A stretch of DNA of 64,000 bases from an uncultured Acidobacteriota bacterium (lineage in GTDB: Bacteria; Acidobacteriota; Thermoanaerobaculia; Gp7-AA8). The stretch covers positions 312,558-376,557 of the forward strand of contig CAVUKB010000007.1 of the NCBI GenBank assembly GCA_963741955.1, in the 5' to 3' direction. Position 1 is the first letter of the stretch. Each line of letters opens with the position of its first letter. Below are positions 1-64,000 of the stretch, one piece after another. Below the pieces are notes generated by a model. That model worked only from the letters and a program-made list of their open reading frames with translations, made no database searches and was not told the DNA's origin. Made by a program: the position numbers and the translations under genes.

Positions 1-179
1 CCCGGGAGACTGCGCGTCTGACCGCAGGCGTTCTCTCGATGCGCGTCGAACACGCTCCGCGTGGGGGATCGCAGATCCGCACTTCCGGTACGGTTCGAAC
101 ACCGTCCAGGCCGCGGACTGCGGGCCAGAGCGGGCGACACTTCGGGAAGATTCTTCCCGTCCCCGCGTTTGCTGAAACG

Positions 180-1142
180 ATGGCGCACACACATTCGCAC
201 GCACTTCCGGACGGCGCAGACGTGAGCCGGAAGCTCGTGGTGTCGACCGTCGCGACGACGCTGTTCGTCGGTGCGGAGCTCGGGATCGGGATCTTCGCCA
301 ATTCGCTCGCGCTGATCGGCGATGCGTTTCACAACTTCACCGACGCGCTCGCGCTTCTTCTCGCGCTCCTCGCCATCATTCTGCAGAAGCGGGCCCCGAC
401 GCGGTCGAAGTCGTTCGGGTATCAGCGAGCCGGGTTTCTCGCCGCATTCGTGAATGCGGGAACGCTCGTCGCGTTCACGGTTTTCATCCTGATCGAGGCG
501 TGGCGGCGATTCCGCCAACCCGAGCCGGTGGACAGCTTCTGGATGCTGGTCACCGCGGGAGTTGCAATCGTCCTGAACAGCGGCATCACTCTGTGGCTTC
601 GCAGTGAGGGGAAGAAGGACATCAACATCCGCGGTGCGGCGATCCACATGATGGGCGATGCCCTCTCGGCGGTGGGCATCGTGATCGCCGCGATCCTGAT
701 GCGGAGCACCGGCTCGACGATCTACGACCCGATCGTCTCGGTGATCATCGGCGTGCTGATCCTCTGGAGCTCGTGGGGCGTGCTTCGTGAGACGGTCAAT
801 CTTCTGCTGGAGGGAGTGCCGAACGGAATCGATCCGGACGCGGTCGCCCAGGACATCGCCTCGATGGAGGGAATCCAGGGAGTGCACCACGTGCACATCT
901 GGGCGATCGGTCCGTCCCGGCCGGCGCTCTCGTGTCACCTCCTTCTCGGAGACATCTCACTTCGCACCGCTGCGGTGATCCGGGAGAGACTGAACGAGAT
1001 GCTCGCTGCGCGTTACGAGATCGAGCACACCACGTTTCAGTTCGAGCACGCCGGCTGCCCGGAAGACAACCCGTATTGTCTGATCTACGAGGACGAAGAT
1101 CCGCAGCCGCCCGCGGAGACCCGCGGGATCAGCGGAACGTGA
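180..1142 (+). CDS. Cation diffusion facilitator (CDF) family divalent-metal efflux transporter (CzcD-like); Cys-containing C-terminal tail (CPEDNPYC)
   Basis: ATG at 180 read from sequence (MAHTHSHALPDG...). TM region with the HNFTDALA.LLLAL signature of CDF proteins and a C-terminal cytoplasmic domain. The upstream part of ORF 39..1142 has no CDF homology. Confidence 0.85.
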   Translation: MAHTHSHALPDGADVSRKLVVSTVATTLFVGAELGIGIFANSLALIGDAFHNFTDALALLLALLAIILQKRAPTRSKSFGYQRAGFLAAFVNAGTLVAFTVFILIEAWRRFRQPEPVDSFWMLVTAGVAIVLNSGITLWLRSEGKKDINIRGAAIHMMGDALSAVGIVIAAILMRSTGSTIYDPIVSVIIGVLILWSSWGVLRETVNLLLEGVPNGIDPDAVAQDIASMEGIQGVHHVHIWAIGPSRPALSCHLLLGDISLRTAAVIRERLNEMLAARYEIEHTTFQFEHAGCPEDNPYCLIYEDEDPQPPAETRGISGT

Positions 1143-2913
1143 ATCCCTCCGGGTACGTGAATCCAACCGTCACTCTCTGGACTCCGTGCTGGAGGACCGT
1201 CGCGAGATCGGGGATGACGGCGAAGAACGGCCGGAGGTCGATCGCGTTTCCCACCAGTTGGGATCCGACGACCCGGCAGTAATCTCCTCGCCGCAGGATG
1301 TCCGTCGGCCGCCGATAGCGGACGCCGGGATACATGGTGGAGATCTCGCCGCGGCTTTCGCGTGAGGGTTTCTGCATCCAGGTCTTGGTGTAGGAGTCGA
1401 CTTCGAGCTCCTCGCTCCCGACCCTTCCCTGAGCGTCGTACGCGAAACCGACCGTGGCGCTCCATTCCGTCTTCGGAGAGCCCGCCGCCGGATAGCCGGT
1501 GTAGCCGCCGTGGAGCGCCACGCTCGCGAGCGAGTCTCCGTTCCACGTGAGATCGGCGGTCATCTCGATGGCGTCGCCGCATGCGGCGGTGTTGACGTAG
1601 GAGGAGCGGAGCTGGAGGATCCGTCCCTTCTCGTCGTAGGAGTATCGATTCGTGTAGCGTTGTCCTTCGATGACCAGGTTCTCGCGGTCGAGCAGCCAGG
1701 TACCTCCGCTTCCGGGGTGCGCGACGAAATCGAGGATCTCACCGCTGCCGTGATCGAGGACGCTCTCGAGGTACTCGCCCTGCCGGAGCTCGACCTCGGT
1801 TGTGCCACTGCCTCGTGAAGCGAGAACGTCGCCGTCGTACGTCCATCCGTCCGCGATGCGCTGCTGCTGGATGGCGCGACGGCGGGGGGGGGTGTACTTG
1901 ATGGCGTCGAGGAAGTTGCCGCCCTGAAGCTGGCAGGCGAGCTCCTCGTTCCGCGCCACGCGCCCGTCGCTGTAGAAACTGGTGCGCGTGGCGGATGCCC
2001 CGGTGCCGCATGCCCGGGTGTTGAAAAGAGACGAGGCGGTGAGGAAGGGGCCATGCCAGCAGTGCGGGCACCACATCGCACCGATCGGAAGCTTGTAGCC
2101 ACAGAAGGGACAGACCATCTTCGTGCGCGAGTCGTCGAGCTCGCGCTCGAGGGCGAAGATCCGCTGGTCGACTTCGCTCTTGTCCGTGGCCGACGGGTCG
2201 GTCGCGAGATAACGCCGATAGCGTTCCGTCGCCTTCAGGAAATCGCCTTCACGCTCGTAGGCGATGGCCTGGTTGTAAGAGATCGCAGGGTCATCCGGAT
2301 GCTGCTGCTCGGCGCGCTGAAACACTTCGAGCGCCTGCTCGACGTCGCCGTGCGCGAGGAGAAACCGCCCCCGGTTGAAGAGCTCGAGATAATCGTGATC
2401 GATCTGCTGTTTCTTCTGCAGTTCGCGCTGCCAGTCGAGCTCGAGCTGCAGCTTCTTCACGTTGTCGGCTTCCGCGCCCTGGGGAAAGATGGTCAGATAA
2501 CGTTCGATGCGCACCTGAGCGTCGGCGATGCGGCCGAGCCGGGTGAGGGCGAGCGCCGAGTCGTAGAGGAGCGCCGGCTGGTCGGGGAGAATCTGATCGG
2601 CCTTCTCGAACTGTTCGAGTGCGGAAGCGTAGTCTCCGATCTCGAAGAACTTCTTTCCGAAGTAGACCGCGCGCTGGTATTCGTCGCGGATGTCGCTGGC
2701 GTTCTGCGCCGGGCCGGCCGCCGTCGCCGGAGGGGTCACCTGCGCCGGCTGGACCGCGTCGGTGGTCCGGGCGGGGACAGGTCTGCAGATCAGGAGCGCG
2801 AGGAGGATTCCAGCCGCGAGAGCGAGCTCGGAGCGGCTCGACGCGATCGCCCATCCTTTCCTGAAACCACATGCATCCCGAACATCGGCGGAGGGGGCGG
2901 CGTTTCGTGACAT
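1129..2913 (-). CDS. TPR-repeat protein with a signal-anchor, a C4 zinc-ribbon (CPFCGYKLPIGAMWCPHCW) and a YD/RHS-like repeat C-terminal region; hypothetical
   Basis: ATG (cat) verified at 2911-2913 (MSRNAAPS..., hydrophobic segment LALAAGILLALLI). TPR-like helices (YQRAVYFGKKFFEIGDYASALEQFEKAD...). YD-like motifs (YSYDEKGRI, YDAQGRV). Confidence 0.6.
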   Translation of the reverse strand: MSRNAAPSADVRDACGFRKGWAIASSRSELALAAGILLALLICRPVPARTTDAVQPAQVTPPATAAGPAQNASDIRDEYQRAVYFGKKFFEIGDYASALEQFEKADQILPDQPALLYDSALALTRLGRIADAQVRIERYLTIFPQGAEADNVKKLQLELDWQRELQKKQQIDHDYLELFNRGRFLLAHGDVEQALEVFQRAEQQHPDDPAISYNQAIAYEREGDFLKATERYRRYLATDPSATDKSEVDQRIFALERELDDSRTKMVCPFCGYKLPIGAMWCPHCWHGPFLTASSLFNTRACGTGASATRTSFYSDGRVARNEELACQLQGGNFLDAIKYTPPRRRAIQQQRIADGWTYDGDVLASRGSGTTEVELRQGEYLESVLDHGSGEILDFVAHPGSGGTWLLDRENLVIEGQRYTNRYSYDEKGRILQLRSSYVNTAACGDAIEMTADLTWNGDSLASVALHGGYTGYPAAGSPKTEWSATVGFAYDAQGRVGSEELEVDSYTKTWMQKPSRESRGEISTMYPGVRYRRPTDILRRGDYCRVVGSQLVGNAIDLRPFFAVIPDLATVLQHGVQRVTVGFTYPEGFTFR

Positions 2914-2930
2914 CGGCACTCTCTTCCTGC

Positions 2931-4148
2931 TCACTTCTGGAGGCTCTCGTCGATCAGATTCGCGAGCCACGACTGCTGGCTCGCAGTGAGTGAAGGATTT
3001 CTCGCGAGCACCAGGTACATCGCGGCCTTGCGTTGCTCCGCGGTATATCGTCCGGTCGAATCGCGGAGTACGGCGATCGGATCGTCGGCGACGTTCGAGG
3101 GCCACTCGATCACGATGTCGTTCGCGTCCCCGACCGCCCAGTGGCTGGCGACGTCGGCGCCGAAGAGCGCTGACACCAGTTGGAGCCGCGACGTCTCGTC
3201 GCGTGCGGCACCCGACATCCGGGCGAGACGGCTTCGCGCTCCGGCGACGTCGGTGAGCGTTCGCAGATTGGAAAGAAGCTGGAGGCGTTGCATCGCTGCT
3301 TCGAGGATTTTTGCCTTCGACGTTGCCTCGGTCATCGCATTCGCCGCCTGGAGAATCCGTTGAACCCGCGAGGTCTCGAATTCGACGAACGGATCCGCAT
3401 CCTCGTCCGGCGCACTCGAGGCTGCAACGCTTTCCTCAGGAGCCGCGGCAGCAGTGGCACGCGCAGTGAGGATCGCCTGAACTTCCTCTTCCGTCGGAAT
3501 GGGGATCTCGAGAAGCGTGAGATCGGATCCTCCGGGAATGGTGCTCGTGGTCTCACTGCCGATCGCGGTCTCCTTGAGAGCCGATTCGCTCAGCGGCTGT
3601 GCGCCGGCCGGGGGGAGCGTATCCGGAAGCGGCGCGGTCATGGGCCAGATCTCCGTGCCGATGGTCGAGGCTTCACCGGCGAGCGCGCGGACCACGCTCG
3701 AATCGGAAGCGAGTCCCGCGTCGAGGAGATCCTCGCGAAGATCCGCCAGGAACTGCTGCCGCAATCGCACCTGAGCCATCCGATGTGCATCGTCGAGAAA
3801 GTACGGGTTCGCCTGCACCACGGTCATGTCGCAATGACACGGACCGAAACGGTCGGGCTGAATGCGCGACTTCGGCTGCGTTTGTCTGATCGCGGCGATC
3901 GCGGCCTGGTTTTCCGCCATCTCCGCGGCTCTCGATTTCTCGCACGCTGCCTGCGACGCGAATGCGTTCACCCCGAAGAGCTCGACCGGGCGGTTGCTCT
4001 CGGAGCTCCAGGCGAGGATGTGGTAGTGGGAGACAGGGCACCCTTCGGGAGGTGTGCCCCCCGCCGGACAGACCAGGGTCTGGGCAGCGGCCGCGGTGGC
4101 GAAGAGCAGAAGAGGGATGACCCCCGCAGCGCTTTTTCTGAAAGGCAT
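2931..4148 (-). CDS. Secreted hypothetical protein (signal peptide MPFRKSAAGVIPLLLFATAAAAQ); probably co-transcribed with the downstream TPR gene
   Basis: ATG verified at 4146-4148 with a GAGG 8 nt upstream; an alternative ATG lies at 4175. Same strand and 17-nt spacing to the 1129..2913 gene. Confidence 0.5.
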   Translation of the reverse strand: MPFRKSAAGVIPLLLFATAAAAQTLVCPAGGTPPEGCPVSHYHILAWSSESNRPVELFGVNAFASQAACEKSRAAEMAENQAAIAAIRQTQPKSRIQPDRFGPCHCDMTVVQANPYFLDDAHRMAQVRLRQQFLADLREDLLDAGLASDSSVVRALAGEASTIGTEIWPMTAPLPDTLPPAGAQPLSESALKETAIGSETTSTIPGGSDLTLLEIPIPTEEEVQAILTARATAAAAPEESVAASSAPDEDADPFVEFETSRVQRILQAANAMTEATSKAKILEAAMQRLQLLSNLRTLTDVAGARSRLARMSGAARDETSRLQLVSALFGADVASHWAVGDANDIVIEWPSNVADDPIAVLRDSTGRYTAEQRKAAMYLVLARNPSLTASQQSWLANLIDESLQK

Positions 4149-4450
4149 TCGAAGACCTCGGAGAGCGAGATGCATCGATTATAGCGCCGCGGCTTCGAGC
4201 GAGGCGGAGGAGAGCGATGTTCAGGGTCGGAGGTGGCGGAACGCCGCATCGCGGAGATGAGCGAGCAGGGAGCGTGGGGCGCCGCGGCTTCTGCCGCGAC
4301 GGCAGGGCGGAAGCCGTGCCGGCTCCTCCTTGAACTCACGAACGGATGCCGAGACTTCATCACGGCGGAAGCGGTGCCGTCCCGTTGCGGCACCGCTGAA
4401 CGAACTCGCTCTCACTGCTCCAATTTCTGCCGACCGACGTTTCTACCGCG

Positions 4451-5713
4451 CTACACCTTCACGCCGCCCGCAGCGGGTACGACCGCGCGATTCCTTCCTT
4501 TCGCCTTCGCTTCGTAGAGCCGTTCGTCGGCAGCGGCGAAGAGGCGCTCCGGAGTGATGCCGTCGTCGGGAAAGATCGCGCCCCCGATGCTCACGGTGAT
4601 CGGCGGCCGCTCGCCGATCGGAGGGATCGTTTCGATCGCGGTGCGCACGCGTTCGGCGAGCTGGGAAAGAGAGGAGCCGGTCGTCTCGGGAGTAATGATC
4701 GAGAACTCCTCGCCGCCGAACCGGGCCGGGTAGTCGCTGGTGCGCACGCATTCGCGGAGAGTCCGTCCGACCGCCTGCAGCGCTTCGTTCCCTGCGAGAT
4801 GGCCGAAGCTGTCGTTGTAATTCTTGAAGTGATCGAGATCGAGGATGAGGATGCCGAATCCGTGCGGGTAGCGGTCTTCACGCTCGATCTCCCGCTCCAT
4901 GGTGTGGAGAAACGCGCGGAAGTTCGGAAGAGCGGTCAGCTCGTCGGTGAGCGAGCGCTTCTCGAGCTCCGCGTTCGAGGCGACGAGCGAATCGGCCATC
5001 CGGTTGAACGCTGTGCCGAGCTGCGCGACTTCCGCATCGCCTCCGATCGGAGCCCGCACTTTCAACTCGCCAGCCGCCAGTCGCTCTGCCGCCTGGGAGA
5101 GACGCTCGATCGGGGTGACGACGTTGGTGAGGGTCCGCTTCGCGACGAGGAGGCTGACGATGGCGATGATCCAGGCGACGCCGAGTCCGGTCCACATCGC
5201 GTTCGTTCCTCCGCGCGAGAGGCGTGGCTTCTCCGTACGGATGTCCGATTCGTATCGATCGATCATTGCTCGCGCCGTGTCCACGACCTGCTCGGAGCGC
5301 GAGAGAACTTCGGCGCGAACCGTCGTGCGGTCCGCCTCCGACATCTTGTTCCAATCCAGTCCTGCGCTCGAGACGAGCGCCTGGAGCGTGGCCATCTCGT
5401 CGTGAAGCTCCCGGCTTCCCTCGCCTCGAAGGGATTCGCGCTCGATGAGCTGCGCGACGCTGTTGTAGCGGATGGCGAGCTTCGAAGGGTCGAGCTCCGC
5501 GGCCTCGTTCCATTGATTGCGCCATGCGTTCTGAAAGCGGATCAACTCTTCGAGCGGCGCGACGGCTCCGGTCTGAATCTCCAGGATCCGGTCGAACTCG
5601 TGCTCGGCCGAACGTGCACGCCAGGTGAGGATGAAGACGGTGCCGATCAACAGCATCGCGTTGAGAAGCGTCAGCGCGTAAACCCGGTTGCGGAGTCGTG
5701 TTCTCGAGGCCAT
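4451..5713 (-). CDS. Membrane-bound diguanylate cyclase (two TM + periplasmic sensor region + HAMP-like + GGDEF domain, active GGEEF motif)
   Basis: GGDEF-domain hallmarks (LTALPNFRAF, ILDLDHFKNYNDSFGHLAGNEAL, RFGGEEF). ORF-track start at 5743 is GTG; ATG verified at 5711-5713 (MASRTRL). Confidence 0.85.
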   Translation of the reverse strand: MASRTRLRNRVYALTLLNAMLLIGTVFILTWRARSAEHEFDRILEIQTGAVAPLEELIRFQNAWRNQWNEAAELDPSKLAIRYNSVAQLIERESLRGEGSRELHDEMATLQALVSSAGLDWNKMSEADRTTVRAEVLSRSEQVVDTARAMIDRYESDIRTEKPRLSRGGTNAMWTGLGVAWIIAIVSLLVAKRTLTNVVTPIERLSQAAERLAAGELKVRAPIGGDAEVAQLGTAFNRMADSLVASNAELEKRSLTDELTALPNFRAFLHTMEREIEREDRYPHGFGILILDLDHFKNYNDSFGHLAGNEALQAVGRTLRECVRTSDYPARFGGEEFSIITPETTGSSLSQLAERVRTAIETIPPIGERPPITVSIGGAIFPDDGITPERLFAAADERLYEAKAKGRNRAVVPAAGGVKV

Positions 5714-5732
5714 GTCGGTCCGTTCCGCCCTC

Positions 5733-7742
5733 TCACTCCCCACCGGCAGCGGCGACGCCGTTCAGGGCGTGCATGCCGAGGTGACGCATCCGCTCGATCA
5801 CGCGATGGACGGTGAGGATCACCTCCGCGTGACTCCAGGTGAGCGGCGAGACCGAAAGCGGCGAACCGGCGAACGGGTCGACCTGCTCGGGAAGCGTGCC
5901 GCTGGGCATGGCCCGATCGGTCGCCCAGTCGAGAAGATCGACCGCCTGCTGCAGCTCCTCGACGGTCCGGGCGATCTCCGCCTTCCAACGTGCAATCCAG
6001 AGTGTGCAGATGATCCATGGATTCCCGGGAGCGACCGCCGTGTCCCGAGTGACCTGATAGTAGTAGTCGTTCTCGTAGCGAGCGTAGCCTCCGATCGGCG
6101 TGTGCACGGCGAGACGGTCCATGACCCGATGCATCGTCGACACGATACGCGGATCGTCGGGAGCGAACATGCCGAACATCCAGAGTCCGCAGACCGAGGA
6201 GTCGACCACCGGGTCGATGGAAATCGCTCCCTCCGGCGAGACGTTGACCATCCGGACGAACGAATCCGACGCCGGGTCGAAGAGAAATTTTCCCGCCGCT
6301 TCACGGATCTCGCTGGCTGCGGTCCGGTAGCGTTTCGTCAGCGTCGTTTCTCCGAACGCTTCCGTGAAATTCGCAGCGGCTTCGAGTCCCGCCCAGACCG
6401 CAGCGGTGGTGAAGGACATGATCCCGCGCCGCTCCTCCCACAGGTCGTACGACGGCGCCGGCAACCGGGTGTGCGATTCACGGAACCGAACCAGGAAGTC
6501 CGCGGAACGGGTGACCATCGCCCGGTAGAGTGGACGGATGAATTCCACGTCGTGAAACTTCGCGAAGTGCCGCCACAGTGCCCAGAGGACCAGCGCCGTT
6601 TCGTCCTCCTGAATCGGCAGCGCACGCGATCCGTCGGAGCTCATCCAGGGATGCCACGATGATCCGACCGATCCGTCCGGGTTGTACTTGTGGAGGAGAT
6701 AACCGTCGTGGGTGTACAGGGGAAAGCAGAACTCGAAGAACTTCCTCGAGACGTCACTGTAGCCGGAGCCGTTCATCGCATCGGCGGCGATCGAGCCATC
6801 GCGTGGCCAGACGTAGCTGTACGTATCGCGGCTGAAGAGGATCGCATCCGAGTCGGTCGCCGCGATCACGGCCCCGTTGCCGTTGACCTGCGAGCGGAGG
6901 ATCAGGAGCGAGCGCCGGTACAGATCCCGGACCGGATCGGAGAGAAGTTTCAGTCCGTGCGAGTCATCCTTGCGCGACCAGAGCCGCCAGTAATGCTCCG
7001 TCCTCTCCATGAAGCTGGCCGGTCCTCGCTCCCGCACCAGCGACGCGAGCGAGGTCACCTCGGGGAACGATCGTCCGAACGCCCACCAGAACCAGACCGT
7101 CGCTTCGCCACCGGCGGTGAGTGTGGCCTCGATCATTCCGGTCGAATCGACGGAGCCCTGGGCGATCGGATTGCGGCTCAGCTCACCGTCCTCCGCATCG
7201 CGCCAGGTTCCCTGAAAGCCGCGCTGTTCCTTGACCCCCGTGGCGAAGGACGCCAGTCCGAAGCGGTCACCGGAGGCTCCGCTCATGAGAATGTAGCGCT
7301 GACCCTTGTACGCGATGAGAGAGCTCTGATCCGGATCGTAGAAGACGGTGTCGCCGATGGCGTTCTCGCCGAGGTGTCCATCGAGGTGGAGGAAGAGCCG
7401 GACCCGCCGGGGTTGATTGCGGAGGTCGCGCAGATCGACGCGGCGGATGAAGAGGTCGCGGTCGAAGTCGACCGTATCCCGGATCAGCGCGGCGATGCCG
7501 AGGGATGAGGAGGTCGCGGTGACACGGGTGACCAGCGTTTCCGGCTCGTATTCGCAGTGTTTGTTCCAGAGCGGCGATTCGATCCAGGCGAAGCGTCCGT
7601 CCGACCAGATGCCGAACCGGGAGGGATCGCCGGCGGTCTGGTTTTCCTCCCCGACGAACGGGTAGTAAACGTCCCGGATGTTGTAGTCGTGATCGAAATT
7701 GATCATCAGCGAGCCGTTGCTGATGGGCAGATCCCGAGCCAT
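5733..7742 (-). CDS. Glycoside hydrolase family 15 protein (glucoamylase/glucodextranase/bacterial trehalase-type (alpha/alpha)6 hydrolase)
   Basis: GH15 N-terminal beta-sandwich plus catalytic-domain motifs (YSYVWPRDGSIAADAM, YDLWEERRGIMSFTTAAVWAGL). ATG verified at 7740-7742. Confidence 0.85.
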   Translation of the reverse strand: MARDLPISNGSLMINFDHDYNIRDVYYPFVGEENQTAGDPSRFGIWSDGRFAWIESPLWNKHCEYEPETLVTRVTATSSSLGIAALIRDTVDFDRDLFIRRVDLRDLRNQPRRVRLFLHLDGHLGENAIGDTVFYDPDQSSLIAYKGQRYILMSGASGDRFGLASFATGVKEQRGFQGTWRDAEDGELSRNPIAQGSVDSTGMIEATLTAGGEATVWFWWAFGRSFPEVTSLASLVRERGPASFMERTEHYWRLWSRKDDSHGLKLLSDPVRDLYRRSLLILRSQVNGNGAVIAATDSDAILFSRDTYSYVWPRDGSIAADAMNGSGYSDVSRKFFEFCFPLYTHDGYLLHKYNPDGSVGSSWHPWMSSDGSRALPIQEDETALVLWALWRHFAKFHDVEFIRPLYRAMVTRSADFLVRFRESHTRLPAPSYDLWEERRGIMSFTTAAVWAGLEAAANFTEAFGETTLTKRYRTAASEIREAAGKFLFDPASDSFVRMVNVSPEGAISIDPVVDSSVCGLWMFGMFAPDDPRIVSTMHRVMDRLAVHTPIGGYARYENDYYYQVTRDTAVAPGNPWIICTLWIARWKAEIARTVEELQQAVDLLDWATDRAMPSGTLPEQVDPFAGSPLSVSPLTWSHAEVILTVHRVIERMRHLGMHALNGVAAAGGE

Positions 7743-7955
7743 CGATCCGGTCTCCCTCCTTTCGCTTCCGAAGCAGTTTCAAGGATACGCCGTTCGGGAA
7801 TCCGCCGGGAACCTGATCGCAAAAGTGCGGGGAGCCGTTATGATTCGATGCACGGGCGATAACTCCCGCCCCCTCTTTCTTTTGGCGCGGGGTTAGCAGG
7901 ACCGGTCAGAACGGTTCCGGAACCGGCAAAGGCACGTGATTCGAGAATATTGGCG

Positions 7956-10900
7956 ATGATTTTCAACCGGAGCGGCGAGTCCGAGGTCCCGCGAGAGAAC
8001 GAGCCGGGACGCTCTGCGTCCGACGGGCCTCTCCCCGGCCGTCGTCGGGGATGCCGGCGCGTTCTCCGAATCGTCGTCGGGGTGGCGCTCGTGGTCCTTC
8101 TTTTCCTGATCGGATTCTCGATCACCTTCGTCGGAACCGGGAAGTTCGGCCAGTACGTGGCGACCAAGATCGCGGCGAACCTCGAAGCGCATCTCGGGCG
8201 GAAGGTCCACATCGGGAGAGTGATCATCCTCCGGACCTATCCGATCACGGTCATCCTCGAAGACATCACGCTCGCGAACGTTCCGGAAGGGGAAGCGAAG
8301 TACTTCGCGAAGATCGACCGGGCGGTGGTGAAAGCGGGGGTCACGTCTTTCTACAAGCGGGTCTTCTCCCTCAACTCGATCGAAGTCGACCATCCGCAGA
8401 TCAACCTGGAGATCTTCGGTCCGGAGAGTCCGATCCCGCACAACTTCCCTCACTGGAAGGCGAACAAGCCGACCGGTAACCTGCAGATCGTCCGGGTCGA
8501 GGTGGACCGGATCACGGTGAAAGATGCGGAGTTCGCGTTCCTCGATCACCGTCATCAGATCACGGCTCACATGACGCGTCTCGCGTCCGTGATCACTCCC
8601 TCCGTCAACGAGCAGATCTACCAGGGGACGGCGGTCAGTCCGGCCGTGACGGTTCAGATCCAGGACTACGAGCCTTTGCATCTCGATTTCCGCGGCGGGT
8701 TCCGCTACGACCCCGGGACTCTGAAGCTGACCGGCCTGCGGCTCGACGGTGAAGACATTCACGTCGAAGCGGACGGGAAGGTCGAGCCGATCACCGAAGG
8801 GATCTACGACTTCGCAATCCGGGCGAATTTCGATCTGAAGAAGGTGAAGAAGACGTTCCTGGTCGACACCACACTCGACGGTCCGATGGCCATGACCGGA
8901 CAGCTTCACGGCGACACGGGCACCTTCGTCTTCAAAGGAGGATTCCGCTCTCCGAAGATCATCGCCGATCAGTACACCATGTCCGACCTTGCGGCGAAGT
9001 TCCAGGTGGACAACACCCACGCCGTCGTCGACGTCACGAAGGCGAGCTTCGAGGGGGGAGCGGTCACCGCTCACTACGTCCTGAACGATTTCAGCGAGCC
9101 GTATCCGATGGTGGTGGACCTGGGCTTCCGCGGCGTGTCGCTCGAACAGATGATCGGGACGTGGGGAGTGAGTCACATCGGCCTGGCCGGCGCGGCCACC
9201 GGAACCCTCCACTACACCTGGAACAAGAACGACCTTCTTGGCGGGCACGGAACCGGAATCGCACGGCTGAGCCCCAGCGCGCTCGCATCGAGCAGGGCGA
9301 AGTACCCGATACCCGTCTCCGGCACGACGAAGTTCGGCATCGACAATGGGGTGATCCGATTCGCATCGGCGGACCTCGACCTGCCGAAGTCGAAGATTCA
9401 CTTTGCCGGAACGCTCGCCATCAGCGATCTGAGGACGAACTTCACATACTCGGTCCGGACCGGTGACTTCTCGGAGATCGACCGGATCGCATACAACCTC
9501 GCGCACGCAACCGGCAATCCGGATTTCACTCTGCTCGGGCTGGGAGGATCAGGGACGGCATCGGGAACGCTGAAAGGGAAGATCGACGAGCCGGTGGTCG
9601 CAGCGCACATCGAGGGGGCAGGTCTACAGTACAACCACGTCCTGATCGGCGAGACCGCGACCATCGATCTGACCTACGACGGACCGAAGGAGACGCTCGG
9701 CTTCCGCCCGGCGGTGTTCCGCCTTCCGAGCGCGTCGATGACCCTTCGCGGAACCCTCCATTTCCTGAAGGGGAAGGCCGGACCCGTCTTCGACCTCCAG
9801 GTCACTGCCGACAACTGGCCGGTAGAACGTGCTCTCGACGCGGTGGATATGCAGCAGTTCGCGATCAGTGGACGGGCGACTGGCGAGCTGACGGTGAAAG
9901 GGACGCCGGAGGACGGGACGGTGACGTTCTCGCCGGTGGCCATCGCGCAGGAAACGGGACAGATCAACGTCACCGGAACCATCCACTGGCTGCCGGGAGA
10001 GAAGAACGTCGTGTTCAATCTCGACGTCGCAGCGGAGTCGTTCCCAGTGCAGGACCTCCTCACGTTCCTCGACATGTCCACAACGCAGATGAGTGGGCTG
10101 GTGACCGGCACGATGCATCTCGAAGGACCGCTCACCACGATCGAAGGAGCGGGCTCGCTCACGTTGCGTAACGGGAGCGTGTACGGACAGCCGATCGAAA
10201 CGGCGACCGCCGACATCCTCTTCCGCAAAGGAGAGGTCCACGTCACGCATCTCGAGGTGACGTCGCCTGCAGGGCATGTTCTCGGTGAGGCCACCTACAA
10301 CTTCGAGACCGGCAAGTTCGGCTACGTGATCAAGGAAGGGACGCTGCAGCTCGGGAATATCGCTCTTCCCGAGGCGCTGCAGGATCTCTTCGGCGGGACG
10401 CTCCACATCGTCTCCAGTGGTGCGGGAACGATGCAGAATCCGGAACTGGTGCTCGAGGCGACACTCGAGAGCGGTCAGATCAAGGGGGTCGAGTTTCCGC
10501 CCGGTGCACCGGCTCCGACGCTCTACCTCACCATCCGCAACGGTGAGATGAGCATCCGCGGGTCGGCGTTCGACGTTCTCTCCATCGAGGGGAGCGGCTC
10601 GGTCGCGCAGTCGGGGGCGCTCGACGGATCGGTCACCGTCAGGCTGACCGACATCGGGAAGTTTCTCTCCATCGTTTCGCCGTCGAGCGATATCGGGACG
10701 ACCGGAAGCATGGTGGTGCAGCTCGATCTGGGAGGGAAGCTCGGAGCGCTCGAGACGATCAGGATCGAAGGGACCGTGCCGGAGCTCGATCTGCAGATCT
10801 CCGGACACCCGGTGACACCGGCGAGCCCGATCCGTTTCGCCTTGAACAACGGAGCGCTGCAGTTCGAGTCATTCCAGTTGAGAACGGACGGATCGACGTT

Positions 10901-13900
10901 CGACATCGCCGGAAGCGTAGGGCTGACCGGCGAGCAGAAGATCGATCTGAACATCGACGGCGCGGTGGAAGCCGCGCTGCTCCAGCTGTTCCTTCACGAT
11001 CTCAAATCGGAGGGGCAGATCGGAATTCGGGCCCGGGTGGGGGGCACCGTGAGCACTCCGCGCCTGGAGGGAACCGCCGAGGTGAAGAACGGGCAGTTCC
11101 GTTTCGCCGGCTTCCCGCAGCTGATCGACAACGTCAACGCGGCCCTGGTGTTCCAGGGAGATCGTCTTCGGATCGATTCGTTCCAGGCCGTGGTCGGAGG
11201 CGGAACGGTGAACGCGGGCGGCTTCATCACTCTGAATGGCCTCACCCCGAGTCGGGTACGGATCAATGCGACGGGAAAGAACGTCTCCATCCGCTACTTC
11301 GAAGGGCTCACCATCGACGGCGATTTCACCGGAAAGCTCGAGGGGGGTGTGGACCGGATGATCCTCGACGGCAACGTCACCGTCAACCGCGCCGTCTACT
11401 CGAAGGATTTCGATTTCGCGACCTCGATTCTCAACCTGATCCTGGAGCGGCGGGAGCTGATTCCGGCGCTGGCCGCGAGCTGGCAGGATCGGATCTCTCT
11501 CGACGTCAAGGTGAGCGCGGACGATACGCTCGCGGTCAAGAACAACATCGCCGACATCACGGCGAGTGCGGAGTTCGACGTGATCGGGACTCTCGCCAAT
11601 CCGGTGCTGATGGGACAGCTCACGATCGACGAGGGAGGGAAGGTCGACTTCCAGGACGTCCAGTATCGCGTGGTGCGCGGCACCATCAACTTTCAGAATC
11701 CTTTCCGGAACGACCCCTACTTCGACCTCACCGCGGAGGGGCGACTCCAGGATTACCAGCTGACCATCAACGTCACCGGGACGCTCGATCACATCACCCC
11801 GACCATCACCAGCGATCCTCCGATTTCAGACCTGACCCTCCTTTCCCTTCTCGGACCCGGTCCGCTGACGACGGGCGCTGCGGGTGGGCCGCGGATCGGC
11901 ACCTCCACTCTCGAGACGACCGGTTCCTCGCTGGTTGCGGAGAGTCTCGGTTCTCTGATCGGCCAGCGCATCCTCCCCTTCGCCGATGCATTCCGCTTCG
12001 AGCCCGGGCTGGTCGGCGATTCCGAGCAGAGGGTGACGTTCGAAAAGCAGATCTCGGACAACCTTCGGGTCATTCTGGTGTACTACCCCAAGGACCCCAA
12101 CCGGCGGAACGCGGAGATCGTGGAGTGGCAGGTCAATCCCGAATGGGTGATTCAGGCCACCGGAGTCGGAGGCGAGGCGAAGCAGAGTTACCTCCTGGAG
12201 GCGATCGACGCACGTTTCCGACGGCGGTACGAGGGGCACTTCGGCGTGAGCGGTGGGAAACCGGAACGGCCGCCGGCGGGGACGGCGACGATTGCGACTC
12301 CGGCCGGACCGGCAGCGGTACCGCACGAGCCGTTGCCGACGAATCAGCCTCTCGCACCGGAGATCGCGTTCACCACTCCGACCGTCGAATCGATCAGTTT
12401 CCGGACCGACAGTCCGTTCGACGTCACGCCGCTCGCCGACGTGATCTCCCTCTCGACCGGCAAGCCCCTCGACGTCCGCGACCTTCAGAGCTCGATCCAG
12501 GCTCTCTACGCGACGGGCAACTTCCGCGACATTCAGGTGGCGGCCGAGCAGCACGACGGAGCGATCGACGTCACGATCCTTCTCTCGCTCCACTACCTGA
12601 TCTCGGACGTCGGCTTCGAAGGGTTGACCGAGTTCGAAGATCGGGCGAAGAAAGAGATGGTGACACGCGCCGGGTCGGTGCTCAGCCTCAATGCGGTCGA
12701 CCGCAGCGCGGTCGCGATCCAGACCATGCTCGCCCGGCGCGGCTGGCTCGAGTCGACGGTCGACCCGGAGGTGCAGTATCAGCGCGAACAGAACCTGGCG
12801 AAGGTGATCTATCACGTCGCCATGGGACCTCGGGCAAAGGTCACCGGGGTCGAGTTCACCGGCTCGCTCGCTCCCTTCGGCCGCGATCAGCTGATCGACC
12901 GGATGAAGGAACGTCCCGGATCGTGGTACTCGGCGTCAGCCGCGCGCAACGATGCCGACCGGATCCGGAACTTCCTGGTGCGGAAGGATTACCGGCGGGC
13001 GGACGTCCGTTACGTCGACGAGACCTACGACAGCAGCTCCGGCAGCGTGACGCTCCACTATCGGGTCGACGTCGGCCTGAAGGTCCGCGTGGCGGTCACC
13101 GGCGTCCCGCGCTCGGCCGTGCACCGGATGATCCCGTTCGGCCGGAACGAAGCGTATTCGCAGGACGCCATCGCCACCGCCACCGATGCGATCATCCGGC
13201 GCTATCAGCAGAAGGGATACTTCTTCGCCGCAGTCGACGTGACGGAGAAGGAGAGCGGCGGCGAATGGGTGATCACATTCGATGTCGTTCCCGGCGAGAC
13301 GTACCGCGTCGGGAGCGTCCGCTTCGAAGGGAACGAGACCGTTTCCGACAAGCAGCTCCGGAAGCTCGTCGCGACGAAGGCCGGCGGAGGGTTCCGTAGT
13401 TTCTTCGGTTCTCTTTTCGGCCGCGGCGGCCTCACTCAGGCACAGCTCAACGAGGACCGCGATGCGATCGCCGCCTGGTACCGGCTCCACGGCTTCACCG
13501 AAGTGAGCGTCGGCCAGCCGGTGGCGAATCGCAAACCGGGGAACCTGCTGGAGATCGTTTTCCCGATCACCGAAGGGCCGCAGACCATCGTCCGGAAGAT
13601 CGAGATCGTCGGCAACGAGGGGATTCCCACCAGGCAGCTGCCCGCCCTGAGAATGAAGGAAGGGGATCCGCTCAATCCGCAACTCGTCACCGCGGACCTG
13701 ATCGGGCTCCGATCGTTCTACAGCGAGAGAGGATATCCGGAGGTTCAGGTCACTCCTCACGTCGAGCCGAATTCCGCGAAGACTTCCGCCACTCTGACGT
13801 ACCAGATCGCCGAAGGACCGAAGGTCGAGATCGGAGACGTCGCCGTTCGCGGAAATACGTATACGAGGACGGACGTGGTGCTGAAGAAGGCCGGTCTGAA

Positions 13901-15182
13901 GAAAGGCGAGCCATTCAGCTACCGGACCCTTCTCGAGGCGCAGCGCGAGCTCTACCGGATGGCGATCTTCGAAAGGGTCGAAGTCCAGCCCGAACACGGC
14001 GGGACGACTCCCTCGGAGCGCAACGTGACCATCGACGTCACGGAAGGGAAGGATCTGACCGTCGCCGGCGCACTCGGCTACTCCTCCTCCGAGAACGCGC
14101 CCCGCGTCACGGCCACTCTCTCCGACCGGAATCTGTTCGGCACCGGCCGGTACGCCGCAATCGAGGCGCGCGTCTCTCAGCCGGAGAAGCGATACCTCAT
14201 GACCTACACCGAGCCGTTCCCGTTCAACTACAACGTGCCGGCGCAGCTCACGGTCTTCCGTACCGACGAGAACCGTACCGTCGGTGGAACCGAGAATCTC
14301 TTCCACGTGGGGCGCTGGGGAACCTTCGTGGAGCTCGCGAAAGTCTTCCGCGAACAGACGCGGTGGTCGCTCCGCTACGAGTACAAGCTGGTCGATTTCA
14401 CCTGCCGGGACGAGACGAACGAGCTGTGCCAGCTGGCGAAGCTCGGCATTCCGACCGCCGGAATTCCAGCCGAGGATCAGGGAACGCGGGTGTCCAGTCT
14501 GACCCCGACGTTCTTCTTCGACCAGAGAGACGACCCGGTCAACCCGCACCGCGGCTTCTACGCCAGTGCGTCGCTGGAGTACGCGTTCCGCTTCCTCAAT
14601 GCGGACGCGAGCTTCCTCAAGAGCCTCACCCAGGGAGCGTGGTATCTCCCTCTGACCGACCGGTCGCAATTCGTCGTGGCGGGACGGATCGGAATGATCG
14701 AGCCGCTCGGAACCGAGCGTCAGCTCGAGAACCCGAGCATCGGACCGCGCGTTCCGATCTCCGAGAAGTTCACCGCCGGAGGCGAGTCGTCCCACCGCGC
14801 GTTCGAGAGGAACGGACTCGGAGTGCTCTACCAGCTCTGTCCGGAGCCCACGAGCTGCTCCGGTTCGATTCCCGCCGGCGCGAGCCTGATAGGCGTCGGG
14901 AAGAACGTCTATCCGATCGGTGGAAACGCGCTGGTGGTGTTCAACACCGAGTATCAGTTCCCGATCTTCGGAAATCTGCAGGGAGCCACGTTCCTCGACA
15001 TCGGGCAGGTGTGGGGAACCATCCAGTCGATGAACGCGCGGGATCTCCGCTACGGGGCGGGAGCGGGCCTCCGGTACGTCACCCCGCTCGGGCCGCTCCG
15101 TCTCGACGTCGGCTTCAAGTTCGACCGGAAGCCGTACGAGGATCCATACGCGGTGTTCCTGACGCTCGGGTATCCGTTCTAG
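7956..15182 (+). CDS. Single-polypeptide fusion of TamB/AsmA-like translocation-and-assembly protein (N-terminal signal-anchor + DUF490) with a BamA/TamA-like Omp85 protein (multiple POTRA domains + 16-strand-type beta-barrel ending ...GYPF)
   Basis: Continuous 2,410-codon ORF with no stop. N-terminus RVLRIVVGVALVVLLFLIGFSITF anchor with AsmA-like start. DUF490-like C-terminal TamB region (...DFQDVQYRVVRGTINFQNPFRNDPYFDLTAEGRLQDYQLTINVTGTLDHI...). Pro/Ala linker near nt 12250-12390 (SGGKPERPPAGTATIATPAGPAAVPHEPLPTNQPLAPE). Then POTRA-like units (ISFRTDSPFDVTPLADVISLSTGKPLDVRDLQSSIQALYATGNFRDIQV...) and an Omp85 barrel from ~14040 ending VFLTLGYPF*. ORF-track start 7950 is TTG; first ATG is at 7956. 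Confidence 0.8.
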   Translation: MIFNRSGESEVPRENEPGRSASDGPLPGRRRGCRRVLRIVVGVALVVLLFLIGFSITFVGTGKFGQYVATKIAANLEAHLGRKVHIGRVIILRTYPITVILEDITLANVPEGEAKYFAKIDRAVVKAGVTSFYKRVFSLNSIEVDHPQINLEIFGPESPIPHNFPHWKANKPTGNLQIVRVEVDRITVKDAEFAFLDHRHQITAHMTRLASVITPSVNEQIYQGTAVSPAVTVQIQDYEPLHLDFRGGFRYDPGTLKLTGLRLDGEDIHVEADGKVEPITEGIYDFAIRANFDLKKVKKTFLVDTTLDGPMAMTGQLHGDTGTFVFKGGFRSPKIIADQYTMSDLAAKFQVDNTHAVVDVTKASFEGGAVTAHYVLNDFSEPYPMVVDLGFRGVSLEQMIGTWGVSHIGLAGAATGTLHYTWNKNDLLGGHGTGIARLSPSALASSRAKYPIPVSGTTKFGIDNGVIRFASADLDLPKSKIHFAGTLAISDLRTNFTYSVRTGDFSEIDRIAYNLAHATGNPDFTLLGLGGSGTASGTLKGKIDEPVVAAHIEGAGLQYNHVLIGETATIDLTYDGPKETLGFRPAVFRLPSASMTLRGTLHFLKGKAGPVFDLQVTADNWPVERALDAVDMQQFAISGRATGELTVKGTPEDGTVTFSPVAIAQETGQINVTGTIHWLPGEKNVVFNLDVAAESFPVQDLLTFLDMSTTQMSGLVTGTMHLEGPLTTIEGAGSLTLRNGSVYGQPIETATADILFRKGEVHVTHLEVTSPAGHVLGEATYNFETGKFGYVIKEGTLQLGNIALPEALQDLFGGTLHIVSSGAGTMQNPELVLEATLESGQIKGVEFPPGAPAPTLYLTIRNGEMSIRGSAFDVLSIEGSGSVAQSGALDGSVTVRLTDIGKFLSIVSPSSDIGTTGSMVVQLDLGGKLGALETIRIEGTVPELDLQISGHPVTPASPIRFALNNGALQFESFQLRTDGSTFDIAGSVGLTGEQKIDLNIDGAVEAALLQLFLHDLKSEGQIGIRARVGGTVSTPRLEGTAEVKNGQFRFAGFPQLIDNVNAALVFQGDRLRIDSFQAVVGGGTVNAGGFITLNGLTPSRVRINATGKNVSIRYFEGLTIDGDFTGKLEGGVDRMILDGNVTVNRAVYSKDFDFATSILNLILERRELIPALAASWQDRISLDVKVSADDTLAVKNNIADITASAEFDVIGTLANPVLMGQLTIDEGGKVDFQDVQYRVVRGTINFQNPFRNDPYFDLTAEGRLQDYQLTINVTGTLDHITPTITSDPPISDLTLLSLLGPGPLTTGAAGGPRIGTSTLETTGSSLVAESLGSLIGQRILPFADAFRFEPGLVGDSEQRVTFEKQISDNLRVILVYYPKDPNRRNAEIVEWQVNPEWVIQATGVGGEAKQSYLLEAIDARFRRRYEGHFGVSGGKPERPPAGTATIATPAGPAAVPHEPLPTNQPLAPEIAFTTPTVESISFRTDSPFDVTPLADVISLSTGKPLDVRDLQSSIQALYATGNFRDIQVAAEQHDGAIDVTILLSLHYLISDVGFEGLTEFEDRAKKEMVTRAGSVLSLNAVDRSAVAIQTMLARRGWLESTVDPEVQYQREQNLAKVIYHVAMGPRAKVTGVEFTGSLAPFGRDQLIDRMKERPGSWYSASAARNDADRIRNFLVRKDYRRADVRYVDETYDSSSGSVTLHYRVDVGLKVRVAVTGVPRSAVHRMIPFGRNEAYSQDAIATATDAIIRRYQQKGYFFAAVDVTEKESGGEWVITFDVVPGETYRVGSVRFEGNETVSDKQLRKLVATKAGGGFRSFFGSLFGRGGLTQAQLNEDRDAIAAWYRLHGFTEVSVGQPVANRKPGNLLEIVFPITEGPQTIVRKIEIVGNEGIPTRQLPALRMKEGDPLNPQLVTADLIGLRSFYSERGYPEVQVTPHVEPNSAKTSATLTYQIAEGPKVEIGDVAVRGNTYTRTDVVLKKAGLKKGEPFSYRTLLEAQRELYRMAIFERVEVQPEHGGTTPSERNVTIDVTEGKDLTVAGALGYSSSENAPRVTATLSDRNLFGTGRYAAIEARVSQPEKRYLMTYTEPFPFNYNVPAQLTVFRTDENRTVGGTENLFHVGRWGTFVELAKVFREQTRWSLRYEYKLVDFTCRDETNELCQLAKLGIPTAGIPAEDQGTRVSSLTPTFFFDQRDDPVNPHRGFYASASLEYAFRFLNADASFLKSLTQGAWYLPLTDRSQFVVAGRIGMIEPLGTERQLENPSIGPRVPISEKFTAGGESSHRAFERNGLGVLYQLCPEPTSCSGSIPAGASLIGVGKNVYPIGGNALVVFNTEYQFPIFGNLQGATFLDIGQVWGTIQSMNARDLRYGAGAGLRYVTPLGPLRLDVGFKFDRKPYEDPYAVFLTLGYPF

Positions 15183-15490
15183 AGAAGCCGAGGCTTGCAG
15201 AAGCCGAGGCTCGAGACTCGAGGCTGGAGGCTCGAGGGGAACCGCGGGGAGAGTCAACCGCTTCCGGAATGTTCATGCAAGAGAGGATTTCGGAGAATTA
15301 AATTCTGTCAATACGGCATTTCGATGAATAAAATGCGCCGAAATCGATAATATACCGAATATTTCGGCGATGAGTGTGGCGAATATTTTGGGCGAGGAGT
15401 GCGTCGTCTCTGCGTCGGGGTCTCTGCTTCCCGAGCCTCGAATCTCGAACCTCTAATCCCGGCCTCTGCGAGCCCCGGCTTCTAATCCTC
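15183..15490. mobile_element. MITE-like miniature element: ~45-bp imperfect terminal inverted repeats flanking an AT-rich (~40% GC) core with an internal hairpin (gccgaaat...atttcggc)
   Basis: Left end 15183-15237 (gaagccgaggcttgcagaagccgagg..ctcgagactcgaggct) matches the reverse complement of 15431-15488 (gaagccggggctcgcagaggccggg[attagagg]ttcgagattcgaggct) at about 37/42 positions plus one 8-nt indel. The core drops sharply in GC. The element sits exactly between the stop codons of two convergent genes. Confidence 0.45.
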
Positions 15491-15679
15491 GTGCAGTGAC
15501 GGCTCGAGCTGCTCGGCGCCGTGCAGTCGCCCGGTCAGCTGTGCCGGATCGTGGATCAGGATCGGAAGGTGTTGAGAGCAGATCGAGTGCGTCTCGCCGC
15601 GGAACTCGAACGTGATCAGAGGGACCGACGTGGAGTCGCGGTCGCAGGCGATACAGGTACGGCTGGTTCGAAGTGTCAT
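15482..15679 (-). CDS. Small (65 aa) hypothetical zinc-ribbon-like protein (CxxC...CxxH)
   Basis: ATG verified at 15677-15679 with GAGGA 8 nt upstream; high GC3 codon usage. CIAC ... HSIC-SQH spacing. Confidence 0.45.
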   Translation of the reverse strand: MTLRTSRTCIACDRDSTSVPLITFEFRGETHSICSQHLPILIHDPAQLTGRLHGAEQLEPSLHED

Positions 15680-15861
15680 TCAGTGGGATCCTCGGCAACG
15701 AAGTAGCGGTCGTCCCGCGGGAGCATTGTGCGGGGTCGCTCGCCGCTGCGATGTGACGCGAGTCGCAGCTCCGGGTAGTCGGGCGCACAATCGCGGCCCG
15801 GTTCCGGCCTCGATCCTTCGCCCGACGGAACCGCTCTCGATTCCCGCAAGCTGGCGAGCTC

Positions 15862-16731
15862 TCATCCCCCCATCTTCATCAGTGCATTCATGTCGTCCTC
15901 GTCGAGCCGGATTCCTGCCGCTGCGGTGTTCTCCTCGAGATGTTTCACCTTCGAGGTTCCGGGAATCGGCAGCACCACCGGCGAGCGTGAGAGGAGCCAC
16001 GCGAGTGCGATCTGCGAGGGTGCAGCGTCGTGTTTCTTCGCGATCGAGTCGAGCTTTCCGTCCGTAGCCAGCTTTCCGGTCGCAAGAGGGAACCAGGGAA
16101 TGAACCCGATGTTCTGCTGCTCACAGAACTCCAGAACTTCTTCCCACCGGCGATCGCCGAGGTTGTACTGGTTCTGCACCGTGGCGACGGGAAAGTATTC
16201 GGAGGCCTGGCGAATCTCGTCGACGCCCACCTCGGAGAGGCCGATGTGACGGATTTTCCCCTCCGCCCTCAAGCGCACCAGCGTTTCGAACTGATCCTCG
16301 GCGGGAACCTTCGGATCGATCCGGTGGAGCTGATAGAGATCGATTCTATCGAGGCGGAGCCGCTTGAGGCTCTCTTCGCAAGCGGATCGAAGATGCTCGG
16401 GACGGCCGTTCGGTTCCCATTTACCGGGACCGGGGCGCTCGAGCCCGGCCTTGGTAGCAATGACCAGGCCGTTCGGGTACGGATGGAGCGCTTCCGCGAT
16501 CAGGCGTTCGCTCACCTCGGGGCCGTAAGAGTCGGCGGTGTCGATGAAATCGATCCCGAGCTCGATCGCGCGCCGGAGGACGCGGATGCACTCGTCGTGG
16601 TCGGCCGGCGGTCCCCAGACCCCATCGCCCGTGATTCGCATCGCGCCGAACCCGAGGCGGTGGACCTGGATGTCGCCGCCGATTCGGAACGTGCCGCTGC
16701 CGGTCGCAATCGCTTCATTCGTTTCGGTCAT
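15862..16731 (-). CDS. Aldo/keto reductase family oxidoreductase
   Basis: AKR motifs ([43 protein letters not shown]). ORF-track start 16776 is TTG; ATG verified at 16729-16731 with GAGGAG 6 nt upstream. Confidence 0.85.
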
Positions 16732-16840
16732 CTGAATCTCCTCGTCATCTGGAGTCGAACCATATCGTCGATTCAAATGCCGGTCCAGGTTGAGGGAGGC
16801 GGAATGACGGTCCGCTCTCGGCTATGATCACCTCACCGGC

Positions 16841-17917
16841 ATGAAACTCTCCGAGCTCGGATGGAGCGAATTTTTCGACGTGGCACTGGCACAGAGCCGG
16901 GGGAAAGGTCTGACCCCCGGGCGCGTCGTGTCGGAGCATCGCGGGGTGCTGAGGGTGGCGACGGAAAAGAGAGAGTGGAGAGCCCGACCGGCGGGACGGC
17001 TCCGCCGCGAGGCGGTGGGACGGGGCGATCTTCCCGCAGTCGGCGACTGGGTTCTTCTCGAGGCTCCCGCCAACGCGGACATCGCCCTGGTCCAGCAGGT
17101 GCTTCCACGACGGACGAAGTTTTCCAGGCGGGCCGCTGGCGAACGGAATGAGGAACAGGTTCTCGCGGCGAACATCGATCTGGTCTGGATCGCCGCTTCG
17201 ATCGCCGGCGAGGTCAACCTGCGAAGCATCGAGAGATATCTTTCGATCGCGTGGGAGAGCGGAGCGCAACCGGTGGTGGTGCTCACCAAAGCGGATCTCG
17301 CAGCTGATGCAGTGGCCGCAGTGAGCGCGGTCGAGTCGATCTCCCCCGGAATACCGGTGGTGGCGGTCAGCAGCGTGAGCGGCGAAGGAATCGCCGCGCT
17401 CGGTGATCTCCTGACGCCGGGAACCTCGATCGCGATCCTCGGTCCCTCCGGAGTGGGGAAGTCGAGCCTGATCAACCGCATCGCCGGCGAGGAACTGATG
17501 AAAGTCGGCGACGTGCGGGAGGACGATCAGAGAGGGCGGCACACCACCACACACCGTCAGCTTCTGCGGATGCCGTCCGGCGCGCTGATCATCGATACAC
17601 CCGGAATCCGTGAGATCCAGCTCTGGGAAACGGAGGAGGGAATCGAAGAGACATTTTCCGAGATCGAGATCGCGGCGCGGCATTGCCGCTTCAGCGACTG
17701 CCGTCACGAGACCGAACCGGGATGTGGGGTCCGTGATGCGCTCGCTCGCGGAGAGCTCGACACGAAGCGGGTGGCGAGTTTCCGAAAGCTCCAGAGCGAG
17801 ATCGAGTTTCAGGAGCAGAAGCACGATCCCCGAGTGCGGGCGGAGGCGAAACGTCGTATCCGGGAGATCATGCGAGCGTTCCGGAAGCCGGACAAGTTGC
17901 GGGACCGGCGGAAGTAG
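16841..17917 (+). CDS. rsgA: Ribosome small-subunit-dependent GTPase A
   Basis: ATG verified at 16841. Circularly permuted GTPase order (G4 VLTKADL upstream of P-loop GPSGVGKSSLIN). OB fold and C-terminal Cys/His zinc motif (CRFSDCRHETEPGC). Confidence 0.9.
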   Translation: MKLSELGWSEFFDVALAQSRGKGLTPGRVVSEHRGVLRVATEKREWRARPAGRLRREAVGRGDLPAVGDWVLLEAPANADIALVQQVLPRRTKFSRRAAGERNEEQVLAANIDLVWIAASIAGEVNLRSIERYLSIAWESGAQPVVVLTKADLAADAVAAVSAVESISPGIPVVAVSSVSGEGIAALGDLLTPGTSIAILGPSGVGKSSLINRIAGEELMKVGDVREDDQRGRHTTTHRQLLRMPSGALIIDTPGIREIQLWETEEGIEETFSEIEIAARHCRFSDCRHETEPGCGVRDALARGELDTKRVASFRKLQSEIEFQEQKHDPRVRAEAKRRIREIMRAFRKPDKLRDRRK

Positions 17918-18640
17918 CGCGGTTCGCGCTCCCCGCGCGGCCGGTCTCTCCGGGGTGCGGTTCGTCCGATCTCTCTGGGGTGCGGATCATCCGATCCGCG
18001 GCGGAGATCGTGTTGTACGGGATGAAGAGCGTGCCTGTGGGTGAACGCGGAGCGTCGGTGGCCGGACCGGTGTGGATGGAAGAGGCTCTGCTTCAGCCGC
18101 AGGGACTGTCTCGATCCGATCTGAACGCGGTCGTCGCGGCGGATCAGAGGATCCGCGCTCCCCGCGCGGCCTGTCTCCCGGGGTGCGGTTCGTCCGATCT
18201 CTCCGGGGTGCGGATCATCCGATCCGCGACGGAGATCGTGTTGTACGCGATGAAGAGCGAGCCTGTGGGTGAACGCGGAGCGTCGGTGGCCGGACCGGTG
18301 TGGATGGAAGAGGCTCCGCTTCAGCCGCAGGGACTGTCTCGATCCGATCTGAACGCGGTCGTCGCGGCGGATCAGAGGATCCGCGCTCCCCGCGCGGCCG
18401 GTCTCTCCGGGGTGCGGTTCGTCCGATCTCTCTGGGGTGCGGATCATCCGATCCGCGACGGAGATCGTGTTGTACGCGATGAAGAGCGTGCCTGTGGGTG
18501 AACGCGGAGCGTCGGTGGCCGGACCGGTGTGGATGGAAGCGGCTCCGCTTCAGCCGCAGGGATGGTCTCGATCCGTTCTGAACGCGGTCGTCGTGGCGGA
18601 TCAGAGGATCCGCGCTCCCCGCGCGACAGATCGATCCGGA
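17918..18640. repeat. Intergenic tandem direct repeat, ~3.1 copies of a 228/229-bp unit (>95% identical), each unit containing short hairpins (gcggatc-atcc-gatccgc; gcggatc-agag-gatccgc)
   Basis: Anchor string cgctccccgcgcgg found at 17927, 18156, 18384 and 18613 (periods 229/228/229). Only a handful of SNPs and 1-nt indels between copies. Lies between the rsgA stop and the M23 peptidase start. Confidence 0.9.
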
Positions 18641-18750
18641 GCGGACGATGCGGGTGGACGCGCCTCGGACGGGAAATTCGAGATGCTTTTGAGCCTCCGG
18701 CTGGGCATAATGTTGAACTGGCCCCGGCTAGATCGGGGAGAGAATTCGTG

Positions 18751-19695
18751 ATGGCTTCGCTGCTGATCGCAATCGTCACGCTCCTCGTGATGCTCGTTCC
18801 GACGGTGTGGATCGTCGTGGCGCGGCCGGGAGGACGGACCGTCTGGGCCCCCCGCGTCCTTCTCGCCGCAGCTCTCGTGACACTCGGATTTCTACTGGGG
18901 AACTGGGCGGTCCTCGGGATCTGGACGCGCATCGGCCTCGCCGGCCTCTTCCTCGTGGCGGTGCTCGTCTCGTTCGTCCGGGCCCGGCGAGTGGGCCGCG
19001 ATTCCGCCGGCGGCGGAAGGACGTCGTTCGCGATCACCATCATTGCCGTCGTGATCCTCCTCGTCGATCTCGCCGCGATCGCTTCGCGGATACCTCCGGC
19101 GGGAGCGGTCGACCTCGCGTTCCCGTTCCACTCCGGTACGTTCGTGGTCACTCAGGGCGGCCGCGGGCCTCTGACCAACCCGTTCCACTTCTGGACCCCG
19201 GCCGAGCAATACGGGCTCGATCTGGTCAGAGTCGGAAAGCTCGGCGTGCGGGCGCGCGGGGTTGCGCCGAAGGAGCTGAAGGAGTACGCCACGTGGGGGG
19301 AGCCGGTCTTCAGCCCCTGTACCGGCCGGGTGGTTGACGAGGTCTCGCGCACCCCGGAGGCGGCGATCGGATCGCCCGACGCCTCGGTGCCTGCGGGTAA
19401 CTACGTGATCCTCGACTGCAGCGGGACGAACGTCGTCCTGGCCCACCTGAAGCGCGGTGCCGTCTTCGTCCGCCCTGGCGACTCGGTGCTGGAAGGAGAG
19501 AGAATCGCGAAGGTCGGAAACTCCGGGTATACCAGCGAGCCGCAGTTGCACCTGAGCGCATCGCGGACGGAGGGGGGGCGCCAGGTTCCGGTCCCGGTCC
19601 GCTTCGAGGGGGCGTTCCTCACACAGAACGACGTCGTTCGGGTGGAGGGAGAATCGCAGCAGCCGGCCATTCCGGCCGCACAAGTTCCTCAGTAG
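18751..19695 (+). CDS. M23 family metallopeptidase with N-terminal polytopic membrane region
   Basis: ATG verified at 18751 with GGGGAGAG upstream. Four hydrophobic helices, then an M23/LytM-type domain (GEPVFSPCTGRVVD...NYVILDCSGTNVVLAHLKRG...GNSGYTSEPQLHL). Confidence 0.8.
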   Translation: MASLLIAIVTLLVMLVPTVWIVVARPGGRTVWAPRVLLAAALVTLGFLLGNWAVLGIWTRIGLAGLFLVAVLVSFVRARRVGRDSAGGGRTSFAITIIAVVILLVDLAAIASRIPPAGAVDLAFPFHSGTFVVTQGGRGPLTNPFHFWTPAEQYGLDLVRVGKLGVRARGVAPKELKEYATWGEPVFSPCTGRVVDEVSRTPEAAIGSPDASVPAGNYVILDCSGTNVVLAHLKRGAVFVRPGDSVLEGERIAKVGNSGYTSEPQLHLSASRTEGGRQVPVPVRFEGAFLTQNDVVRVEGESQQPAIPAAQVPQ

Positions 19696-19925
19696 GGCTC
19701 GACGTCTTCGGCCGCTTTTCGTACCCGCTCGGACTCGAGCTCGGTCACCCGCGTTTTCAGGTCGATGATCTCGTTCGAGAGTCGAGTCAGGTCGTCCCGC
19801 AGCGCTTCGTGAGCGATGTCCCGGATCTTCGACTGCAGTTTCTGCATCTTGTCACGCTGGTATTGAGTGAGCTTGTCGACCGAGTCGCCGAAGATTTCAC
19901 GGAGGGTCTGTTCGAGATCTGCCAT
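19689..19925 (-). CDS. Small (78 aa) charged coiled-coil hypothetical protein
   Basis: ATG verified at 19923-19925. No competing ORF. Local GC lower than surroundings. Overlaps the convergent M23 gene by 7 nt. Confidence 0.45.
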   Translation of the reverse strand: MADLEQTLREIFGDSVDKLTQYQRDKMQKLQSKIRDIAHEALRDDLTRLSNEIIDLKTRVTELESERVRKAAEDVEPY

Positions 19926-20282
19926 TGGTCACCTCGCAGCGTAGTCAGTTCCGAAGCTCATCAGAATCGAGCAAGCGATGTGCCACGCAGGAGCCGGACG
20001 ACGCGCTCACGACGAGCGCAGACCCCGCTCGTCCGGCACGAATTCGATCCCGCGGTGGCCCGGCGGTCACGCCGCGTGCAGGACGTTCTTCGGCGCGGTG
20101 GCTGCGGTATCGCGGGCACGCGTCGCGCCCGCCTCGATTCTTGCGACTTGCAACGAGAAGTTGTTTGGCGAACGTGAACCCCAGGGTTCCGGCGCGGAGC
20201 GCCTCCACCCTGGGCTACTGTCGGTCGTGCCTACGGCACTGGGGGTGGAGCGAGTGCGAGGCGGGCGGCGGTTCGTGGGAGT

Positions 20283-20390
20283 GAGTCACCAAAGTTCTAG
20301 AGCACGGATCGTCGGGGCGAGTGGTGCAACCGGGACGTGCAGCGCGTGAAGACGGGCGATGGTCCTTGAAACTTCGGCCACGAGAGGTCG
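20283..20390. repeat. Copy A of a ~107-nt dispersed direct repeat (partner at 21050..21156, ~80% identity)
   Basis: Aligned by eye: gagtcacca[a/g]agtt[c/t]t[a/g]gagcacg...acgtgcagcgcg[t/c]gaaga[c/t]gggcg...gaaacttcggccacgagag. Confidence 0.6.
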
Positions 20391-20403
20391 CCCAGGCCTT
20401 CGG

Positions 20404-20664
20404 TTACGTGAGAGGCGCGATTTTCGGCAGGGGCTCGAGCGCTTCTGCATTGCTCCACGCTTCTCGCAGTTCGTTGTGGTGCAGCGTCGCCCACTCGACG
20501 ACGAGGCCGGCCGCCCGAGGCGGTAGTTTCCCCGCGAAGATCGCGAGAGTGTCGATCTCGAAAAGTGCCTCCTCGCCGCCGTACGATGCATGGAAATGAG
20601 GGGGAGGATGATCGTCGAGATACATCCGGATCACGATCCCGAAAAACCGGCTCAGCTCAGGCAT
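20404..20664 (-). CDS. DUF4160 domain protein
   Basis: ATG verified at 20662-20664. Characteristic M..L.DH.PPHFHA motif (MYLDDHPPPHFHASYGGEEA). Overlaps the upstream DUF2442 gene by 8 nt. Confidence 0.75.
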   Translation of the reverse strand: MPELSRFFGIVIRMYLDDHPPPHFHASYGGEEALFEIDTLAIFAGKLPPRAAGLVVEWATLHHNELREAWSNAEALEPLPKIAPLT

Positions 20665-20968
20665 GCCTTGCTTCGGTCGAACCGAGGTTCGGGAACAGCT
20701 GATCGGGAGTCTTCCCGGTCACCTGGAGGTAGAGCGAGTCGGCGCCCAAATCGACGCTCTCACTCCAGACGACCGCACGCCCCTCTTCGACCCGGGCTCG
20801 TTCGAAGGCTCCGGCTTCGAGCCAGAGAGAGAATACACCGCGACCCGCGAGGTACGAAAGATCTGCGATGCCACGCGTACCGTCGCTGAACCGAACGCGA
20901 AGCCGGTAATCGGGGAGTGGCTCGATCTCGACGAGCTCGACCAGTGACCTGCTCACGACGTCAATCAT
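20657..20968 (-). CDS. DUF2442 domain protein (partner of DUF4160)
   Basis: ATG verified at 20966-20968 (MIDVVSRSLVELVEIEPLPDYRLRVRFSDG...). Only the C-terminal 103 aa of the 271-aa track ORF carries recognisable domain content. Confidence 0.7.
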   Translation of the reverse strand: MIDVVSRSLVELVEIEPLPDYRLRVRFSDGTRGIADLSYLAGRGVFSLWLEAGAFERARVEEGRAVVWSESVDLGADSLYLQVTGKTPDQLFPNLGSTEARHA

Positions 20969-21049
20969 ACTGCAGTCTGTGAACCGCCGACGGGAGGAGG
21001 GCGCGCTGAAAGGCCGCGCGAGTGAGAACGGGTATCGCTTCATGGGCGG

Positions 21050-21156
21050 AGTCACCAGAGTTTTGGAGCACGAATGATCGGGTGATTGGTGCCACGCGTA
21101 CGTGCAGCGCGCGAAGATGGGCGGGGTTCTCGAGACTTCGGCCACGAGAGGGTGGT
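21050..21156. repeat. Copy B of the ~107-nt dispersed direct repeat (partner at 20283..20390), lying ~80 nt upstream of the DUF962 gene start
   Basis: See copy A. Confidence 0.6.
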
Positions 21157-21238
21157 CGCTGCGAGACGGATTCGGGTTCGGTCTACAATGGACGCAAATG
21201 GACGCAGCTTCTCCTCGCGCGGCGCAGAAGGAGGTCCC

Positions 21239-21571
21239 ATGCGCGCTCCGATCCGGTCGTTCTCCGACTTCTGGCCCCACTACGTCCGTGCGCACTCGAA
21301 ACCGCGGACCAGGATCCTCCACGGCATCGGCTCCACGCTCGCAGTCGGTGCAGTGGCTCTCGCGCTCGCCAGCAGCCCATGGTGGCTTCTGCTCGCTCCG
21401 CTGGTCGGCTACGGCTTCGCGTGGTACGGCCACTTCTTCGTCGAAGGAAACCGGCCTGCGACGTTCGGACACCCGTTCTATTCACTCGCAGCCGACTACC
21501 GGATGCTCTTCCTGATGATGTCCGGACGGATGGACGACGAAGTGGAAAAGCATCTGATATCTGATATCTGA
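21239..21571 (+). CDS. DUF962 (Mpo1/YGL010w-like) small membrane protein; stop codon supplied by the IS terminal repeat
   Basis: ATG verified at 21239 with GAAGGAGG upstream. SFSDFWPHYVRAHSKPRTRILHGIGS...GHFFVEGNRPATF. The last residues and TGA fall within catctgatatctga at the IS left end. Confidence 0.7.
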   Translation: MRAPIRSFSDFWPHYVRAHSKPRTRILHGIGSTLAVGAVALALASSPWWLLLAPLVGYGFAWYGHFFVEGNRPATFGHPFYSLAADYRMLFLMMSGRMDDEVEKHLISDI

Positions 21572-23612
21572 TATCTGAAACCTTTATCTTCTATCTAGCC
21601 TGAAGTTCCCTGGGGCTATAGGCAAGGATCCGCTGTAAATTCAGGGAGATAGGCAGGAATATGCGTGCAGGCTTCTGTCTACAAGTGGATGGACTTGAGC
21701 AGATCGAAGGCGCGCTGTTGAGTTAGGCCTGGGGTGGTGACGAGGTCGAAGGTGGACTCGTCGTTGGATGCGCCCGGACGGCGAGCGGTGTTGCGGACGA
21801 TGGTGCTCAGGTCTGCGAGCAGGGTCTGAAAGCTGTGGGCGGGAGTGCCGTCGTCGAGTACCTTCGAATGGATCTTATCGAGCGCTTTCGCTGATCGTTT
21901 TGCGGGAGCAACGGGATCACGGCTCGTTTTTGCCTGCTGGTCCTCGTCGGAGAAAAGCAGTGGGCGCCAGGCTTCCATCATGTGCCAGGCCACGTAGTAG
22001 GCCAGCATGCAGAGGAAGATGTGAGCCTTGACGCGCTCCTCGAGCCGGTGGCGGATGGGCCGCACCTGGAGATCGACAGTCTTCAGTGAGCGAAAGGCCC
22101 GCTCGACCTGACTGAGCAGCTTGTAACTGCGCACGACGTCGTCGGTGCCAAGAGTCTCGGCGGCCACGCTGGTCCTTACGACATAGAGCCCATCGAGGGA
22201 AGCCTCGCGCGCCACCTTGTCCGCGTCGATGTGGAAGTCAAGCCCGTCATCGCGAATGTCCAGGACAATGTGTTTGGCGACCTTGTACTTGTCGATCACC
22301 TTGCCGACGCGTACGCCAATGACGTCCTTTCCTTGGAGCTTGCCGTGCGAGACCATCCCTCGCACTTTCTCCAATTCCTTGAGCGTAGCCTCGAGGAGCG
22401 ACTCGCGTTTGTGCGCGCGCAACCGGGCCAGATCCGCATTGCGACAGGCCACCAGTCGCTCGCCCGGGAAATCGGGATGGGTCATCTCGAAAAGATTGCG
22501 CGTGTCGAACAGCCCGAGCTGGATATGACCGGCGTCAACGAGCTTTTGAATCGTCACGCTCCTGAGGGCCGTAATCCAATCAATGCCGTCTCGCTGACGG
22601 AGATCATCGATTTGCTTCTGCGAGATCATGCCGCGATCGCCAACGAGAACAAACTTCTCGATCGTGAAGGTCTTCTGTAGTTTCTCGACCTGAGGCATCA
22701 ATGTCCTGGGGTCACTGGTGTTGCCATCGAAGACACTCACTGCTACGGGGCACCCACGGCGGTCGGTCAGCAGTCCGTAGTTGACCTGAAGCTTGCCCTT
22801 CTTGCCATCCCGGTTGTGGCCGCGCATGGCGAGCGGGCAGCTCTCTCCCTCGAAATAGCTCGAGCTCAGGTCGTACAGGACCAGACCGCCCTTGGGCAGA
22901 TGTCTCGCTGCGAGTTTCTTTTCGATTGCGTCTTGTCGGCCAAGCAGCCAATCGAGCGCGCCATAGAGGTCGTCTTCATCGGCATCGGTGACACCGAAGA
23001 CTTCGGGAATCGTCGAGGTGTGCCATGACCGCACGGTGCTGAGCTTGCTGCGCGGGGCAAGGATACGAGCCGCCACCATGGCGAGGACCAGATCACGCTC
23101 GCGGCACGAGCGAGATGCAACGAGCGAAGCGAAGCCGAGTTGCTTGATTGCGATCTGGACGGCTTCGACATGACCGTGATGGACCGATCGAATGATCTCG
23201 AACAGCTCGGCGATCGGGGCGAGCCTCTCGCCCTTCAAGATTCTGCGAATCGCGTCGATCTGATCGGCCGGCAGGGCCGAGAGATTGGCCAGCGTGCGTT
23301 TTCGGACCTTGGCCCCCACCCGGTAGGACTCGCGCAGCAGGACGGCCGGGGCCGAGTTGCGGTTCGGCACGATGTCGATGTGCATGGCCACAGTATGCCA
23401 GTACTATTCACACCTGTCAATGCAGTAATCACACTTACATGGCTACATTCTTGCATACAAATCGAGGTCATCTTCAAGAAAACACAGCACTTCTCTGCGA
23501 AAACCCCCGGGAACTTCAGTCTAGCTGGATGCTCTCTTATCAGGCACTAATTAGATAACAGATAATAGATAACAGATAACAGATAACAGATAATAGATAA
23601 TAGATATCAGAT
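21551..23612. mobile_element. IS1634-family (IS4-like) insertion sequence, ~2.06 kb, with imperfect terminal IRs and low-GC heptamer microsatellite-like subterminal repeats
   Basis: Left end: catctgatatctgatatctgatatctgaaac...ctagcctgaagttccctgggg. Right end reverse complement: catctgatatctattatctattatctgttatctg...ctagactgaagttcccggggg. Encodes one DDE transposase. Confidence 0.75.
21679..23385 (-). CDS. IS1634-family DDE transposase
   Basis: 568 aa. Typical IS1634 transposase architecture and motifs (VLVGDRGMISQ, long C-terminal region). ORF-track start 23391 is GTG; ATG verified at 23383-23385. Confidence 0.85.
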   Translation of the reverse strand: MHIDIVPNRNSAPAVLLRESYRVGAKVRKRTLANLSALPADQIDAIRRILKGERLAPIAELFEIIRSVHHGHVEAVQIAIKQLGFASLVASRSCRERDLVLAMVAARILAPRSKLSTVRSWHTSTIPEVFGVTDADEDDLYGALDWLLGRQDAIEKKLAARHLPKGGLVLYDLSSSYFEGESCPLAMRGHNRDGKKGKLQVNYGLLTDRRGCPVAVSVFDGNTSDPRTLMPQVEKLQKTFTIEKFVLVGDRGMISQKQIDDLRQRDGIDWITALRSVTIQKLVDAGHIQLGLFDTRNLFEMTHPDFPGERLVACRNADLARLRAHKRESLLEATLKELEKVRGMVSHGKLQGKDVIGVRVGKVIDKYKVAKHIVLDIRDDGLDFHIDADKVAREASLDGLYVVRTSVAAETLGTDDVVRSYKLLSQVERAFRSLKTVDLQVRPIRHRLEERVKAHIFLCMLAYYVAWHMMEAWRPLLFSDEDQQAKTSRDPVAPAKRSAKALDKIHSKVLDDGTPAHSFQTLLADLSTIVRNTARRPGASNDESTFDLVTTPGLTQQRAFDLLKSIHL

Positions 23613-25796
23613 GCCTCCCTCTTTCGTGGTCGGCGGAACCTTCGGCACGTTACCCTCGCCGCCGACTCCGGGAGCCTTCGGTTCTGCTTCCCGGATCCTC
23701 TCCCCGGTCTCCTTGTTGAAAACCGCGTTGCGGAGGAACTGATCGGTCGTCCATGGAGGCGCATCGCCGCCGAGGTACTTGTGGAACCACTCGAGATGGG
23801 CGGTGTAGTAGAGAGCCATCTCGTACCAGCTCGGCCAGTGCCCGGAGTTGGAGTAGACGATCAGTTTCGACGGCACGTGCATCTTCTGCAGCGCGGTGAA
23901 CATCTGCAGACCCTGGGTATACGGGACGCGGTAGTCTCGCTCTCCGGTGATCACCATGCACGGAGTCTTGAAGTTCTTCACGAAGTTCGAAGGGGACCAC
24001 TTCTCGTAGAGATCGGAATTCCAGGGTTGACCCTCGAGGTCCCATTCCGGGAACCAGAGCTCTTCGGTGGCGCCGTAGAACGAGCGGAGATCGAAGAGCC
24101 CCATCATCGAGGCGATGGCTTTGAAGCGGTCCGTATGTCCCTCGAACCAATCCATCATGTAGCCACCGTACGACCATCCCATCGCTCCCATCCGGTTGCG
24201 GTCGACGTACGGGAGCTTCTCGAGGGCGTCGGTGACCTTCATCAGATCCTGGAACACCGCGCCGCCCCAGTCGCCGGAGATCTCGGCGGTGAAGTCCTGG
24301 CCGTAGCCGGTCGAGCCGTGCGGATTGCAGAACGCCACGACGTAACCCGCGCCGGGGTAGACCTGCCAGTCGCCGCGGAAGGAGTCGGCCCACTGCGACT
24401 GGGGGCCGCCGTGCACGTTGAAGATCAGCGGGTACTTCTTCGACGGATCGAATCCATGAGGTTTGACGATGAAGACCTCGATCTTCGATCCGAGAGTGCC
24501 GTCGACCCACATCGTCTCGGCGGGACGGATGTCCACCTCGCTCTTCAGCGAGTCGTTCAGCTTCGTCAGTTGCTTCGCCGCTGCGGAGCCATCGCCGACT
24601 TTCGCGCTGTAGATCTCACCGGGGCTGCCGATCGCACGCGATGCGAAGAGGATGGTCTTCTCCGAAGGAGAGAACGAGAACGAATCGATCGTCGCGTGCT
24701 CGAGGACCTTCTCGATCTTTCCGCTCCCGAGGTCCAGACGGTAGATCGGATTGGTTCCTTCGACTTCGCCGGTGAAGTAGATCGACTTCGAGTCTCCACT
24801 CCATTCGAATTCGTCGATCCAGTTGCGGAACTCCTCGGTCATGTCGCGTGTGGTTCCGCTCTTCCGGTCGTAGAGCGCGATCCGGAAGAGGTCGGACTCG
24901 TAACCCGGCTGCTTCTGCATCCGGTAAGCGATCCACCGTCCGTCCGGGGAGTACTTCGGGCTGCCGTCGTAGGCGGGGTTCGACGAGGTGATGTCCCGCG
25001 CCGCGAAATTCTTGTCGCCGAGCGACACGAGATAGAGGTCGTTGTTCGTGGAGGATTCGGGATCCGGAACGCGCTTCGAGACGAACACCAGCTCCTTCGA
25101 ATCGGGAGAGAAGTCGTACTGCACCGGACCGCCGAGCTGAAACGTCGGCGAGTCCCATTTCCCCGGGGTCACGTCTCGAATTTCGCCGCCCGGGACCGAG
25201 ACGACGAAGATGTGGGTCGCGGTGCCGTCCTTCCATGCGGTCCAGTGGCGGTAGAGGAGCGCGTCCGCGGTGTGCGCGTCGAGCGGCCCGTCGTGCCAGC
25301 GATCGGCGATCTTCTTGTTGCACGCGTCGTCGGCGCCGCATTCGGGGTAGACGTCGGTCGAGAAGGCGATCCACTTCCCGTCAGGCGACCAGACCGGGTC
25401 GGAGACACCGGTGGAGATGTTCGTGATCCGTTGCGCCTCCCCTCCGGCGACCGGCATCACGTAGAGGTTCGAATCTCCTTCGCGGGAGCTGACGAACGCA
25501 ATCGAAGTTCCGTCGGGTGAGAAGACGGGCGAGCTCTCGCTCTTGTCGCTCCGGGTCAGCTGGCGCTCGTTCGAGCCGTCGGCGTTCATCATCCAGACGT
25601 GGCTCTGGTGCTTCGCCCGCGGCAGATCGCTCGTCGAGACGGTGTAGACGACCGTACGCCCGTCGGGCGAGACGTGAACGTCGCCCACTCCCTTCACCCG
25701 GTAGTAGTCCTCGAGCGTGAATGCTCTCTTCGCGGCAAACGAGGGAAGCGCGACGACGAGCAGGAGGAGCGCAACGAATGAGACTCTTCGATTCAT
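23607..25796 (-). CDS. S9 family serine peptidase (prolyl oligopeptidase/dipeptidyl-aminopeptidase type) with N-terminal TolB-like beta-propeller; secreted
   Basis: ATG verified at 25794-25796. Signal peptide. Propeller repeats (SPDGRTVVY, FSPDGTSIAF, WSPDGKWIAF). Catalytic GWSYGGYM Ser motif plus downstream D/H. The stop codon lies within the IS right end. Confidence 0.85.
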   Translation of the reverse strand: MNRRVSFVALLLLVVALPSFAAKRAFTLEDYYRVKGVGDVHVSPDGRTVVYTVSTSDLPRAKHQSHVWMMNADGSNERQLTRSDKSESSPVFSPDGTSIAFVSSREGDSNLYVMPVAGGEAQRITNISTGVSDPVWSPDGKWIAFSTDVYPECGADDACNKKIADRWHDGPLDAHTADALLYRHWTAWKDGTATHIFVVSVPGGEIRDVTPGKWDSPTFQLGGPVQYDFSPDSKELVFVSKRVPDPESSTNNDLYLVSLGDKNFAARDITSSNPAYDGSPKYSPDGRWIAYRMQKQPGYESDLFRIALYDRKSGTTRDMTEEFRNWIDEFEWSGDSKSIYFTGEVEGTNPIYRLDLGSGKIEKVLEHATIDSFSFSPSEKTILFASRAIGSPGEIYSAKVGDGSAAAKQLTKLNDSLKSEVDIRPAETMWVDGTLGSKIEVFIVKPHGFDPSKKYPLIFNVHGGPQSQWADSFRGDWQVYPGAGYVVAFCNPHGSTGYGQDFTAEISGDWGGAVFQDLMKVTDALEKLPYVDRNRMGAMGWSYGGYMMDWFEGHTDRFKAIASMMGLFDLRSFYGATEELWFPEWDLEGQPWNSDLYEKWSPSNFVKNFKTPCMVITGERDYRVPYTQGLQMFTALQKMHVPSKLIVYSNSGHWPSWYEMALYYTAHLEWFHKYLGGDAPPWTTDQFLRNAVFNKETGERIREAEPKAPGVGGEGNVPKVPPTTKEGGI

Positions 25797-25988
25797 GCAT
25801 GACCTCGCAAGATGGAGTCGGCGGCCCGCAGACCTCCGGAGGAGGAGGATTTAATCACGGGAGGGACGCGGCGGCGAGGTCAACTGCGGATGGCGGAAGT
25901 AGGAAGGCAGAAGGCGGAAGTCGAAAGGCGGATGGCGAATCCGAAACTCGAAATTCGAAATCCCCCGGTGTTACACTCCCGGTCGCTG

Positions 25989-27653
25989 ATGAAATTTCGA
26001 TCCGCTCTTCTCCTCGTCGCCCTCTCCTCGATCCTCTCCGCCTGCGCAACCGGTGCGAAAATGCAGACTCCTCAGACATTCGATCTCCTGATCACCAACG
26101 GACGCATCATCGATGGCACGGGAGCGCCGTGGTTTCGCGGTGACGTCGGCATCACCGCCGACACCATCGTCGCGGTCGGCGATCTCTCGCATGCTCATGC
26201 CCGCCGCACCATCGACGCACATGGACAGATCGTCGCCCCGGGATTCATCGATCTCCTCGGCCAGGACGATCACACCGTCCTGGTCGATCCCCGTCTGGAA
26301 GGAAAGATCCGCCAGGGCGTCACCACCGAGCTGACCGGTGAAGGTCATTCGCCGGGGCCGGTCACGGCGGCGCAGCAGGAAGCTCGTGCCGCGCGTGGCG
26401 GTCCGAGCTGGCGCACGCTCGGTGAGTACATGAACGTGGTGGAGAAGAATCGCTCCGCGATCAACATGGCGTTCCTGGTCGGACAGTCGAGCGCGCGCGA
26501 GATCGTGATGGGTGACGTCGACCGCGATCCCACGCCCGAAGAGCTTCGCCAGATGGAAGCGATCGTCGATCAGGCGATGCGCGAAGGAGCGATCGGACTC
26601 TCGTCCGCGCTGATCTACGTCCCGGCCGTCTTCTCGAAGACGGACGAGCTGATCGCGCTCGCGCGCGTCGCGGCGAAACGCGGAGGCGTTTACTTCACGC
26701 ACATCCGCAACGAGGCCGACACCATCGATGACGCGCTCGACGAGGCGTTCCGCATCGGACGGGAAGCCCGGATTCCGCTCAACATCTGGCACCTCAAGGT
26801 CGGTGGGAAACAGAACTGGGGGCGGATGCCGGAAGTCATCGCGAAGATCGAAGCGGCGCGCGAGAGTGGCCTCGACGTCTCTGCGAACGTCTACCCGTAC
26901 ATCGCCTCATCCACGGGGCTCTCCGCGCTGGCGCCGAATCAGGCGCTCGAGGGAGGCTACTCGAAGTTTCTCGAGCGGCTGAAGGATCCGGTGACGCGGG
27001 CGAAGATCGCGGACGAGATCCGCGAATCGGGCTTCTACCACCGGATCGATGGCGCGGTGGGAGTTCTGGTCACGCGCATCCCGAACTCGAAGTTCGCGCA
27101 ATACGAGCGGAAACGTCTCAGCGAGATCGCGACGATGATGGGGCTCGACCCGATCGAGGCACTGCTCCGGATTTTCGAGCAAAGTCCGCGTTCCCCTCAG
27201 GCGATCTATTTCTCCATGAACGAGCAGGATCTTCGGTACGCGCTGCAGCAGCCGTTCGTGTCGGTCGGTTCCGATTCGGCGGCGATCGTCGGACCGATGA
27301 TCAACGCCGGCGCGCATCCGCGCGCGTACGGAACATTCCCTCGTGTGGTCGGCCACTACGTGCGCGACGAGCATCTCTTCACGCTCGAAGAGGCGGTGCG
27401 TAAGGTGACATCGCAGGCGGCGGCGCGTGCGCTGCTGTTCGACCGCGGCGTACTCCGTCCGGGGATGAAGGGAGACGTGGTGGTGTTCGATCCGGAGAAG
27501 ATCCGGGATATTTCGACGTACGAAGACCCTCACCACATGTCTGAGGGAGTGATCGACGTGGTGGTGAACGGGGCTCCGGTTCTGCTCGACGGGACAATGA
27601 CCGGAGAGCTTCCGGGTCGCGTGCTTCGCGGCCCCGGCTACGAAGCGAGATAG
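25989..27653 (+). CDS. N-acyl-D-amino-acid deacylase (D-aminoacylase) family amidohydrolase, lipoprotein
   Basis: ATG verified at 25989. Lipobox LSAC. D-aminoacylase N-terminal motif DLLITNGRIIDGTGAPWFRGDVGI...APGFIDLLGQDD and amidohydrolase fold. Confidence 0.8.
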   Translation: MKFRSALLLVALSSILSACATGAKMQTPQTFDLLITNGRIIDGTGAPWFRGDVGITADTIVAVGDLSHAHARRTIDAHGQIVAPGFIDLLGQDDHTVLVDPRLEGKIRQGVTTELTGEGHSPGPVTAAQQEARAARGGPSWRTLGEYMNVVEKNRSAINMAFLVGQSSAREIVMGDVDRDPTPEELRQMEAIVDQAMREGAIGLSSALIYVPAVFSKTDELIALARVAAKRGGVYFTHIRNEADTIDDALDEAFRIGREARIPLNIWHLKVGGKQNWGRMPEVIAKIEAARESGLDVSANVYPYIASSTGLSALAPNQALEGGYSKFLERLKDPVTRAKIADEIRESGFYHRIDGAVGVLVTRIPNSKFAQYERKRLSEIATMMGLDPIEALLRIFEQSPRSPQAIYFSMNEQDLRYALQQPFVSVGSDSAAIVGPMINAGAHPRAYGTFPRVVGHYVRDEHLFTLEEAVRKVTSQAAARALLFDRGVLRPGMKGDVVVFDPEKIRDISTYEDPHHMSEGVIDVVVNGAPVLLDGTMTGELPGRVLRGPGYEAR

Positions 27654-27694
27654 CCCGGATTCATCACACCGTCTCGTCGGGAGGATCGGCAGGA

Positions 27695-29014
27695 ATGGCG
27701 GAACACTCGAGCAGTGCGAAACTGATTCGTGCCGTCGGATTCTGGGGGCTGGTCGCGTTCACCATCAACGCGGTGATCGGGAGCGGCGTGTACCTCCTGC
27801 CGTCCGAGACGTTCCGCCTTCTCGGTCCGTTCTCGCTGTGGGCCCCTCTCCTCTTCTCCATTCCGGTTTTCATTCTGGTGCTCTGCTTCGCCGAGGCGGC
27901 GAGTCACTTCGACAAACCGGGAGGGGCATACGTTTACTCTCGTGCGGCGTTCGGCGACTTCATCGGATTCGAGACCGGTTGGATGAACACCCTGGCGCGG
28001 CTCACGTCACTCGCGGCGCTGTCGAACGGACTGGTTCTTTCGATCGCGAGGCTCGCACCGGGCGCGGCGGAAGGAGTGATGCGGACGTGGATCATCGTGG
28101 GGACGCTTCTCTTTTTCGGCGTCATCCATGCGCTGGGGATCAGATTCGGTGCGGGAACGATCTACGGCCTGACGCTCGGGAAGCTGATCCCGCTGGTGAT
28201 CTTCATCGCCGTGGCGGTCGCGGTGTTCCACTTCAATCCTCTTCCCGCCTCGGTGAAACTGCCGCCGATTCACGAGACGCAATGGAGCGAAGCGGCGCTG
28301 CTTCTCCTCTTCGCGTACGCGGGGTTCGAGAACGTCGCTGTCCCGGCGGGAGAGTTCAGGAATCCGAAGAGGGATCTCCCGTTCGCACTTCTGCTCGGGA
28401 TCGTCGGGATCGCTCTCGTGTATTCGCTCGCGCAGCTCGGCGCGATGGCCTCGCTCCAGAGCCTCGACACCTCCACGCCGATCGCCGATGCGGCTGCGGT
28501 GGTGCTCGGGAAGTTCGGAGCGGTCCTGATCACCGTCGGCGCGATCATCTCCATCGCCGGGACGAACGTCGGCACCGTGCTCGAGTCCTCGCGGATGGTC
28601 TACGCGCTCTCCGCGGACCGGAAGCCTTACAAGCTTCTCGCGTGGGTGCATCCGACGTTTCACACTCCGGTGGTCGCGATCGCGCTGATCATCGCGGCGG
28701 CGATTCCGATGGCACTGATGGGATCGTTCGTGCAGCTCGCGGCGCTCTCGGCCGTCGCACGCATGACGACGTATCTCTTCACCGCGGCGTCGCTTCCGCG
28801 ACTGAAGAAAGGTGGATCGTTCTTTCTCGGCAACTGGGCCTGGGTGGTCGCGATTCTGGGGACGCTGATCTCGCTGCTGCTTTTCTTCACGCTCGAGGAG
28901 AAGCATTTCGTCCCGGCAATTCTCGCGTTGTTGACCGGTGCGGTGCTGTGGGTGGGGTCGCGAATCTTCGGGAAGATCGACGTCGAGGCCGAGGAGGCCT
29001 CGGCGGAAACGTAG
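27695..29014 (+). CDS. APC superfamily amino acid permease
   Basis: ATG verified at 27695. 12-TM profile. GFWGLVAFTINAVIGSGVYLLP N-terminal consensus. Confidence 0.85.
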   Translation: MAEHSSSAKLIRAVGFWGLVAFTINAVIGSGVYLLPSETFRLLGPFSLWAPLLFSIPVFILVLCFAEAASHFDKPGGAYVYSRAAFGDFIGFETGWMNTLARLTSLAALSNGLVLSIARLAPGAAEGVMRTWIIVGTLLFFGVIHALGIRFGAGTIYGLTLGKLIPLVIFIAVAVAVFHFNPLPASVKLPPIHETQWSEAALLLLFAYAGFENVAVPAGEFRNPKRDLPFALLLGIVGIALVYSLAQLGAMASLQSLDTSTPIADAAAVVLGKFGAVLITVGAIISIAGTNVGTVLESSRMVYALSADRKPYKLLAWVHPTFHTPVVAIALIIAAAIPMALMGSFVQLAALSAVARMTTYLFTAASLPRLKKGGSFFLGNWAWVVAILGTLISLLLFFTLEEKHFVPAILALLTGAVLWVGSRIFGKIDVEAEEASAET

Positions 29015-29245
29015 GAGCGCCGAGGGGCGCCGGCTTCCAGCCGGCAGCGGTCAGGCCTCCGCGCCTGACCGCGAGGGAGCTCGGGAGAAGTGAGAGATCT
29101 CGCGCGGTGCAGGGACGCGGATTGAACGCACGAGGTGACGAGCGCGGGACGCTCGTCACGAGCCGGCAGGGATGCCGGCGGTCCATATCGGATCGTCACG
29201 AATTCGGCAGCGATGACGGCGGTCCGGAGAACGGGAGGAGAATCG

Positions 29246-30199
29246 ATGAAGAAACTCAAGATCGTGATGATCGTCGCGCTCATCCTCACGATGGCGATCC
29301 CCGCGCTGGCGAACTTCCGCGAATTCGAGAAGATTCCGGTCGATCCGCAGCTGCAGGCGGCCGTCGATGCGATCGCACGGCGGGCGACGACGGAATTCGC
29401 GGGCCAGAAGCTGACGCCGGAGGACTTCGCGATCTCGCTGGTCGATCTCACGGATCCCGCGCATCCGCGCCGGGCGAGCTTCCACGGAGACGTCCCGTTC
29501 TATCCGGCGAGCGTGGTGAAGCTCTTCTTCCTCGTCGACGCGTGGCATCAGATCGATGCCCGCACGCTGGTGCCGGACGAGGAGATGAAGCGCGGGCTGA
29601 GGGACATGATCGTCCAGTCGTCGAACGACGCGACGTCGTACGTCGTGGATCGCATCACGCGCACCACCAGCGGACCGAATCTCTACGGGAGAAAGTGGCG
29701 GATCTTCGAGGAAAGGCGGTTCGCTCCGACCCGCTGGTTCCGGGAGATGGGGTACGACGTGAGCGCGGCGATCAAGACGTTCTGCGAAGGACCGTACGGG
29801 CGCGAGGTCGAGCTGCTGGGACCGAACTACGAAAATCGGAATCACGCCACTGCGGATGCGATCGCATCGCTGGAGACGTGGATCGCGCGAAAGGAAGCGG
29901 TGTCGCCGGAAGCGAGCGAAGCGATGCTCGCGCTGATGCACCGGACGGTTCCAGCGGACGATCCGGGCGTCACCGACGAGCAGGTGATCCATTTCCTCGG
30001 GCAGACGCTCCCGGCGGGGTCAGAGCTGTGGTCGAAAGCCGGATGGACCAGCACGGTGTGGCACGATGCAGCGATCGTCCAGCTTCCGACGGGACAGCGT
30101 TACGTCGCGGTGGTGATGACGCGGAATGCGGTCGATGGTGACGGAATATTCGCGGCGCTGTCGGAGTGGATTCGCGGAGCGATCGTGACGGTGAAGTAG
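29246..30199 (+). CDS. Class A beta-lactamase-related serine hydrolase (SxxK / SxN / K[ST]G motifs present), secreted
   Basis: ATG verified at 29246 with GGGAGGAG upstream. Signal peptide. ASVVKLF (SxxK), SSNDAT (SDN), KAGWT (KTG). Confidence 0.7.
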   Translation: MKKLKIVMIVALILTMAIPALANFREFEKIPVDPQLQAAVDAIARRATTEFAGQKLTPEDFAISLVDLTDPAHPRRASFHGDVPFYPASVVKLFFLVDAWHQIDARTLVPDEEMKRGLRDMIVQSSNDATSYVVDRITRTTSGPNLYGRKWRIFEERRFAPTRWFREMGYDVSAAIKTFCEGPYGREVELLGPNYENRNHATADAIASLETWIARKEAVSPEASEAMLALMHRTVPADDPGVTDEQVIHFLGQTLPAGSELWSKAGWTSTVWHDAAIVQLPTGQRYVAVVMTRNAVDGDGIFAALSEWIRGAIVTVK

Positions 30200-30378
30200 G
30201 ATTACGTCTGACGCAAAAGTGAGGCTTCGACCCCCATCGCGGAGTCGGGAAAATGCAACCGCGCTGATTCGGAATCGTATTTCGAAGACGGAAGCGGCAA
30301 AAAAATTGTGCTCCCCCGAACGGGGGAGTAGAATCCGCGGTAACCGTTTACATCGAGTATCTCCGGAGGAAGAAAGAT

Positions 30379-33318
30379 ATGGCTGGTTCACGCATTCTAC
30401 GTATCGCCGTCTTTTTCTGCCTGATCGGACTGGTCGGCTCGCTCGCGTTCGCGCAGCAGGTCGGCTCCATCAGCGGAAAAGTGACCACATCGTCGGGAGA
30501 GGTTCTCCCCGGCGTGACCGTCGAGGCACGATCGAACGTGCTTCCCCAGGCCCGGGTCACCACGACCGCGGCCAACGGGGTTTACAGGTTTCCGGCGCTG
30601 CCTCCAGGCAAGTACACCGTGCAGTTCTCTCTCGCCGGGATGCAGGCGCAGACCCGCGACGTGCAGGTCTACCTGAACATCGACTCCCCGGTCGACGTGC
30701 AGATGGGAATTGCGGGGGTGAGCGAGAGCATCACCGTCACTGCGCAGACCCCCTTCACCGACCCCACCACGACGGCGATCAAGAGCGCCATTCCGCAGGA
30801 AGCGATCGAGCGGCTCCCGGTCGGACAGGAGTACCGCGATCTGATCAAGCTCGCCCCGGGCGTTCAGGTCAACGAGGCATCGGTCCGTGGACCGGCGGCC
30901 GGCGGAAGTGAACAGGACAACATCTATCAGTTCGACGGCGTGAACGTGACGCTCCCTCTCTTCGGAACGCTCGCGGCGGAGCCGTCCTCCCAGGACATCG
31001 AGCAGATCACCGTCGTCAAAGGCGGCGCGAAGGCGGTCGATTTTAACCGTTCGGCCGGGTTCACCATCGACTCCGTCAGTAAGTCGGGAACGAGTGAATT
31101 CAAGGGCGACGTGAAGTACCAGTTCCAGAACGCCGGAATGACGGCGGATCAGGTCGGCACGTCGCTTTCCCAGTACGACCAGGACCGCGCCTGGGCCAGT
31201 CTCGGAATCGGCGGTCCGATCATGAAGGACCGCCTCTACTTCTACGGGTCGTACTACCGTCCGACCATCGATCGGGCGAACAGCTCGAACCTCTACGGCG
31301 ACGTGCCGAACTTCAAGAGTACTCGTGACGAGTACTTCGGGAAGCTGACCTACACGCCGACCAGCAAGATCCTTCTCAACGGAAGCTATCGCGACTCGAG
31401 CCGCACGGACGATAACGCCAGCATCGGTGGCGCGGAAGCTCCGAGTGCAGCCACGAACAACGAATCCAAACAGAAGATCGGGATTCTCGAGGCGTCGTGG
31501 GTGGTCACTGACCGCAGCTACGTCAGCGCAAAATACAATGACTACGCGCTGAAGACGGCCGGCGTCCCGCAGACGGTTCTTTCCGTCGTTCCGAACCTGA
31601 CCCCGGGAACCACCCTCGACATCGGGAACATGGCGCAGATGGGCTACTTCGAAGTTCCGTCACTCATCGAGGGGAACGACGCCTTCAACTCGTTCATCGC
31701 GCCATTCGTCGACCAATACGGGTTCATCCGCGATGGGACGAAAACGGGCGGCGGCGCAGTCGGCGGCGCATTCCAGTTCGACATGGACAACTTCTACCGC
31801 AAGAGCTATCAGCTCGGTTACGACGTGACGCTGGGCCGGCAGTTCACCCACGACATCCACGTCGGGTGGCAGGGATTCAAAGACTCCGAGGACCTCGGCC
31901 GCTCTTCGAACGGCTGGGGCGACATCACCGTGATCGGCGGCCGTTCCAACTGCCCCGCGGACACCGGGTGCGAAGGTCAGCCGATCTACTTCCAGGCCGA
32001 CGTGCAGCGGTCGAGCGAAGCCGCACTCGGCACGCAGGTCATCCATTCCGAGTATCAGTCGCAGAACGTCGAGCTCAACGACACCATGCGTACCGGCAAC
32101 TGGTCGTTCAATGTCGGCGTACTCGCCAGCAACGACACCCTGTACGGTCAGGGTCTTCGCGAAGATTCGTCGACCATCTCCGGATACGTTGCTGACCCGG
32201 GACACAAGTACAAGATGCACACCATCAAGTGGTCCGATCAGATCCAGCCGCGTCTCGGCGTGACCTGGGCCTACAACGGGACCGATACCGCGTACGTCAG
32301 CTACGCCCGCTACAACCCGATCGCGAGCTCGCTCCCGCGCGCCGCATCGTGGGATCGCAACACGCTCGGTCTCGTCACCCGCGCCTACTTCGACCAGAAT
32401 GGTGCTCTGATCGGCAGCGAACAGCTGGCGTCGAGCTCTGGAAAGCTGTTTCAGCAGGGGATCAAGCCGCGTTACACCGACGAGTACCTGATCGGTACCG
32501 GACGCCAGATCAACAGCCGCTGGAGCGCACGTGCCTATGCACGCTACCGCTACTCCTCGCGGTTCTGGGAAGACACCCCGAACAACGCGCGCCTCTATGC
32601 CAACGCGCCCGACTCGGTGCCGCATGAGCTCTACATCCCGAATCTGAACGACATGCGCAATCAGATCGGGAGCGGCTCAAGCTACGTCATCGCGACCCTC
32701 GACGGTGCGTTCACCAAGTACTACGAAGCGACGTTCGAGTCGAACCTCCAGGCGACCGAGAACCTCTACTTCCACGGCACCTACACCTGGAGCCACTACT
32801 ACGGGAACTTCGACCAGGACGCGACCAGCACCACGTACGACTTCGCGACCTTCATCGGCTCGTCGAACATCGCCGATGGTCCCGGCCGCCAGGTGTGGGA
32901 CAACAAGTACGGCAACCTTCACGCGGATCGCCGCAACCTCCTCAAGCTCGACGGCTACTACCGGCTTCCGTGGAATGCCACAGTGGGCGCCTTCACCTTC
33001 TATCAGTCGGGCGACCACTGGGAGGCGTGGAGCTACGAGCCGTACAGCAGTCTCACCAGCTCGAGGAGTGACACCAACCGTTATGCCGAACCGGCAGGTT
33101 CTCGCACCAGCCCGGCGCATTACCAGCTGGATCTCGACTACACGCAGAACATCCCGATTCACAACCTCAACCTCCAGCTGATCGGAGACGTCTTCAACCT
33201 ATTCGACAAGCAGACGGGCTATTCGCCACAGCCCGCCGTGCACAGTTCGTTGTTCGGCCAGCCGCGACTCCGTTTCGCGCCGCGGCGCTTCCAGCTGGCG
33301 GTTCGCCTGCAGTTCTAG
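30379..33318 (+). CDS. TonB-dependent outer-membrane receptor with N-terminal carboxypeptidase-regulatory-like domain
   Basis: ATG verified at 30379. Signal peptide. CarboxypepD_reg-like (SISGKVTTSSGEVLPGVTVEA...ANGVYRFPALPPGKYTV). Plug and barrel; terminal ...RLQF aromatic. Confidence 0.8.
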   Translation: MAGSRILRIAVFFCLIGLVGSLAFAQQVGSISGKVTTSSGEVLPGVTVEARSNVLPQARVTTTAANGVYRFPALPPGKYTVQFSLAGMQAQTRDVQVYLNIDSPVDVQMGIAGVSESITVTAQTPFTDPTTTAIKSAIPQEAIERLPVGQEYRDLIKLAPGVQVNEASVRGPAAGGSEQDNIYQFDGVNVTLPLFGTLAAEPSSQDIEQITVVKGGAKAVDFNRSAGFTIDSVSKSGTSEFKGDVKYQFQNAGMTADQVGTSLSQYDQDRAWASLGIGGPIMKDRLYFYGSYYRPTIDRANSSNLYGDVPNFKSTRDEYFGKLTYTPTSKILLNGSYRDSSRTDDNASIGGAEAPSAATNNESKQKIGILEASWVVTDRSYVSAKYNDYALKTAGVPQTVLSVVPNLTPGTTLDIGNMAQMGYFEVPSLIEGNDAFNSFIAPFVDQYGFIRDGTKTGGGAVGGAFQFDMDNFYRKSYQLGYDVTLGRQFTHDIHVGWQGFKDSEDLGRSSNGWGDITVIGGRSNCPADTGCEGQPIYFQADVQRSSEAALGTQVIHSEYQSQNVELNDTMRTGNWSFNVGVLASNDTLYGQGLREDSSTISGYVADPGHKYKMHTIKWSDQIQPRLGVTWAYNGTDTAYVSYARYNPIASSLPRAASWDRNTLGLVTRAYFDQNGALIGSEQLASSSGKLFQQGIKPRYTDEYLIGTGRQINSRWSARAYARYRYSSRFWEDTPNNARLYANAPDSVPHELYIPNLNDMRNQIGSGSSYVIATLDGAFTKYYEATFESNLQATENLYFHGTYTWSHYYGNFDQDATSTTYDFATFIGSSNIADGPGRQVWDNKYGNLHADRRNLLKLDGYYRLPWNATVGAFTFYQSGDHWEAWSYEPYSSLTSSRSDTNRYAEPAGSRTSPAHYQLDLDYTQNIPIHNLNLQLIGDVFNLFDKQTGYSPQPAVHSSLFGQPRLRFAPRRFQLAVRLQF

Positions 33319-33342
33319 GCGAGGGCTTCACGCGTCACTCGA

Positions 33343-33374
33343 AAGGCCCGGGCTTGCCCGGGCCTTTCTGTTTG
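33343..33374 (+). terminator. Rho-independent terminator after the TonB-dependent receptor gene
   Basis: gaaaggcccgggc-ttg-cccgggcctttc followed by tgttt. Confidence 0.6.
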
Positions 33375-33538
33375 AAGAGGAGTGCGAAATGCAGAGTCTG
33401 GAATGGAGTCTGTCGGATGCGTCGGGGCGGGTCACTTTGGGGTGAGGATCCCGCGCACCGGCGGTCGCGCCATTCACCGCACTCGCCGGTTTCGATCGGG
33501 ACGCTGGCGGCTCCGCGGCGGACCGTCTGACCCCGTTC

Positions 33539-35578
33539 CTACTGAACCCGATCGAACAGGCGCTCGTTCGCGATCAATTGCTGCGTCATCGCATTCGCGT
33601 GCACCTTCGCGATGGCGATGCGCGACGCGGCGTCGGGCTCCTGCAGCAGGACGCTCACCTGGGCGCGTTTGAAGAGCGCCATCGGATATCCGGGATCGCT
33701 CGCGGTGACGCGATCGAGCGCGTCTCGGGCATCGGCGAGCCTGCGCGCATCGAGGTAAAGCACTCCGAGCTCGAGATCGTGTGCGAACCGGGAGCCTTCG
33801 GTCGTCCTCGCCCGCTCGAACGCATCGAGCGCCACCGGAGTATTGCCGACGCGCATCGCGAGCTCGCCGAGGTGAACCAGCTCCGCGCCGTCGGGCGACT
33901 TCATGCCGAATGCGCGCTGGTAGAGATCGACGGCCTGATCGAGCTCCCCTTCACGCTCCCGTATCGCTGCGAGCCCTTCGATGGCGGGAAGGCGGTCGGG
34001 CGTCTTCGCCAGCACCTTCTCGAGCAGGGGTGCGGCACGGTCGGGCTGCCCGCCACGGAGATAGTGAAGTGCGAGATACATCTTCACGTCGAGCGAATCC
34101 GGCGCGATCGCTTCAGCTCGATGGAACGACGCGATCGCCGCCGCGTTGCGGCCGAGCGCCGACTCGGCGACTGCGAGCCGCAGCGTGACCATGAGATTGT
34201 TCGGATCCTGGCGGAGGATCTTCTCGAAGAGCGGCACCACCTCCGCGTAACTCGCACTCCCGAACAGCGCCGATGCTTCGTCGAGCTCTCCGAACATCCC
34301 GACCATGTCGATCGGGCGGGGAGCGTCTTTTCGCAGAGGCGGACGCGCCTCCGACGCGATGTAGCCGAGACTCGCGAGCTGCTTGCGGTCTTCGTCACTC
34401 AGATCGGTGTTGCCGGCCGGCTGGTCCGGTGACGGAATCGGGTACTCGCGGATCGCGGTGCGTACGTCGCGCGGAATGGCGGCGTCCGGCGCGAGGTCCT
34501 TCGTCTCCTTCGGATCCGCCACGACGTCGTAGATCTCGAGGGAGCCGGCTTCGATGTACTTGCGGTGTCCCTCCACCGCCATTACCTGCGGCTGCCATCC
34601 GTACTGGAGAAAAGGGGCCATCGCTTCGGCGATCACCACTTCCGGTTTCGTGTTCCGAAGGCTCTCGGACCGGTCGATTCCCGCGAAATCGAGGATCGTC
34701 TGGCAGATCCGTCGTGTGCTCACAGGAGTGTCGGAGACGGCGCTGCGGAACCCTGGCCCCGTGACGATCAGCGGCACGTGAATCGTCGTTTGATAGAGCA
34801 GATTTCCGTGCTGCGACTCCCCGTGGTCGCCGAGCCCTTCGCCGTGATCACCGACCACGATGACGCCGACCGGACCGTTCGCGCGCGAGCGGAACGCGGC
34901 GACGAGGCGTCCCATCTGCTGGTCCATTTCAGCGATCTCGCCGAGATACGGCCGGCCGGCGTAGCGGGATCGGAACGGCTCGGGAGGTTCGTACGGAAAA
35001 TGAGGGTCGTAGTAATGAACCCAGACGAACAGCGGCAGCGCGGGTGACTGCGCGAGCCACCGCAGAGCGAGGTCGGTGGTCTCTTTCGAGCTTCGTTCGT
35101 TGCGGCCGCGGCCGAGTGTGTCGTCGTAGTGGTCGAATCCGCGGGCGAGACCGAACTGTCGCTCGAGCGGGAAGCCGGAGATGAACGCGGCGGTCGCGTA
35201 CCCCGCCTGGTGGAGGCGCTCCGCCACGAGCGGTTCCTTCGAGGAGAGATATCGGGCGTTCTCGTGGAGTCCGTGCGCAGCCGGATAGAGTCCGGTCATC
35301 ATCGACGTGTGAGAGGGAAGCGTCTCGGGCGCCGTGGCGTACGCCTGCCGGAATCGCATTCCTTCTGCGGCGAGAGAGTCGAACGCCGGGGTGTCGACGC
35401 CCTTCGCTTCGGGACCGATGGAATCCGCGCGGGTCGTGTCGAGAGTGACCAGAAGTATCGAAGGACGGACCGACGGGGGAGCCGGCGTCTTCGTCTCGGG
35501 CACGTTTCGCGAGCAGGCGGCGAGCGCTGCGATCGCGGCCGCTACCAACGCGATTCGGAGTGAACGGGAGATCTTCAT
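33539..35578 (-). CDS. Sulfatase-family (alkaline-phosphatase superfamily) lipoprotein with C-terminal TPR repeats
   Basis: ATG verified at 35576-35578 (MKISRSLRIALVAAAIAALAAC lipobox). Sulfatase motifs (LLVTLDTTRAD, PSHTSMMTGLYP, VGDHGEGLGDHGE). Four or more TPRs at the C-terminus. The upstream ~200 codons of the track ORF are repeat-array sequence. Confidence 0.8.
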   Translation of the reverse strand: MKISRSLRIALVAAAIAALAACSRNVPETKTPAPPSVRPSILLVTLDTTRADSIGPEAKGVDTPAFDSLAAEGMRFRQAYATAPETLPSHTSMMTGLYPAAHGLHENARYLSSKEPLVAERLHQAGYATAAFISGFPLERQFGLARGFDHYDDTLGRGRNERSSKETTDLALRWLAQSPALPLFVWVHYYDPHFPYEPPEPFRSRYAGRPYLGEIAEMDQQMGRLVAAFRSRANGPVGVIVVGDHGEGLGDHGESQHGNLLYQTTIHVPLIVTGPGFRSAVSDTPVSTRRICQTILDFAGIDRSESLRNTKPEVVIAEAMAPFLQYGWQPQVMAVEGHRKYIEAGSLEIYDVVADPKETKDLAPDAAIPRDVRTAIREYPIPSPDQPAGNTDLSDEDRKQLASLGYIASEARPPLRKDAPRPIDMVGMFGELDEASALFGSASYAEVVPLFEKILRQDPNNLMVTLRLAVAESALGRNAAAIASFHRAEAIAPDSLDVKMYLALHYLRGGQPDRAAPLLEKVLAKTPDRLPAIEGLAAIREREGELDQAVDLYQRAFGMKSPDGAELVHLGELAMRVGNTPVALDAFERARTTEGSRFAHDLELGVLYLDARRLADARDALDRVTASDPGYPMALFKRAQVSVLLQEPDAASRIAIAKVHANAMTQQLIANERLFDRVQ

Positions 35579-35649
35579 GGCGAAACGGGGATGGGTGGAT
35601 TCTATCGAGCGAGGAAACGAATCGGTGCGGTTCGATATTGCGCGGATGG

Positions 35650-37470
35650 TGTGGATGTGAAAGTGGGTCGCGCAAAGTGGGTTGCGGGTGAGTGGGTCGC
35701 GCGTCCCGCGCGAGGCTCCCCGGCATCCGTGCCGGGGAGCGATGGCGTCAACGCGGCGCAGGGCGTTCCTCTCGCGCGTCGAGGTGTTCGTGTCTCGATT
35801 CTCGGGAGGATGGGCGTGACTTGCACCGGGCAGGGCGGCGCGGGACGCCGCCCTGCATCGGACGAGACGTCCAACCCACAAGTGGGTCGCGCGCGAGTGG
35901 GTCGCGCGTCCCGCGCGAGGCTCCCCGGCATCCGTGCCGGGGAGCGATGGGGTCAACGCGGCGCAGGGCGCTTCTCTCGCGCGTCGAGGTGTTCGTGTCT
36001 CGATTCTCGGGAGGATGGTGGTGACTTGCACGGGACAGGGCGGCGCGGGACGCCGCCCTGCATCGGACGGGACGTCCAACCCACAAGCCGCTGCATCGGA
36101 CGAGACGTCCAACCCACAAGTGGGTCGCGCGCGAGTGGGTCGCGCGTCCCGCGCGAGGCTCCCCGGCATCCGTGCCGGGGAGCGATGGGGTCAACGCGGC
36201 GCAGGGCGTTCCTCTCGCGCGTCGAGGTGTTCGTGTCTCGATTCTCGGGAGGATGGTGGTGACTTGCACGGGACAGGGCGGCGCGGGACGCCGCCCTGCA
36301 TCGGACGAGACGTCCAACCCACAAAGTGGGTCGCGCGCGAGTGGGTCGCGCGTCCCGCGCGAGGCTCCCCGGCATCCGTGCCGGGGAGCGATGGCGTCAA
36401 CGTGGCGCAGGGCGCTTCTCTCGCGCGTCGAGGTGTTCGTGTCTCGATTCTCGGGAGGATCGTCGTGACTTGCACGGGACAGGGCGGCGCGGGACGCCGC
36501 CCTGCATCGGACGAGACGTCCAACCCACAAGTGGGTCGCGCGCGAGTGGGTCGCGCGTCCCGCGCGAGGCTCCCCGGCATCCGTGCCGGGGAGCGATGGG
36601 GTCAACGCGGCGCAGGGCGCTTCTCTCGCGCGTCGAGGTGTTCGTGTCTCGATTTTCGGGAGGATGGGCGTGACTTGCACGGGACAGGGCGGCGCGGGAC
36701 GCCGCCCTGCATCGGACGGGACGTCCAACCCACAAGTGGGTCGCGCGTCTCGCGCGAGGCTCCCCGGCATCCGTGCCGGGGAGCGATGGGGTGAACGCGG
36801 CGCAGGGCGCTTCTCTCGCGCGTCGAGGTGTTCGTGTTTCGATTCTCGGGAGGATGGGCGTGACTTGCACGGGACAGGGCGGCGCGGGACGCCGCCCTGC
36901 ATCGGACGGGACGTCCAACCCACAGGCCCCTGCATCGGACGAGACGTCCAACCCACAAGTGGGTTGCGGGTCCCGCGCGAGGCTCCCCGGCATCCGTGCC
37001 GGGGAGCGATGGCGTCAACGCGGCGCAGGGCGTTCCTCTCGCGCGTCGAGGTGTTCGTGTCTCGATTCTCGGGAGGATGGTGGTGACTTGCACTGGGCAG
37101 GGCGGCGCGGGACGCCGCCCTGCATCGGACGAGACGTCCAACCCACAAAGTGGTTCGCGCGTCCCGCGCGAGGCTCCCCGGCATCCGTGCCGGGGAGCGA
37201 TGGGGTCAACGCGGCGCGAGGCGCTTCTCTCGCGCGTCGAGGTGTTCGTGTTTCGATTCTCGGGAGGATGGGCGTGACTTGCACTGGACAGGGCGGCGCG
37301 GGACGCCGCCCTGCATCGGACGGGACGTCCAACCCACAGGCCCCTGCATCGGACGGGACGTCCAACCCACAGGCCCCTGCATCGGACGGGACGTCCAACC
37401 CACAAGTGGGTCGCGCGTCCCGCGCGAGGCTCCCCGGCATCCGTGCCGGGGAGCGATGCCATCGACGCGG
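35650..37470. repeat. Intergenic tandem array: ~9 copies of a ~190-250-bp unit (variable number of ~30-bp gcatcggacgggacgtccaacccacaagcc sub-repeats), each with two 11-bp GC hairpins
   Basis: Anchor ggctccccggcatccgtgccggggagcgatgg recurs at ~35714, 35925, 36160, 36363, 36568, 36750, 36980, 37172 and 37430. Hairpins gctccccggca-tccg-tgccggggagc and gcagggcggcg-cggga-cgccgccctgc. Fills the whole space between the sulfatase start and the DUF4142 stop. Confidence 0.9.
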
Positions 37471-37475
37471 CGCGA

Positions 37476-38030
37476 TCAGGAGCCGATCGAACCTTCCAAT
37501 CCCTGGGCGATCGACAGATGCTTTTGAATTCCCTGATCGATCGCCTGCAGGAGATTGCGGAGCTTCGCATTCCGGGTCGCCGGAATCAACGTATCCTGCA
37601 GCAGCCGGTGGACGTAACCGTGGACCGCGGCCTCGGTCTGGACGAATTTCCGGTCGAACGCTGCACCCTGATAGGTCTGAAGAGCCTGTACGGTCTGGTC
37701 GGCATTGTCGGAGAGCGTGCGGGCGGCGTCGGAATCGAGCGCGGTGACGTGGATCTGAGACAGTGTGCTGCTGATCTTGTCCGCCACATCGTGATGATCC
37801 GACAGCATGGTCTGGGCGAACTCCTTGACACCCGGGGTCGTCGCGCGGCTGCTCGCCAGCTCCGCCTGACGGATCGCCCCCTGGTTGATGGTGGAGATGA
37901 TTCCGGCGATCTGGCCGTCCGTGAAGCCGGGCTGGACCGCTGGCTGCGTCGAAGCGCACCCGGCCAGGGTCGCGGCGAAGACCACCGCCCCGACCAATGT
38001 GATTCCGATTCGAATCGGAGAATGCTTCAT
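37476..38030 (-). CDS. DUF4142 domain lipoprotein
   Basis: ATG verified at 38028-38030 with AGGAGG upstream. Lipobox LAGC. DUF4142-like helical sequence (...FAQTMLSDHHDVADKIS...FDRKFVQTEAAVH). Confidence 0.7.
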   Translation of the reverse strand: MKHSPIRIGITLVGAVVFAATLAGCASTQPAVQPGFTDGQIAGIISTINQGAIRQAELASSRATTPGVKEFAQTMLSDHHDVADKISSTLSQIHVTALDSDAARTLSDNADQTVQALQTYQGAAFDRKFVQTEAAVHGYVHRLLQDTLIPATRNAKLRNLLQAIDQGIQKHLSIAQGLEGSIGS

Positions 38031-38266
38031 CTCGAGTCCTCCTTCTGAGACAAGACTGCGGGTTGCGCGAAGATCGCAGCAAAGTTCGAGCCCGGAGGCA
38101 AACGAGTCGGAGCTATCGTCACTCCGAAGAGCGGACGCCGGGAATGTCTCCCCTTGCAGCACGCGACTCGCGGGAGGAGGTCGTAATGAAGGGTCTGTCG
38201 CTCACCGTCATCCTGACGATCGTGGTGCTGCTGATCGGGTGGGACTTCGGGCGTGGTGTCTTGCCT

Positions 38267-39325
38267 TCACTGACGGGCCGTGGGGACGGCCTGCGAGCCC
38301 GATGATGGGGGGCGCGGGGTCAGCTCTCCTCTCAGGTCCTCCTCCATCCGCGTCCGCACCTCATCCGGTGACGCTCCACCACTGAAGAGATAGTACAGCT
38401 TGGTCAGTGCGGCCTCGCTGGTCATGTCGAAGCCGCTGATGACCCCCACTCTCGCGAGCGCTTTTCCGGTTGCGTAGTCTTCGAGATCGACACTTCCCTC
38501 CAGGCACTGCGTGCAATCCACTACGACCACGCCACGGCCGATCGACTCGCCGATGGCGGCGATGAGCTCGTGATCGCGCTCCGGAGCATTGCCGACACCG
38601 TAGGCCTCGAGGACCAGACCCTGAAGCGGAGGCTGGAGAATGTTCCGAAGCCATCGCGCGGAGATCCCAGGAAAAAGACGAAGGGCTCCCACGACCGGCT
38701 GACTCATCTCGCGTACCGTCAGCGGCCCGCCGGGGACAGGCGAGCGGATCAGTTCGCGTTTGATCTCGATCTCGACTCCCGCCGTTCCGAGCGGCGGATA
38801 GTTGGGCGAGGCGAATGCGTCGAATCCTCCCGCGCTGATCTTGACCGAGCGGCAGCCGCGCAGGAGGCGGTTTCCGAAGAAGAGGCAGACTTCCGGAATC
38901 GGTTCGTTCGCCGCGATCAGGAGCGATGTGATGATGTTTTCCCGCGCGTCGTTCCGCACTTCGCAGAGAGGGATCTGAGAGCCGGTGAGGATCACGGGTT
39001 TGCGAAGTCCCTCCAGCATGAATGCGAGTGCCGACGCCGTGTAGGCCATGGTGTCCGTTCCGTGGAAGACGACGAATCCGTCGAACTCGTCGTAATGCGC
39101 GGCGATGTCGCGCGCGATCCTGAGCCAGTCCGAAGGCATCATGTTGGACGAGTCGAGCAGAGGCTCGTACTCGCGCAGCGTGTACTCGGGCATGAGCGGA
39201 TGCTCGAGCTCGGGCATCGCCGCAAGCTGCTGCTCGAGAAAACGGGGATCGGGAGCCCATCCGCTCTCGCTCTTTCTCATCCCGATCGTTCCGCCGGTGT
39301 ATGCGATGTAGACGCGCCTGGTCAT
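38267..39325 (-). CDS. ansA: L-asparaginase, type I (cytoplasmic)
   Basis: ATG verified at 39323-39325. Asparaginase signatures (YIAYTGGTIGM threonine motif, VVFHGTDTMAYTASAL, ILTGSQIP). Confidence 0.85.
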   Translation of the reverse strand: MTRRVYIAYTGGTIGMRKSESGWAPDPRFLEQQLAAMPELEHPLMPEYTLREYEPLLDSSNMMPSDWLRIARDIAAHYDEFDGFVVFHGTDTMAYTASALAFMLEGLRKPVILTGSQIPLCEVRNDARENIITSLLIAANEPIPEVCLFFGNRLLRGCRSVKISAGGFDAFASPNYPPLGTAGVEIEIKRELIRSPVPGGPLTVREMSQPVVGALRLFPGISARWLRNILQPPLQGLVLEAYGVGNAPERDHELIAAIGESIGRGVVVVDCTQCLEGSVDLEDYATGKALARVGVISGFDMTSEAALTKLYYLFSGGASPDEVRTRMEEDLRGELTPRPPSSGSQAVPTARQ

Positions 39326-39456
39326 CCCTCGAATCTTAGCAAGTTGCGGGTCGCGAGTTCCGAGTTCCGAGTTGCAACCGGCAACTGGCAACTTCCCCCC
39401 ACCGGGCCGATGTTGGTAGTGGAGCGGTGAGCCCGGCAGGCAACGAAGGCGAGCCG

Positions 39457-41709
39457 ATGCTGCTGCGGTGGTTTCCCTGGAAGTTCGTCATCAGCCGCAT
39501 TGCGCGGGCTGGGGGAATCGTCGATCCCGTGCGGATCCTTTCCCGGCTGGAGAGTTTCGCGCAGCCGCTGGAGGTGAAAGAGCCGCTCGAGCTTCTCCGG
39601 GCAGGGCTCGTTTTTCACGCCCGCGGTCTTCTCAACACGGTCGCCATTCAGCACAATCTCGATTGGATCTGGCCGTACTGGGTCGCACGGCAATACGATC
39701 CGCATTCTCCGTCGTTCATTCCGAGAGCGTTTTCCGCAACCCACATCAATCTGACCCATCGCAACTGGACTGCGGTCGGCAGGCCCGACTGCGAGCATCT
39801 CCCGATCGTCGATCCACGCGGACTGGTCACGCCGCACTGGGACGGCTGGTCGATCGATGCGTGGGTGGTCGCAGCAGACGGACGGCGCCTGGTTCCGGCT
39901 GTGTGCGGGATGGTGGAACAGCGGCTTCTCTTCGAGGACGAGTTGACGGTCGTCACCCGGAGCGCGGAGGGGGCGTTGGATCTGGTCGGTGCGGTCACCG
40001 TCGTCGAGCGCGACGAACGGAACTGCTGCGAACTCCATTACCAGGCACGCGGGATACCGGGTTCCTGGTTGGTGGTCTCTCTCCGTCCCGCGAATCCGGA
40101 GGGAGTGAGCTTCGTTCACGTGATCGATACCTCGCAGGGAGGAGCGATCTGGAGGGTCGGTCGTCAGGCGGTCCGGTTTCTCGAACGGCCGCGCGCCGTT
40201 CGTCTCTCGCGCTACCACGAAGGCGACGTTTCGTTGCGGCTGTTCGACGACAGCGCCGGGCGGGCCGACCGTGTCGAATGCCCGGTCGGGATGGCCACCG
40301 CCGCGGCACTCTTTCCGATCGAGTCCGAGGCGGGGACGAGCGTCACGGTGAGGATTCCGCTCGAGCCGAAGCCGATCTTCCCCCGCCGCCGGCGTTCCTG
40401 GGCTGCAGTTCTCAGTCGTACGGCCCCGGCACACCTTCCGCGGCATCTTCGGCAGTTTCTCTACGACGCGGCGATTCGTTCGTTGATTCTCCACGCTCCG
40501 GCTGGAGAGGCGTGGCCCGGCCCATACACGTACAAGCGGTTCTGGTTTCGCGATGCAGCGTTCATTCTCGACGCACTTCTGGCGATCGGGCTCTTCGAGC
40601 GGGCGGAAGCGGTGATCGACCGGTTTCCCGAGCGCCAGCTGCGGAATGGCTTCTTCCGTTCGCAGGACGGTGAATGGGACTCCAACGGAGAAGCTCTCTG
40701 GATCATGAGCCGCTTCTGCCGGATGAGCGGCCGCCGCCCCAAGCCGCAGTGGGAGGAGGCGATCCGTCTGGGTGCCGAGTGGATTGCGAAGAAGAGGACT
40801 CGGGTGACCGGCCATCCCGACTCCGGGCTCCTCCCGGCGGGATTCAGCGCCGAGCACCTGGGGCCGAATGACGTCTACTACTGGGACGACTTCTGGGGCG
40901 TGGCCGGGCTGCGTGCGGCGGGGGAGATGCTCCGGATGTTCGGCGACGAGAGGGGGGCACGCGATCTCGAGGACGAGAGCGATGATCTCTTCCGCTGCAT
41001 CGAGCGGAGCCTGCAGGGATGCTTCGGCCGGCTGCGACGAGCTGCGATGCCCGCGTCGCCGCATCGCCGCCTCGACTCCGGAGCGATCGGCTCTCTTGCG
41101 GCGGGCTATCCGCTCAAGTTGTTCGATCCGCGCGATCCCCGCCTGCTCGACACCGCCGAATGGCTGATGTCCGACTGTCTCGTCGACGGCGGCTTCTACC
41201 AGGACATCGTCCATTCCGGGATCAATCCCTACCTTTCTCTCCATCTCGCAGAGGTTCTCGCGCGAGCCGGAGATGCGAGGGCGCGCGAGCTGATCCGAAC
41301 CGTCGCCTCTCTCGCCACTCCGACCGGGCAGTGGCCGGAGGCGATCCACCCACGCACGGGCGGCGGATGCATGGGTGACGGACACCACGCATGGGCATCG
41401 GCGGAGTGGATTCTGATGACCAGAAATGCGTTCCTGCGGGAAGAGGGTGAGGACCGTCTGGTGGTGGGATCTGCCATTCCTCCGGAGTGGGTGACGGGCA
41501 CCGAAGGATTTTCGTTCGGTCCTGCGCCGACGGAGTTCGGGGAAGTCACGGTCTCGTTCGTGCCGCGCGACGAAGCGGTGGAGTTTCGGATTTACGGCAG
41601 CTGGCGCCGGGTACCGACGGTGGAAGTGCGGCTGCCGTCGGTCGAGCCGGTCGAGATGAGCGGGACGCGGGACGCGTGCTTTCTGAGTCGAAAGGGGGTC
41701 AGGACATGA
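39457..41709 (+). CDS. Six-hairpin (alpha/alpha)6 glycoside-hydrolase-like protein, distant GH15/GH63/GDE-C type; first gene of a 3-gene operon
   Basis: ORF-track start 39427 is GTG; ATG verified at 39457. Motifs parallel to GH15 (YTYKRFWFRDAAFILDAL ~ Y.W.RD; VYYWDDFWGVAGLRAAGEML). Its stop overlaps the GT4 start (ATGA). Confidence 0.55.
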   Translation: MLLRWFPWKFVISRIARAGGIVDPVRILSRLESFAQPLEVKEPLELLRAGLVFHARGLLNTVAIQHNLDWIWPYWVARQYDPHSPSFIPRAFSATHINLTHRNWTAVGRPDCEHLPIVDPRGLVTPHWDGWSIDAWVVAADGRRLVPAVCGMVEQRLLFEDELTVVTRSAEGALDLVGAVTVVERDERNCCELHYQARGIPGSWLVVSLRPANPEGVSFVHVIDTSQGGAIWRVGRQAVRFLERPRAVRLSRYHEGDVSLRLFDDSAGRADRVECPVGMATAAALFPIESEAGTSVTVRIPLEPKPIFPRRRRSWAAVLSRTAPAHLPRHLRQFLYDAAIRSLILHAPAGEAWPGPYTYKRFWFRDAAFILDALLAIGLFERAEAVIDRFPERQLRNGFFRSQDGEWDSNGEALWIMSRFCRMSGRRPKPQWEEAIRLGAEWIAKKRTRVTGHPDSGLLPAGFSAEHLGPNDVYYWDDFWGVAGLRAAGEMLRMFGDERGARDLEDESDDLFRCIERSLQGCFGRLRRAAMPASPHRRLDSGAIGSLAAGYPLKLFDPRDPRLLDTAEWLMSDCLVDGGFYQDIVHSGINPYLSLHLAEVLARAGDARARELIRTVASLATPTGQWPEAIHPRTGGGCMGDGHHAWASAEWILMTRNAFLREEGEDRLVVGSAIPPEWVTGTEGFSFGPAPTEFGEVTVSFVPRDEAVEFRIYGSWRRVPTVEVRLPSVEPVEMSGTRDACFLSRKGVRT

Positions 41710-43013
41710 GAATCGTCGCCCTGACGAATACGTACGCTCCTCACGTCGGCGGAGTCGCGCGAAGCGTGGTCGCGTTCACCAGGGAGCTTCGCCGCCGCGG
41801 TCACGAGGTTCTCGTCGTCGCGCCCACTTTCGAGGGATGCCCCGAAGAGGAGGAAGGGGTGCTTCGGGTTCCGGCGATCGAAAACTTCAATGGCAGCAAT
41901 TTCTCGGTTCCGGGGCCCATTCCGCGCCGGGTGGCCGTTGCGGTGAAGCAGTTCCGTCCGCACCTTGTCCATTCGCATCATCCGTTTCTGCTCGGCGATA
42001 CCGCGCTGCGGATTGGTGCGCGCCGCGACGTGCCGGTGGTGTTCACTCACCACACGCTCTACGAGCACTACGTCCATTACGTCCCGGGGGGAGCGGAGCG
42101 GCTCGGGCGCATGGTGCTGGAACTGGTGACCGGCTACTGCAATCTCTGCGATTCGGTGATCGCGCCGAGCGAGTCGGTGGCGGCACTTCTGGTCGAGCGC
42201 GGGATTCGAGCTCCCATCGCGGTCATCCCCACCGGAGTCGATCTCGAAGTGTTCGGGAAAGGAGACGGTGGGAGGTTCCGTGCTGCGCACGCGATTCCGC
42301 CCGACGCGTTCGTGGTCGGTCACGCGGGAAGGCTCGCCGCGGAAAAGAACCTCGGGGTGGTCGGCGACGCGATGATCGAAGTCTCGAAGAGCGACGAAAA
42401 CGTTTGGGCGGTCGTGGCCGGGACCGGTCCTCTTCGTGACGAACTTTCCGCGCGCTTCGAGCGGGCGGGAGTCGCGCAGCGGGTGCGCATGACCGGAGCG
42501 ATCGACTGGCCCGACCTCGCCGACGCGTACGCCGCGATGGATACGTTCGTCTTCGCCTCTCGAACCGAAACGCAGGGGATGGTTCTCACCGAAGCGATGG
42601 CCGCCGGATGTCCCGTGGTGGCCGTGGACGCGACCGGCGCTCGCGAGGTCGTCCGCGACGGCTGGAACGGCTTTCTCCTTCCGAGCGAAGAGCTCCGGTC
42701 CTTCGTCGGGGCCATCCAGCGGATGCGCGGCCTGGCACTGAGCGATCGGAGGGCGATGGAGACGAGAGCGCGGGCGACCGCAGCGGAGATGTCGCTCGAG
42801 GTCTCGGTTGCGCGGCTGATCCGCCTGTACACCCGGCTCCTGGATCGTGCGCCGCGTCGTACCGATGCGGCGGGGTCGTGGTTCGTGCCGGCGGGGAAAG
42901 GCGTAGTGCGTGATCTGAAGATCGCCGGCAATATCGTCAGAGCGGTTGGAGATGCGGTCCGGCCCCTTCCGGGGTCCGACGCGGGAGCGGGAAGGATCGC
43001 CCGATGGTTCTGA
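41706..43013 (+). CDS. Glycosyltransferase family 4 (GT-B, retaining)
   Basis: ATG verified at 41706. MRIVALTNTYAPHVGGVARSV N-terminus. EX7E-type C-terminal region (FVFASRTETQGMVLTEAMAAGCPVVA). Confidence 0.85.
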   Translation: MRIVALTNTYAPHVGGVARSVVAFTRELRRRGHEVLVVAPTFEGCPEEEEGVLRVPAIENFNGSNFSVPGPIPRRVAVAVKQFRPHLVHSHHPFLLGDTALRIGARRDVPVVFTHHTLYEHYVHYVPGGAERLGRMVLELVTGYCNLCDSVIAPSESVAALLVERGIRAPIAVIPTGVDLEVFGKGDGGRFRAAHAIPPDAFVVGHAGRLAAEKNLGVVGDAMIEVSKSDENVWAVVAGTGPLRDELSARFERAGVAQRVRMTGAIDWPDLADAYAAMDTFVFASRTETQGMVLTEAMAAGCPVVAVDATGAREVVRDGWNGFLLPSEELRSFVGAIQRMRGLALSDRRAMETRARATAAEMSLEVSVARLIRLYTRLLDRAPRRTDAAGSWFVPAGKGVVRDLKIAGNIVRAVGDAVRPLPGSDAGAGRIARWF

Positions 43014-43762
43014 ACGAGGAGGAGAGAGTGCGCCGTCCGTGGTGGCTTCGCTCGCTCGGATCGATTTACGCCGCGGCGTACGTGGGCTGCTCCCGGTTCG
43101 AGTGGATGACCTGGCGGCGCGGCGACGATGCCGCGCTCCGGAAGATCGACGAGCTGCTCGCGCGAGGGGTTCGGCTGCTCGCGGTCTTCTGGCACGGGAG
43201 CTATCTGCCGCTCTTCGTTCTCCTCCGGAACCGGCGCGCCTGCATCGTGTCGAGCGAATCGTTTCGTGGGGAGGTGATCGGGAAGATCAGCCGCCTCTGC
43301 GGATTCGAGAACGTGCGGGTCGAGGACGGATCGGGAGACGACGCGATCATCCGGATCGCTGCGGCTCTCAGCTCGCATCAGGCCGGAGCCCTCGCGGTCG
43401 ACGGCCCGCTCGGACCGCGTCACCTCGTGAAACGCGGAGTGCCGCTGATCGCTTCGAGGGCGGGGATGGCACTCCTGCCGGTTGCCGTCGCCATGTCGAA
43501 GAAGAAAGTTCTCGACCAGCGTTGGGACAGGATGGAGTTGCCGCGTCTCTTCTCCCGCATCGAGCTCACCGCCGGGGAGCTGATCTTCGTTCCGCCGGAG
43601 CTTGACGAGACGTCGGCGCTGAGGTACGCGGCGGAGGTCGAGAGGGCACTCGAAGCGCTGGATCGAAGCGCTGCCGCGAAGGTGGCCGCAGCGACGTCGA
43701 CGCGGGATCGCTCGAATTCCGACCTGGAAAGAGAAGAAAGGGCGGTCGTGGACCGCCCCTGA
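43004..43762 (+). CDS. DUF374 domain protein (lysophospholipid/lipid-A acyltransferase-like)
   Basis: ATG verified at 43004, overlapping the GT4 end by 10 nt. DUF374-like sequence (LLAVFWHGSYLPLF...IVSSESFRGEVIGKI...). Confidence 0.65.
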   Translation: MVLNEEERVRRPWWLRSLGSIYAAAYVGCSRFEWMTWRRGDDAALRKIDELLARGVRLLAVFWHGSYLPLFVLLRNRRACIVSSESFRGEVIGKISRLCGFENVRVEDGSGDDAIIRIAAALSSHQAGALAVDGPLGPRHLVKRGVPLIASRAGMALLPVAVAMSKKKVLDQRWDRMELPRLFSRIELTAGELIFVPPELDETSALRYAAEVERALEALDRSAAAKVAAATSTRDRSNSDLEREERAVVDRP

Positions 43763-43788
43763 AGAAGCTCCGCGAGACTCGCCCGGCC

Positions 43789-44283
43789 TCAGGCCGACTT
43801 CGCCCTCGTGTCGATCGCTTTCGGTCCGCCGCTTCCGCCGATCTCGATCCGGCGCGGTTTCGCTTCCTCGCGTTTCGGCATCGAGATCTCGAGAACCCCG
43901 TCCTCGTAGATCGCTTCGACGTGTTCCGGATCGACGCTGTTGGGGAGAGTGAAAGAACGGACGAAGCTTCCGTAGGAGCGCTCCACGCGGTGGAAATTGC
44001 GCTCGCGGTTTTCCTGCTCCATCCTTCTCTCTCCACGGAGGGTCAGGACTCCATTTTCGAAGGAGATCTCGATGTCCTCTTTCTTCATCCCCGGGAGCTC
44101 CGCCCGGACGAAGATCCGGTCTTTCGTCTCCTCCACGTCGACGGGTGGGACCCACGTGCCCGAGGTCAGATCGGGAGTGGTGAATCCGGGTGCGAAGTCG
44201 CGGAAGAAGGGTTCGAACAGGCGGTTCATCTGGTTCTGGAGATTCTGAATGTCCTGGGCGGGATTCCAACGCGTGATGGCCAT
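43789..44283 (-). CDS. Hsp20/alpha-crystallin family small heat-shock protein
   Basis: ATG verified at 44281-44283. Alpha-crystallin domain (WVPPVDVEETKDRIFVRAELPGMKKEDIEISFENGVLTLRGER...). Confidence 0.9.
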   Translation of the reverse strand: MAITRWNPAQDIQNLQNQMNRLFEPFFRDFAPGFTTPDLTSGTWVPPVDVEETKDRIFVRAELPGMKKEDIEISFENGVLTLRGERRMEQENRERNFHRVERSYGSFVRSFTLPNSVDPEHVEAIYEDGVLEISMPKREEAKPRRIEIGGSGGPKAIDTRAKSA

Positions 44284-44431
44284 TTTCCGTTACCTCCTCT
44301 GATCACGAAAAAATCAAATCAGGCGATGAAATATGAGTCATGGCGACTCACCGATCAGAACGCGAGGAACCCTCTCCGATATTTCAGGAGGGGCGCCTAA
44401 CTCCCTTGTTTTGCTGAGCTTGGCTCGCTGT

Positions 44432-45079
44432 TCAGTTCCCTTCGGGTTGTGCGTGCACCGTGATCTCGACGCGCCGGTTGAGCTGTCTTCCTTCCGGCGT
44501 GTCGTTCGACGCGACCGGTCTGGACTTCCCGTAACCGACCGCGGTGATCCGGTGTCCGTCGACGCCATGGTCGACCAGGTAACCTGCCACGGAATCCGCC
44601 CGTCGCTCCGAGAGGCCCTGATTGTAGTCGGCCGAACCGACGGAGTCGGTGTGCCCAGCCACGACCAGGTCGGTGTCGGGATAGCGGGTGAAGACGGACG
44701 TCATCTGTTCGAGGGTCTGCCGCGACTGCGGACGGAGCGCCGCCGAGTCGTAGTCGAACAGGATGTTGTTCTGCATCACGACGTTGAGCTCGTCGTCGGC
44801 GGTGCGGGTCACTTCCACGCCCTCGATCTGCTGGAGCTCTTTCTGCTGCTGGTCCATGCGGTGTCCTGCGGCTGCGCCGACACCCGCGCCGACTGCAGCG
44901 CCGATCACGGCTCCGGTCCGCGGGTCTCCGGACTGATTTCCGATGATCGCGCCGGCGATGGCTCCTGCTGCCGCCCCGATCCCGGCGCCTTTCTTGGTTT
45001 TCTCGTTCGGACCGCCGCTCGTGACGCAACCGGCCAGAAGGATCGTCACGGCGAGGATTCCTGCAATTCTTCGATACAT
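44432..45079 (-). CDS. OmpA-family lipoprotein with glycine-zipper segment and C-terminal OmpA/peptidoglycan-binding domain
   Basis: ATG verified at 45077-45079 with GGAGGAAGA upstream. Lipobox LLAGC. GAGIGAAAGAIAGAIIG glycine zipper. OmpA_C motifs (NILFDYDSAAL, GHTDSVGSADYNQGLSERRA). Confidence 0.8.
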   Translation of the reverse strand: MYRRIAGILAVTILLAGCVTSGGPNEKTKKGAGIGAAAGAIAGAIIGNQSGDPRTGAVIGAAVGAGVGAAAGHRMDQQQKELQQIEGVEVTRTADDELNVVMQNNILFDYDSAALRPQSRQTLEQMTSVFTRYPDTDLVVAGHTDSVGSADYNQGLSERRADSVAGYLVDHGVDGHRITAVGYGKSRPVASNDTPEGRQLNRRVEITVHAQPEGN

Positions 45080-45300
45080 CTCTTCCTCCGTTGAACAGAA
45101 TCTGGTTCCATCGAGCTCGGTAGGCCAGGCTCTGTCAGGAATACGTTCGAAGCGAGCGGCTGGTTTCGACATCCTTGATGAACGGCCGGTTACCAATCCG
45201 ATCGGAGCAGCCCGGACGGGGTGACGATCGCCACGTTCGGGACGCATATTGAAGGAGCTCACCCGGGAAGAGCGAACGGCAGCGCTATGGGGAGGACGAG

Positions 45301-45891
45301 ATGCCGAAGACGCTCGAAGAACTGCTCGCGGACATCGAGAAGAGTGGAATCGTGTCGCAGATGGTCGTTCTCGGCTGTGGTAAACGAGCGGTGGGAGACG
45401 ACGCAGCAGGGCGGCGGGTGGTGGAGTCGCTCCGCGAACGTGACGAGACGATCGACTGCCGGACGTTCGGCGGAGAGCTGTTCGAACTGCTGGAGCTCTA
45501 TCGAGCGGGACACCCGCTCTTCATCCTCGACGCGATGCGCACTGCGGCGCATCCCGGGACCCTCCTTCTGACCCGCGGACCGACGACCCACGCCCGCCTG
45601 CGGAACATTGGCGGCGAGAAGACCGACTGGAATCTGGACGGGATCGCGGGTCTGGCCAAAGACCTCGGGTACACGATTCCTCCACTCTGGATCATGGGAA
45701 TCGAAGGGAGCTCCGCATCCGGAGAACTGACTCCCGAGGTCTCGCGCGCGGTGGATTTCGTGGTCGAGAACTTCGATGCTCTGCGCGCCGTCGCGTTCGC
45801 GCTCGAACCTGGCGATCCGCCGGTGATCCTGAGGCCTCCGGCCTGGGAGCTGCCGCCGATCCGGGTCGATTGGGGGCCGGTGCACGCCTGA
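45301..45891 (+). CDS. Peptidase A31 (hydrogenase maturation protease HycI/HyaD)-like protein, orphan (no hydrogenase genes in window)
   Basis: ATG at 45301. VLGCGKRAVGDDAAGRRVVESL (GCGN.x.GDD), FILDA and a conserved His downstream. Confidence 0.55.
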   Translation: MPKTLEELLADIEKSGIVSQMVVLGCGKRAVGDDAAGRRVVESLRERDETIDCRTFGGELFELLELYRAGHPLFILDAMRTAAHPGTLLLTRGPTTHARLRNIGGEKTDWNLDGIAGLAKDLGYTIPPLWIMGIEGSSASGELTPEVSRAVDFVVENFDALRAVAFALEPGDPPVILRPPAWELPPIRVDWGPVHA

Positions 45892-45982
45892 GAGCCGCTC
45901 GGCCCACCAGACGCAACGCAGCAGTTCGCGACGCGAAAGAACCCTCAGCCGGGACGACGCCCGGAGTCCCCGGGATTGGTGA

Positions 45983-48900
45983 TCACGATTCGATCAGGGC
46001 ACGAAGCTGGCGAGTCGCGACTGTGAGTGCCGAAAGATCGATCGCCGGAATGGTCCGGAGCTCGTTGAGCATCTGGTCCGTCCGGGTCGTCACGTCATGG
46101 CGTGTGGCGAGCCAATGGTCGATCGCTTCCCCGTTGGCTCCCTTCTTCGACCCCTGCAGCACGCGTGCGGCGAGGACGCTCTGGTAGTTGAAGAGGTCGT
46201 CGATGACCCCGGAGATGGCCGCCTTCTGCCACGGAGTGTCCGTGACGATCGACTCGGCGGCCGCCCGGAGGCGGTCGAATCCGAATCGCGGTCCCAAGGC
46301 GAAATAGATCTTGCCGACCTGCTCGATCGGCTGTCCCGATTCGTGCGCGATGTGGACGATGTCGAGGAACGAGCTCGCCACGTCGACGCTTCCGATGCGA
46401 CGGGCGAGAGCGGAGGGAACCCCGAGCTCCTCCAACTCGCGGATCTTCGCGGTGAGAGTCTCGATCTCGCCGGCCGAGAGAATCGAATCGAGCTGAGACT
46501 GCAGCGTCGCGATTCCTGGGCGGTACTCCGCCTCGAGCGTCGAGACGTCGAGGGTGACCCCTCCCTTGAGGAACCATCGGGTCGCCCGCTCCACCAGCTG
46601 ACCCGCTTCGAGCAGCATCCGCAGTTGCAGCTCGGCCGGGATCAGATTGTCCAGCGATTCGATGTCGCCGTAGATCGAGCGGAGCTCGAAGCAGTTGCGG
46701 ACGATCGCGTATGCGCGTGCAATGTCGACGGACGTGCGTCCGGTCTCTTCACTCAACTGAGTGACGAAGGTCGGCCCGACCCGGTTGACCATGTTGTTGG
46801 TCACGAACGTCGCGATGATCTCGCGGTTCAACCGGTGCCTGAGGATCGCGTCGGGATAACGCTCGCGGAGCTGAGGCGGGAAATAGTGGATCAGATCTTC
46901 GTGAAGGAGCGGGTCGTCGGGAAGATCGGAGCCGAGAAGGTCCTGATAGAGGGCGATCTTCGAATAGGCGAGGAGAACCGCGATCTCCGGCCGGGTGAGG
47001 CCGGTGTGGGCCGCGTGCCTCTCGACGATCACTTCGTCATCCGGGAGAAACTCGAGTCCTCTGTCGAGTTTCCCGGCACGCTCGAGTGATCGCATCAGTC
47101 TCGCCTGGGCATCGAGCATCCCGACTCCGGGCGCGGCGGCGATGCTGATCGCCTGGGTCTGCTGGTAATTGTCGCGAAGCACGAGCTCTGCGACCGCGCT
47201 GGTCATTTCCGCGAGGACCTCGAGGCGCTGTTCGCCGGTCAGTCCGCCGCGGCGGACCAACTCGTCGAGCAGGATCTTGATGTTCACCTCATGGTCCGAC
47301 GTGTCGACTCCGGCCGAATTGTCGATGGCGTCGTTGTTGATCTTTCCGCCGCCGAGCGCGAACTCGATCCGGGCGCGTTGAGTGCAGCCGAGGTTCGCCC
47401 CTTCACCGACGACCTTGACGCGCAACTCGGGAGCATCGACCCGGAGAGCATCATTGGCGCGATCGCGAGCGTCCGCGTCGGTCTCGTCCGAGGCCTTCAC
47501 GTACGTGCCGATGCCGCCGAGCCAGAGGAGATCGGCCCGTGCACGAAGGATCGCCTGAACCAGCTCGTTCGGCGTGACTTGCGGCTTCGGCAGATCGAAG
47601 CGCTCCATCACCTGGGGAGAGATGTTGATCAGTTTTGCTTTCCGGTCGAATACGGCGCCGCCGGGAGAGAGGAGAGAGGGGTCGTAGTCGCTCCAGCTCG
47701 ACCGCGGCAGCTCGAAGAGTCGCTTCCGCTCCTCGAAGCTCCGGCGGGGATCGGGATCGGGATCGACGAAGATGTGGAGATGATTGAACGCCCCGATCAG
47801 GCGGGTGTGCTCGGAGAGGAGCATCCCATTGCCGAAGACATCACCCGACATGTCGCCCACTCCGACGCAGGTGAAGTTCTGCGTCTGGATGTCGCGACCG
47901 AGCTCACGGAAGTGGCGTTTCACCGCCTCCCATGCGCCGCGGGCGGTGATGCCCATCTTCTTGTGGTCGTATCCGGCGGAACCGCCGGAGGCGAATGCGT
48001 CACCCAGCCAGAAGTCGTACTCGGCCGAGATCCCGTTCGCAATGTCGGAGAACGTGGCGGTCCCCTTGTCCGCGGCGACGACCAGGTAGATGTCGTCGGC
48101 GTCACGGAGGCGGACGTTCGGCGGATGGACCACCCGGCCGTCGACGATGTTGTCGGTCAGGTCGAGGAGCCCGCGGATGAAGTTCTGGTAGCAGGCGATT
48201 CCTTCTTTCAGGAAGGCCTCGCGGTCCCCCGGAGACGGGGCCTGTTTGAGAACGAATCCTCCCTTCGAGCCGACCGGCACGATCACGGTGTTCTTCACCG
48301 TCTGCGCTTTCATCAGCCCGAGGATCTCGGTGCGGAAGTCCTCCGGCCGGTCCGACCAGCGGATGCCGCCGCGGGCGACCATCCCACCGCGGAGGTGGAC
48401 TCCCTCGAATCGCGGTGAATAGACGAAGATCTCGAACAGCGGTCGCGGGAGCGGCAGCTCGGTCAGGTCGCGGCTGGAGATCTTGATCGAAAGGTACGCT
48501 TTCCGGAGTCCGGCGGCGTCAGGCTGGTAGTAGTTCGTGCGGACGGTCGAGTCGATCGCATTGAGGTAGCGCCGGATGATCCGGTCCTCGTCGAGATTGG
48601 TCACGCTCTCGAGCTTCCGGAGGATCTCACCGCGGATCTGGTCGGCACGCTCGTCCCCTTCTCCGGCCCGCGCGGGATCGAAGAGCGATTCGAACAGCTC
48701 GACCAGAAGGCAGGCGATCTCGGCGTGGTTCGCCATGGTCCTCTGCATGTAGGCCTGACTGAAGCTGATCCCGGTCTGACGGAGGTACTTGCAGTAAGTC
48801 CGGAGGACGACCACCTGCTGCCACTCCAGATCCGCGAGGGTGATCAGCCGGTTGAAGCCGTCGTCTTCCGTTTCGTTGTGCCAGATTCGGAGGAACGCTT

Positions 48901-50797
48901 CCTCGAAATTCGGTTTCACCTGCTCGACGTCGAGTGCCTGCTGCTCTTCGACGAACGCGAAGTCGCGGATGCGCACCGGTTCCGGCGCGCCGGTGGGGCG
49001 GACCTCGAACGGCTCTGCGAGCTCCACCCTCAGCCCGAGGTTCTCCAGGCGCGGCACGATGTCGGAGAGCGAAAGAGGAGAGCCGCGGTGCATGAACTTG
49101 CAGCGGATCCCCTTGGCCGGGCCGTTCTCGTCGTACAGATCCACCACCAGCTCGCTGGTTTCGAGGACCTTCTCGATGTTCCCGATGTCGTGAACCGCTT
49201 CCTCTGCGGCGAAACGTTCGCGATAACCGGCGGGGAACGCGTCACGGTAACGGCGATGGATCTCGATCCCGGCCTCCTCACCGTGGACGCGAATCAGAGC
49301 ATCGCGAAGGTGATCGCTCCAGGTCCGTGCCGCTTCGGCAATCTGTGCCTCCAGCAGTTTCGCATCGACTTCCGGGACCTCACCCGGCGAAGTCTTGATG
49401 ATGTAGTGCGCCCGCGCCAGCGGTGACTCGGAGAGTTGGGCGTACGCGGCGGTGGCGATTCCGTTGAATGCGCGCTCGAGAATGTCCTGGATCCGCTCGC
49501 GGACGTCGGCGTCGAAGCGGTCGCGCGGGATGTAGACGAGACAGGAGACGAAACGCTCGAAGACGTCCTGCCGCACGAACAGAGCAATCCTCAGACGCTC
49601 CTGGAGCTGGAGGATGCCGAGACTGGTGTTGTACAGCTGGTCGTCGTCCATTTGGAAGACTTCGTCGCGCGGGAGGGTCTCCAGGATGGCCGCGAGCGCC
49701 TTCCCGTCGTGGGAGGTCGGCGAGAGCCCGGCCCTTTCCAGCACCCGTCGTGCTTTGTGGCGGAGCAGCGGGATCTGTTTGACGCTGCGGCTGTACGCTC
49801 CGGAAGTGAACAGACCGAGGAACCGGTCCTCGCCGATCACGTTACCCTGATCGTCGAACCGCTTCACGCTGATCCGATCCATGTGTACGGGGCGATGGAC
49901 GGTGCTGCGTGTATTGGCTTTGGCGACGACGAGAAGCTCTTTTCGATGTGCGAAGTGCCGCAGTTCCTGCGGGAACGGCGCGTTGCTGCGGTTCGCCGAT
50001 TCCGGCCTGATGGCGCGAAGGACTCCGAGACTCGAATCGCGATCCAGCTCCAGCCGCTCCTCTCCTCCGGTCGTGGTGAAGTGGTACCGGCGGTAACCGA
50101 GATAGACGAAGTGATCGTCATCGAGCCAGCGGAGGAACTCCATCGCCTCGGCGATCTCTTCGAGCGGAAGTGGCGGCTTGGTTCGATTGAGCTCCTCGAG
50201 CACTTCACGCAACTTCATCCGCATCGACTGCCAGTCGGCCACCGCGGTCCGGACGTCGGAGAGGACCTTCTCGATACACTCGCGCGTCTTGCCGATGTCA
50301 CTTTCGGACGTCACCTGGTCGAGCTCGACGTGAATGTAGGATTCACTGATGACCTGACCCTCCGTGGACGCGGTGTCGATGCGTCGTCCGGAGGAGTCGC
50401 GCCGGACCTGGACGATCGGATGGATCAGGACATGGATGTTCCGTTCGGAGAGATTCAGTTCCGCGGCGATCGAATCGACCAGGAACGGCATGTCGTCGTT
50501 CACGATCTCGAGAACGGTGTGCTCTGAGGTCCAGCCTTCCCGCTCGAGCGCCGGGTTGTAGAGGTGGATGTTCGGAGTGCCGGGGATGCGCTCGGCACCC
50601 AACCTCCAGAGCGACAGTGCGCTTTCGACCAGCACGTCGGGAGGGGTGTAGAGCATGTCGTCGGGAGCGACGAGCGCGTAGTATCGCCGGACGAACTCGG
50701 ATGCTGCATCGGCGATTGCGGGATCGACGCGACGTCGCGCTTCCGCGGCCAGACGTTCGATCAACTCGGCTTTTCTCGGTTCTTCACTCGGTTTCAC
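45983..50797 (-). CDS. gdhB: NAD-specific glutamate dehydrogenase, large (~180 kDa) Bac_GDH class
   Basis: 1,604 aa with characteristic Bac_GDH N-terminal, central catalytic and C-terminal regions. GTG start at 50795-50797, preceded by GAGGAG at 5-nt spacing. Confidence 0.9.
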   Translation of the reverse strand: MKPSEEPRKAELIERLAAEARRRVDPAIADAASEFVRRYYALVAPDDMLYTPPDVLVESALSLWRLGAERIPGTPNIHLYNPALEREGWTSEHTVLEIVNDDMPFLVDSIAAELNLSERNIHVLIHPIVQVRRDSSGRRIDTASTEGQVISESYIHVELDQVTSESDIGKTRECIEKVLSDVRTAVADWQSMRMKLREVLEELNRTKPPLPLEEIAEAMEFLRWLDDDHFVYLGYRRYHFTTTGGEERLELDRDSSLGVLRAIRPESANRSNAPFPQELRHFAHRKELLVVAKANTRSTVHRPVHMDRISVKRFDDQGNVIGEDRFLGLFTSGAYSRSVKQIPLLRHKARRVLERAGLSPTSHDGKALAAILETLPRDEVFQMDDDQLYNTSLGILQLQERLRIALFVRQDVFERFVSCLVYIPRDRFDADVRERIQDILERAFNGIATAAYAQLSESPLARAHYIIKTSPGEVPEVDAKLLEAQIAEAARTWSDHLRDALIRVHGEEAGIEIHRRYRDAFPAGYRERFAAEEAVHDIGNIEKVLETSELVVDLYDENGPAKGIRCKFMHRGSPLSLSDIVPRLENLGLRVELAEPFEVRPTGAPEPVRIRDFAFVEEQQALDVEQVKPNFEEAFLRIWHNETEDDGFNRLITLADLEWQQVVVLRTYCKYLRQTGISFSQAYMQRTMANHAEIACLLVELFESLFDPARAGEGDERADQIRGEILRKLESVTNLDEDRIIRRYLNAIDSTVRTNYYQPDAAGLRKAYLSIKISSRDLTELPLPRPLFEIFVYSPRFEGVHLRGGMVARGGIRWSDRPEDFRTEILGLMKAQTVKNTVIVPVGSKGGFVLKQAPSPGDREAFLKEGIACYQNFIRGLLDLTDNIVDGRVVHPPNVRLRDADDIYLVVAADKGTATFSDIANGISAEYDFWLGDAFASGGSAGYDHKKMGITARGAWEAVKRHFRELGRDIQTQNFTCVGVGDMSGDVFGNGMLLSEHTRLIGAFNHLHIFVDPDPDPRRSFEERKRLFELPRSSWSDYDPSLLSPGGAVFDRKAKLINISPQVMERFDLPKPQVTPNELVQAILRARADLLWLGGIGTYVKASDETDADARDRANDALRVDAPELRVKVVGEGANLGCTQRARIEFALGGGKINNDAIDNSAGVDTSDHEVNIKILLDELVRRGGLTGEQRLEVLAEMTSAVAELVLRDNYQQTQAISIAAAPGVGMLDAQARLMRSLERAGKLDRGLEFLPDDEVIVERHAAHTGLTRPEIAVLLAYSKIALYQDLLGSDLPDDPLLHEDLIHYFPPQLRERYPDAILRHRLNREIIATFVTNNMVNRVGPTFVTQLSEETGRTSVDIARAYAIVRNCFELRSIYGDIESLDNLIPAELQLRMLLEAGQLVERATRWFLKGGVTLDVSTLEAEYRPGIATLQSQLDSILSAGEIETLTAKIRELEELGVPSALARRIGSVDVASSFLDIVHIAHESGQPIEQVGKIYFALGPRFGFDRLRAAAESIVTDTPWQKAAISGVIDDLFNYQSVLAARVLQGSKKGANGEAIDHWLATRHDVTTRTDQMLNELRTIPAIDLSALTVATRQLRALIES

Positions 50798-51007
50798 GAG
50801 AGGTCTCCTCGCTCGGGAGTTTCCGCACGTTTCCTGCGCGGCAGTCGAATGGTTTTGAGAGGGCCGTGAGTCGGGAGCGGATTTCCCGTTTCAACTCTCG
50901 CTCGGTCGTCCTGCCACCTGGCATTGCGGGTCCGCACGCTCAACGCGATGGATAGCGTACCACAAGGAAAACGGCGAAGGAGCACCGCTTTCCGAAGGGT
51001 GACCGCC

Positions 51008-51832
51008 TCATTTCAGCGCCGCGTTTCCGAGCTCTTTCGATCGCTTCGTCGCCGCTTCCACTGCATCGATCAGCGTGGTTCTCACACCGCCTCGTTCCAG
51101 GATGTGCAGGCCTGTGATCGCGGTTCCTCCGGGCGAAGTGACCATGTCCTTGAGCAGCCCCGGATGCTCGTTCGTCTCGATCAGGAGCTTCGCCGCCCCG
51201 AGGACCGTCTGCGCCGCCAGCATCTGGGCGGTCCGGCGCGAGAGGCCGACCTTCACCCCCGCATCGCCGAGCGCTTCGATGATCAGAAAAACATAGGCGG
51301 GGCCGGAGCCGGAGAGCCCTGTGACCGCGTCGAGCTGACTCTCCTCGAGGATGATCGTCGTCCCGACAGCGTCGAAGATCCGTTTGGCGGCGGCGAGGTC
51401 ATCCGGAGTGGCGTGCTCGCCTCCCGCGATCGCGGTTGCACCGGCATCGACGAGCGCTGGAGTGTTCGGCATCGCACGAACGATTCTCGTCCCGGGACGG
51501 ACCCGGCTCTCCACCGCTTCGATGGGAAAGCCGGCGGCGATCGTGATCACCAGCGCGTCGGAAGGGATCAGCGTCCCGATCTGGTCGAGAACGCGCGACA
51601 TGATCTGCGGCTTGACCGCGAGGATCACGATCTCGGCATCCCGGATCGCTTCGGGATTGCTGTTCGAGGTTCGGATGCCGTACTTCGCCTTCAACTCGTC
51701 GATACGCTCGACGCGTGGCCCGGAGGCGAAGATCTCCTCGGGTGTGGAGTGACCCCCGGCGAGGAGACCGCGAATGAGCGCCTCGGCCATGTTGCCGGCT
51801 CCGACCAGCGCGATCCTCTTGTTGATCTGCAT
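51008..51832 (-). CDS. proC: Pyrroline-5-carboxylate reductase
   Basis: ATG verified at 51830-51832. Rossmann IALVGAGNMAEALI. ProC C-terminal dimerisation region (GLSGSGPAYVFLIIEAL...MVTSPGGTAI). Confidence 0.9.
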   Translation of the reverse strand: MQINKRIALVGAGNMAEALIRGLLAGGHSTPEEIFASGPRVERIDELKAKYGIRTSNSNPEAIRDAEIVILAVKPQIMSRVLDQIGTLIPSDALVITIAAGFPIEAVESRVRPGTRIVRAMPNTPALVDAGATAIAGGEHATPDDLAAAKRIFDAVGTTIILEESQLDAVTGLSGSGPAYVFLIIEALGDAGVKVGLSRRTAQMLAAQTVLGAAKLLIETNEHPGLLKDMVTSPGGTAITGLHILERGGVRTTLIDAVEAATKRSKELGNAALK

Positions 51833-51964
51833 ACCATTCTCCCTCAGATCGAAGTTCTGAATGCCGTGCTCGGAGCGGCGGAGAATATCAGGAGCCGGAG
51901 GCATTCCCCAACCGCGGGATGACCGCGGTTCTCCGGACGGTTACGGGAAGCGAAAGAGAGCGGA

Positions 51965-53788
51965 TTGGAACCGGACAAGAAGAAAAGAGTACGGCTGGAC
52001 GTGGTCTGGCGCGAAGCGCGCGAGCTGATATGGGCGCGACGGAAGCGGCTCGCCGCCGGATTCGGCCTGATGCTCGTGAGCAGGATGGCGTCTCTGGTTC
52101 TCCCCGCGACGTCGAAGTACCTGATCGACGACGTGATCGGGAAACAGCAGCACCATCTCCTCCCCTGGCTCGCGGCGGCCGCAGGCGGTGCGACGCTGCT
52201 CCAGGCGATCTCCTCGTTCTCGCTGTCTCAGGTTCTGGGAATCACCGCCCAACAGTCGATCACCGAAATGCGGAGGCAGGTGCAGAGACACGTGGCCCGT
52301 CTGCCGGTATCGTATTTCGACGCCACGAAATCGGGTGTGCTGGTCTCGCGGATCATGACCGATGCGGAGGGAATCCGAAATCTGGTCGGGACGGGACTGG
52401 TGCAGCTGGCCGGCGGATTCGTCACCGCCGCTGCGGCATTCGTGGTCCTCCTCACCCTGAACTGGCAGCTGACGCTCGCGACCGTCACGGCCCTGGCGCT
52501 GTACGGAGGAGGGCTGTTCCTCGCGCTGAGGAAGATCCGGCCGCTGTTCAGGGAGCGCGGAAACATCAACGCGGAAGTGACCGGACGACTGGCGGAAAGT
52601 CTCGGCGGGATCCGGGTGGTCAAAGCCTATGCGGCGGAGAGACGGGAGGAGCTGGTGTTCGCGCGTGGCGTGCATTCGCTGCTGCGGAATGTGGCGAAGA
52701 CTGTGACGTCCGTCTCTGCACTCGGTTCGGTAACCACCATCTTCGTCGGCATGATCAGCGTGCTGATCATGATCGTCGGCGGCAAAGCGATCTTCGCCGG
52801 CACGATGACTCTCGGCGACTTCGTGATGTACGTCTTCTTCACCGGACTCCTCGCCGGACCTCTGATGACGATCGCATCGATCGGTACACAGATGATGGAG
52901 GCGTTCGCCGGACTCGATCGGATTCGAGAGGTCCTTGGCGAGACGACCGAAGAGGAGTTCGATCGAGGAAAGCGGCCGGTGAAGGGCATACGAGGCGAGG
53001 TCACGTTCGAAAACGTCGGATTCGAATACCGCGCCGGAGTCCCGGTTCTCGAGGAGATCTCCTTTCGTGCGGCGAAGGGAACGACCACTGCACTGGTGGG
53101 ACCGAGCGGATCGGGGAAGAGCACTCTGCTCGGCCTGGTCATGGCGTTCCACCAGCCGAAAGAAGGGATCATTCGAATCGACGGGCAGCCGCTGCGCGAG
53201 CTGCGCCTGCGCGAATACCGCTCGCACCTCGGGATCGTCCTGCAGGAGAACTTCCTGTTCGACGGCACCATCGCCGAGAACATCCGCTATGGCCACGCGG
53301 GAGCGACGATGGACGAGATCCGGCGGGTGGCGGCGATCGCGCACGTCGACGAGTTCGTCGATCCCCTCGCCGAGACGTACCAGACGATCGTCGGAGAGAG
53401 GGGGATCAAACTCTCGGGAGGGCAGCGTCAGAGGATCGCGATCGCGCGGGCGATACTGGCCGATCCGGCAATCCTGATCCTCGACGAGGCGACCTCCAGT
53501 CTCGACAGCGAGAGCGAAGCGCTGATCCAGGATGGATTGCGGTCCTTGCGCAGAGGCCGCACGACGTTCGTCATCGCGCACCGCCTTTCGACCATCCGGA
53601 GCGCCGATCAGATCCTGGTTCTCGAGAAGGGAAGGATCGTGGAGAGAGGGACGCACGCGGAGCTTCTCGGACTCCACGGGCGTTACCGCCAGCTCTACGA
53701 CCGGCAGTACGACTTCGAGCACGACCGCTACATCAATCCTGGTGAAGAGCTGAAAGAGACTTCCGAGATCGACGGCGTGATGTCGTGA
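51965..53788 (+). CDS. ABC exporter, fused permease/ATPase (MsbA/ABCB-type)
   Basis: Six-TM domain plus NBD with Walker A GPSGSGKST, signature LSGGQRQR, Walker B ILILDEATS and H-loop. The only in-frame start options are TTG 51965 and GTG ~52003; no ATG precedes TM1. Confidence 0.85.
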   Translation: MEPDKKKRVRLDVVWREARELIWARRKRLAAGFGLMLVSRMASLVLPATSKYLIDDVIGKQQHHLLPWLAAAAGGATLLQAISSFSLSQVLGITAQQSITEMRRQVQRHVARLPVSYFDATKSGVLVSRIMTDAEGIRNLVGTGLVQLAGGFVTAAAAFVVLLTLNWQLTLATVTALALYGGGLFLALRKIRPLFRERGNINAEVTGRLAESLGGIRVVKAYAAERREELVFARGVHSLLRNVAKTVTSVSALGSVTTIFVGMISVLIMIVGGKAIFAGTMTLGDFVMYVFFTGLLAGPLMTIASIGTQMMEAFAGLDRIREVLGETTEEEFDRGKRPVKGIRGEVTFENVGFEYRAGVPVLEEISFRAAKGTTTALVGPSGSGKSTLLGLVMAFHQPKEGIIRIDGQPLRELRLREYRSHLGIVLQENFLFDGTIAENIRYGHAGATMDEIRRVAAIAHVDEFVDPLAETYQTIVGERGIKLSGGQRQRIAIARAILADPAILILDEATSSLDSESEALIQDGLRSLRRGRTTFVIAHRLSTIRSADQILVLEKGRIVERGTHAELLGLHGRYRQLYDRQYDFEHDRYINPGEELKETSEIDGVMS

Positions 53789-54156
53789 GTCTGCGAGATT
53801 CCGGCGAGCCCGCTTGGGTTCTGCCGCATGGCGAAGCGCGGCACGGCTTTCGCCGTGCCGGCCGCGGCGGCAGCCGCGGCGCCCCTCGGCGCGCGAAGGA
53901 CGCGTCTTCCTTGGGGTGTGGACGCGAAGCGTCGGTGATTCTTGCGAGGCGCTCCGCTTCTGCCGAGGACGCGGGGGGGTACTGGGGTCGCGCGCGTGCC
54001 GTGATGCGCGCGGCGGATTGCGAATTCGCACTCCACCCGCCGAATGTGATCTCGCCGAGGAGTGCGGACTCGCAGTCCGCTCGTGATTCTTCACCGGCAC
54101 TCCTGACCCCCGCGTTATACTGACCTCTCGCCACAATTTGCGAAGGAGGTCCCGGC

Positions 54157-54618
54157 ATGACGATCTCTCCTCAGCCCGAGAATCCCCGACCGCGCGGATG
54201 CTGGTCGCGTCATTGGAAGTGGGCAGTCCCGGTGGGCTGCCTGATCGTGGTGATCCTCGCCGCAGCCGCGGTTGGTGGCCTGGTTCTCGCGCTCGCCAGC
54301 TCGTTCAAGTCGTCCGATGTGTACAAGATGGCGATGACTCAGCTCCGGCACAATGCTTCCGCAGTCGAGCACCTCGGCGAGCCGATCGATCCGGGATGGT
54401 GGGTCTCCGGAAGCATGAATGTGAACGGCGCGTCGGGCTCGGCGGACCTCGAGATCCCGGTGCATGGACCGAAAGACTCCGGGAAGCTGTATCTCGAAGC
54501 GGAAAAGCACGCCGGACAATGGACGTTCAAGAGCCTGCGGGTTCAGTTCGACAAGGGAGGGAGCGTCGACCTCATGGAGACCTCACACCAGGTGAGCGGG
54601 GAGAAACTGCAGCTGTGA
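54157..54618 (+). CDS. Coa1/TIM21-like single-pass membrane protein (cytochrome-oxidase-assembly-factor-1-like), hypothetical
   Basis: ATG verified at 54157 with GAAGGAGG upstream. One TM (VPVGCLIVVILAAAAVGGLVLAL) followed by a ~100-aa soluble domain. Confidence 0.55.
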   Translation: MTISPQPENPRPRGCWSRHWKWAVPVGCLIVVILAAAAVGGLVLALASSFKSSDVYKMAMTQLRHNASAVEHLGEPIDPGWWVSGSMNVNGASGSADLEIPVHGPKDSGKLYLEAEKHAGQWTFKSLRVQFDKGGSVDLMETSHQVSGEKLQL

Positions 54619-54664
54619 CCCTTCGTCGATGATTCTCGATCCTCGATGCGAAAAGGGGGACGCG

Positions 54665-55195
54665 ATGAGCGATGCGGAAGTGCTGCGGACGCAGCTGCGC
54701 GAATTCCGGAGATTGAAAGATCTGGCGGAACGAGCCATGGCTCAGGTGGACGACGAAGGCTTCTTCGAGACGTTGAACGACGGGGACAACAGTATCGCCG
54801 CCATCGTGAAGCACGTGGCCGGAAACCTCCGATCGCGCTGGCGAGACTTCCTGACCACGGATGGAGAAAAGCCGGATCGGAACCGCGAGGGAGAGTTCGA
54901 GATCAGTGCCGCGGACCATCGGGCTTCACTGACCGAACAATGGGAGAGCGGCTGGCGTTTTCTCTTCCAGGCACTGGAGCCACTCGGCTCCGGCGATCTC
55001 GATCGGACGGTCACCATCCGCGGGGAGCCGCTCACCGTACTGCAGGCGACGCAACGCCAGCTGACCCACTACGCGTATCACATCGGACAGATCGTCCTTC
55101 TCGCGAAGCACCGCGCGGGTGATCGGTGGGTGACTCTGAGCATCGCCCGAGGAAAGTCGGCCGAATTCAACCGCGATCCGGCGAAGTATCTCTGA
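54665..55195 (+). CDS. DUF1572 (DinB/YfiT-like four-helix bundle) protein
   Basis: ATG at 54665 has AAAGGGGGA upstream (the 54629 ATG has no RBS). IVKHVAGNLRSRWRDFLTTDGEKPDRNREGEF...LTHYAYHIGQIVLLAKH. Confidence 0.7.
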   Translation: MSDAEVLRTQLREFRRLKDLAERAMAQVDDEGFFETLNDGDNSIAAIVKHVAGNLRSRWRDFLTTDGEKPDRNREGEFEISAADHRASLTEQWESGWRFLFQALEPLGSGDLDRTVTIRGEPLTVLQATQRQLTHYAYHIGQIVLLAKHRAGDRWVTLSIARGKSAEFNRDPAKYL

Positions 55196-55220
55196 GCCGC
55201 GTCGCGGCAACGGAGACGTA

Positions 55221-58200
55221 TCAGAGGTATCGGAGCTCGCGCGCAATGCGCAACGACTCCTCGAGTGCGGGCAGCGGATCGTCCGAGCTCGAGGCCGAGG
55301 TGAGCGCTTCCTCCAGCCGGGGAGGAAAACGGTGCTGGTCCGGCTGCAGCAGCCGGCGCACCAGCACCTTCGCTTCCTCCCTCTTCCCGTCGCTCGAAAG
55401 GATATCGAGAAGAGGAAAGGCGGGGACCCAGTCGAGTGGGATCTGCAGCCCCGATTCGATCCGATCGTGGAGCGACTTTCGGGTGAGCCTCTCCGCTTCC
55501 GCCCGATCTCCGTTCTTCCAGGCAATCCAGCCGAGGTTTCCTTCCCCGGTGATCACGTACTCCCGCAAGTTCGTTTCGCGGGCGAGCGCGATACTCGTAT
55601 CAGTCCGGAGGCGCGACTCTTCCACCTCGCCTCGTCGGCGTGAAACGAGGCTGAGGTAGGCCGCGCTCCGGGTCCGCTGCACGAGATCGCCGGTCTTTTC
55701 GGCGATCTCTTTCCCTTCCATGAGCCACCGCTCCGCTTCGTCGAGCTCGCAACGCCAGAAGTGGATGAAGCCGAGGGCGAAGAGGGGAGCGGCAGGGGGG
55801 AATCCTTCGCTGGAGCGCCGTGCCGCTTCGACTGCCCGGCGCTGTCCGTCGACCGTCTCGTCATCGAGGAGATAGCGATCGCGCCGGAACGCGAGGAGCG
55901 AGCGGGCGTAGTAGAACGCGCACTGTTGCGCATCGCTGGCGTGGCTCTCGACGTCTCCTGCGATTGCGTTCAGCTCCGCCGACATCCCCGGCACGTCCGC
56001 TTTCCAGTAATGAACCCAGTTGCGGTCCAGGTGGAGTTGAAGCCACTCGCGCCACCAGGCGGGCGAGTCGTCCCGTCCCTTCAGCAATTCCTTTTCCGCT
56101 CTGCCGAATTCTTCGAGGGCTTCCTGCAGATGCCGCTCGGGAATCAGAGATCTCCCGAGCTTTCGGCGGAGCCGCGCAAGCCGGAGAGATTCGAGACGTC
56201 CGTTTGCGAAGGCCTGCCGGTAGGCGGATGCCGATTCGCCATGGCGAGCGGTGAGATGAGCGATGTCGCCGAGAATCTCCAGCAGATCGCTCTCGGTCGT
56301 CGAACGTTCATCGTCGTTCATGCGGGCGGCCGACTCGAGTCCCTTCCGCGCGAGTGCTTCGCTCTCCTGGTTGGCGTACAGCCGTGCGGCGATCCGTGCG
56401 GCCCGGGTGAAGAACGCAGCGGCTTCGCCGAATTCGCGAGCCTGCTCGTACAGGAGTGCGAGCTCCGACGCGAATTCGTTCAGCCGGCTCGCGGCGAACC
56501 CTCTCAGCGCAGACGCCACCGACCGGCTGAAGCTGCTGCGGCGCGCCGGCCCGAGCCCGCCGTAGAGAGCGTTCTGATACAGGACGTGAACGAAGCGGTA
56601 CCGGAGCGTCGGAGTATCGTCGGGGAGCTCGAGCTCTCCGACATTGCGAATCAGCCCGCTCTTCTTTTCGACATCGTCGAGGAGGTCTTCGATCTCGACC
56701 TCGTCCTTTCCGAGCGCCTTCGCGACGACCGCCGAGTGAAACAGAAATCCCTCCGCCGCGGCGACACCGAGCAGCTGGCGCTGTTCCTCCGAGAGCTGAT
56801 CCAGCTTCCGCTGGATCATGTTGGAGATCGACTGAGGCATGCTCGTCTCGATCGCCGGGACGTCGGTGGTCAGCCGCCATTCGCCAGCGACGCGATCGAT
56901 GATGCCGCGATCCTTCATGTAACGGATCACGTCCACGATGAACAGCGGACTTCCTTCGGTCTTCTCGTGAATCAGCTTCGAGATCTCGGGTGGGAAGTGG
57001 TGGCCCGGGAATTCACGGTCGAGGTACGACGCCACTTCATCCGCATCGAGAAAGGCCACCTCGACCTCCCGTCCCACACCGCGTGCGACGAGCTCCTGGT
57101 GCACGGTGAGGAAAGGGCCTCTGGTTCGAGCCAGCTCGGAGGGGCGGAAGCTGCTGACCAGAAGGAGGCGGAGTGATTCGTGCCTCGCGGCCAGAAACGA
57201 GATCAGGTCCGCCGTCGATGCGTCGGCCCAATGGACGTCCTCGAGCACGAAGATCAACGGAGCCATGGCCGAAGCGCGCTCGAGAAAACCGGCGATCTCC
57301 CGTTTCATCCGGTCCTGAGGCGGCGCAGCGCCGCTCTGCATCTCCCGGTCGGCAGTCGTATCGCCGGCATGGGAGAGCTGCCGCTCCCACGTGGGCGCGA
57401 ACTCGCGAAGAAGCCGGCCGGCCCGCACGTCCGCACGCACCATCGACTCCACTGCCTCGAACCACGGCAGGTACGCCTCGGTTCCCGCGAGCCGTTCCGA
57501 ACATCGGCCCACTGCGATGATGCATTCACCCACGGTCGCCATCCGGTCGAGGAAGCGGTGGATCAACGTCGATTTTCCGATTCCGGGTTCCCCGGTGACC
57601 GCCACGAAACGGGATCGGCCTCTCTCCGTTTCCCGGAATTCGGCGACCAGAGTCTCCAGCTCGCGCTTTCGGCCGACCACGATCGTCTCGGCTCGCGAGC
57701 GCGACGGAGCTCGATGCGGGACAGACATCGCTCCCTGCCGTCTGCGGAGCTCCTCCTTGACCTCCGCGGCCGACGGCCGGGCGGATGGCTCCTTCTCCAG
57801 CATCCGGAGAAGCAGCGGGTCGAGATCGCCTGGTGAGTGCGGATTCGAAAGCGAGGGAGGTGCCGCGTCGCGGGCGATGATCGCTCGTGCAGTCGCGACG
57901 TTCGAGCCGGCGGCGAACGGATGCGTTCCGGTCAGTCCCTCGTAGAGGAGAATTCCGAATGAAAAGATGTCCGTTGCCGGTCCGACCACGTCGCCGGAGG
58001 CCTGCTCGGGCGACATGTAGCGGATCGTCCCGAGGAGCATGCCGGGCGCGGTCATCATCACCGCGGTCGGCTGGTCCTGTCCGCCCGCTGCGTTGAGCTG
58101 CGCGAGGCCGAAATCGAGGAGCTTCACTGCATTGCGATCGGTGATCCAGACGTTGCCCGGTTTGATGTCGCGGTGGACGATGCCCTTCCGGTGCGCGGCA

Positions 58201-58598
58201 TCGAGCGCGTCGGCGATCTCGGTCGCGTACGAGAGCATCTCGTCGAGTGGGATCGGTCCCTCCAGCATCCGGTCGTGAAGCGTCCGCCCTTCGAGAAGCT
58301 CCATCACGAGGAAGGGGACCGGATCGGGGGAATCGCCCGGAAGATGGCCGGGTTCGGCGACGCCGATGTCGTACAGGACGCAGATGTTGGGGTGCGACAA
58401 CGCGGAGATTGCCTGAGCCTCGCGCTGGAAGCGTGCGCGATGTGTTGCATCGGACGCAAGCTCGGGACTCAGAATCTTGAGCGCGACGGAGCGGCCGAGT
58501 CTCGGGTCCGTCGCGCGATACACCTCCCCCATGCCGCCTGCACCCAGCGGTGCCACGACTTCGTAGTGGCCGAAGCGGGAGCCTGCCTTGATCTTCAT
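55221..58598 (-). CDS. STAND-type multidomain Ser/Thr protein kinase (N-terminal kinase + AAA/NB-ARC-like P-loop ATPase + C-terminal TPR array)
   Basis: ATG verified at 58596-58598. Kinase motifs (GAGGMGEVY, HRDIKPGN, DFGLA, SPEQ). P-loop VTGEPGIGKSTL. Long helical TPR region. Confidence 0.85.
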   Translation of the reverse strand: MKIKAGSRFGHYEVVAPLGAGGMGEVYRATDPRLGRSVALKILSPELASDATHRARFQREAQAISALSHPNICVLYDIGVAEPGHLPGDSPDPVPFLVMELLEGRTLHDRMLEGPIPLDEMLSYATEIADALDAAHRKGIVHRDIKPGNVWITDRNAVKLLDFGLAQLNAAGGQDQPTAVMMTAPGMLLGTIRYMSPEQASGDVVGPATDIFSFGILLYEGLTGTHPFAAGSNVATARAIIARDAAPPSLSNPHSPGDLDPLLLRMLEKEPSARPSAAEVKEELRRRQGAMSVPHRAPSRSRAETIVVGRKRELETLVAEFRETERGRSRFVAVTGEPGIGKSTLIHRFLDRMATVGECIIAVGRCSERLAGTEAYLPWFEAVESMVRADVRAGRLLREFAPTWERQLSHAGDTTADREMQSGAAPPQDRMKREIAGFLERASAMAPLIFVLEDVHWADASTADLISFLAARHESLRLLLVSSFRPSELARTRGPFLTVHQELVARGVGREVEVAFLDADEVASYLDREFPGHHFPPEISKLIHEKTEGSPLFIVDVIRYMKDRGIIDRVAGEWRLTTDVPAIETSMPQSISNMIQRKLDQLSEEQRQLLGVAAAEGFLFHSAVVAKALGKDEVEIEDLLDDVEKKSGLIRNVGELELPDDTPTLRYRFVHVLYQNALYGGLGPARRSSFSRSVASALRGFAASRLNEFASELALLYEQAREFGEAAAFFTRAARIAARLYANQESEALARKGLESAARMNDDERSTTESDLLEILGDIAHLTARHGESASAYRQAFANGRLESLRLARLRRKLGRSLIPERHLQEALEEFGRAEKELLKGRDDSPAWWREWLQLHLDRNWVHYWKADVPGMSAELNAIAGDVESHASDAQQCAFYYARSLLAFRRDRYLLDDETVDGQRRAVEAARRSSEGFPPAAPLFALGFIHFWRCELDEAERWLMEGKEIAEKTGDLVQRTRSAAYLSLVSRRRGEVEESRLRTDTSIALARETNLREYVITGEGNLGWIAWKNGDRAEAERLTRKSLHDRIESGLQIPLDWVPAFPLLDILSSDGKREEAKVLVRRLLQPDQHRFPPRLEEALTSASSSDDPLPALEESLRIARELRYL

Positions 58599-58839
58599 AG
58601 GGTCTCGAACAGAATACACGAAGGGAACGCGGGGACCCTCTCCACCGCGCGCCGTGACAAACGCGTTCCCGCTCCGATCCGTATCATCGTCCGATCAGAC
58701 TCCCGAGGCCTTGAACGACGGGGCGGGTCGAGAGGGAGCAGCCCCGTGACCTCCTCTCGTACGGACCCGCATCGAAGATCGACAGTCGATCCGCCCAATC
58801 CCTGAGCGAGATCGACCCCCTCGGCCGCTTTGTGTCGCG

Positions 58840-61002
58840 CTACTTGGCTTCGGTGTTTCTTTCCCCCCTCCCCCGCAAAGGCGAAGCATCGGGGATTGGC
58901 TCGCCCCAGATGTAGTGGCTGAACCAGTCGAGGTTCGTCTGCAGTACCGCGAGGTTCGACTTCGGTTTCGTGATCGGATGCCCGAAGCCGGGATAGACCA
59001 CCATCGTCACCGGCACCTTCTCGTCGCGGAGACCGCGATAGAGCTCATACCCGTTCGGGATCGGGACGCGCGCGTCGTTTCCTCCGTGCTGGATCAAAGT
59101 CGGCGTGCTCGCGTTCCTGATGGTCGTGATCGGCGACGTCTTCGCGTAGATCTCCGGATCGTCCCACGGCGTCGCGTGGAGGTACTGACGGGTGAATGGG
59201 GTGATGTCGGTGTTGACGTAGTACGTCATCCAGTCGCTGATCCCCGCTCCGACGGAGATGGCCTCGAAGCGATTCGTGTTCGTCGTGAGGAACGCCGAGA
59301 TGTATCCTCCTTCGCTCCATCCCATCGATCCGAGCCGCTTCGGGTCGACCATCCCGCGGTCGATCAGCGCGTCCACGCCGCTCATCACGTCCCACATGTC
59401 GCCGACGCCGAGATTCCGAACGTTGAGCGCGCGGAAGGCGGAGCCGTAGCCGGCGCTTCCGCGGTAGTTGGGCTCGAGCACCAGCGCTCCCTTCGCCAGG
59501 AATTGCTCGATCGGGTAGTAGTGGCTCCGCGCCGCCGGGAGCGGGAGCGAGATGCCGGTCGGGCCGCCGTGGATCACGACGAGGAGCGGATACTTTCGAT
59601 GAGGATCGAAGTCGGCCGGCTTGTGCAGGACCCCTTCGATCATCGCGCCGTCGCGGCTCTTCCAGGAGACGACCTCCGTCGTGCCGAGGGTCCATCCTTT
59701 CACCTGTGAGGTCATATCGGTGAGTGGTGCGGGACGAAACGGGGAGAGCGCGGAGACGTAGATCTCCGTGAGGTGCGTCGCATCGGGGGCGGCGTACGCC
59801 AGCGTGCGCCCGTCGGGGGTGAACGACGCGGCGCGTACCACGAGCTGGTCCGGCTCAGTGAGCCGGCTGATCTCGCGCGTCGATGGTTCGATGCGGAAGA
59901 GATGACTGGTGGTCTTCTGGAGCGCGATGAAGTGGATCCCGCCGGCATCCCAGTCGATGGGACTCGCATCCTCGTCGAACGAGGCAGTGAGGTCTTCGAC
60001 GTCGGAGGGCGAGCTCGCTTCGTGCTGGAGGACCTTCGCGAGCTTCACCGCCGCGATGTGCTGATTGGTGTAGAAGTAATACGCCGCTCCGAGGGAAGTG
60101 TTGAACGCGAGGCTTGTTCCGTCGGGAGAGAAGAGCGGATTTCCGTCCGGACCGGGAAGGGCGACGATGCGCCGGACGGCGTTCTTCCGGGTGAGATCGA
60201 CGAGGTAGATGTCCGACTCGCCGCCGTGCGCGAGGAGCGGATCGGGGGTCGCATCGAAGGCGATGGCATGGCCGTCCGGCGACCAGTCGATGCTCTCGAC
60301 GTTGAGGGCGGGATCGCCGGTCACCTGCTGCGCTTCGACCGGCAGCTGCCTCTTCTCCGCGGTGGCGACGTCGACGGTCCAGATCTGGTTCTGTTCGAAG
60401 TCGCGCTCGACGACCTGATACTTGCTGTACGTCTTCTCGCGCGTCTTCGCCGCTTTCGACTCCGGCTCGGGGGCGAGGAAGGCGATCGCCTTGCCGTCGC
60501 GGGACCAGACGAAGTCGGAGATCCTCGAAGAGTGTTTCGTGAGCATCCACGCCTCACCACCGGTGGGTGAGATGAGCCAGATCTGTCGCGCCTCCGGCTT
60601 GCCGTCGTGCCCCGGCTCTTTCTCCTTCTCTTCCTTTGACTCGTCGGCATCAGGTTTCTTCGGTTCGACTGCACCGGACTCCCGTTCGGTCATGAACGCG
60701 ATCCAGCGTCCGTCCGGTGACCATCGGGCGTGCTCGGCCGATTTCTTCCCCCGGGTGAGCTGAAAGTTCTTTGTCCCCGCCGCGTCGGCGAGCCACAGCT
60801 GATCGACGTAGGCGTTCTCCTTCCAGTCGGTCTGCTGGCGTTGGTAGACGACCCAGTGGCCGTCAGGAGAGATCTCGGGGCGGCTGACGGATTCCAGGTT
60901 CAATCCTTCGACCAGGGTAGGGACCGCGGCGCTGAGGGGAAGCGACGCCGCGGGAAGAAGAACGGCCAGAAGGGCGACGAGGGGGATCAGTGAGACTCTC
61001 AT
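58840..61002 (-). CDS. S9 family serine peptidase with N-terminal beta-propeller, secreted (second copy in window)
   Basis: ATG verified at 61000-61002 with GGAGGAG upstream. Signal peptide. Propeller repeats (ISPDGHWVVY, WSPDGRWIAF, FSPDGTSLAF). GWSEGGYI catalytic Ser. Confidence 0.85.
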   Translation of the reverse strand: MRVSLIPLVALLAVLLPAASLPLSAAVPTLVEGLNLESVSRPEISPDGHWVVYQRQQTDWKENAYVDQLWLADAAGTKNFQLTRGKKSAEHARWSPDGRWIAFMTERESGAVEPKKPDADESKEEKEKEPGHDGKPEARQIWLISPTGGEAWMLTKHSSRISDFVWSRDGKAIAFLAPEPESKAAKTREKTYSKYQVVERDFEQNQIWTVDVATAEKRQLPVEAQQVTGDPALNVESIDWSPDGHAIAFDATPDPLLAHGGESDIYLVDLTRKNAVRRIVALPGPDGNPLFSPDGTSLAFNTSLGAAYYFYTNQHIAAVKLAKVLQHEASSPSDVEDLTASFDEDASPIDWDAGGIHFIALQKTTSHLFRIEPSTREISRLTEPDQLVVRAASFTPDGRTLAYAAPDATHLTEIYVSALSPFRPAPLTDMTSQVKGWTLGTTEVVSWKSRDGAMIEGVLHKPADFDPHRKYPLLVVIHGGPTGISLPLPAARSHYYPIEQFLAKGALVLEPNYRGSAGYGSAFRALNVRNLGVGDMWDVMSGVDALIDRGMVDPKRLGSMGWSEGGYISAFLTTNTNRFEAISVGAGISDWMTYYVNTDITPFTRQYLHATPWDDPEIYAKTSPITTIRNASTPTLIQHGGNDARVPIPNGYELYRGLRDEKVPVTMVVYPGFGHPITKPKSNLAVLQTNLDWFSHYIWGEPIPDASPLRGRGERNTEAK

Positions 61003-61178
61003 AGTGGCTCTCCTCCGATACGCGTAACAGCATATCCCCGCGATGTACCGAATGCCGATCGTGACGGATCGTCACCTGCAACGTCACTGGTTCCGCAGGT
61101 CGTGGGCCCGGCGGATGCGATCCGGGACGAAGCATCCGTGCGGGCCGCTTTTCGATACACTGCAACACCGGTCCGATC

Positions 61179-63953
61179 ATGAAACCGCGTCTCGCCGTCG
61201 GAATTCTCCTCGTCCTCATCGCATGGCAAGTCCTCGCGACGGAACCCGCCGGCGCGCGTGTGCCGTACGACATGACCGTGGTGGCGGAGGCGCCGCATCC
61301 CACCCTGAAGACTTTGCAGGGCATCGAAGTCCCGCTCCGTCTGCGCAATGACGGCGCGATTCCGTGGACGCCGGAGAAGCATTTCTTCGTCGCGTACCAC
61401 TGGTATTCGCCGACTGGTTCCGTCGTCGCCTGGGACGGGCTGCGAACGCCGCTCCCGCACGAGGTGCGTCCGGGAGAGGAGATCGAGTTGAAGGCCCGGC
61501 TCGAGACACCACGCGCTCCGGGCCCGTATCTCCTCCAATGGGATGTCGTCCAGGAGTCGGTCACCTGGATCTCGGAGAAGGATCCGACGCCTCCGCGGCA
61601 GGTGCGGGTCACGGTGACATACGCTCCGGTTTCCCACTCCTTCAGAATTCTTCGGGCGAGAACGCCGTGGTTCGCATGGGCGGGACAGGAGCGGACGATA
61701 CCGATCACCGTTCGGAACGACGGCACGGCCGCCTGGTCTCCTGGTGCCGGTTTTCACTTTGCGTATCACTGGAACCACGAAGATCCTGCGAAACGGATTT
61801 TCGATGGAGAAAGGAGCGCGCTTCCGGGAGTGGTGAAGCCCGGGGCGACGGTGGTCGTCGCGGCGCGACTTCGTGCGCCGCGGTTGGCCGGTCTGTACGC
61901 GCTCCAGTGGGACATGGTTCAGGAGAACGTGACGTGGTTCTCGAATCGGGATCCGGCTCCGAAGCCGTTCCACACGGTTCTCGTCCTTCCGATGCCACTG
62001 ACCCGCGTGCGTGATGCGACGGTGGTCGCACTTCTCGCTCTCGTTCTGGTGTGCGTCGCGGCAGCACGACCGGACCGGTGGCCGCGGCTCACCGCCGTGG
62101 CGTCGATGGCCGATCTGATCTGCGCCGGCGCGGCCCTTCTCGCAAAGCAGCCGGTGGTGCTCAAAGAGGTTCGATTTCCTTCGGGATGGAGTCTCACTGC
62201 GGTGATGCTCTCGGGAGTCGTCGCCGTTCTGATCGTGTTGAGCTTTCTGCCGGAAAGAATGCGGCCCTGGGCTGCGGTCGGCGTGAACGCCGTCGCGACG
62301 CTCCTCGTCGTCGCGGATCTCGTTCACCTCCGGTTCTTCGGCGACGTGATCTCGGTGAGCGGGATCGGCGGTGCGTCGCAGCTCGGCCAGGTCGTGGAGA
62401 GTATCCGCACTCTGCTGCGTCCACGCGACCTGTGGCTCGTCGCGGATCTCCTCCCGGCGGGACTCGTTGCATATCGGATGCGGGCTCTCCCGCGCGGAAG
62501 CGTGCGCCTGAAGCGCCTCGTCGCGCTCGTCCTCGCGCCGGCGCTCGTGCCGGGGCTTCTGATGGCGTGGCAGATCGGCCACGCGACCAGCGGGGAGTTC
62601 GTCCAGAATTTTCAGAACATCTACCTGGTGCGTGACCTCGGCGTTCTGAATTATCACCTCGAGGATCTGTGGTCTCATGCCAGGGCTACTCTCTTTCAGC
62701 CGGAGCTGACCGACGCGCGCAAGAAGGAGATCGCACGATGGTTCGCGGCAACCGAAGCACGCCGCGCCGGCACCGGTCCATGGTTCGGGGTCGCCCGTGG
62801 AGAAAACCTCCTGATGCTGCAGGTCGAGTCGATGCAGGGGTTCGTGATCGGGATGCGGGTGAACGGTCAGGAGATCACACCGAATCTCAACCGCTGGAGG
62901 GAAGAGGCGCTCTGGTTCTCCCACTGCAGCGATCAGACTGCGCAGGGGAGAACCTCCGACGGTGAGCTCACCACGCAGGTCTCGCTCCTCCCTCTCTCCG
63001 CCGGAGCGGCGGCTTTCCGCTATGGCGGGAATCACTACGACGCGGTCGCGGGAATCCTTCGTGACGAGGGGTATCAGACGCTCGCAGCGGTTCCGTTCGA
63101 CGGTGCCTTCTGGAATCGCCTGGTCACTCATCCGGAGTACGGGTACGACACGAATCTCTACGGCAAAGCGTTCAAAGAGGGGATTCGGGTCGGATGGGGA
63201 GTGAACGACCGCGACTTTCTCCGCCAGATGGTGCCGAAGCTCACAGCACTCCACCAACCATTCTGCGCATTTCTGATCACCCTTTCGAATCACCATCCTT
63301 ACGAGAACTTTCCCGACGCCTTGAAGGAGCTCGATCTGGGGAAACTCGAAGGAACTTCGTTCGGCAACTACCTTCACGGAATGCATTTCTTCGACCAGGC
63401 CTTCGGCGAGTTTCTCCGCGAGCTCGAGAAGACGGGCCTCCTCCGGCGGACGGTGATCGCAGTCTGGGGCGACCACGAAGCGGGCTTCGAGTGGAATGAC
63501 GGATTTGCGCGTGCGATCGGTCGCCAGCCGTCGGAGATCGACTATTACGCGGCACGTCAGGTGCCGCTTCTGATCAGGGTTCCCGGCGCAACCGGCGTGC
63601 TTCACGGCGAGCGTTCGATGAGATCCGGACATCTGGACGTCGGGCCGACCGTGCTCGCGCTTCTCGGCGTCGATCCCGCGAAGCACGCGATGCTCGGAAG
63701 GAATCTGCTCGGAGAGCCGAGCGGGCCGGTCGTCATCCAGTACGGAGCCTGGCTGGATGACCGGAAGCTCTATCTTCCGGACGGCCCGTCGTTCGAGGAT
63801 GGCCGTTGCTTCGATCTCGGAACGCGAAGCCAGCTGCCGCTCGAGGAGTGTCGAGATGAGGACCGTTTCGCGCGGAGCGAGATGGAAATCTCACGAGACG
63901 TGATCGTGCACGATCTGAGGCTTCCCCTGGAGAAGGCGCTCGCGGCTCACTGA
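61179..63953 (+). CDS. LTA-synthase/sulfatase-family (phosphoglycerol/phosphoethanolamine transferase-like) membrane protein with a duplicated ~150-aa N-terminal extracytoplasmic domain
   Basis: ATG verified at 61179. Signal peptide. Two homologous N-terminal modules (...HFFVAYHWYSP...LQWDVVQESVTWISEKDPTPP / ...GFHFAYHWNHED...LQWDMVQENVTWFSNRDPAPKP). Five or more TM helices. C-terminal sulfatase/LtaS-like domain (MLQVESMQGF..., SNHHPYE). Confidence 0.7.
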   Translation: MKPRLAVGILLVLIAWQVLATEPAGARVPYDMTVVAEAPHPTLKTLQGIEVPLRLRNDGAIPWTPEKHFFVAYHWYSPTGSVVAWDGLRTPLPHEVRPGEEIELKARLETPRAPGPYLLQWDVVQESVTWISEKDPTPPRQVRVTVTYAPVSHSFRILRARTPWFAWAGQERTIPITVRNDGTAAWSPGAGFHFAYHWNHEDPAKRIFDGERSALPGVVKPGATVVVAARLRAPRLAGLYALQWDMVQENVTWFSNRDPAPKPFHTVLVLPMPLTRVRDATVVALLALVLVCVAAARPDRWPRLTAVASMADLICAGAALLAKQPVVLKEVRFPSGWSLTAVMLSGVVAVLIVLSFLPERMRPWAAVGVNAVATLLVVADLVHLRFFGDVISVSGIGGASQLGQVVESIRTLLRPRDLWLVADLLPAGLVAYRMRALPRGSVRLKRLVALVLAPALVPGLLMAWQIGHATSGEFVQNFQNIYLVRDLGVLNYHLEDLWSHARATLFQPELTDARKKEIARWFAATEARRAGTGPWFGVARGENLLMLQVESMQGFVIGMRVNGQEITPNLNRWREEALWFSHCSDQTAQGRTSDGELTTQVSLLPLSAGAAAFRYGGNHYDAVAGILRDEGYQTLAAVPFDGAFWNRLVTHPEYGYDTNLYGKAFKEGIRVGWGVNDRDFLRQMVPKLTALHQPFCAFLITLSNHHPYENFPDALKELDLGKLEGTSFGNYLHGMHFFDQAFGEFLRELEKTGLLRRTVIAVWGDHEAGFEWNDGFARAIGRQPSEIDYYAARQVPLLIRVPGATGVLHGERSMRSGHLDVGPTVLALLGVDPAKHAMLGRNLLGEPSGPVVIQYGAWLDDRKLYLPDGPSFEDGRCFDLGTRSQLPLEECRDEDRFARSEMEISRDVIVHDLRLPLEKALAAH

Positions 63954-64000
63954 CGGGTGCGTCCCTCTCGACGAAATCCCGCGAATGGTGCCCGAGGAGC

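Follow-up and report, generated by a model that had tools for sequence, protein, structure and literature searches.

Lineage-specific DNA with a DUF2442/DUF4160 cassette between two diverged direct repeats upstream of a DUF962 gene

Results and Discussion

The DUF2442/DUF4160 cassette and its neighbours

Two small, adjacent and co-oriented genes are located on the minus strand of the window, by which we mean the whole 64-kb stretch of DNA analysed here. The DUF4160 gene (20404-20664, minus strand) encodes a predicted DhiT-like toxin of 86 aa in which the PPPHFHA motif is present and which was recognised by Pfam PF13711 with E 1.3e-21 (76.9 bits compared to a cutoff of 23); the nearest DUF4160 homologue showed 83% amino acid identity. 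The DUF2442 gene (20657-20971, minus strand) encodes a predicted DhiA-like antitoxin of ~99-104 aa recognised by Pfam PF10387 with E 2.1e-9 (37.9 bits compared to a cutoff of 23.9). Both the domains and the 8-nt overlap of the two genes (ATGCCTGA, 20657-20664) were verified, confirming the overlapping minus-strand pair of the preliminary description. DUF2442 homologues comprise 94-100 aa, and their alignment starts at 20956. The 128-aa version of the gene proposed by the gene caller, with a start at 21043 inside copy B of the repeat described below, is probably an over-extension, and the annotated DUF2442 start codon needs correction.

The pair had been called toxin-antitoxin-like, and rightly so, as the family is a genuine toxin-antitoxin (TA) family represented by DhiTA of Dickeya, in which the antitoxin relieves the growth inhibition exerted by the toxin and the TA complex acts as a repressor of the promoter (PMC8198452). 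Like DhiTA of Dickeya dadantii 3937, the window pair combines both Pfam domains in small proteins encoded by a bicistronic unit with an overlap of a few nucleotides (PMC8198452). However, the toxin gene comes first in dhiTA (PMC8198452), whereas the order is reversed in the window, with the antitoxin gene first. The NCBIfam model toxin_DhiT scored 71.9 bits on the DUF4160 protein, under its equivalog cutoff of 100, and antitoxin_DhiA scored 23.1 bits on the DUF2442 protein, under its equivalog cutoff of 200; the window antitoxin has ~100 aa compared to the 160 positions of the latter model. Since the scores stay under the equivalog cutoffs and the gene order is reversed, the pair is, as judged from sequence, a new and distant member of a known TA superfamily (DhiTA, type II), with putative toxicity and function at this locus.

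The overlapping two-gene layout was common to all homologous cassette contexts fetched. The closest relatives of the cassette were 83% and 80% identical on the amino acid level and 77.5% and 75% on the nucleotide level. Nucleotide homology to the nearest ones was limited to 20406-20974, that is, to the coding sequences; their neighbourhoods were unrelated to that of the window and the repeat was absent from them. On the start codon side the homology ended within ~18 nt of the start codon, and on the stop codon side its end coincided with the right edge of repeat copy A. At four other independent cassette contexts no flanking direct repeats were detected (the window as control scored 144, compared to a shuffle maximum of 52), which argues against the repeat being a general feature of the cassette family, and no upstream motif common to the window and four cassette relatives was found. 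A repeat travelling with the cassette was rejected, since the relatives match in the coding sequences only and show neither an upstream motif nor flanking repeats.

The cassette is followed on the plus strand by a DUF962/Mpo1-like gene (21239-21571; Pfam PF06127, E 2e-33) whose closest homologues are ~77-79% identical on the amino acid level. An IS1634-family IS is situated beyond this gene on the minus strand (21600-23519; NF033559, 326 bits compared to a cutoff of 100); it is 1,920 bp long, its terminal inverted repeats are imperfect, and it has a 6-bp target duplication, TCTAGC, at 21594-21599 and 23520-23525. A collapsed short-read contig (L187) coincides with 21600-23519 to the nucleotide, so that the IS is delimited exactly and its boundaries are defined for annotation. 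On the other side of the cassette, the minus-strand gene cc78 (19689-19925) encodes a coiled-coil protein of 78 aa; no Pfam or NCBIfam family was found for it.

The Direct Repeats

The DUF2442/DUF4160 pair is bracketed by two direct copies of a repeat on the plus strand, copy A (20250-20408) and copy B (21018-21180). Their cores at 20272-20387 and 21039-21151, in which three collinear blocks merge into one gapped alignment, were aligned by blastn with 93 identities in 116 positions (80%), three 1-nt indels and a pairwise E value of 4e-25; a separate blastn gave 78% over 138 nt. A gapped local alignment covered the full extents given above with a score of 146, compared to a mean of 28.5 and a maximum of 47 in 300 shuffles. 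The cores differ by 11 transitions, 9 transversions and 3 indels, corresponding to a p-distance of 0.18 and a JC distance of 0.20. The direct repeats of ~107 nt and ~80% identity that had been noted around the cassette at 20283-20390 and 21050-21156 are thus real and fall within the refined boundaries. No third copy was detected by blastn in the 64-kb window. A coding origin of the repeat was rejected since the copies lie in different frames, the 1-nt indels between them leaving no common reading frame.

The right edge of copy A abuts the stop codon of the DUF4160 gene; this copy lies behind the TA operon, with 325 nt between it and the coiled-coil gene. A spacer of 46 nt (20972-21017) separates the cassette start from copy B, the nucleotide homology of the cassette ending at 20974 and the repeat alignment beginning at 21018. 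Copy B precedes both the TA operon, at a distance of 47-68 nt, and DUF962, at 58-87 nt. Its core ends 87 nt before the DUF962 ATG, in agreement with the distance of ~80 nt given in the preliminary description. Two short-read contigs derived from different samples were 100% identical to the locus, and both contain the repeats and the cassette.

The Ancestral Locus and the Insertion

The window comes from a soil acidobacterium of the lineage Thermoanaerobaculia (Acidobacteriota). For comparison we used 80 related Thermoanaerobaculia loci (1.16 Mb), in which the best DUF962 protein is 79% identical on the amino acid level. The ancestral order in these relatives is a large gene of 2,410 aa, the coiled-coil gene (minus), DUF962 (plus) and an S9 peptidase gene (minus). 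In tblastn analyses the coiled-coil gene and DUF962 were divergent neighbours in 65 of the 80 loci, identifying cc78 as the ancestral divergent partner of DUF962, and the gap between them was mostly 20-66 nt, in a few cases up to ~200 nt. None of the 80 loci carries DUF4160/DUF2442 between the two genes. The corresponding gap in the window is 1,313 nt, compared to ~60 nt in the relatives, which argues that the cassette, both repeats and the hairpin described below are lineage-specific. The earlier suggestion that the cassette is an insertion is supported by this compact adjacency in the relatives together with the missing cassette.

The short gap of the relatives contains a conserved core of ~45 nt, AGCAATTGAAGTGCCACG-N7-cGTGGGAGAATC, which is -35/-10 promoter-like and includes a CCACG...CGTGG palindrome; a 15-mer of this core was present exactly once per locus in 42 of the 80 relatives. 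Using a profile built from the intergenic regions of 39 relatives, nhmmer detected a degenerate left half of the core in the window at 19961-19990 (plus strand; GAGCAAGCGATGTGCCACGCAG compared to the consensus AGCAATTGAAGTGCCACG) with E 0.08. The score is weak, yet the match occupies the expected position beside cc78, and it is the sole recognisable part of the core in the window. A 10-nt match to the right half of the core (TTCGTGGGAG) inside copy A had an E value of 1.9 and was taken as chance; it is also off the repeat boundary once the alignment reaches 20250. With a profile comprising promoter and 5' coding sequence, homology to the relatives returned only from ~21250, inside the DUF962 coding sequence (E 6e-35).

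Between these two points, about 19991-21249, the window contains ~1.26 kb of lineage-specific DNA: a hairpin stretch comes first, the cassette follows between copies A and B, and a leader forms the end. Nothing similar to this DNA was detected in the relatives or elsewhere in the window. The same holds for its first part, insert 1 (19991-20249), which has a GC content of 70% and in which no coding remnants were detected. Insert 1 includes a long hairpin (20194-20250) and, at 20208-20240 on the plus strand, a sub-threshold match to Acido-Lenti-1 (Rfam RF01687, 29.2 bits compared to a gathering threshold of 37, E 2.6e-4). The last part (21181-21249, plus strand) is a non-ancestral leader with a strong Shine-Dalgarno sequence (GAAGGAGG), the ATG and the first 3-4 codons of DUF962, the profile of the relatives aligning only behind it. 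The foreign DNA has split the ancestral divergent promoter and partly replaced it (right half), and it supplies the ribosome-binding site and start codon of DUF962. The locus illustrates how a DhiTA-type cassette can enter a conserved divergent promoter in nature and rewire it; DUF962 now relies on imported DNA for its 5' region.

The whole neighbourhood had been regarded as an insertion hotspot. This holds insofar as the IS and the cassette are inserted and the stretch from the large upstream gene to the coiled-coil gene differs among the relatives, but not for the coiled-coil ORF itself, which is the ancestral conserved partner of DUF962 and not an inserted gene.

Search for Further Copies of the Repeat

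The repeat was absent from the 80 related loci, including the regions upstream of DUF962, in nhmmer and blastn searches. BLAST against plasmids and phages yielded no copy, and there were no matches in viral contigs, for which three blocks of the repeat were scanned, or in metagenome contigs, for which the central block was used. A 17-mer of the repeat gave 97 matches in metagenome contigs. Each was confined to the 17-mer itself and the number agrees with chance expectation; these matches are therefore attributed to chance. A spurious ORF that spans the hairpin region and half of copy A had no relatives in a database of 5.8 billion proteins. The genome and metagenome collections scanned do not include the source organism, and copies elsewhere in its genome lie outside these scans. 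Contigs assembled from short reads of two samples by a k-mer-based method pass unbroken through both copies, a hint against recent extra copies in the source genome.

These searches bear on both readings of the repeat put forward in the preliminary description. The first regarded it as a duplicated target, the sequence leading into DUF962. Since the repeat is absent from the short gap of the relatives, the duplicated sequence is not the ancestral DUF962 leader. A conserved leader was rejected because the element is missing in 80 of 80 relatives, and so was a degenerated duplicate of the promoter and 5' coding sequence of DUF962, as the profile of the relatives finds the true coding sequence only. 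Relatives with a single repeat copy and no cassette were looked for in the 80 loci; there were none, the repeat being absent there altogether. The second reading, a dispersed cis-regulatory or structured-RNA motif, fared no better: no other copies were present in the data searched, Rfam gave no match and no structure above the controls was obtained.

Proposed Origin of the Repeats

Our best explanation, which we hold with middling confidence, is that the repeats of ~140-160 bp represent a locus-private segmental duplication that arose from the recombination event placing the cassette and was left behind as a scar of the insertion. A segment of ~610 bp would have integrated with duplication of ~150 bp of adjoining sequence, either through Campbell-type integration, in which a small circular intermediate with a segment of homology enters by a single crossover, or through duplication in the course of repair or replication where the insertion took place. 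The arrangement of the locus is the geometry expected of such an integration, because the edge of copy A falls at the cassette stop codon and copy B begins ~45 nt upstream of the operon. Subsequently, the copies would have decayed to ~80% identity, and no function need be assumed for them. Copy B and the following 58-87 nt would incidentally have become the present 5' region of DUF962, with its ribosome-binding site and start codon. Since the duplicated sequence is not the ancestral DUF962 leader, either remodelling of the locus would have preceded the duplication, or both repeats would have arrived with the cassette as one block.

The divergence of 18-20% would fit an event long ago as well as copies that had differed from the outset. 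Repeats of this length are expected to recombine and delete the cassette as long as they are still similar, which counts against a duplication of this kind. As there are only two copies, from which constraint is not measurable, the lack of a function is a default and not a demonstration.

The closest known parallel to a private duplication by Campbell-type integration is given by repeats of the attL/attR type, which likewise lie in direct orientation on both sides of an insert, are tens to hundreds of bp long and abut the imported genes with one of the two copies. In contrast, the window contains no integrase, tRNA or recognisable attachment site, the insert is only ~610 bp long and the repeats are 20% diverged; neither a donor nor an empty single-copy site was found in the relatives and collections searched.

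Alternative Explanations

A new RNA, regulatory or mobile-element signal is not the most likely nature of the repeat; signatures of RNA, attC, IS or coding origin were absent from it. The main rival to the private duplication, possible but doubtful, is a functional cis-regulatory module (promoter or operator) present twice. Copy B would serve DUF962 on the plus strand and/or the TA operon on the minus strand, whereas copy A would influence the coiled-coil gene or cause antisense transcription into the toxin gene, and the module might serve as a binding site for the DhiA-like antitoxin, in the manner of type II TA operons that regulate themselves. With the ancestral promoter core disrupted, DUF962 must be expressed from the inserted DNA, and the distances of copy B from the TA operon (47-68 nt) and from DUF962 (58-87 nt) are in line with this reading, as is the repression of DhiTA promoters by the TA complex (PMC8198452). 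However, no sigma-70-like promoter was found in the region, the upstream region of the window shares no motif with the four cassette relatives, and cassette homology breaks off within ~18 nt of the start codon. In addition, copy A is poorly placed for such a module, behind the operon and 325 nt away from the coiled-coil gene, and the longest identical run of 17 nt is by our estimate unremarkable for 80% identity over 116 nt.

A tandem duplication of the upstream region together with the cassette, followed by deletion or replacement of the second cassette, would leave the order B-cassette-A on the minus strand. The geometry fits, each copy representing the 5' flank of a cassette unit on the coding strand, but we consider this course of events unlikely, since the 259 nt after copy A show neither DNA nor protein similarity to the cassette. 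A second, decayed cassette beside copy A was rejected, as tblastn gave noise only.

The insertion sequences IS1634 and IS1549 are reported to generate long variable direct repeats of 8-514 bp by no known mechanism (PMC2266710), and a long-duplication origin was worth testing with an IS1634-family element as neighbour. The repeat would then be a relic of IS1634-type transposition, caused by an IS copy that was later lost or by the resident transposase acting in trans on the cassette, which would then be a mobile insertion cassette without a transposase of its own. In favour of this, a family member that is multi-copy in the genome lies 450 nt away, the length of the window repeat is within the range of the long duplications of IS1634 and IS1549, and such variable repeats are reported for both (PMC2266710). 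Unlike those duplications (PMC2266710), the window repeats do not flank an IS: the DNA between them is not an IS, and 19926-21238 showed no likeness to IS ends, alignment scores being at shuffle level. Nor did a search for the features of a MITE or mobile insertion cassette reveal ends like those of the resident IS or other copies in the window and the 80 relatives. The resident IS itself made an ordinary 6-bp TCTAGC duplication. Given this 6-bp duplication and the lack of IS-like ends around the cassette, we regard the link to IS1634 as a coincidence, its probability as a cause being low.

A slim chance is also assigned to a dispersed family of the source genome (REP- or MITE-like) of which two copies lie around the cassette by chance. 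The region does harbour other repeats, a 229-nt tandem array and the IS. Against this, two copies in 64 kb compare with none in 1.16 Mb from 80 related genomes, the element has no terminal inverted repeats and no stable hairpin, the short-read contigs of two samples run unbroken through both copies, and the spurious ORF across the element is without relatives among 5.8 billion proteins.

It is very improbable that the repeat is the recombination or recognition site of an undescribed mobility of small TA cassettes, with repeat-cassette-repeat forming a mobile unit instead of the scar proposed above. Such mobility might be integron-like without a hairpin attC, or it might consist of trans-mobilisation by the IS1634 family with long target duplications. 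The locus would matter more if the repeat were a recombination site or if IS1634-type long duplications accompanied non-IS cargo; nothing that we found supports either.

A structured noncoding RNA in two copies, either a riboswitch-like leader or an sRNA, has still less in its favour and is hardly credible. RNAalifold on the plus strand predicted 40 pairs, of which 5 had compensatory changes on both sides and none was broken. However, 400 column-shuffled alignments reached equal energy (z +0.10 for the plus and +0.28 for the minus strand), with 2.7 +/- 1.3 double changes (p ~0.12, at the low power that two sequences afford). Single-sequence folds of the repeats showed no excess stability compared to shuffles (z -0.5 to +1.4). 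The Rfam comparison that had been proposed for the 107-nt element returned no family: there was no match above the gathering threshold anywhere in the window, and the repeats remained without a match even at E<=10. The absence of the element upstream of DUF962 in 80 relatives also speaks against an RNA leader, and the repeat should not be labelled as RNA in annotation.

Integrons commonly carry TA pairs. Their attC cassettes are typically small and promoter-less, often of the TA type, with a repeat of ~60-140 nt directly 3' of the ORF and ~80% similarity between sites, and the window has this geometry, with one repeat directly after the last stop codon, one ~47 nt before the first start codon and ~80% identity between them. 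Nevertheless, the reading of the repeats as attC-like sites of an integrase-less integron array (CALIN) is largely refuted and the least credible of all, as DNA folds of both copies on both strands revealed no single-strand hairpin (z +0.78, -0.01, +0.50 and -0.66 compared to 200 shuffles), the complementary arms CCAAAGTTCTAG / CTTGAAACTTCGG are ordered 5'-GTT...AAC-3' on both strands and thus the reverse of the R''(RYYYAAC)...R'(GTTRRRY) boxes, no GTTRRRY is present at the cassette-proximal end, no tyrosine recombinase or IntI was found among the 20 neighbouring proteins scanned (part of the genes of the window), and there are two sites only and no array.

The stop codon and the last 5 codons of DUF962 sit within a heptamer array.

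Conserved core of the ancestral intergenic region

The divergent intergenic region between cc78, the gene of a 78-aa coiled-coil protein, and the DUF962 gene contains a core of ~45 nt, AGCAATTGAAGTGCCACG-N7-cGTGGGAGAATC, which is strongly conserved among the Thermoanaerobaculia relatives (L003-L081), the proteins of which are only ~70% identical. The exact 15-mer GCAATTGAAGTGCCA was found in 42 of the 80 relatives, once per locus and always at this position. The core resembles a promoter carrying a CCACG/CGTGG palindrome, which may be a regulator site. The counterpart in the window (19961-19990) is split or degenerate.

Hairpin and DUF2442 start codon

Within the lineage-specific DNA, a stem CTCCACCC...GGGGGTGGAG (20194-20250) directly adjoins the left side of copy A, the first of the two direct repeats bracketing the DUF4160/DUF2442 cassette. 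It encloses a shorter plus-strand match to the Acido-Lenti-1 RNA motif (RF01687, 20208-20240), which at 29.2 bits (E 2.6e-4) stays below the gathering score of 37. The short-read contig L001/L082 terminates beside this match, at 20241.

Public gene calls assign 128 aa to the DUF2442 protein, with an ATG at 21043 inside copy B, the second repeat. This call is probably an over-extension, since the homologues comprise 94-100 aa and align to the window only from 20956; the true start is more likely to be at 20971 or slightly downstream.

Genomic surroundings of related cassettes

In several metagenomes (L191 compared with L192-L194), one and the same DUF4160/DUF2442 cassette is flanked by CMD-family and BrkB-family genes, its toxin sharing 71% amino acid identity with that of the window. 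TauD and tRNA_edit genes occur beside it in some of these cases and are missing from others, and this variation in neighbours indicates that cassettes of this family tend to be situated in variable regions.

At the locus studied here, an aldo-keto reductase gene, RsgA, a tandem array and an M23 peptidase gene (15200-19700) lie between a gene of 2,410 aa (7950-15182) and cc78, which are direct neighbours in most relatives. Since this junction is occupied by different, unrelated genes in several relatives, it is this site, and not the cc78-DUF962 gap, that is recurrently variable. The array (17925-18625), placed between the RsgA GTPase and M23 peptidase genes, consists of 3.1 copies of a 229-nt unit (96-97% identity) with internal 25-nt sub-repeats. 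Nothing similar was detected in the 80 related loci or the rest of the window, and an Rfam search gave no match.

IS1634-family element and heptamer arrays

The IS1634-family element could be delimited exactly to 1,920 bp (21600-23519). Its termini read CTGAAGTTCCC...GGGAACTTCAG, and the target duplication that flanks it, TCTAGC, is 6 bp long. The element is multi-copy, because an identical transposase is on record in at least three large contigs. The DUF962 and S9-peptidase genes converge on the site of its insertion, which has on either side mutually inverted, AT-rich arrays of the heptamer ATCTNNT (21552-21589 and 23553-23612). Both genes draw their final codons and their stops from these arrays and end ...GCATCTGA. 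The inverted arrays may form a terminator-like hairpin that acts in both directions, or they may be a target favoured by the insertion sequence.

Follow-up and report, generated by a model that had tools for sequence, protein, structure and literature searches.

What kind of sequence occupies the interval between the DUF4142 gene and the sulfatase-TPR gene, both of which lie on the minus strand? We analysed the window, that is, the whole stretch of 64,000 nucleotides around this interval, together with matching sequences from databases. An earlier note on the same DNA had offered a tandemly amplified structured ncRNA, a REP/BIME-like array or a copy-number-variable element as candidates. The answer that we lean to is a lineage-specific and genome-wide family of non-coding intergenic mosaic repeats, of which the window array is one locus.

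Extent and units of the array

The tandem array is real, and its units do not match one another by chance. TRF calls the array at 35675-37338 with a period of 205 and 8.0 copies, plus nested 33-bp arrays. The about nine near-identical units of the earlier note were recovered by TRF and anchor counts as eight full units and a partial ninth, with the DUF4142 stop on one side and the sulfatase-TPR start on the other. The array had also been said to fill the whole intergenic or promoter space, which is incorrect, as ~85 bp of non-repeat sequence (35579-35662) precede the sulfatase start codon at 35578. Two modules recur in the following features: M1 is hpX plus hp1, and M2 is hp2 together with one to three of the 33-bp sub-repeats that contain hp3.

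33539..35578, minus strand: sulfatase-TPR gene, 679 aa, downstream of the array and on the same strand
35579..35662, minus strand: unique spacer from the array to the sulfatase start codon, with a -10-like TAGAAT at 35599-35604, read by eye; the promoter scan made no call
35663..37475, no strand assigned: whole tandem array (TRF, anchor counts, unit alignment, edge analysis)
35663..35706, no strand assigned: three degenerate 14-15-bp GTGGGTCGCGC mini-repeats at the sulfatase-side array edge (sequence, anchor search)
35691..35744, minus strand: segment S (CATC + hp1 + hpX + CCCACT), 54 bp, terminal copy, identical to the first copy at 37405-37458
35697..35713, no strand assigned: hpX, TCGCGCG-TCC-CGCGCGA, 7-bp stem, first copy; directly adjoins every hp1
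35715..35740, no strand assigned: hp1, GCTCCCCGGCA-TCCG-TGCCGGGGAGC, perfect 11-bp GC stem with a 4-nt loop
35715, 35920, 36158, 36364, 36569, 36759, 36982, 37173 and 37429, each to start + 25: the nine copies of hp1 (anchor search)
35830..35856, no strand assigned: hp2, (G)CAGGGCGGCG-CGGGA-CGCCGCCCTG(C), 10-11-bp stem (anchor search)
35830, 36036, 36274, 36480, 36685, 36875, 37097 and 37289: starts of the eight copies of hp2 (anchor search)
35856..35880, no strand assigned: core CATCGGACGNGACGTCCAACCCACA of the 33-bp sub-repeat with the 5-bp hairpin hp3 (GGACG-NGA-CGTCC) (TRF, anchor search)
35856, 36061, 36094, 36299, 36505, 36710, 36900, 36933, 37123, 37314, 37347 and 37380: the twelve starts of the sub-repeat core
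35741..35945, minus strand: unit 8, 205 bp, extra 15-bp mini-repeat
35946..36183, minus strand: unit 7, 238 bp, 15-bp mini-repeat and two sub-repeats
36184..36389, minus strand: unit 6, 206 bp, extra 15-bp mini-repeat
36390..36594, minus strand: unit 5, 205 bp, extra 15-bp mini-repeat
36595..36784, minus strand: unit 4, 190 bp, the minimal unit
36785..37007, minus strand: unit 3, 223 bp, two sub-repeats, hpX stem degraded (CCCGCAAC)
37008..37198, minus strand: unit 2, 191 bp (unit alignment)
37199..37454, minus strand: unit 1, 256 bp, three 33-bp sub-repeats, starting at the hp1 that lies 21 nt past the DUF4142 stop
37476..38030, minus strand: DUF4142 gene, 184 aa, with a Shine-Dalgarno AGGAGG and its stop codon 21 nt upstream of the first hp1

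The array reads as degenerate 15-mers, then eight times M1 - interior - M2, then an end M1 with ~19 nt of interior-like sequence. The partial ninth unit consists of this hp1, its flank and the ~19 nt of interior homology, and it reaches to 3 nt or less from the DUF4142 stop codon. The units measure 190-256 bp and are ~95% alike in the unit alignment, and the anchor search gives hp1-to-hp1 spacings of 205, 238, 206, 205, 190, 223, 191 and 256. Differences between units are scattered SNPs in a mosaic pattern and whole 15-bp or 33-bp blocks (unit alignment). The edge repeats are more diverged, with 16/19 identical versus 91% identity among the internal units (edge analysis).

The variation in period had been ascribed to 1-3 sub-repeats per unit. 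The sub-repeats do vary in this way, giving twelve 33-bp copies in all, but they are not the sole cause, since a 15-bp duplication, AGTGGGTCGCGCGCG, in units 5-8 also changes the unit size. Likewise, two perfect 11-bp GC hairpins had been assigned to every unit. This is right for hp1 in its nine copies but not for hp2, whose stem is a perfect 11-bp one in 2/8 units and a 10-bp one in the other six.

Taken across arrays, each unit joins an array-specific interior of ~85-150 bp to a block that hardly varies and holds four or five GC-rich hairpins in a row. The block runs from M2 through 1-5 copies of the 15-bp mini-repeat to M1 and spans ~105-170 bp. The remaining 62 kb of the window gave no further unit copies, and the rest of the window holds no solo copy of hp1 or hp2. 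An nhmmer match at 22192-22260 is a chance one, being inside an IS4 transposase ORF and without hairpins.

Coding capacity, dispersal and copy number

Long open frames run through the array on both strands, and one of them, P0121, is called as a gene in the source assembly. A repetitive protein-coding gene fragment with a conserved frame would give such calls, but the unit lengths of 190, 191, 205, 206, 223, 238 and 256 are all 1 or 2 modulo 3 and none is divisible by 3, so the frame shifts from unit to unit. Both strands are equally open over the array without a per-unit stop codon, the long ORFs of the array match no Pfam family, and homologues are found only as equally frame-shifting ORFs in apparently the same genome. 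The array sequence is not protein-coding. The earlier note rightly took the long ORFs to be artefacts, and the coding explanation, refuted by the frame analysis, keeps a vanishingly small chance.

The family is dispersed. Among 5.8 and 1.8 billion proteins searched, 29 further spurious ORFs (P0122-P0150) with the same modules match those of the window, and no matching ORF comes from any other organism. They sit on five contigs (1,466,178, 1,299,627, 705,193, 568,259 and 117,164 bp), apparently of one and the same long-read genome, so the search for dispersed units that had been suggested was positive. The 30 ORFs together make 30.6 kb with ~110 M1 and 109 M2 copies. From their distinct periods and interiors we estimate that the genome has roughly 15-25 similar arrays, with array-specific periods of 166 to 310 bp and lengths reaching >2 kb.

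The other arrays are known as degenerate DNA back-translated from the ORFs with silent positions undefined, a method that reproduced the real window sequence from P0121. Degenerate-DNA compatibility is too permissive for joining ORFs, as cross-contig pairs reach 1 mismatch in 180 nt, and only P0122/P0130, P0131/P0132 and P0141/P0144/P0145 are tentatively joinable. All modules are head-to-tail in the order M1 - interior - M2 in the eight units and in all reconstructed arrays. The palindromes hp1 and hp2 (25-27 bp) have ~110 copies each, and every copy was seen inside an array. Mini-repeat runs mark the edges of other arrays as well, appearing as RDPL / RATH / WVAR at the ends of P0123, P0126, P0134, P0138 and P0149.

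In these back-translated units, the between-array identity is 98.8% for M1, 94.3% for M2 and 73.3% for the interior, and in P0140 and P0143 these modules enclose an interior of unrelated sequence. By this comparison, conservation of the modules far exceeds that of the interior. The 98.8% of M1 versus the 73% of the interior exceeds what is expected of a purely neutral by-product and implies selection or directed homogenisation.

Further searches stayed empty. A 21-mer of the interior had only a chance Klebsiella match in the GTDB species genomes, the array-specific interior being a poor probe. Two exact patterns against JGI metagenomes, three exact patterns against IMG/VR, and blastn against plasmids and phages gave no match. 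The orthologous loci of two relatives, with sulfatases 63-64% identical on contigs of 4.46 Mb and 470 kb, have another upstream gene and neither an array nor hp1.

The copy number differs between assemblies. A short-read MAG of the same strain, GCA_049580305.1, has flanks 99.96-99.99% identical over 17 kb and exactly zero units at the site, where it reads L-S-R without interior. The copies are thus 8.3 in the window versus 0.3 (S only) in this short-read assembly. Recombination between the terminal and first 54-bp S copies yields exactly this empty allele. In a second array, a 229-bp one at 17925-18625 that is unrelated to the first, the contig of this MAG is interrupted after a single unit, and hence its clean passage at the DUF4142-sulfatase site suggests real empty-allele reads.

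The empty allele could be an assembler shortcut. In the Logan assembly of SRR27973573, the contig ends inside S exactly at the point where unique k-mers are exhausted, which is what a branch to the interior in those reads would produce. Two independent short-read assemblies break at, or jump over, the S segment. The site with zero units and the break inside the second array together indicate that the locus probably has 0-unit and 8-unit forms in near-identical genomes and is polymorphic in copy number. The copy-number-variable element of the earlier note is thereby supported, the effect on sulfatase transcription suggested with it being a putative one, and operationally the array is a VNTR or minisatellite, head-to-tail and differing in copy number between close genomes, with a short-read MAG as the second genome.

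The missing array in the same-strain MAG would also fit an artefact, in which the long-read assembler expanded a single hairpin region into a false tandem array. This is highly improbable against the unit SNPs and clean 15-bp and 33-bp blocks in mosaic, the edge repeats more diverged than the internal ones and the Logan contig end inside S at the expected branch. Moreover, ~29 more ORFs come from similar arrays on five contigs, and the interior sequence is not derivable from the empty allele.

Hairpin conservation and its bearing on possible RNA and DNA functions

As read from the sequences, the hairpin potential is maintained across arrays. Among the stem pairs determinable across arrays, 985 are Watson-Crick, 21 wobble and 8 mismatches, so that stems are 97-99% Watson-Crick, and 98.8% of the cells pair, versus 34-46% with the partners slid. 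Four independent compensatory double changes occur, namely hp1 C-G to G-C, hpX C-G to T-A, hpX G-C to A-T and hp2 C-G to T-A. The loops are free to vary while the stems are fixed, the hp1 loop being TCCG, TCC, TCG or TCA. Among 9 sequences, 31/33 stem pairs are without compensatory change and 29/33 are invariant.

One explanation is a tandem array of structured sRNAs. Minus-strand transcription, either running on past the DUF4142 gene as a long 3' tail of its mRNA or starting at promoters inside the units, would give a transcript that is processed to unit-length RNAs. Their ends would be protected by the stable hairpins and their less structured interior would be the functional part, by analogy with the CcsR1-4 / cuckoo RNAs of Rhodobacter and NsiR1 of Nostoc. 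The RNA folding suggested in the earlier note, run on a two-unit stretch, agrees with very stable predicted structure, the z score versus dinucleotide shuffles being -6.9 for the minus strand and -4.4 for the plus strand. The compensatory changes that keep the stems fit too, as does the first unit beginning 21 nt past the stop codon of the upstream gene, and CcsR RNAs, too, share a transcript with a small-protein gene upstream of them before they are processed (PMC8034643).

Wobble cells number 19 on the minus strand of the unit, sense to both flanking genes, versus 2 on the other, which would fit an RNA, but the bias is only ~4 versus 2 as independent events. The conserved parts are near-perfect 10-11-bp palindromes, ~97% Watson-Crick with few G.U pairs, and resemble DNA palindromes or REPs more. 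RNAalifold found no conserved interior structure, its covariation term being unfavourable (+0.97), and the interior is unrelated altogether in P0140 and P0143.

The Rfam scan that had been proposed gave nothing above noise. At gathering thresholds the whole window had 0 matches, and permissively the array had noise only, E >= 0.8 and 14-20 bits versus thresholds of 39-112. This noise consists of mir-9209, ncS037, sbcD and CRISPR-DR29, all far below threshold.

The CCUCCC motif, anti-Shine-Dalgarno-like, speaks for an sRNA in being present in the interior of the window units and of P0124. It occurs once per window unit, though outside the hairpin loops, and it varies between arrays, being replaced by CUUCCC, GGUCCC and other forms. 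We rejected CCUCCC as an anti-Shine-Dalgarno seed on this ground. A small ORF behind GGGAGG was also rejected, as that motif is not conserved between arrays and there is no per-unit stop codon.

Signals for expression were searched by consensus. On the minus strand of the array the scan recognised neither a promoter nor a terminator consensus, and it gave no two-hexamer promoter, the ~85-bp spacer before the sulfatase gene included. The terminator scan returned only two weak plus-strand terminator-like sites, equal to the shuffled expectation, and no U-tract follows any hairpin on the minus strand. Look-alikes of sigma-54 and ECF promoters, seen by eye, fail in spacing or conservation.

With the Rfam noise, the interior without conserved structure and the varying CCUCCC / GGGAGG, the structured ncRNA of the earlier note gained no positive support. 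That all units can be lost in an otherwise identical genome further counts against it. An sRNA array is unlikely, and is a weaker account than the BIME/NIME-like minisatellite.

Alternatively, the array may act at the DNA level as a protein-binding or structural array. A regulator, a nucleoid protein or a factor like gyrase or IHF would bind the direct 15-bp GTGGGTCGCGCG repeats, the long palindromes and the 5-N3-5 palindrome GGACG-NGA-CGTCC, and the arrays would thereby organise supercoiling or the local structure of the chromosome, a role that has been proposed for BIMEs. In favour, BIMEs bind gyrase, IHF and Pol I. Published abstracts describe them as binding several proteins and recruiting IHF. 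The stem pairs mostly invariant or without compensatory change suggest that the sequence itself is conserved and not structure alone, the fixed stems with freely varying loops agree, and the short motifs recur in register with 15-bp and 33-bp spacing. Nonetheless, the compensatory double changes show that pairing is kept and not sequence alone, no candidate binding protein is encoded adjoining the array, and the array is dispensable in a near-identical genome. We regard this DNA-level function as decidedly improbable.

Resemblance to known repeats and possible mode of spread

Of the three candidates in the earlier note, the REP/BIME-like array is closest in architecture. The BIMEs (bacterial interspersed mosaic elements) of E. 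coli and other Proteobacteria are built of clustered REP palindromes. As in BIMEs, extragenic GC-rich palindromes and linkers form tandem mosaic units that lie between genes, often just past a stop codon, at many loci per genome, with species-specific sequence and strain-variable copy number.

Unlike BIMEs, the units here are 170-310 bp with four or five different hairpins, all head-to-tail and without a tag, and the arrays exceed 2 kb with no solo copies in 62 kb of flanking sequence. A high copy number in extragenic DNA marks REPs, which are imperfect palindromes, and their systems include a cognate RAYT (Y1 / HUH transposase) gene with repeats on its flanks. REPs are 20-40 bp, carry an unpaired GTAG or CGTC tag and form alternating head-to-head or tail-to-tail dimers (PMC3733652, PMC2817692). 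No such tag flanks hp1 (..GCGAG/GCTCC.., ..GGAGC/GATGG..) or hp2 (..CGGGA/CAGGG.., ..CCCTG/CATCG..), CGTC being only within the paired hp3 stem, and the uniform orientation in the eight units and all reconstructed arrays is not the alternating one. The REP/BIME-like array of the earlier note thus stands for its architecture and dispersed unit, but not for tag and orientation, and the family is not REP in the strict sense.

In the NIMEs (Neisserial intergenic mosaic elements), RS units of 50-150 bp lie between dRS3 repeats of 20 bp, and the dRS3 (CGTC-1) elements are mostly in large clusters (PMC3733652). Like NIMEs, the arrays are intergenic and recombinogenic, with a variable unit between conserved short palindromic elements and interiors that differ by array. 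In contrast, they have no sequence relation and no dRS3-like or CGTC-tagged element, the conserved block is ~105-170 bp with several long hairpins instead of a 20-bp repeat, the interiors are near-identical within an array, and the phylum is Acidobacteriota.

The CcsR1-4 / cuckoo and NsiR1 arrays share near-identical tandem hairpin units that immediately follow a small gene in the same orientation; a CCUCCC-type motif is present in some of the units. The CcsR units are ~70-90 nt with two stem-loops having CCUCCUCCC in the loops, after a DUF1127 gene (PMC8034643). Here, instead of two CCUCCUCCC stem-loops behind DUF1127, the upstream gene is DUF4142 and Rfam gives no match, the motif is outside the loop and not conserved between arrays, and the units are 2-3 times longer.

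CRISPR and integron attC arrays are alike in that a conserved hairpin-forming block alternates with a less conserved segment. They differ in that the interiors within an array here are mutual copies, ~95% identical, rather than unique spacers or cassettes, and that many arrays exist per genome. The repeat block of >100 bp is also outside the 23-55 bp of CRISPR repeats, and the sole Rfam CRISPR-DR match has 17.9 bits versus a threshold of 39. Integron attC was rejected for the identical interiors, the many arrays and the lack of RYYYAAC / GTTRRRY core sites.

The MIRU-type VNTRs of Mycobacterium are similarly dispersed tandem repeats, intergenic between co-oriented genes, with strain-polymorphic copy number via slippage or recombination. 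They are 46-101 bp, have no comparable row of long perfect hairpins and probably carry small overlapping ORFs. The arrays of the present family amount to a satellite-like form of the mosaic repeats that E. coli and Neisseria have between their genes.

We moderately favour a BIME/NIME-like, lineage-specific mosaic minisatellite family that likely expands and contracts by recombination of the 54-bp module, the modules probably also being terminators or insulators. Unequal recombination or replication slippage between the identical 54-bp M1 segments would lengthen or shorten arrays, and slippage at the 33-bp and 15-bp repeats would act on a smaller scale. The empty allele would result from a deletion between the outermost copies of M1. 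New arrays may be seeded by placement of a unit beside a solo M1-type hairpin, either by a putative hairpin-recognising enzyme or by excised unit circles that re-integrate via homologous recombination.

In this minisatellite, the solo or first M1 hairpin, 21 nt past the DUF4142 stop, is most likely a U-tract-less terminator or a 3'-end stabiliser. The terminator function is assumed from the GC-rich hairpin terminators of other high-GC bacteria. The array itself may be a tolerated by-product that at most insulates the sulfatase gene from read-through.

A less probable reading is a new kind of bacterial satellite DNA, in which a self-propagating, non-autonomous element would seed arrays at gene ends and be recognised or recombined at its multi-hairpin M2 + M1 block. 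Units would be mobilised by a hairpin-specific HUH or recombinase enzyme, or circles excised by M1 x M1 recombination would insert themselves again at solo M1 hairpins. The resulting arrays would be rearrangement hotspots. In a variant, they would be processed into a family of unit-length RNAs. Such an element would account for modules that are 94-99% identical across the genome beside interiors that are 73% identical or replaced outright. We saw no mobilising enzyme or mechanism of spread; the Pfam scan of selected window ORFs gave no Y1_Tnp and one IS4-type DDE transposase, at 21679-23391.

Long-unit tandem arrays are rare in bacteria and are erased by short-read MAGs. At the window locus the MAG shows nothing, and at the second array it has a contig break. 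The arrays mark contig breaks and are probably hotspots of rearrangement and copy number. Gene callers make dozens of 'hypothetical proteins' (P0121-P0150) from them, polluting protein databases.

The family makes up at least 30 kb, or ~0.7% of a roughly 4-Mb genome. Long-read metagenomes can expose satellite-like repeat families in uncultured phyla, here one whose hairpin modules hardly vary and whose interiors differ from array to array. Should mobilisation of the modules or their processing into RNAs be demonstrated, this would be a new type beside the few known intergenic repeat systems of the REP/BIME, NIME, MITE and CRISPR-like kinds.

Structure and coding tests of array 1

Array 1 is a genuine tandem array of hairpin-rich units, flanked by two genes:

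33539-35578, minus strand, sulfatase-TPR gene
35663-37475, array 1
37476-38030, minus strand, DUF4142 gene

Tandem Repeats Finder reports a period of 205 and 8.0 copies with nested 33-bp arrays, and anchor searches locate nine copies of the perfect 11-bp stem-loop hp1, eight of hp2 and twelve of the 33-bp sub-repeat. The unit sizes by these anchors are 205, 238, 206, 205, 190, 223, 191 and 256 bp. In the unit alignment the eight full units are ~95% identical and their shared SNPs make a mosaic pattern. The earlier note had placed a tandem array here, which is borne out; its approximately nine units agree with the nine hp1 copies but are eight full units plus one partial.

The sizes vary by whole blocks only, namely 0–2 additional 33-bp sub-repeats and an additional 15-bp mini-repeat, the latter in the four units closest to the sulfatase gene. 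A ~30-bp sub-repeat had been held to cause the variation, and it does so, but the mini-repeat contributes as well. The partial unit abuts the DUF4142 stop codon and consists of hp1, the stem-loop hpX and ~19 nt of interior-like sequence, with a 16/19 match versus 91% among internal copies of the same stretch. More diverged edge than internal repeats are the usual sign of a tandem array homogenised by unequal exchange. The units do not occupy the entire intergenic space as once thought, because ~85 bp without repeat sequence precede the sulfatase start.

The unit lengths are never divisible by three, and the long ORFs therefore pass through every frame in turn. Open frames run along both strands, which a G+C content of ~70% leads one to expect, and the ORFs match no Pfam family. 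A coding tandem repeat is ruled out on these grounds, and the long ORFs are artefacts, as had been supposed. A structured ncRNA was another candidate, and a known one is unsupported, since Rfam gave no match at gathering thresholds across the whole window, and permissive settings yielded just noise. The consensus scan found no sigma-70 promoter, and terminator-like sites at the frequency expected by chance. The earlier note proposed RNA folding of one unit; two consecutive units fold far more stably than shuffles (z = -6.9 for the minus strand, z = -4.4 for the plus strand), which shows that the palindromes are real and nothing more.

Searches of the whole 64-kb window by blastn-short and nhmmer found no unit-like sequence outside array 1. 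One marginal nhmmer match lies inside an IS4-type DDE transposase ORF (21679-23391, minus strand, 570 aa, PF01609, E = 1.7e-16) and is not a unit copy. A 7-bp microsatellite, AGATAAC x 8.6 (23553-23612), lies ~160 bp past this ORF.

A dispersed family with conserved hairpin modules

Scanning public collections directly with DNA patterns gave no match, the sole reference-genome scan having used an array-specific pattern. As gene callers translate such arrays, the window's spurious ORFs were used as protein queries and recovered 29 further ORFs (P0122-P0150), all singleton clusters from NCBI+ENA. These lie on contigs of 1,466,178, 1,299,627, 705,193, 568,259 or 117,164 bp, and the window's own ORF, P0121, lies on the 1,299,627-bp one. 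The five contigs, ~4.2 Mb together, are apparently one long-read genome. No protein of another organism matched among 5.8 billion clustered proteins and 1.8 billion representatives. The dispersal search suggested before thus finds the unit dispersed.

All 30 products are database 'hypothetical proteins' of 166–730 aa without a Pfam domain, being frame-sliding array translations from both strands and hence annotation artefacts. They total 10,218 aa, or 30.6 kb, with ~110 copies per hairpin module, and represent mostly separate DNA stretches because gene callers avoid overlapping calls. The array periods (166–310 bp) and interiors are distinct, from which we estimate ~15–25 arrays; by this estimate the window's contig carries at least four, the 705-kb contig three and the 1.47-Mb contig ~12.

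The other arrays are known from amino-acid sequences alone, so the ORFs were back-translated to degenerate DNA and aligned to two reference modules. Consecutive units are read in different frames and most positions thereby become determined; applied to P0121, the procedure recovered the true sequence of the window. Nine aligned sequences, two of them window units, represent eight arrays.

Identity between arrays
M1 (hpX + hp1): 98.8%
M2 (hp2 + hp3 sub-repeat): 94.3%
Interior (array-specific): 73.3%

M2 adjoins M1 in tandem, so each repeat joins a conserved block (~105–170 bp, with four or five hairpins) to an interior that varies (~85–150 bp). In the P0140 and P0143 arrays the shared modules are joined to an entirely different interior. 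Runs of the 15-bp mini-repeat GTGGGTCGCGCG occur at the edges of several arrays, the window's included.

The stems are maintained. In alignment A1, 98.8% of the cells in the four stems are paired, a share that drops to 34–46% with the partners slid by 1–3 columns, and most pairs are invariant. Pairs with amino-acid-fixed bases comprise 985 Watson-Crick, 21 wobble and 8 mismatches, and the four compensatory double substitutions seen are independent of one another.

Compensatory double substitutions in the stems
hp1 pair 5: C-G to G-C, in P0131 and P0132
hpX pair 4: C-G to T-A, in P0125
hpX pair 7: G-C to A-T, in P0130, P0137, P0139 and P0146
hp2 pair 7: C-G to T-A, in P0122, P0130 and P0124, with U.G intermediates in P0122 and P0123

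The loops vary freely, that of hp1 being TCCG, TCC, TCG or TCA. RNAalifold found no conserved structure in the interior, where the covariation term is unfavourable. The wobble cells are chiefly G.U on the unit's minus strand (19 versus 2), which is the sense strand of the flanking genes here; this reduces to about four events versus two and is only a hint.

A probable empty allele and other hairpin-rich spacers

By exact look-up, the proteins flanking array 1 were found in the Thermoanaerobaculia MAG GCA_049580305.1 (contig JBAUPR010000376.1), on a Logan contig of SRR27973573 and on a >1 Mb contig. Over 17 kb the MAG contig matches the window at 99.96–99.99% identity, yet its DUF4142-sulfatase spacer is just 183 bp, with the left flank, a single copy of the 54-bp segment S (CATC, hp1, hpX and CCCACT) and the right flank. 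The array interior is wholly absent. Recombination of the first S copy with the last would yield precisely this L-S-R allele. The Logan contig stops within S, where k-mers cease to be unique, as expected if those reads hold a branch into the repeat.

An assembler shortcut is the alternative, the MAG being a short-read assembly. At tandem repeats assemblers usually run through one unit and then stop, and the same MAG does so at a second array (17925-18625), where its contig JBAUPR010000030.1 passes one unit and ends. That it crosses the array 1 site cleanly points to genuine L-S-R molecules. If so, the copy number of array 1 would probably be polymorphic, 0 versus 8, in support of the variability proposed earlier.

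The second array (plus strand) appears unrelated in sequence to array 1. Its ~229-bp unit, present in 3.1 copies at 96% identity and with spacings of 233 and 224, contains an internal 25-bp sub-repeat, and the array fills the spacer from the stop of an RsgA-type GTPase gene (16841-17917) to the next plus-strand gene (Peptidase_M23). It shares the architecture of array 1, a CG-rich hairpin segment (GCGCGCTCCCCGCGCG) bracketing the units at both ends. The Logan contig there stops 37 bp past the gene.

A series of perfect GC hairpins, unrelated to the array, lies in the intergenic spacer at 29030-29180 after an amino-acid permease gene, for example GCGGTCAGGC-CTCCGC-GCCTGACCGC. Another, GTGACGAGCG-CGGGA-CGCTCGTCAC, has a loop identical to that of hp2, and CCGGCA-GGGA-TGCCGG a core identical to that of hp1. 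JBAUPR010000376.1 ends at 29047, exactly the start of the first hairpin. These observations suggest that gene ends with several hairpins are general in this genome and cause short-read contigs to break. A perfect 12-bp hairpin, GAAAGGCCCGGG-CTTG-CCCGGGCCTTTC (33341-33368), between the convergent ends of a CarboxypepD_reg / TonB-type gene (30379-33318, plus strand) and the sulfatase gene, is likely a bidirectional terminator.

Relatives, known repeats and possible roles

Two related Thermoanaerobaculia loci (ERZ25039533 contig_25364 and ERZ25039463 contig_70253) have sulfatases 63–64% identical to the window's and are syntenic for the sulfatase-TPR and downstream CarboxypepD_reg genes. Their upstream neighbour is not DUF4142 but an Orn/DAP decarboxylase gene abutting or overlapping the sulfatase start, so array 1 sits at a synteny breakpoint. 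Neither arrays nor hp1 were found in their 44 kb.

The data agree with a family of intergenic mosaic repeats specific to this lineage. In population behaviour, MIRU-type VNTRs are the closest; in architecture and genomic behaviour, BIMEs and NIMEs are. The REP/BIME-like candidate of the earlier note is supported for kind and architecture but not for the REP definition by tag, alternating orientation and length (PMC3733652, PMC2817692), as the family has no GTAG or CGTC tag, does not alternate in orientation and has far longer units. The array units also differ from CcsR/cuckoo RNAs as defined (PMC8034643), and tests for CRISPR and attC arrays were negative. Full-text literature searches returned no account of repeats like these from Thermoanaerobaculia or Acidobacteria.

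Each array may grow and shrink by local recombination or slippage among its identical modules, at three nested scales of 15 bp, 33 bp and ~200 bp. Spread to new loci might, speculatively, use a hairpin-specific enzyme or excised unit circles that re-integrate at solo hairpins.

The first hp1 lies 21 nt past the DUF4142 stop codon and is kept in the empty allele. We infer that it may be a terminator or 3' stabiliser of DUF4142; on the minus strand a U-tract is missing, and the terminator reading leans on analogy with other high-GC bacteria, where GC-rich hairpin terminators occur. The ~85 bp of unique sequence upstream of the sulfatase gene hold a -10-like TAGAAT and are retained, so an effect of the array on sulfatase expression, by insulation or read-through, is possible but not indicated.

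The hairpin block is the conserved part of the family and presumably functional or recognised. That the modules are far better conserved than the interiors argues that the family would not be purely neutral; its function and mobility are putative. Both its satellite-like, genome-wide scale and the way its modules contrast with its interiors are unusual in bacteria.
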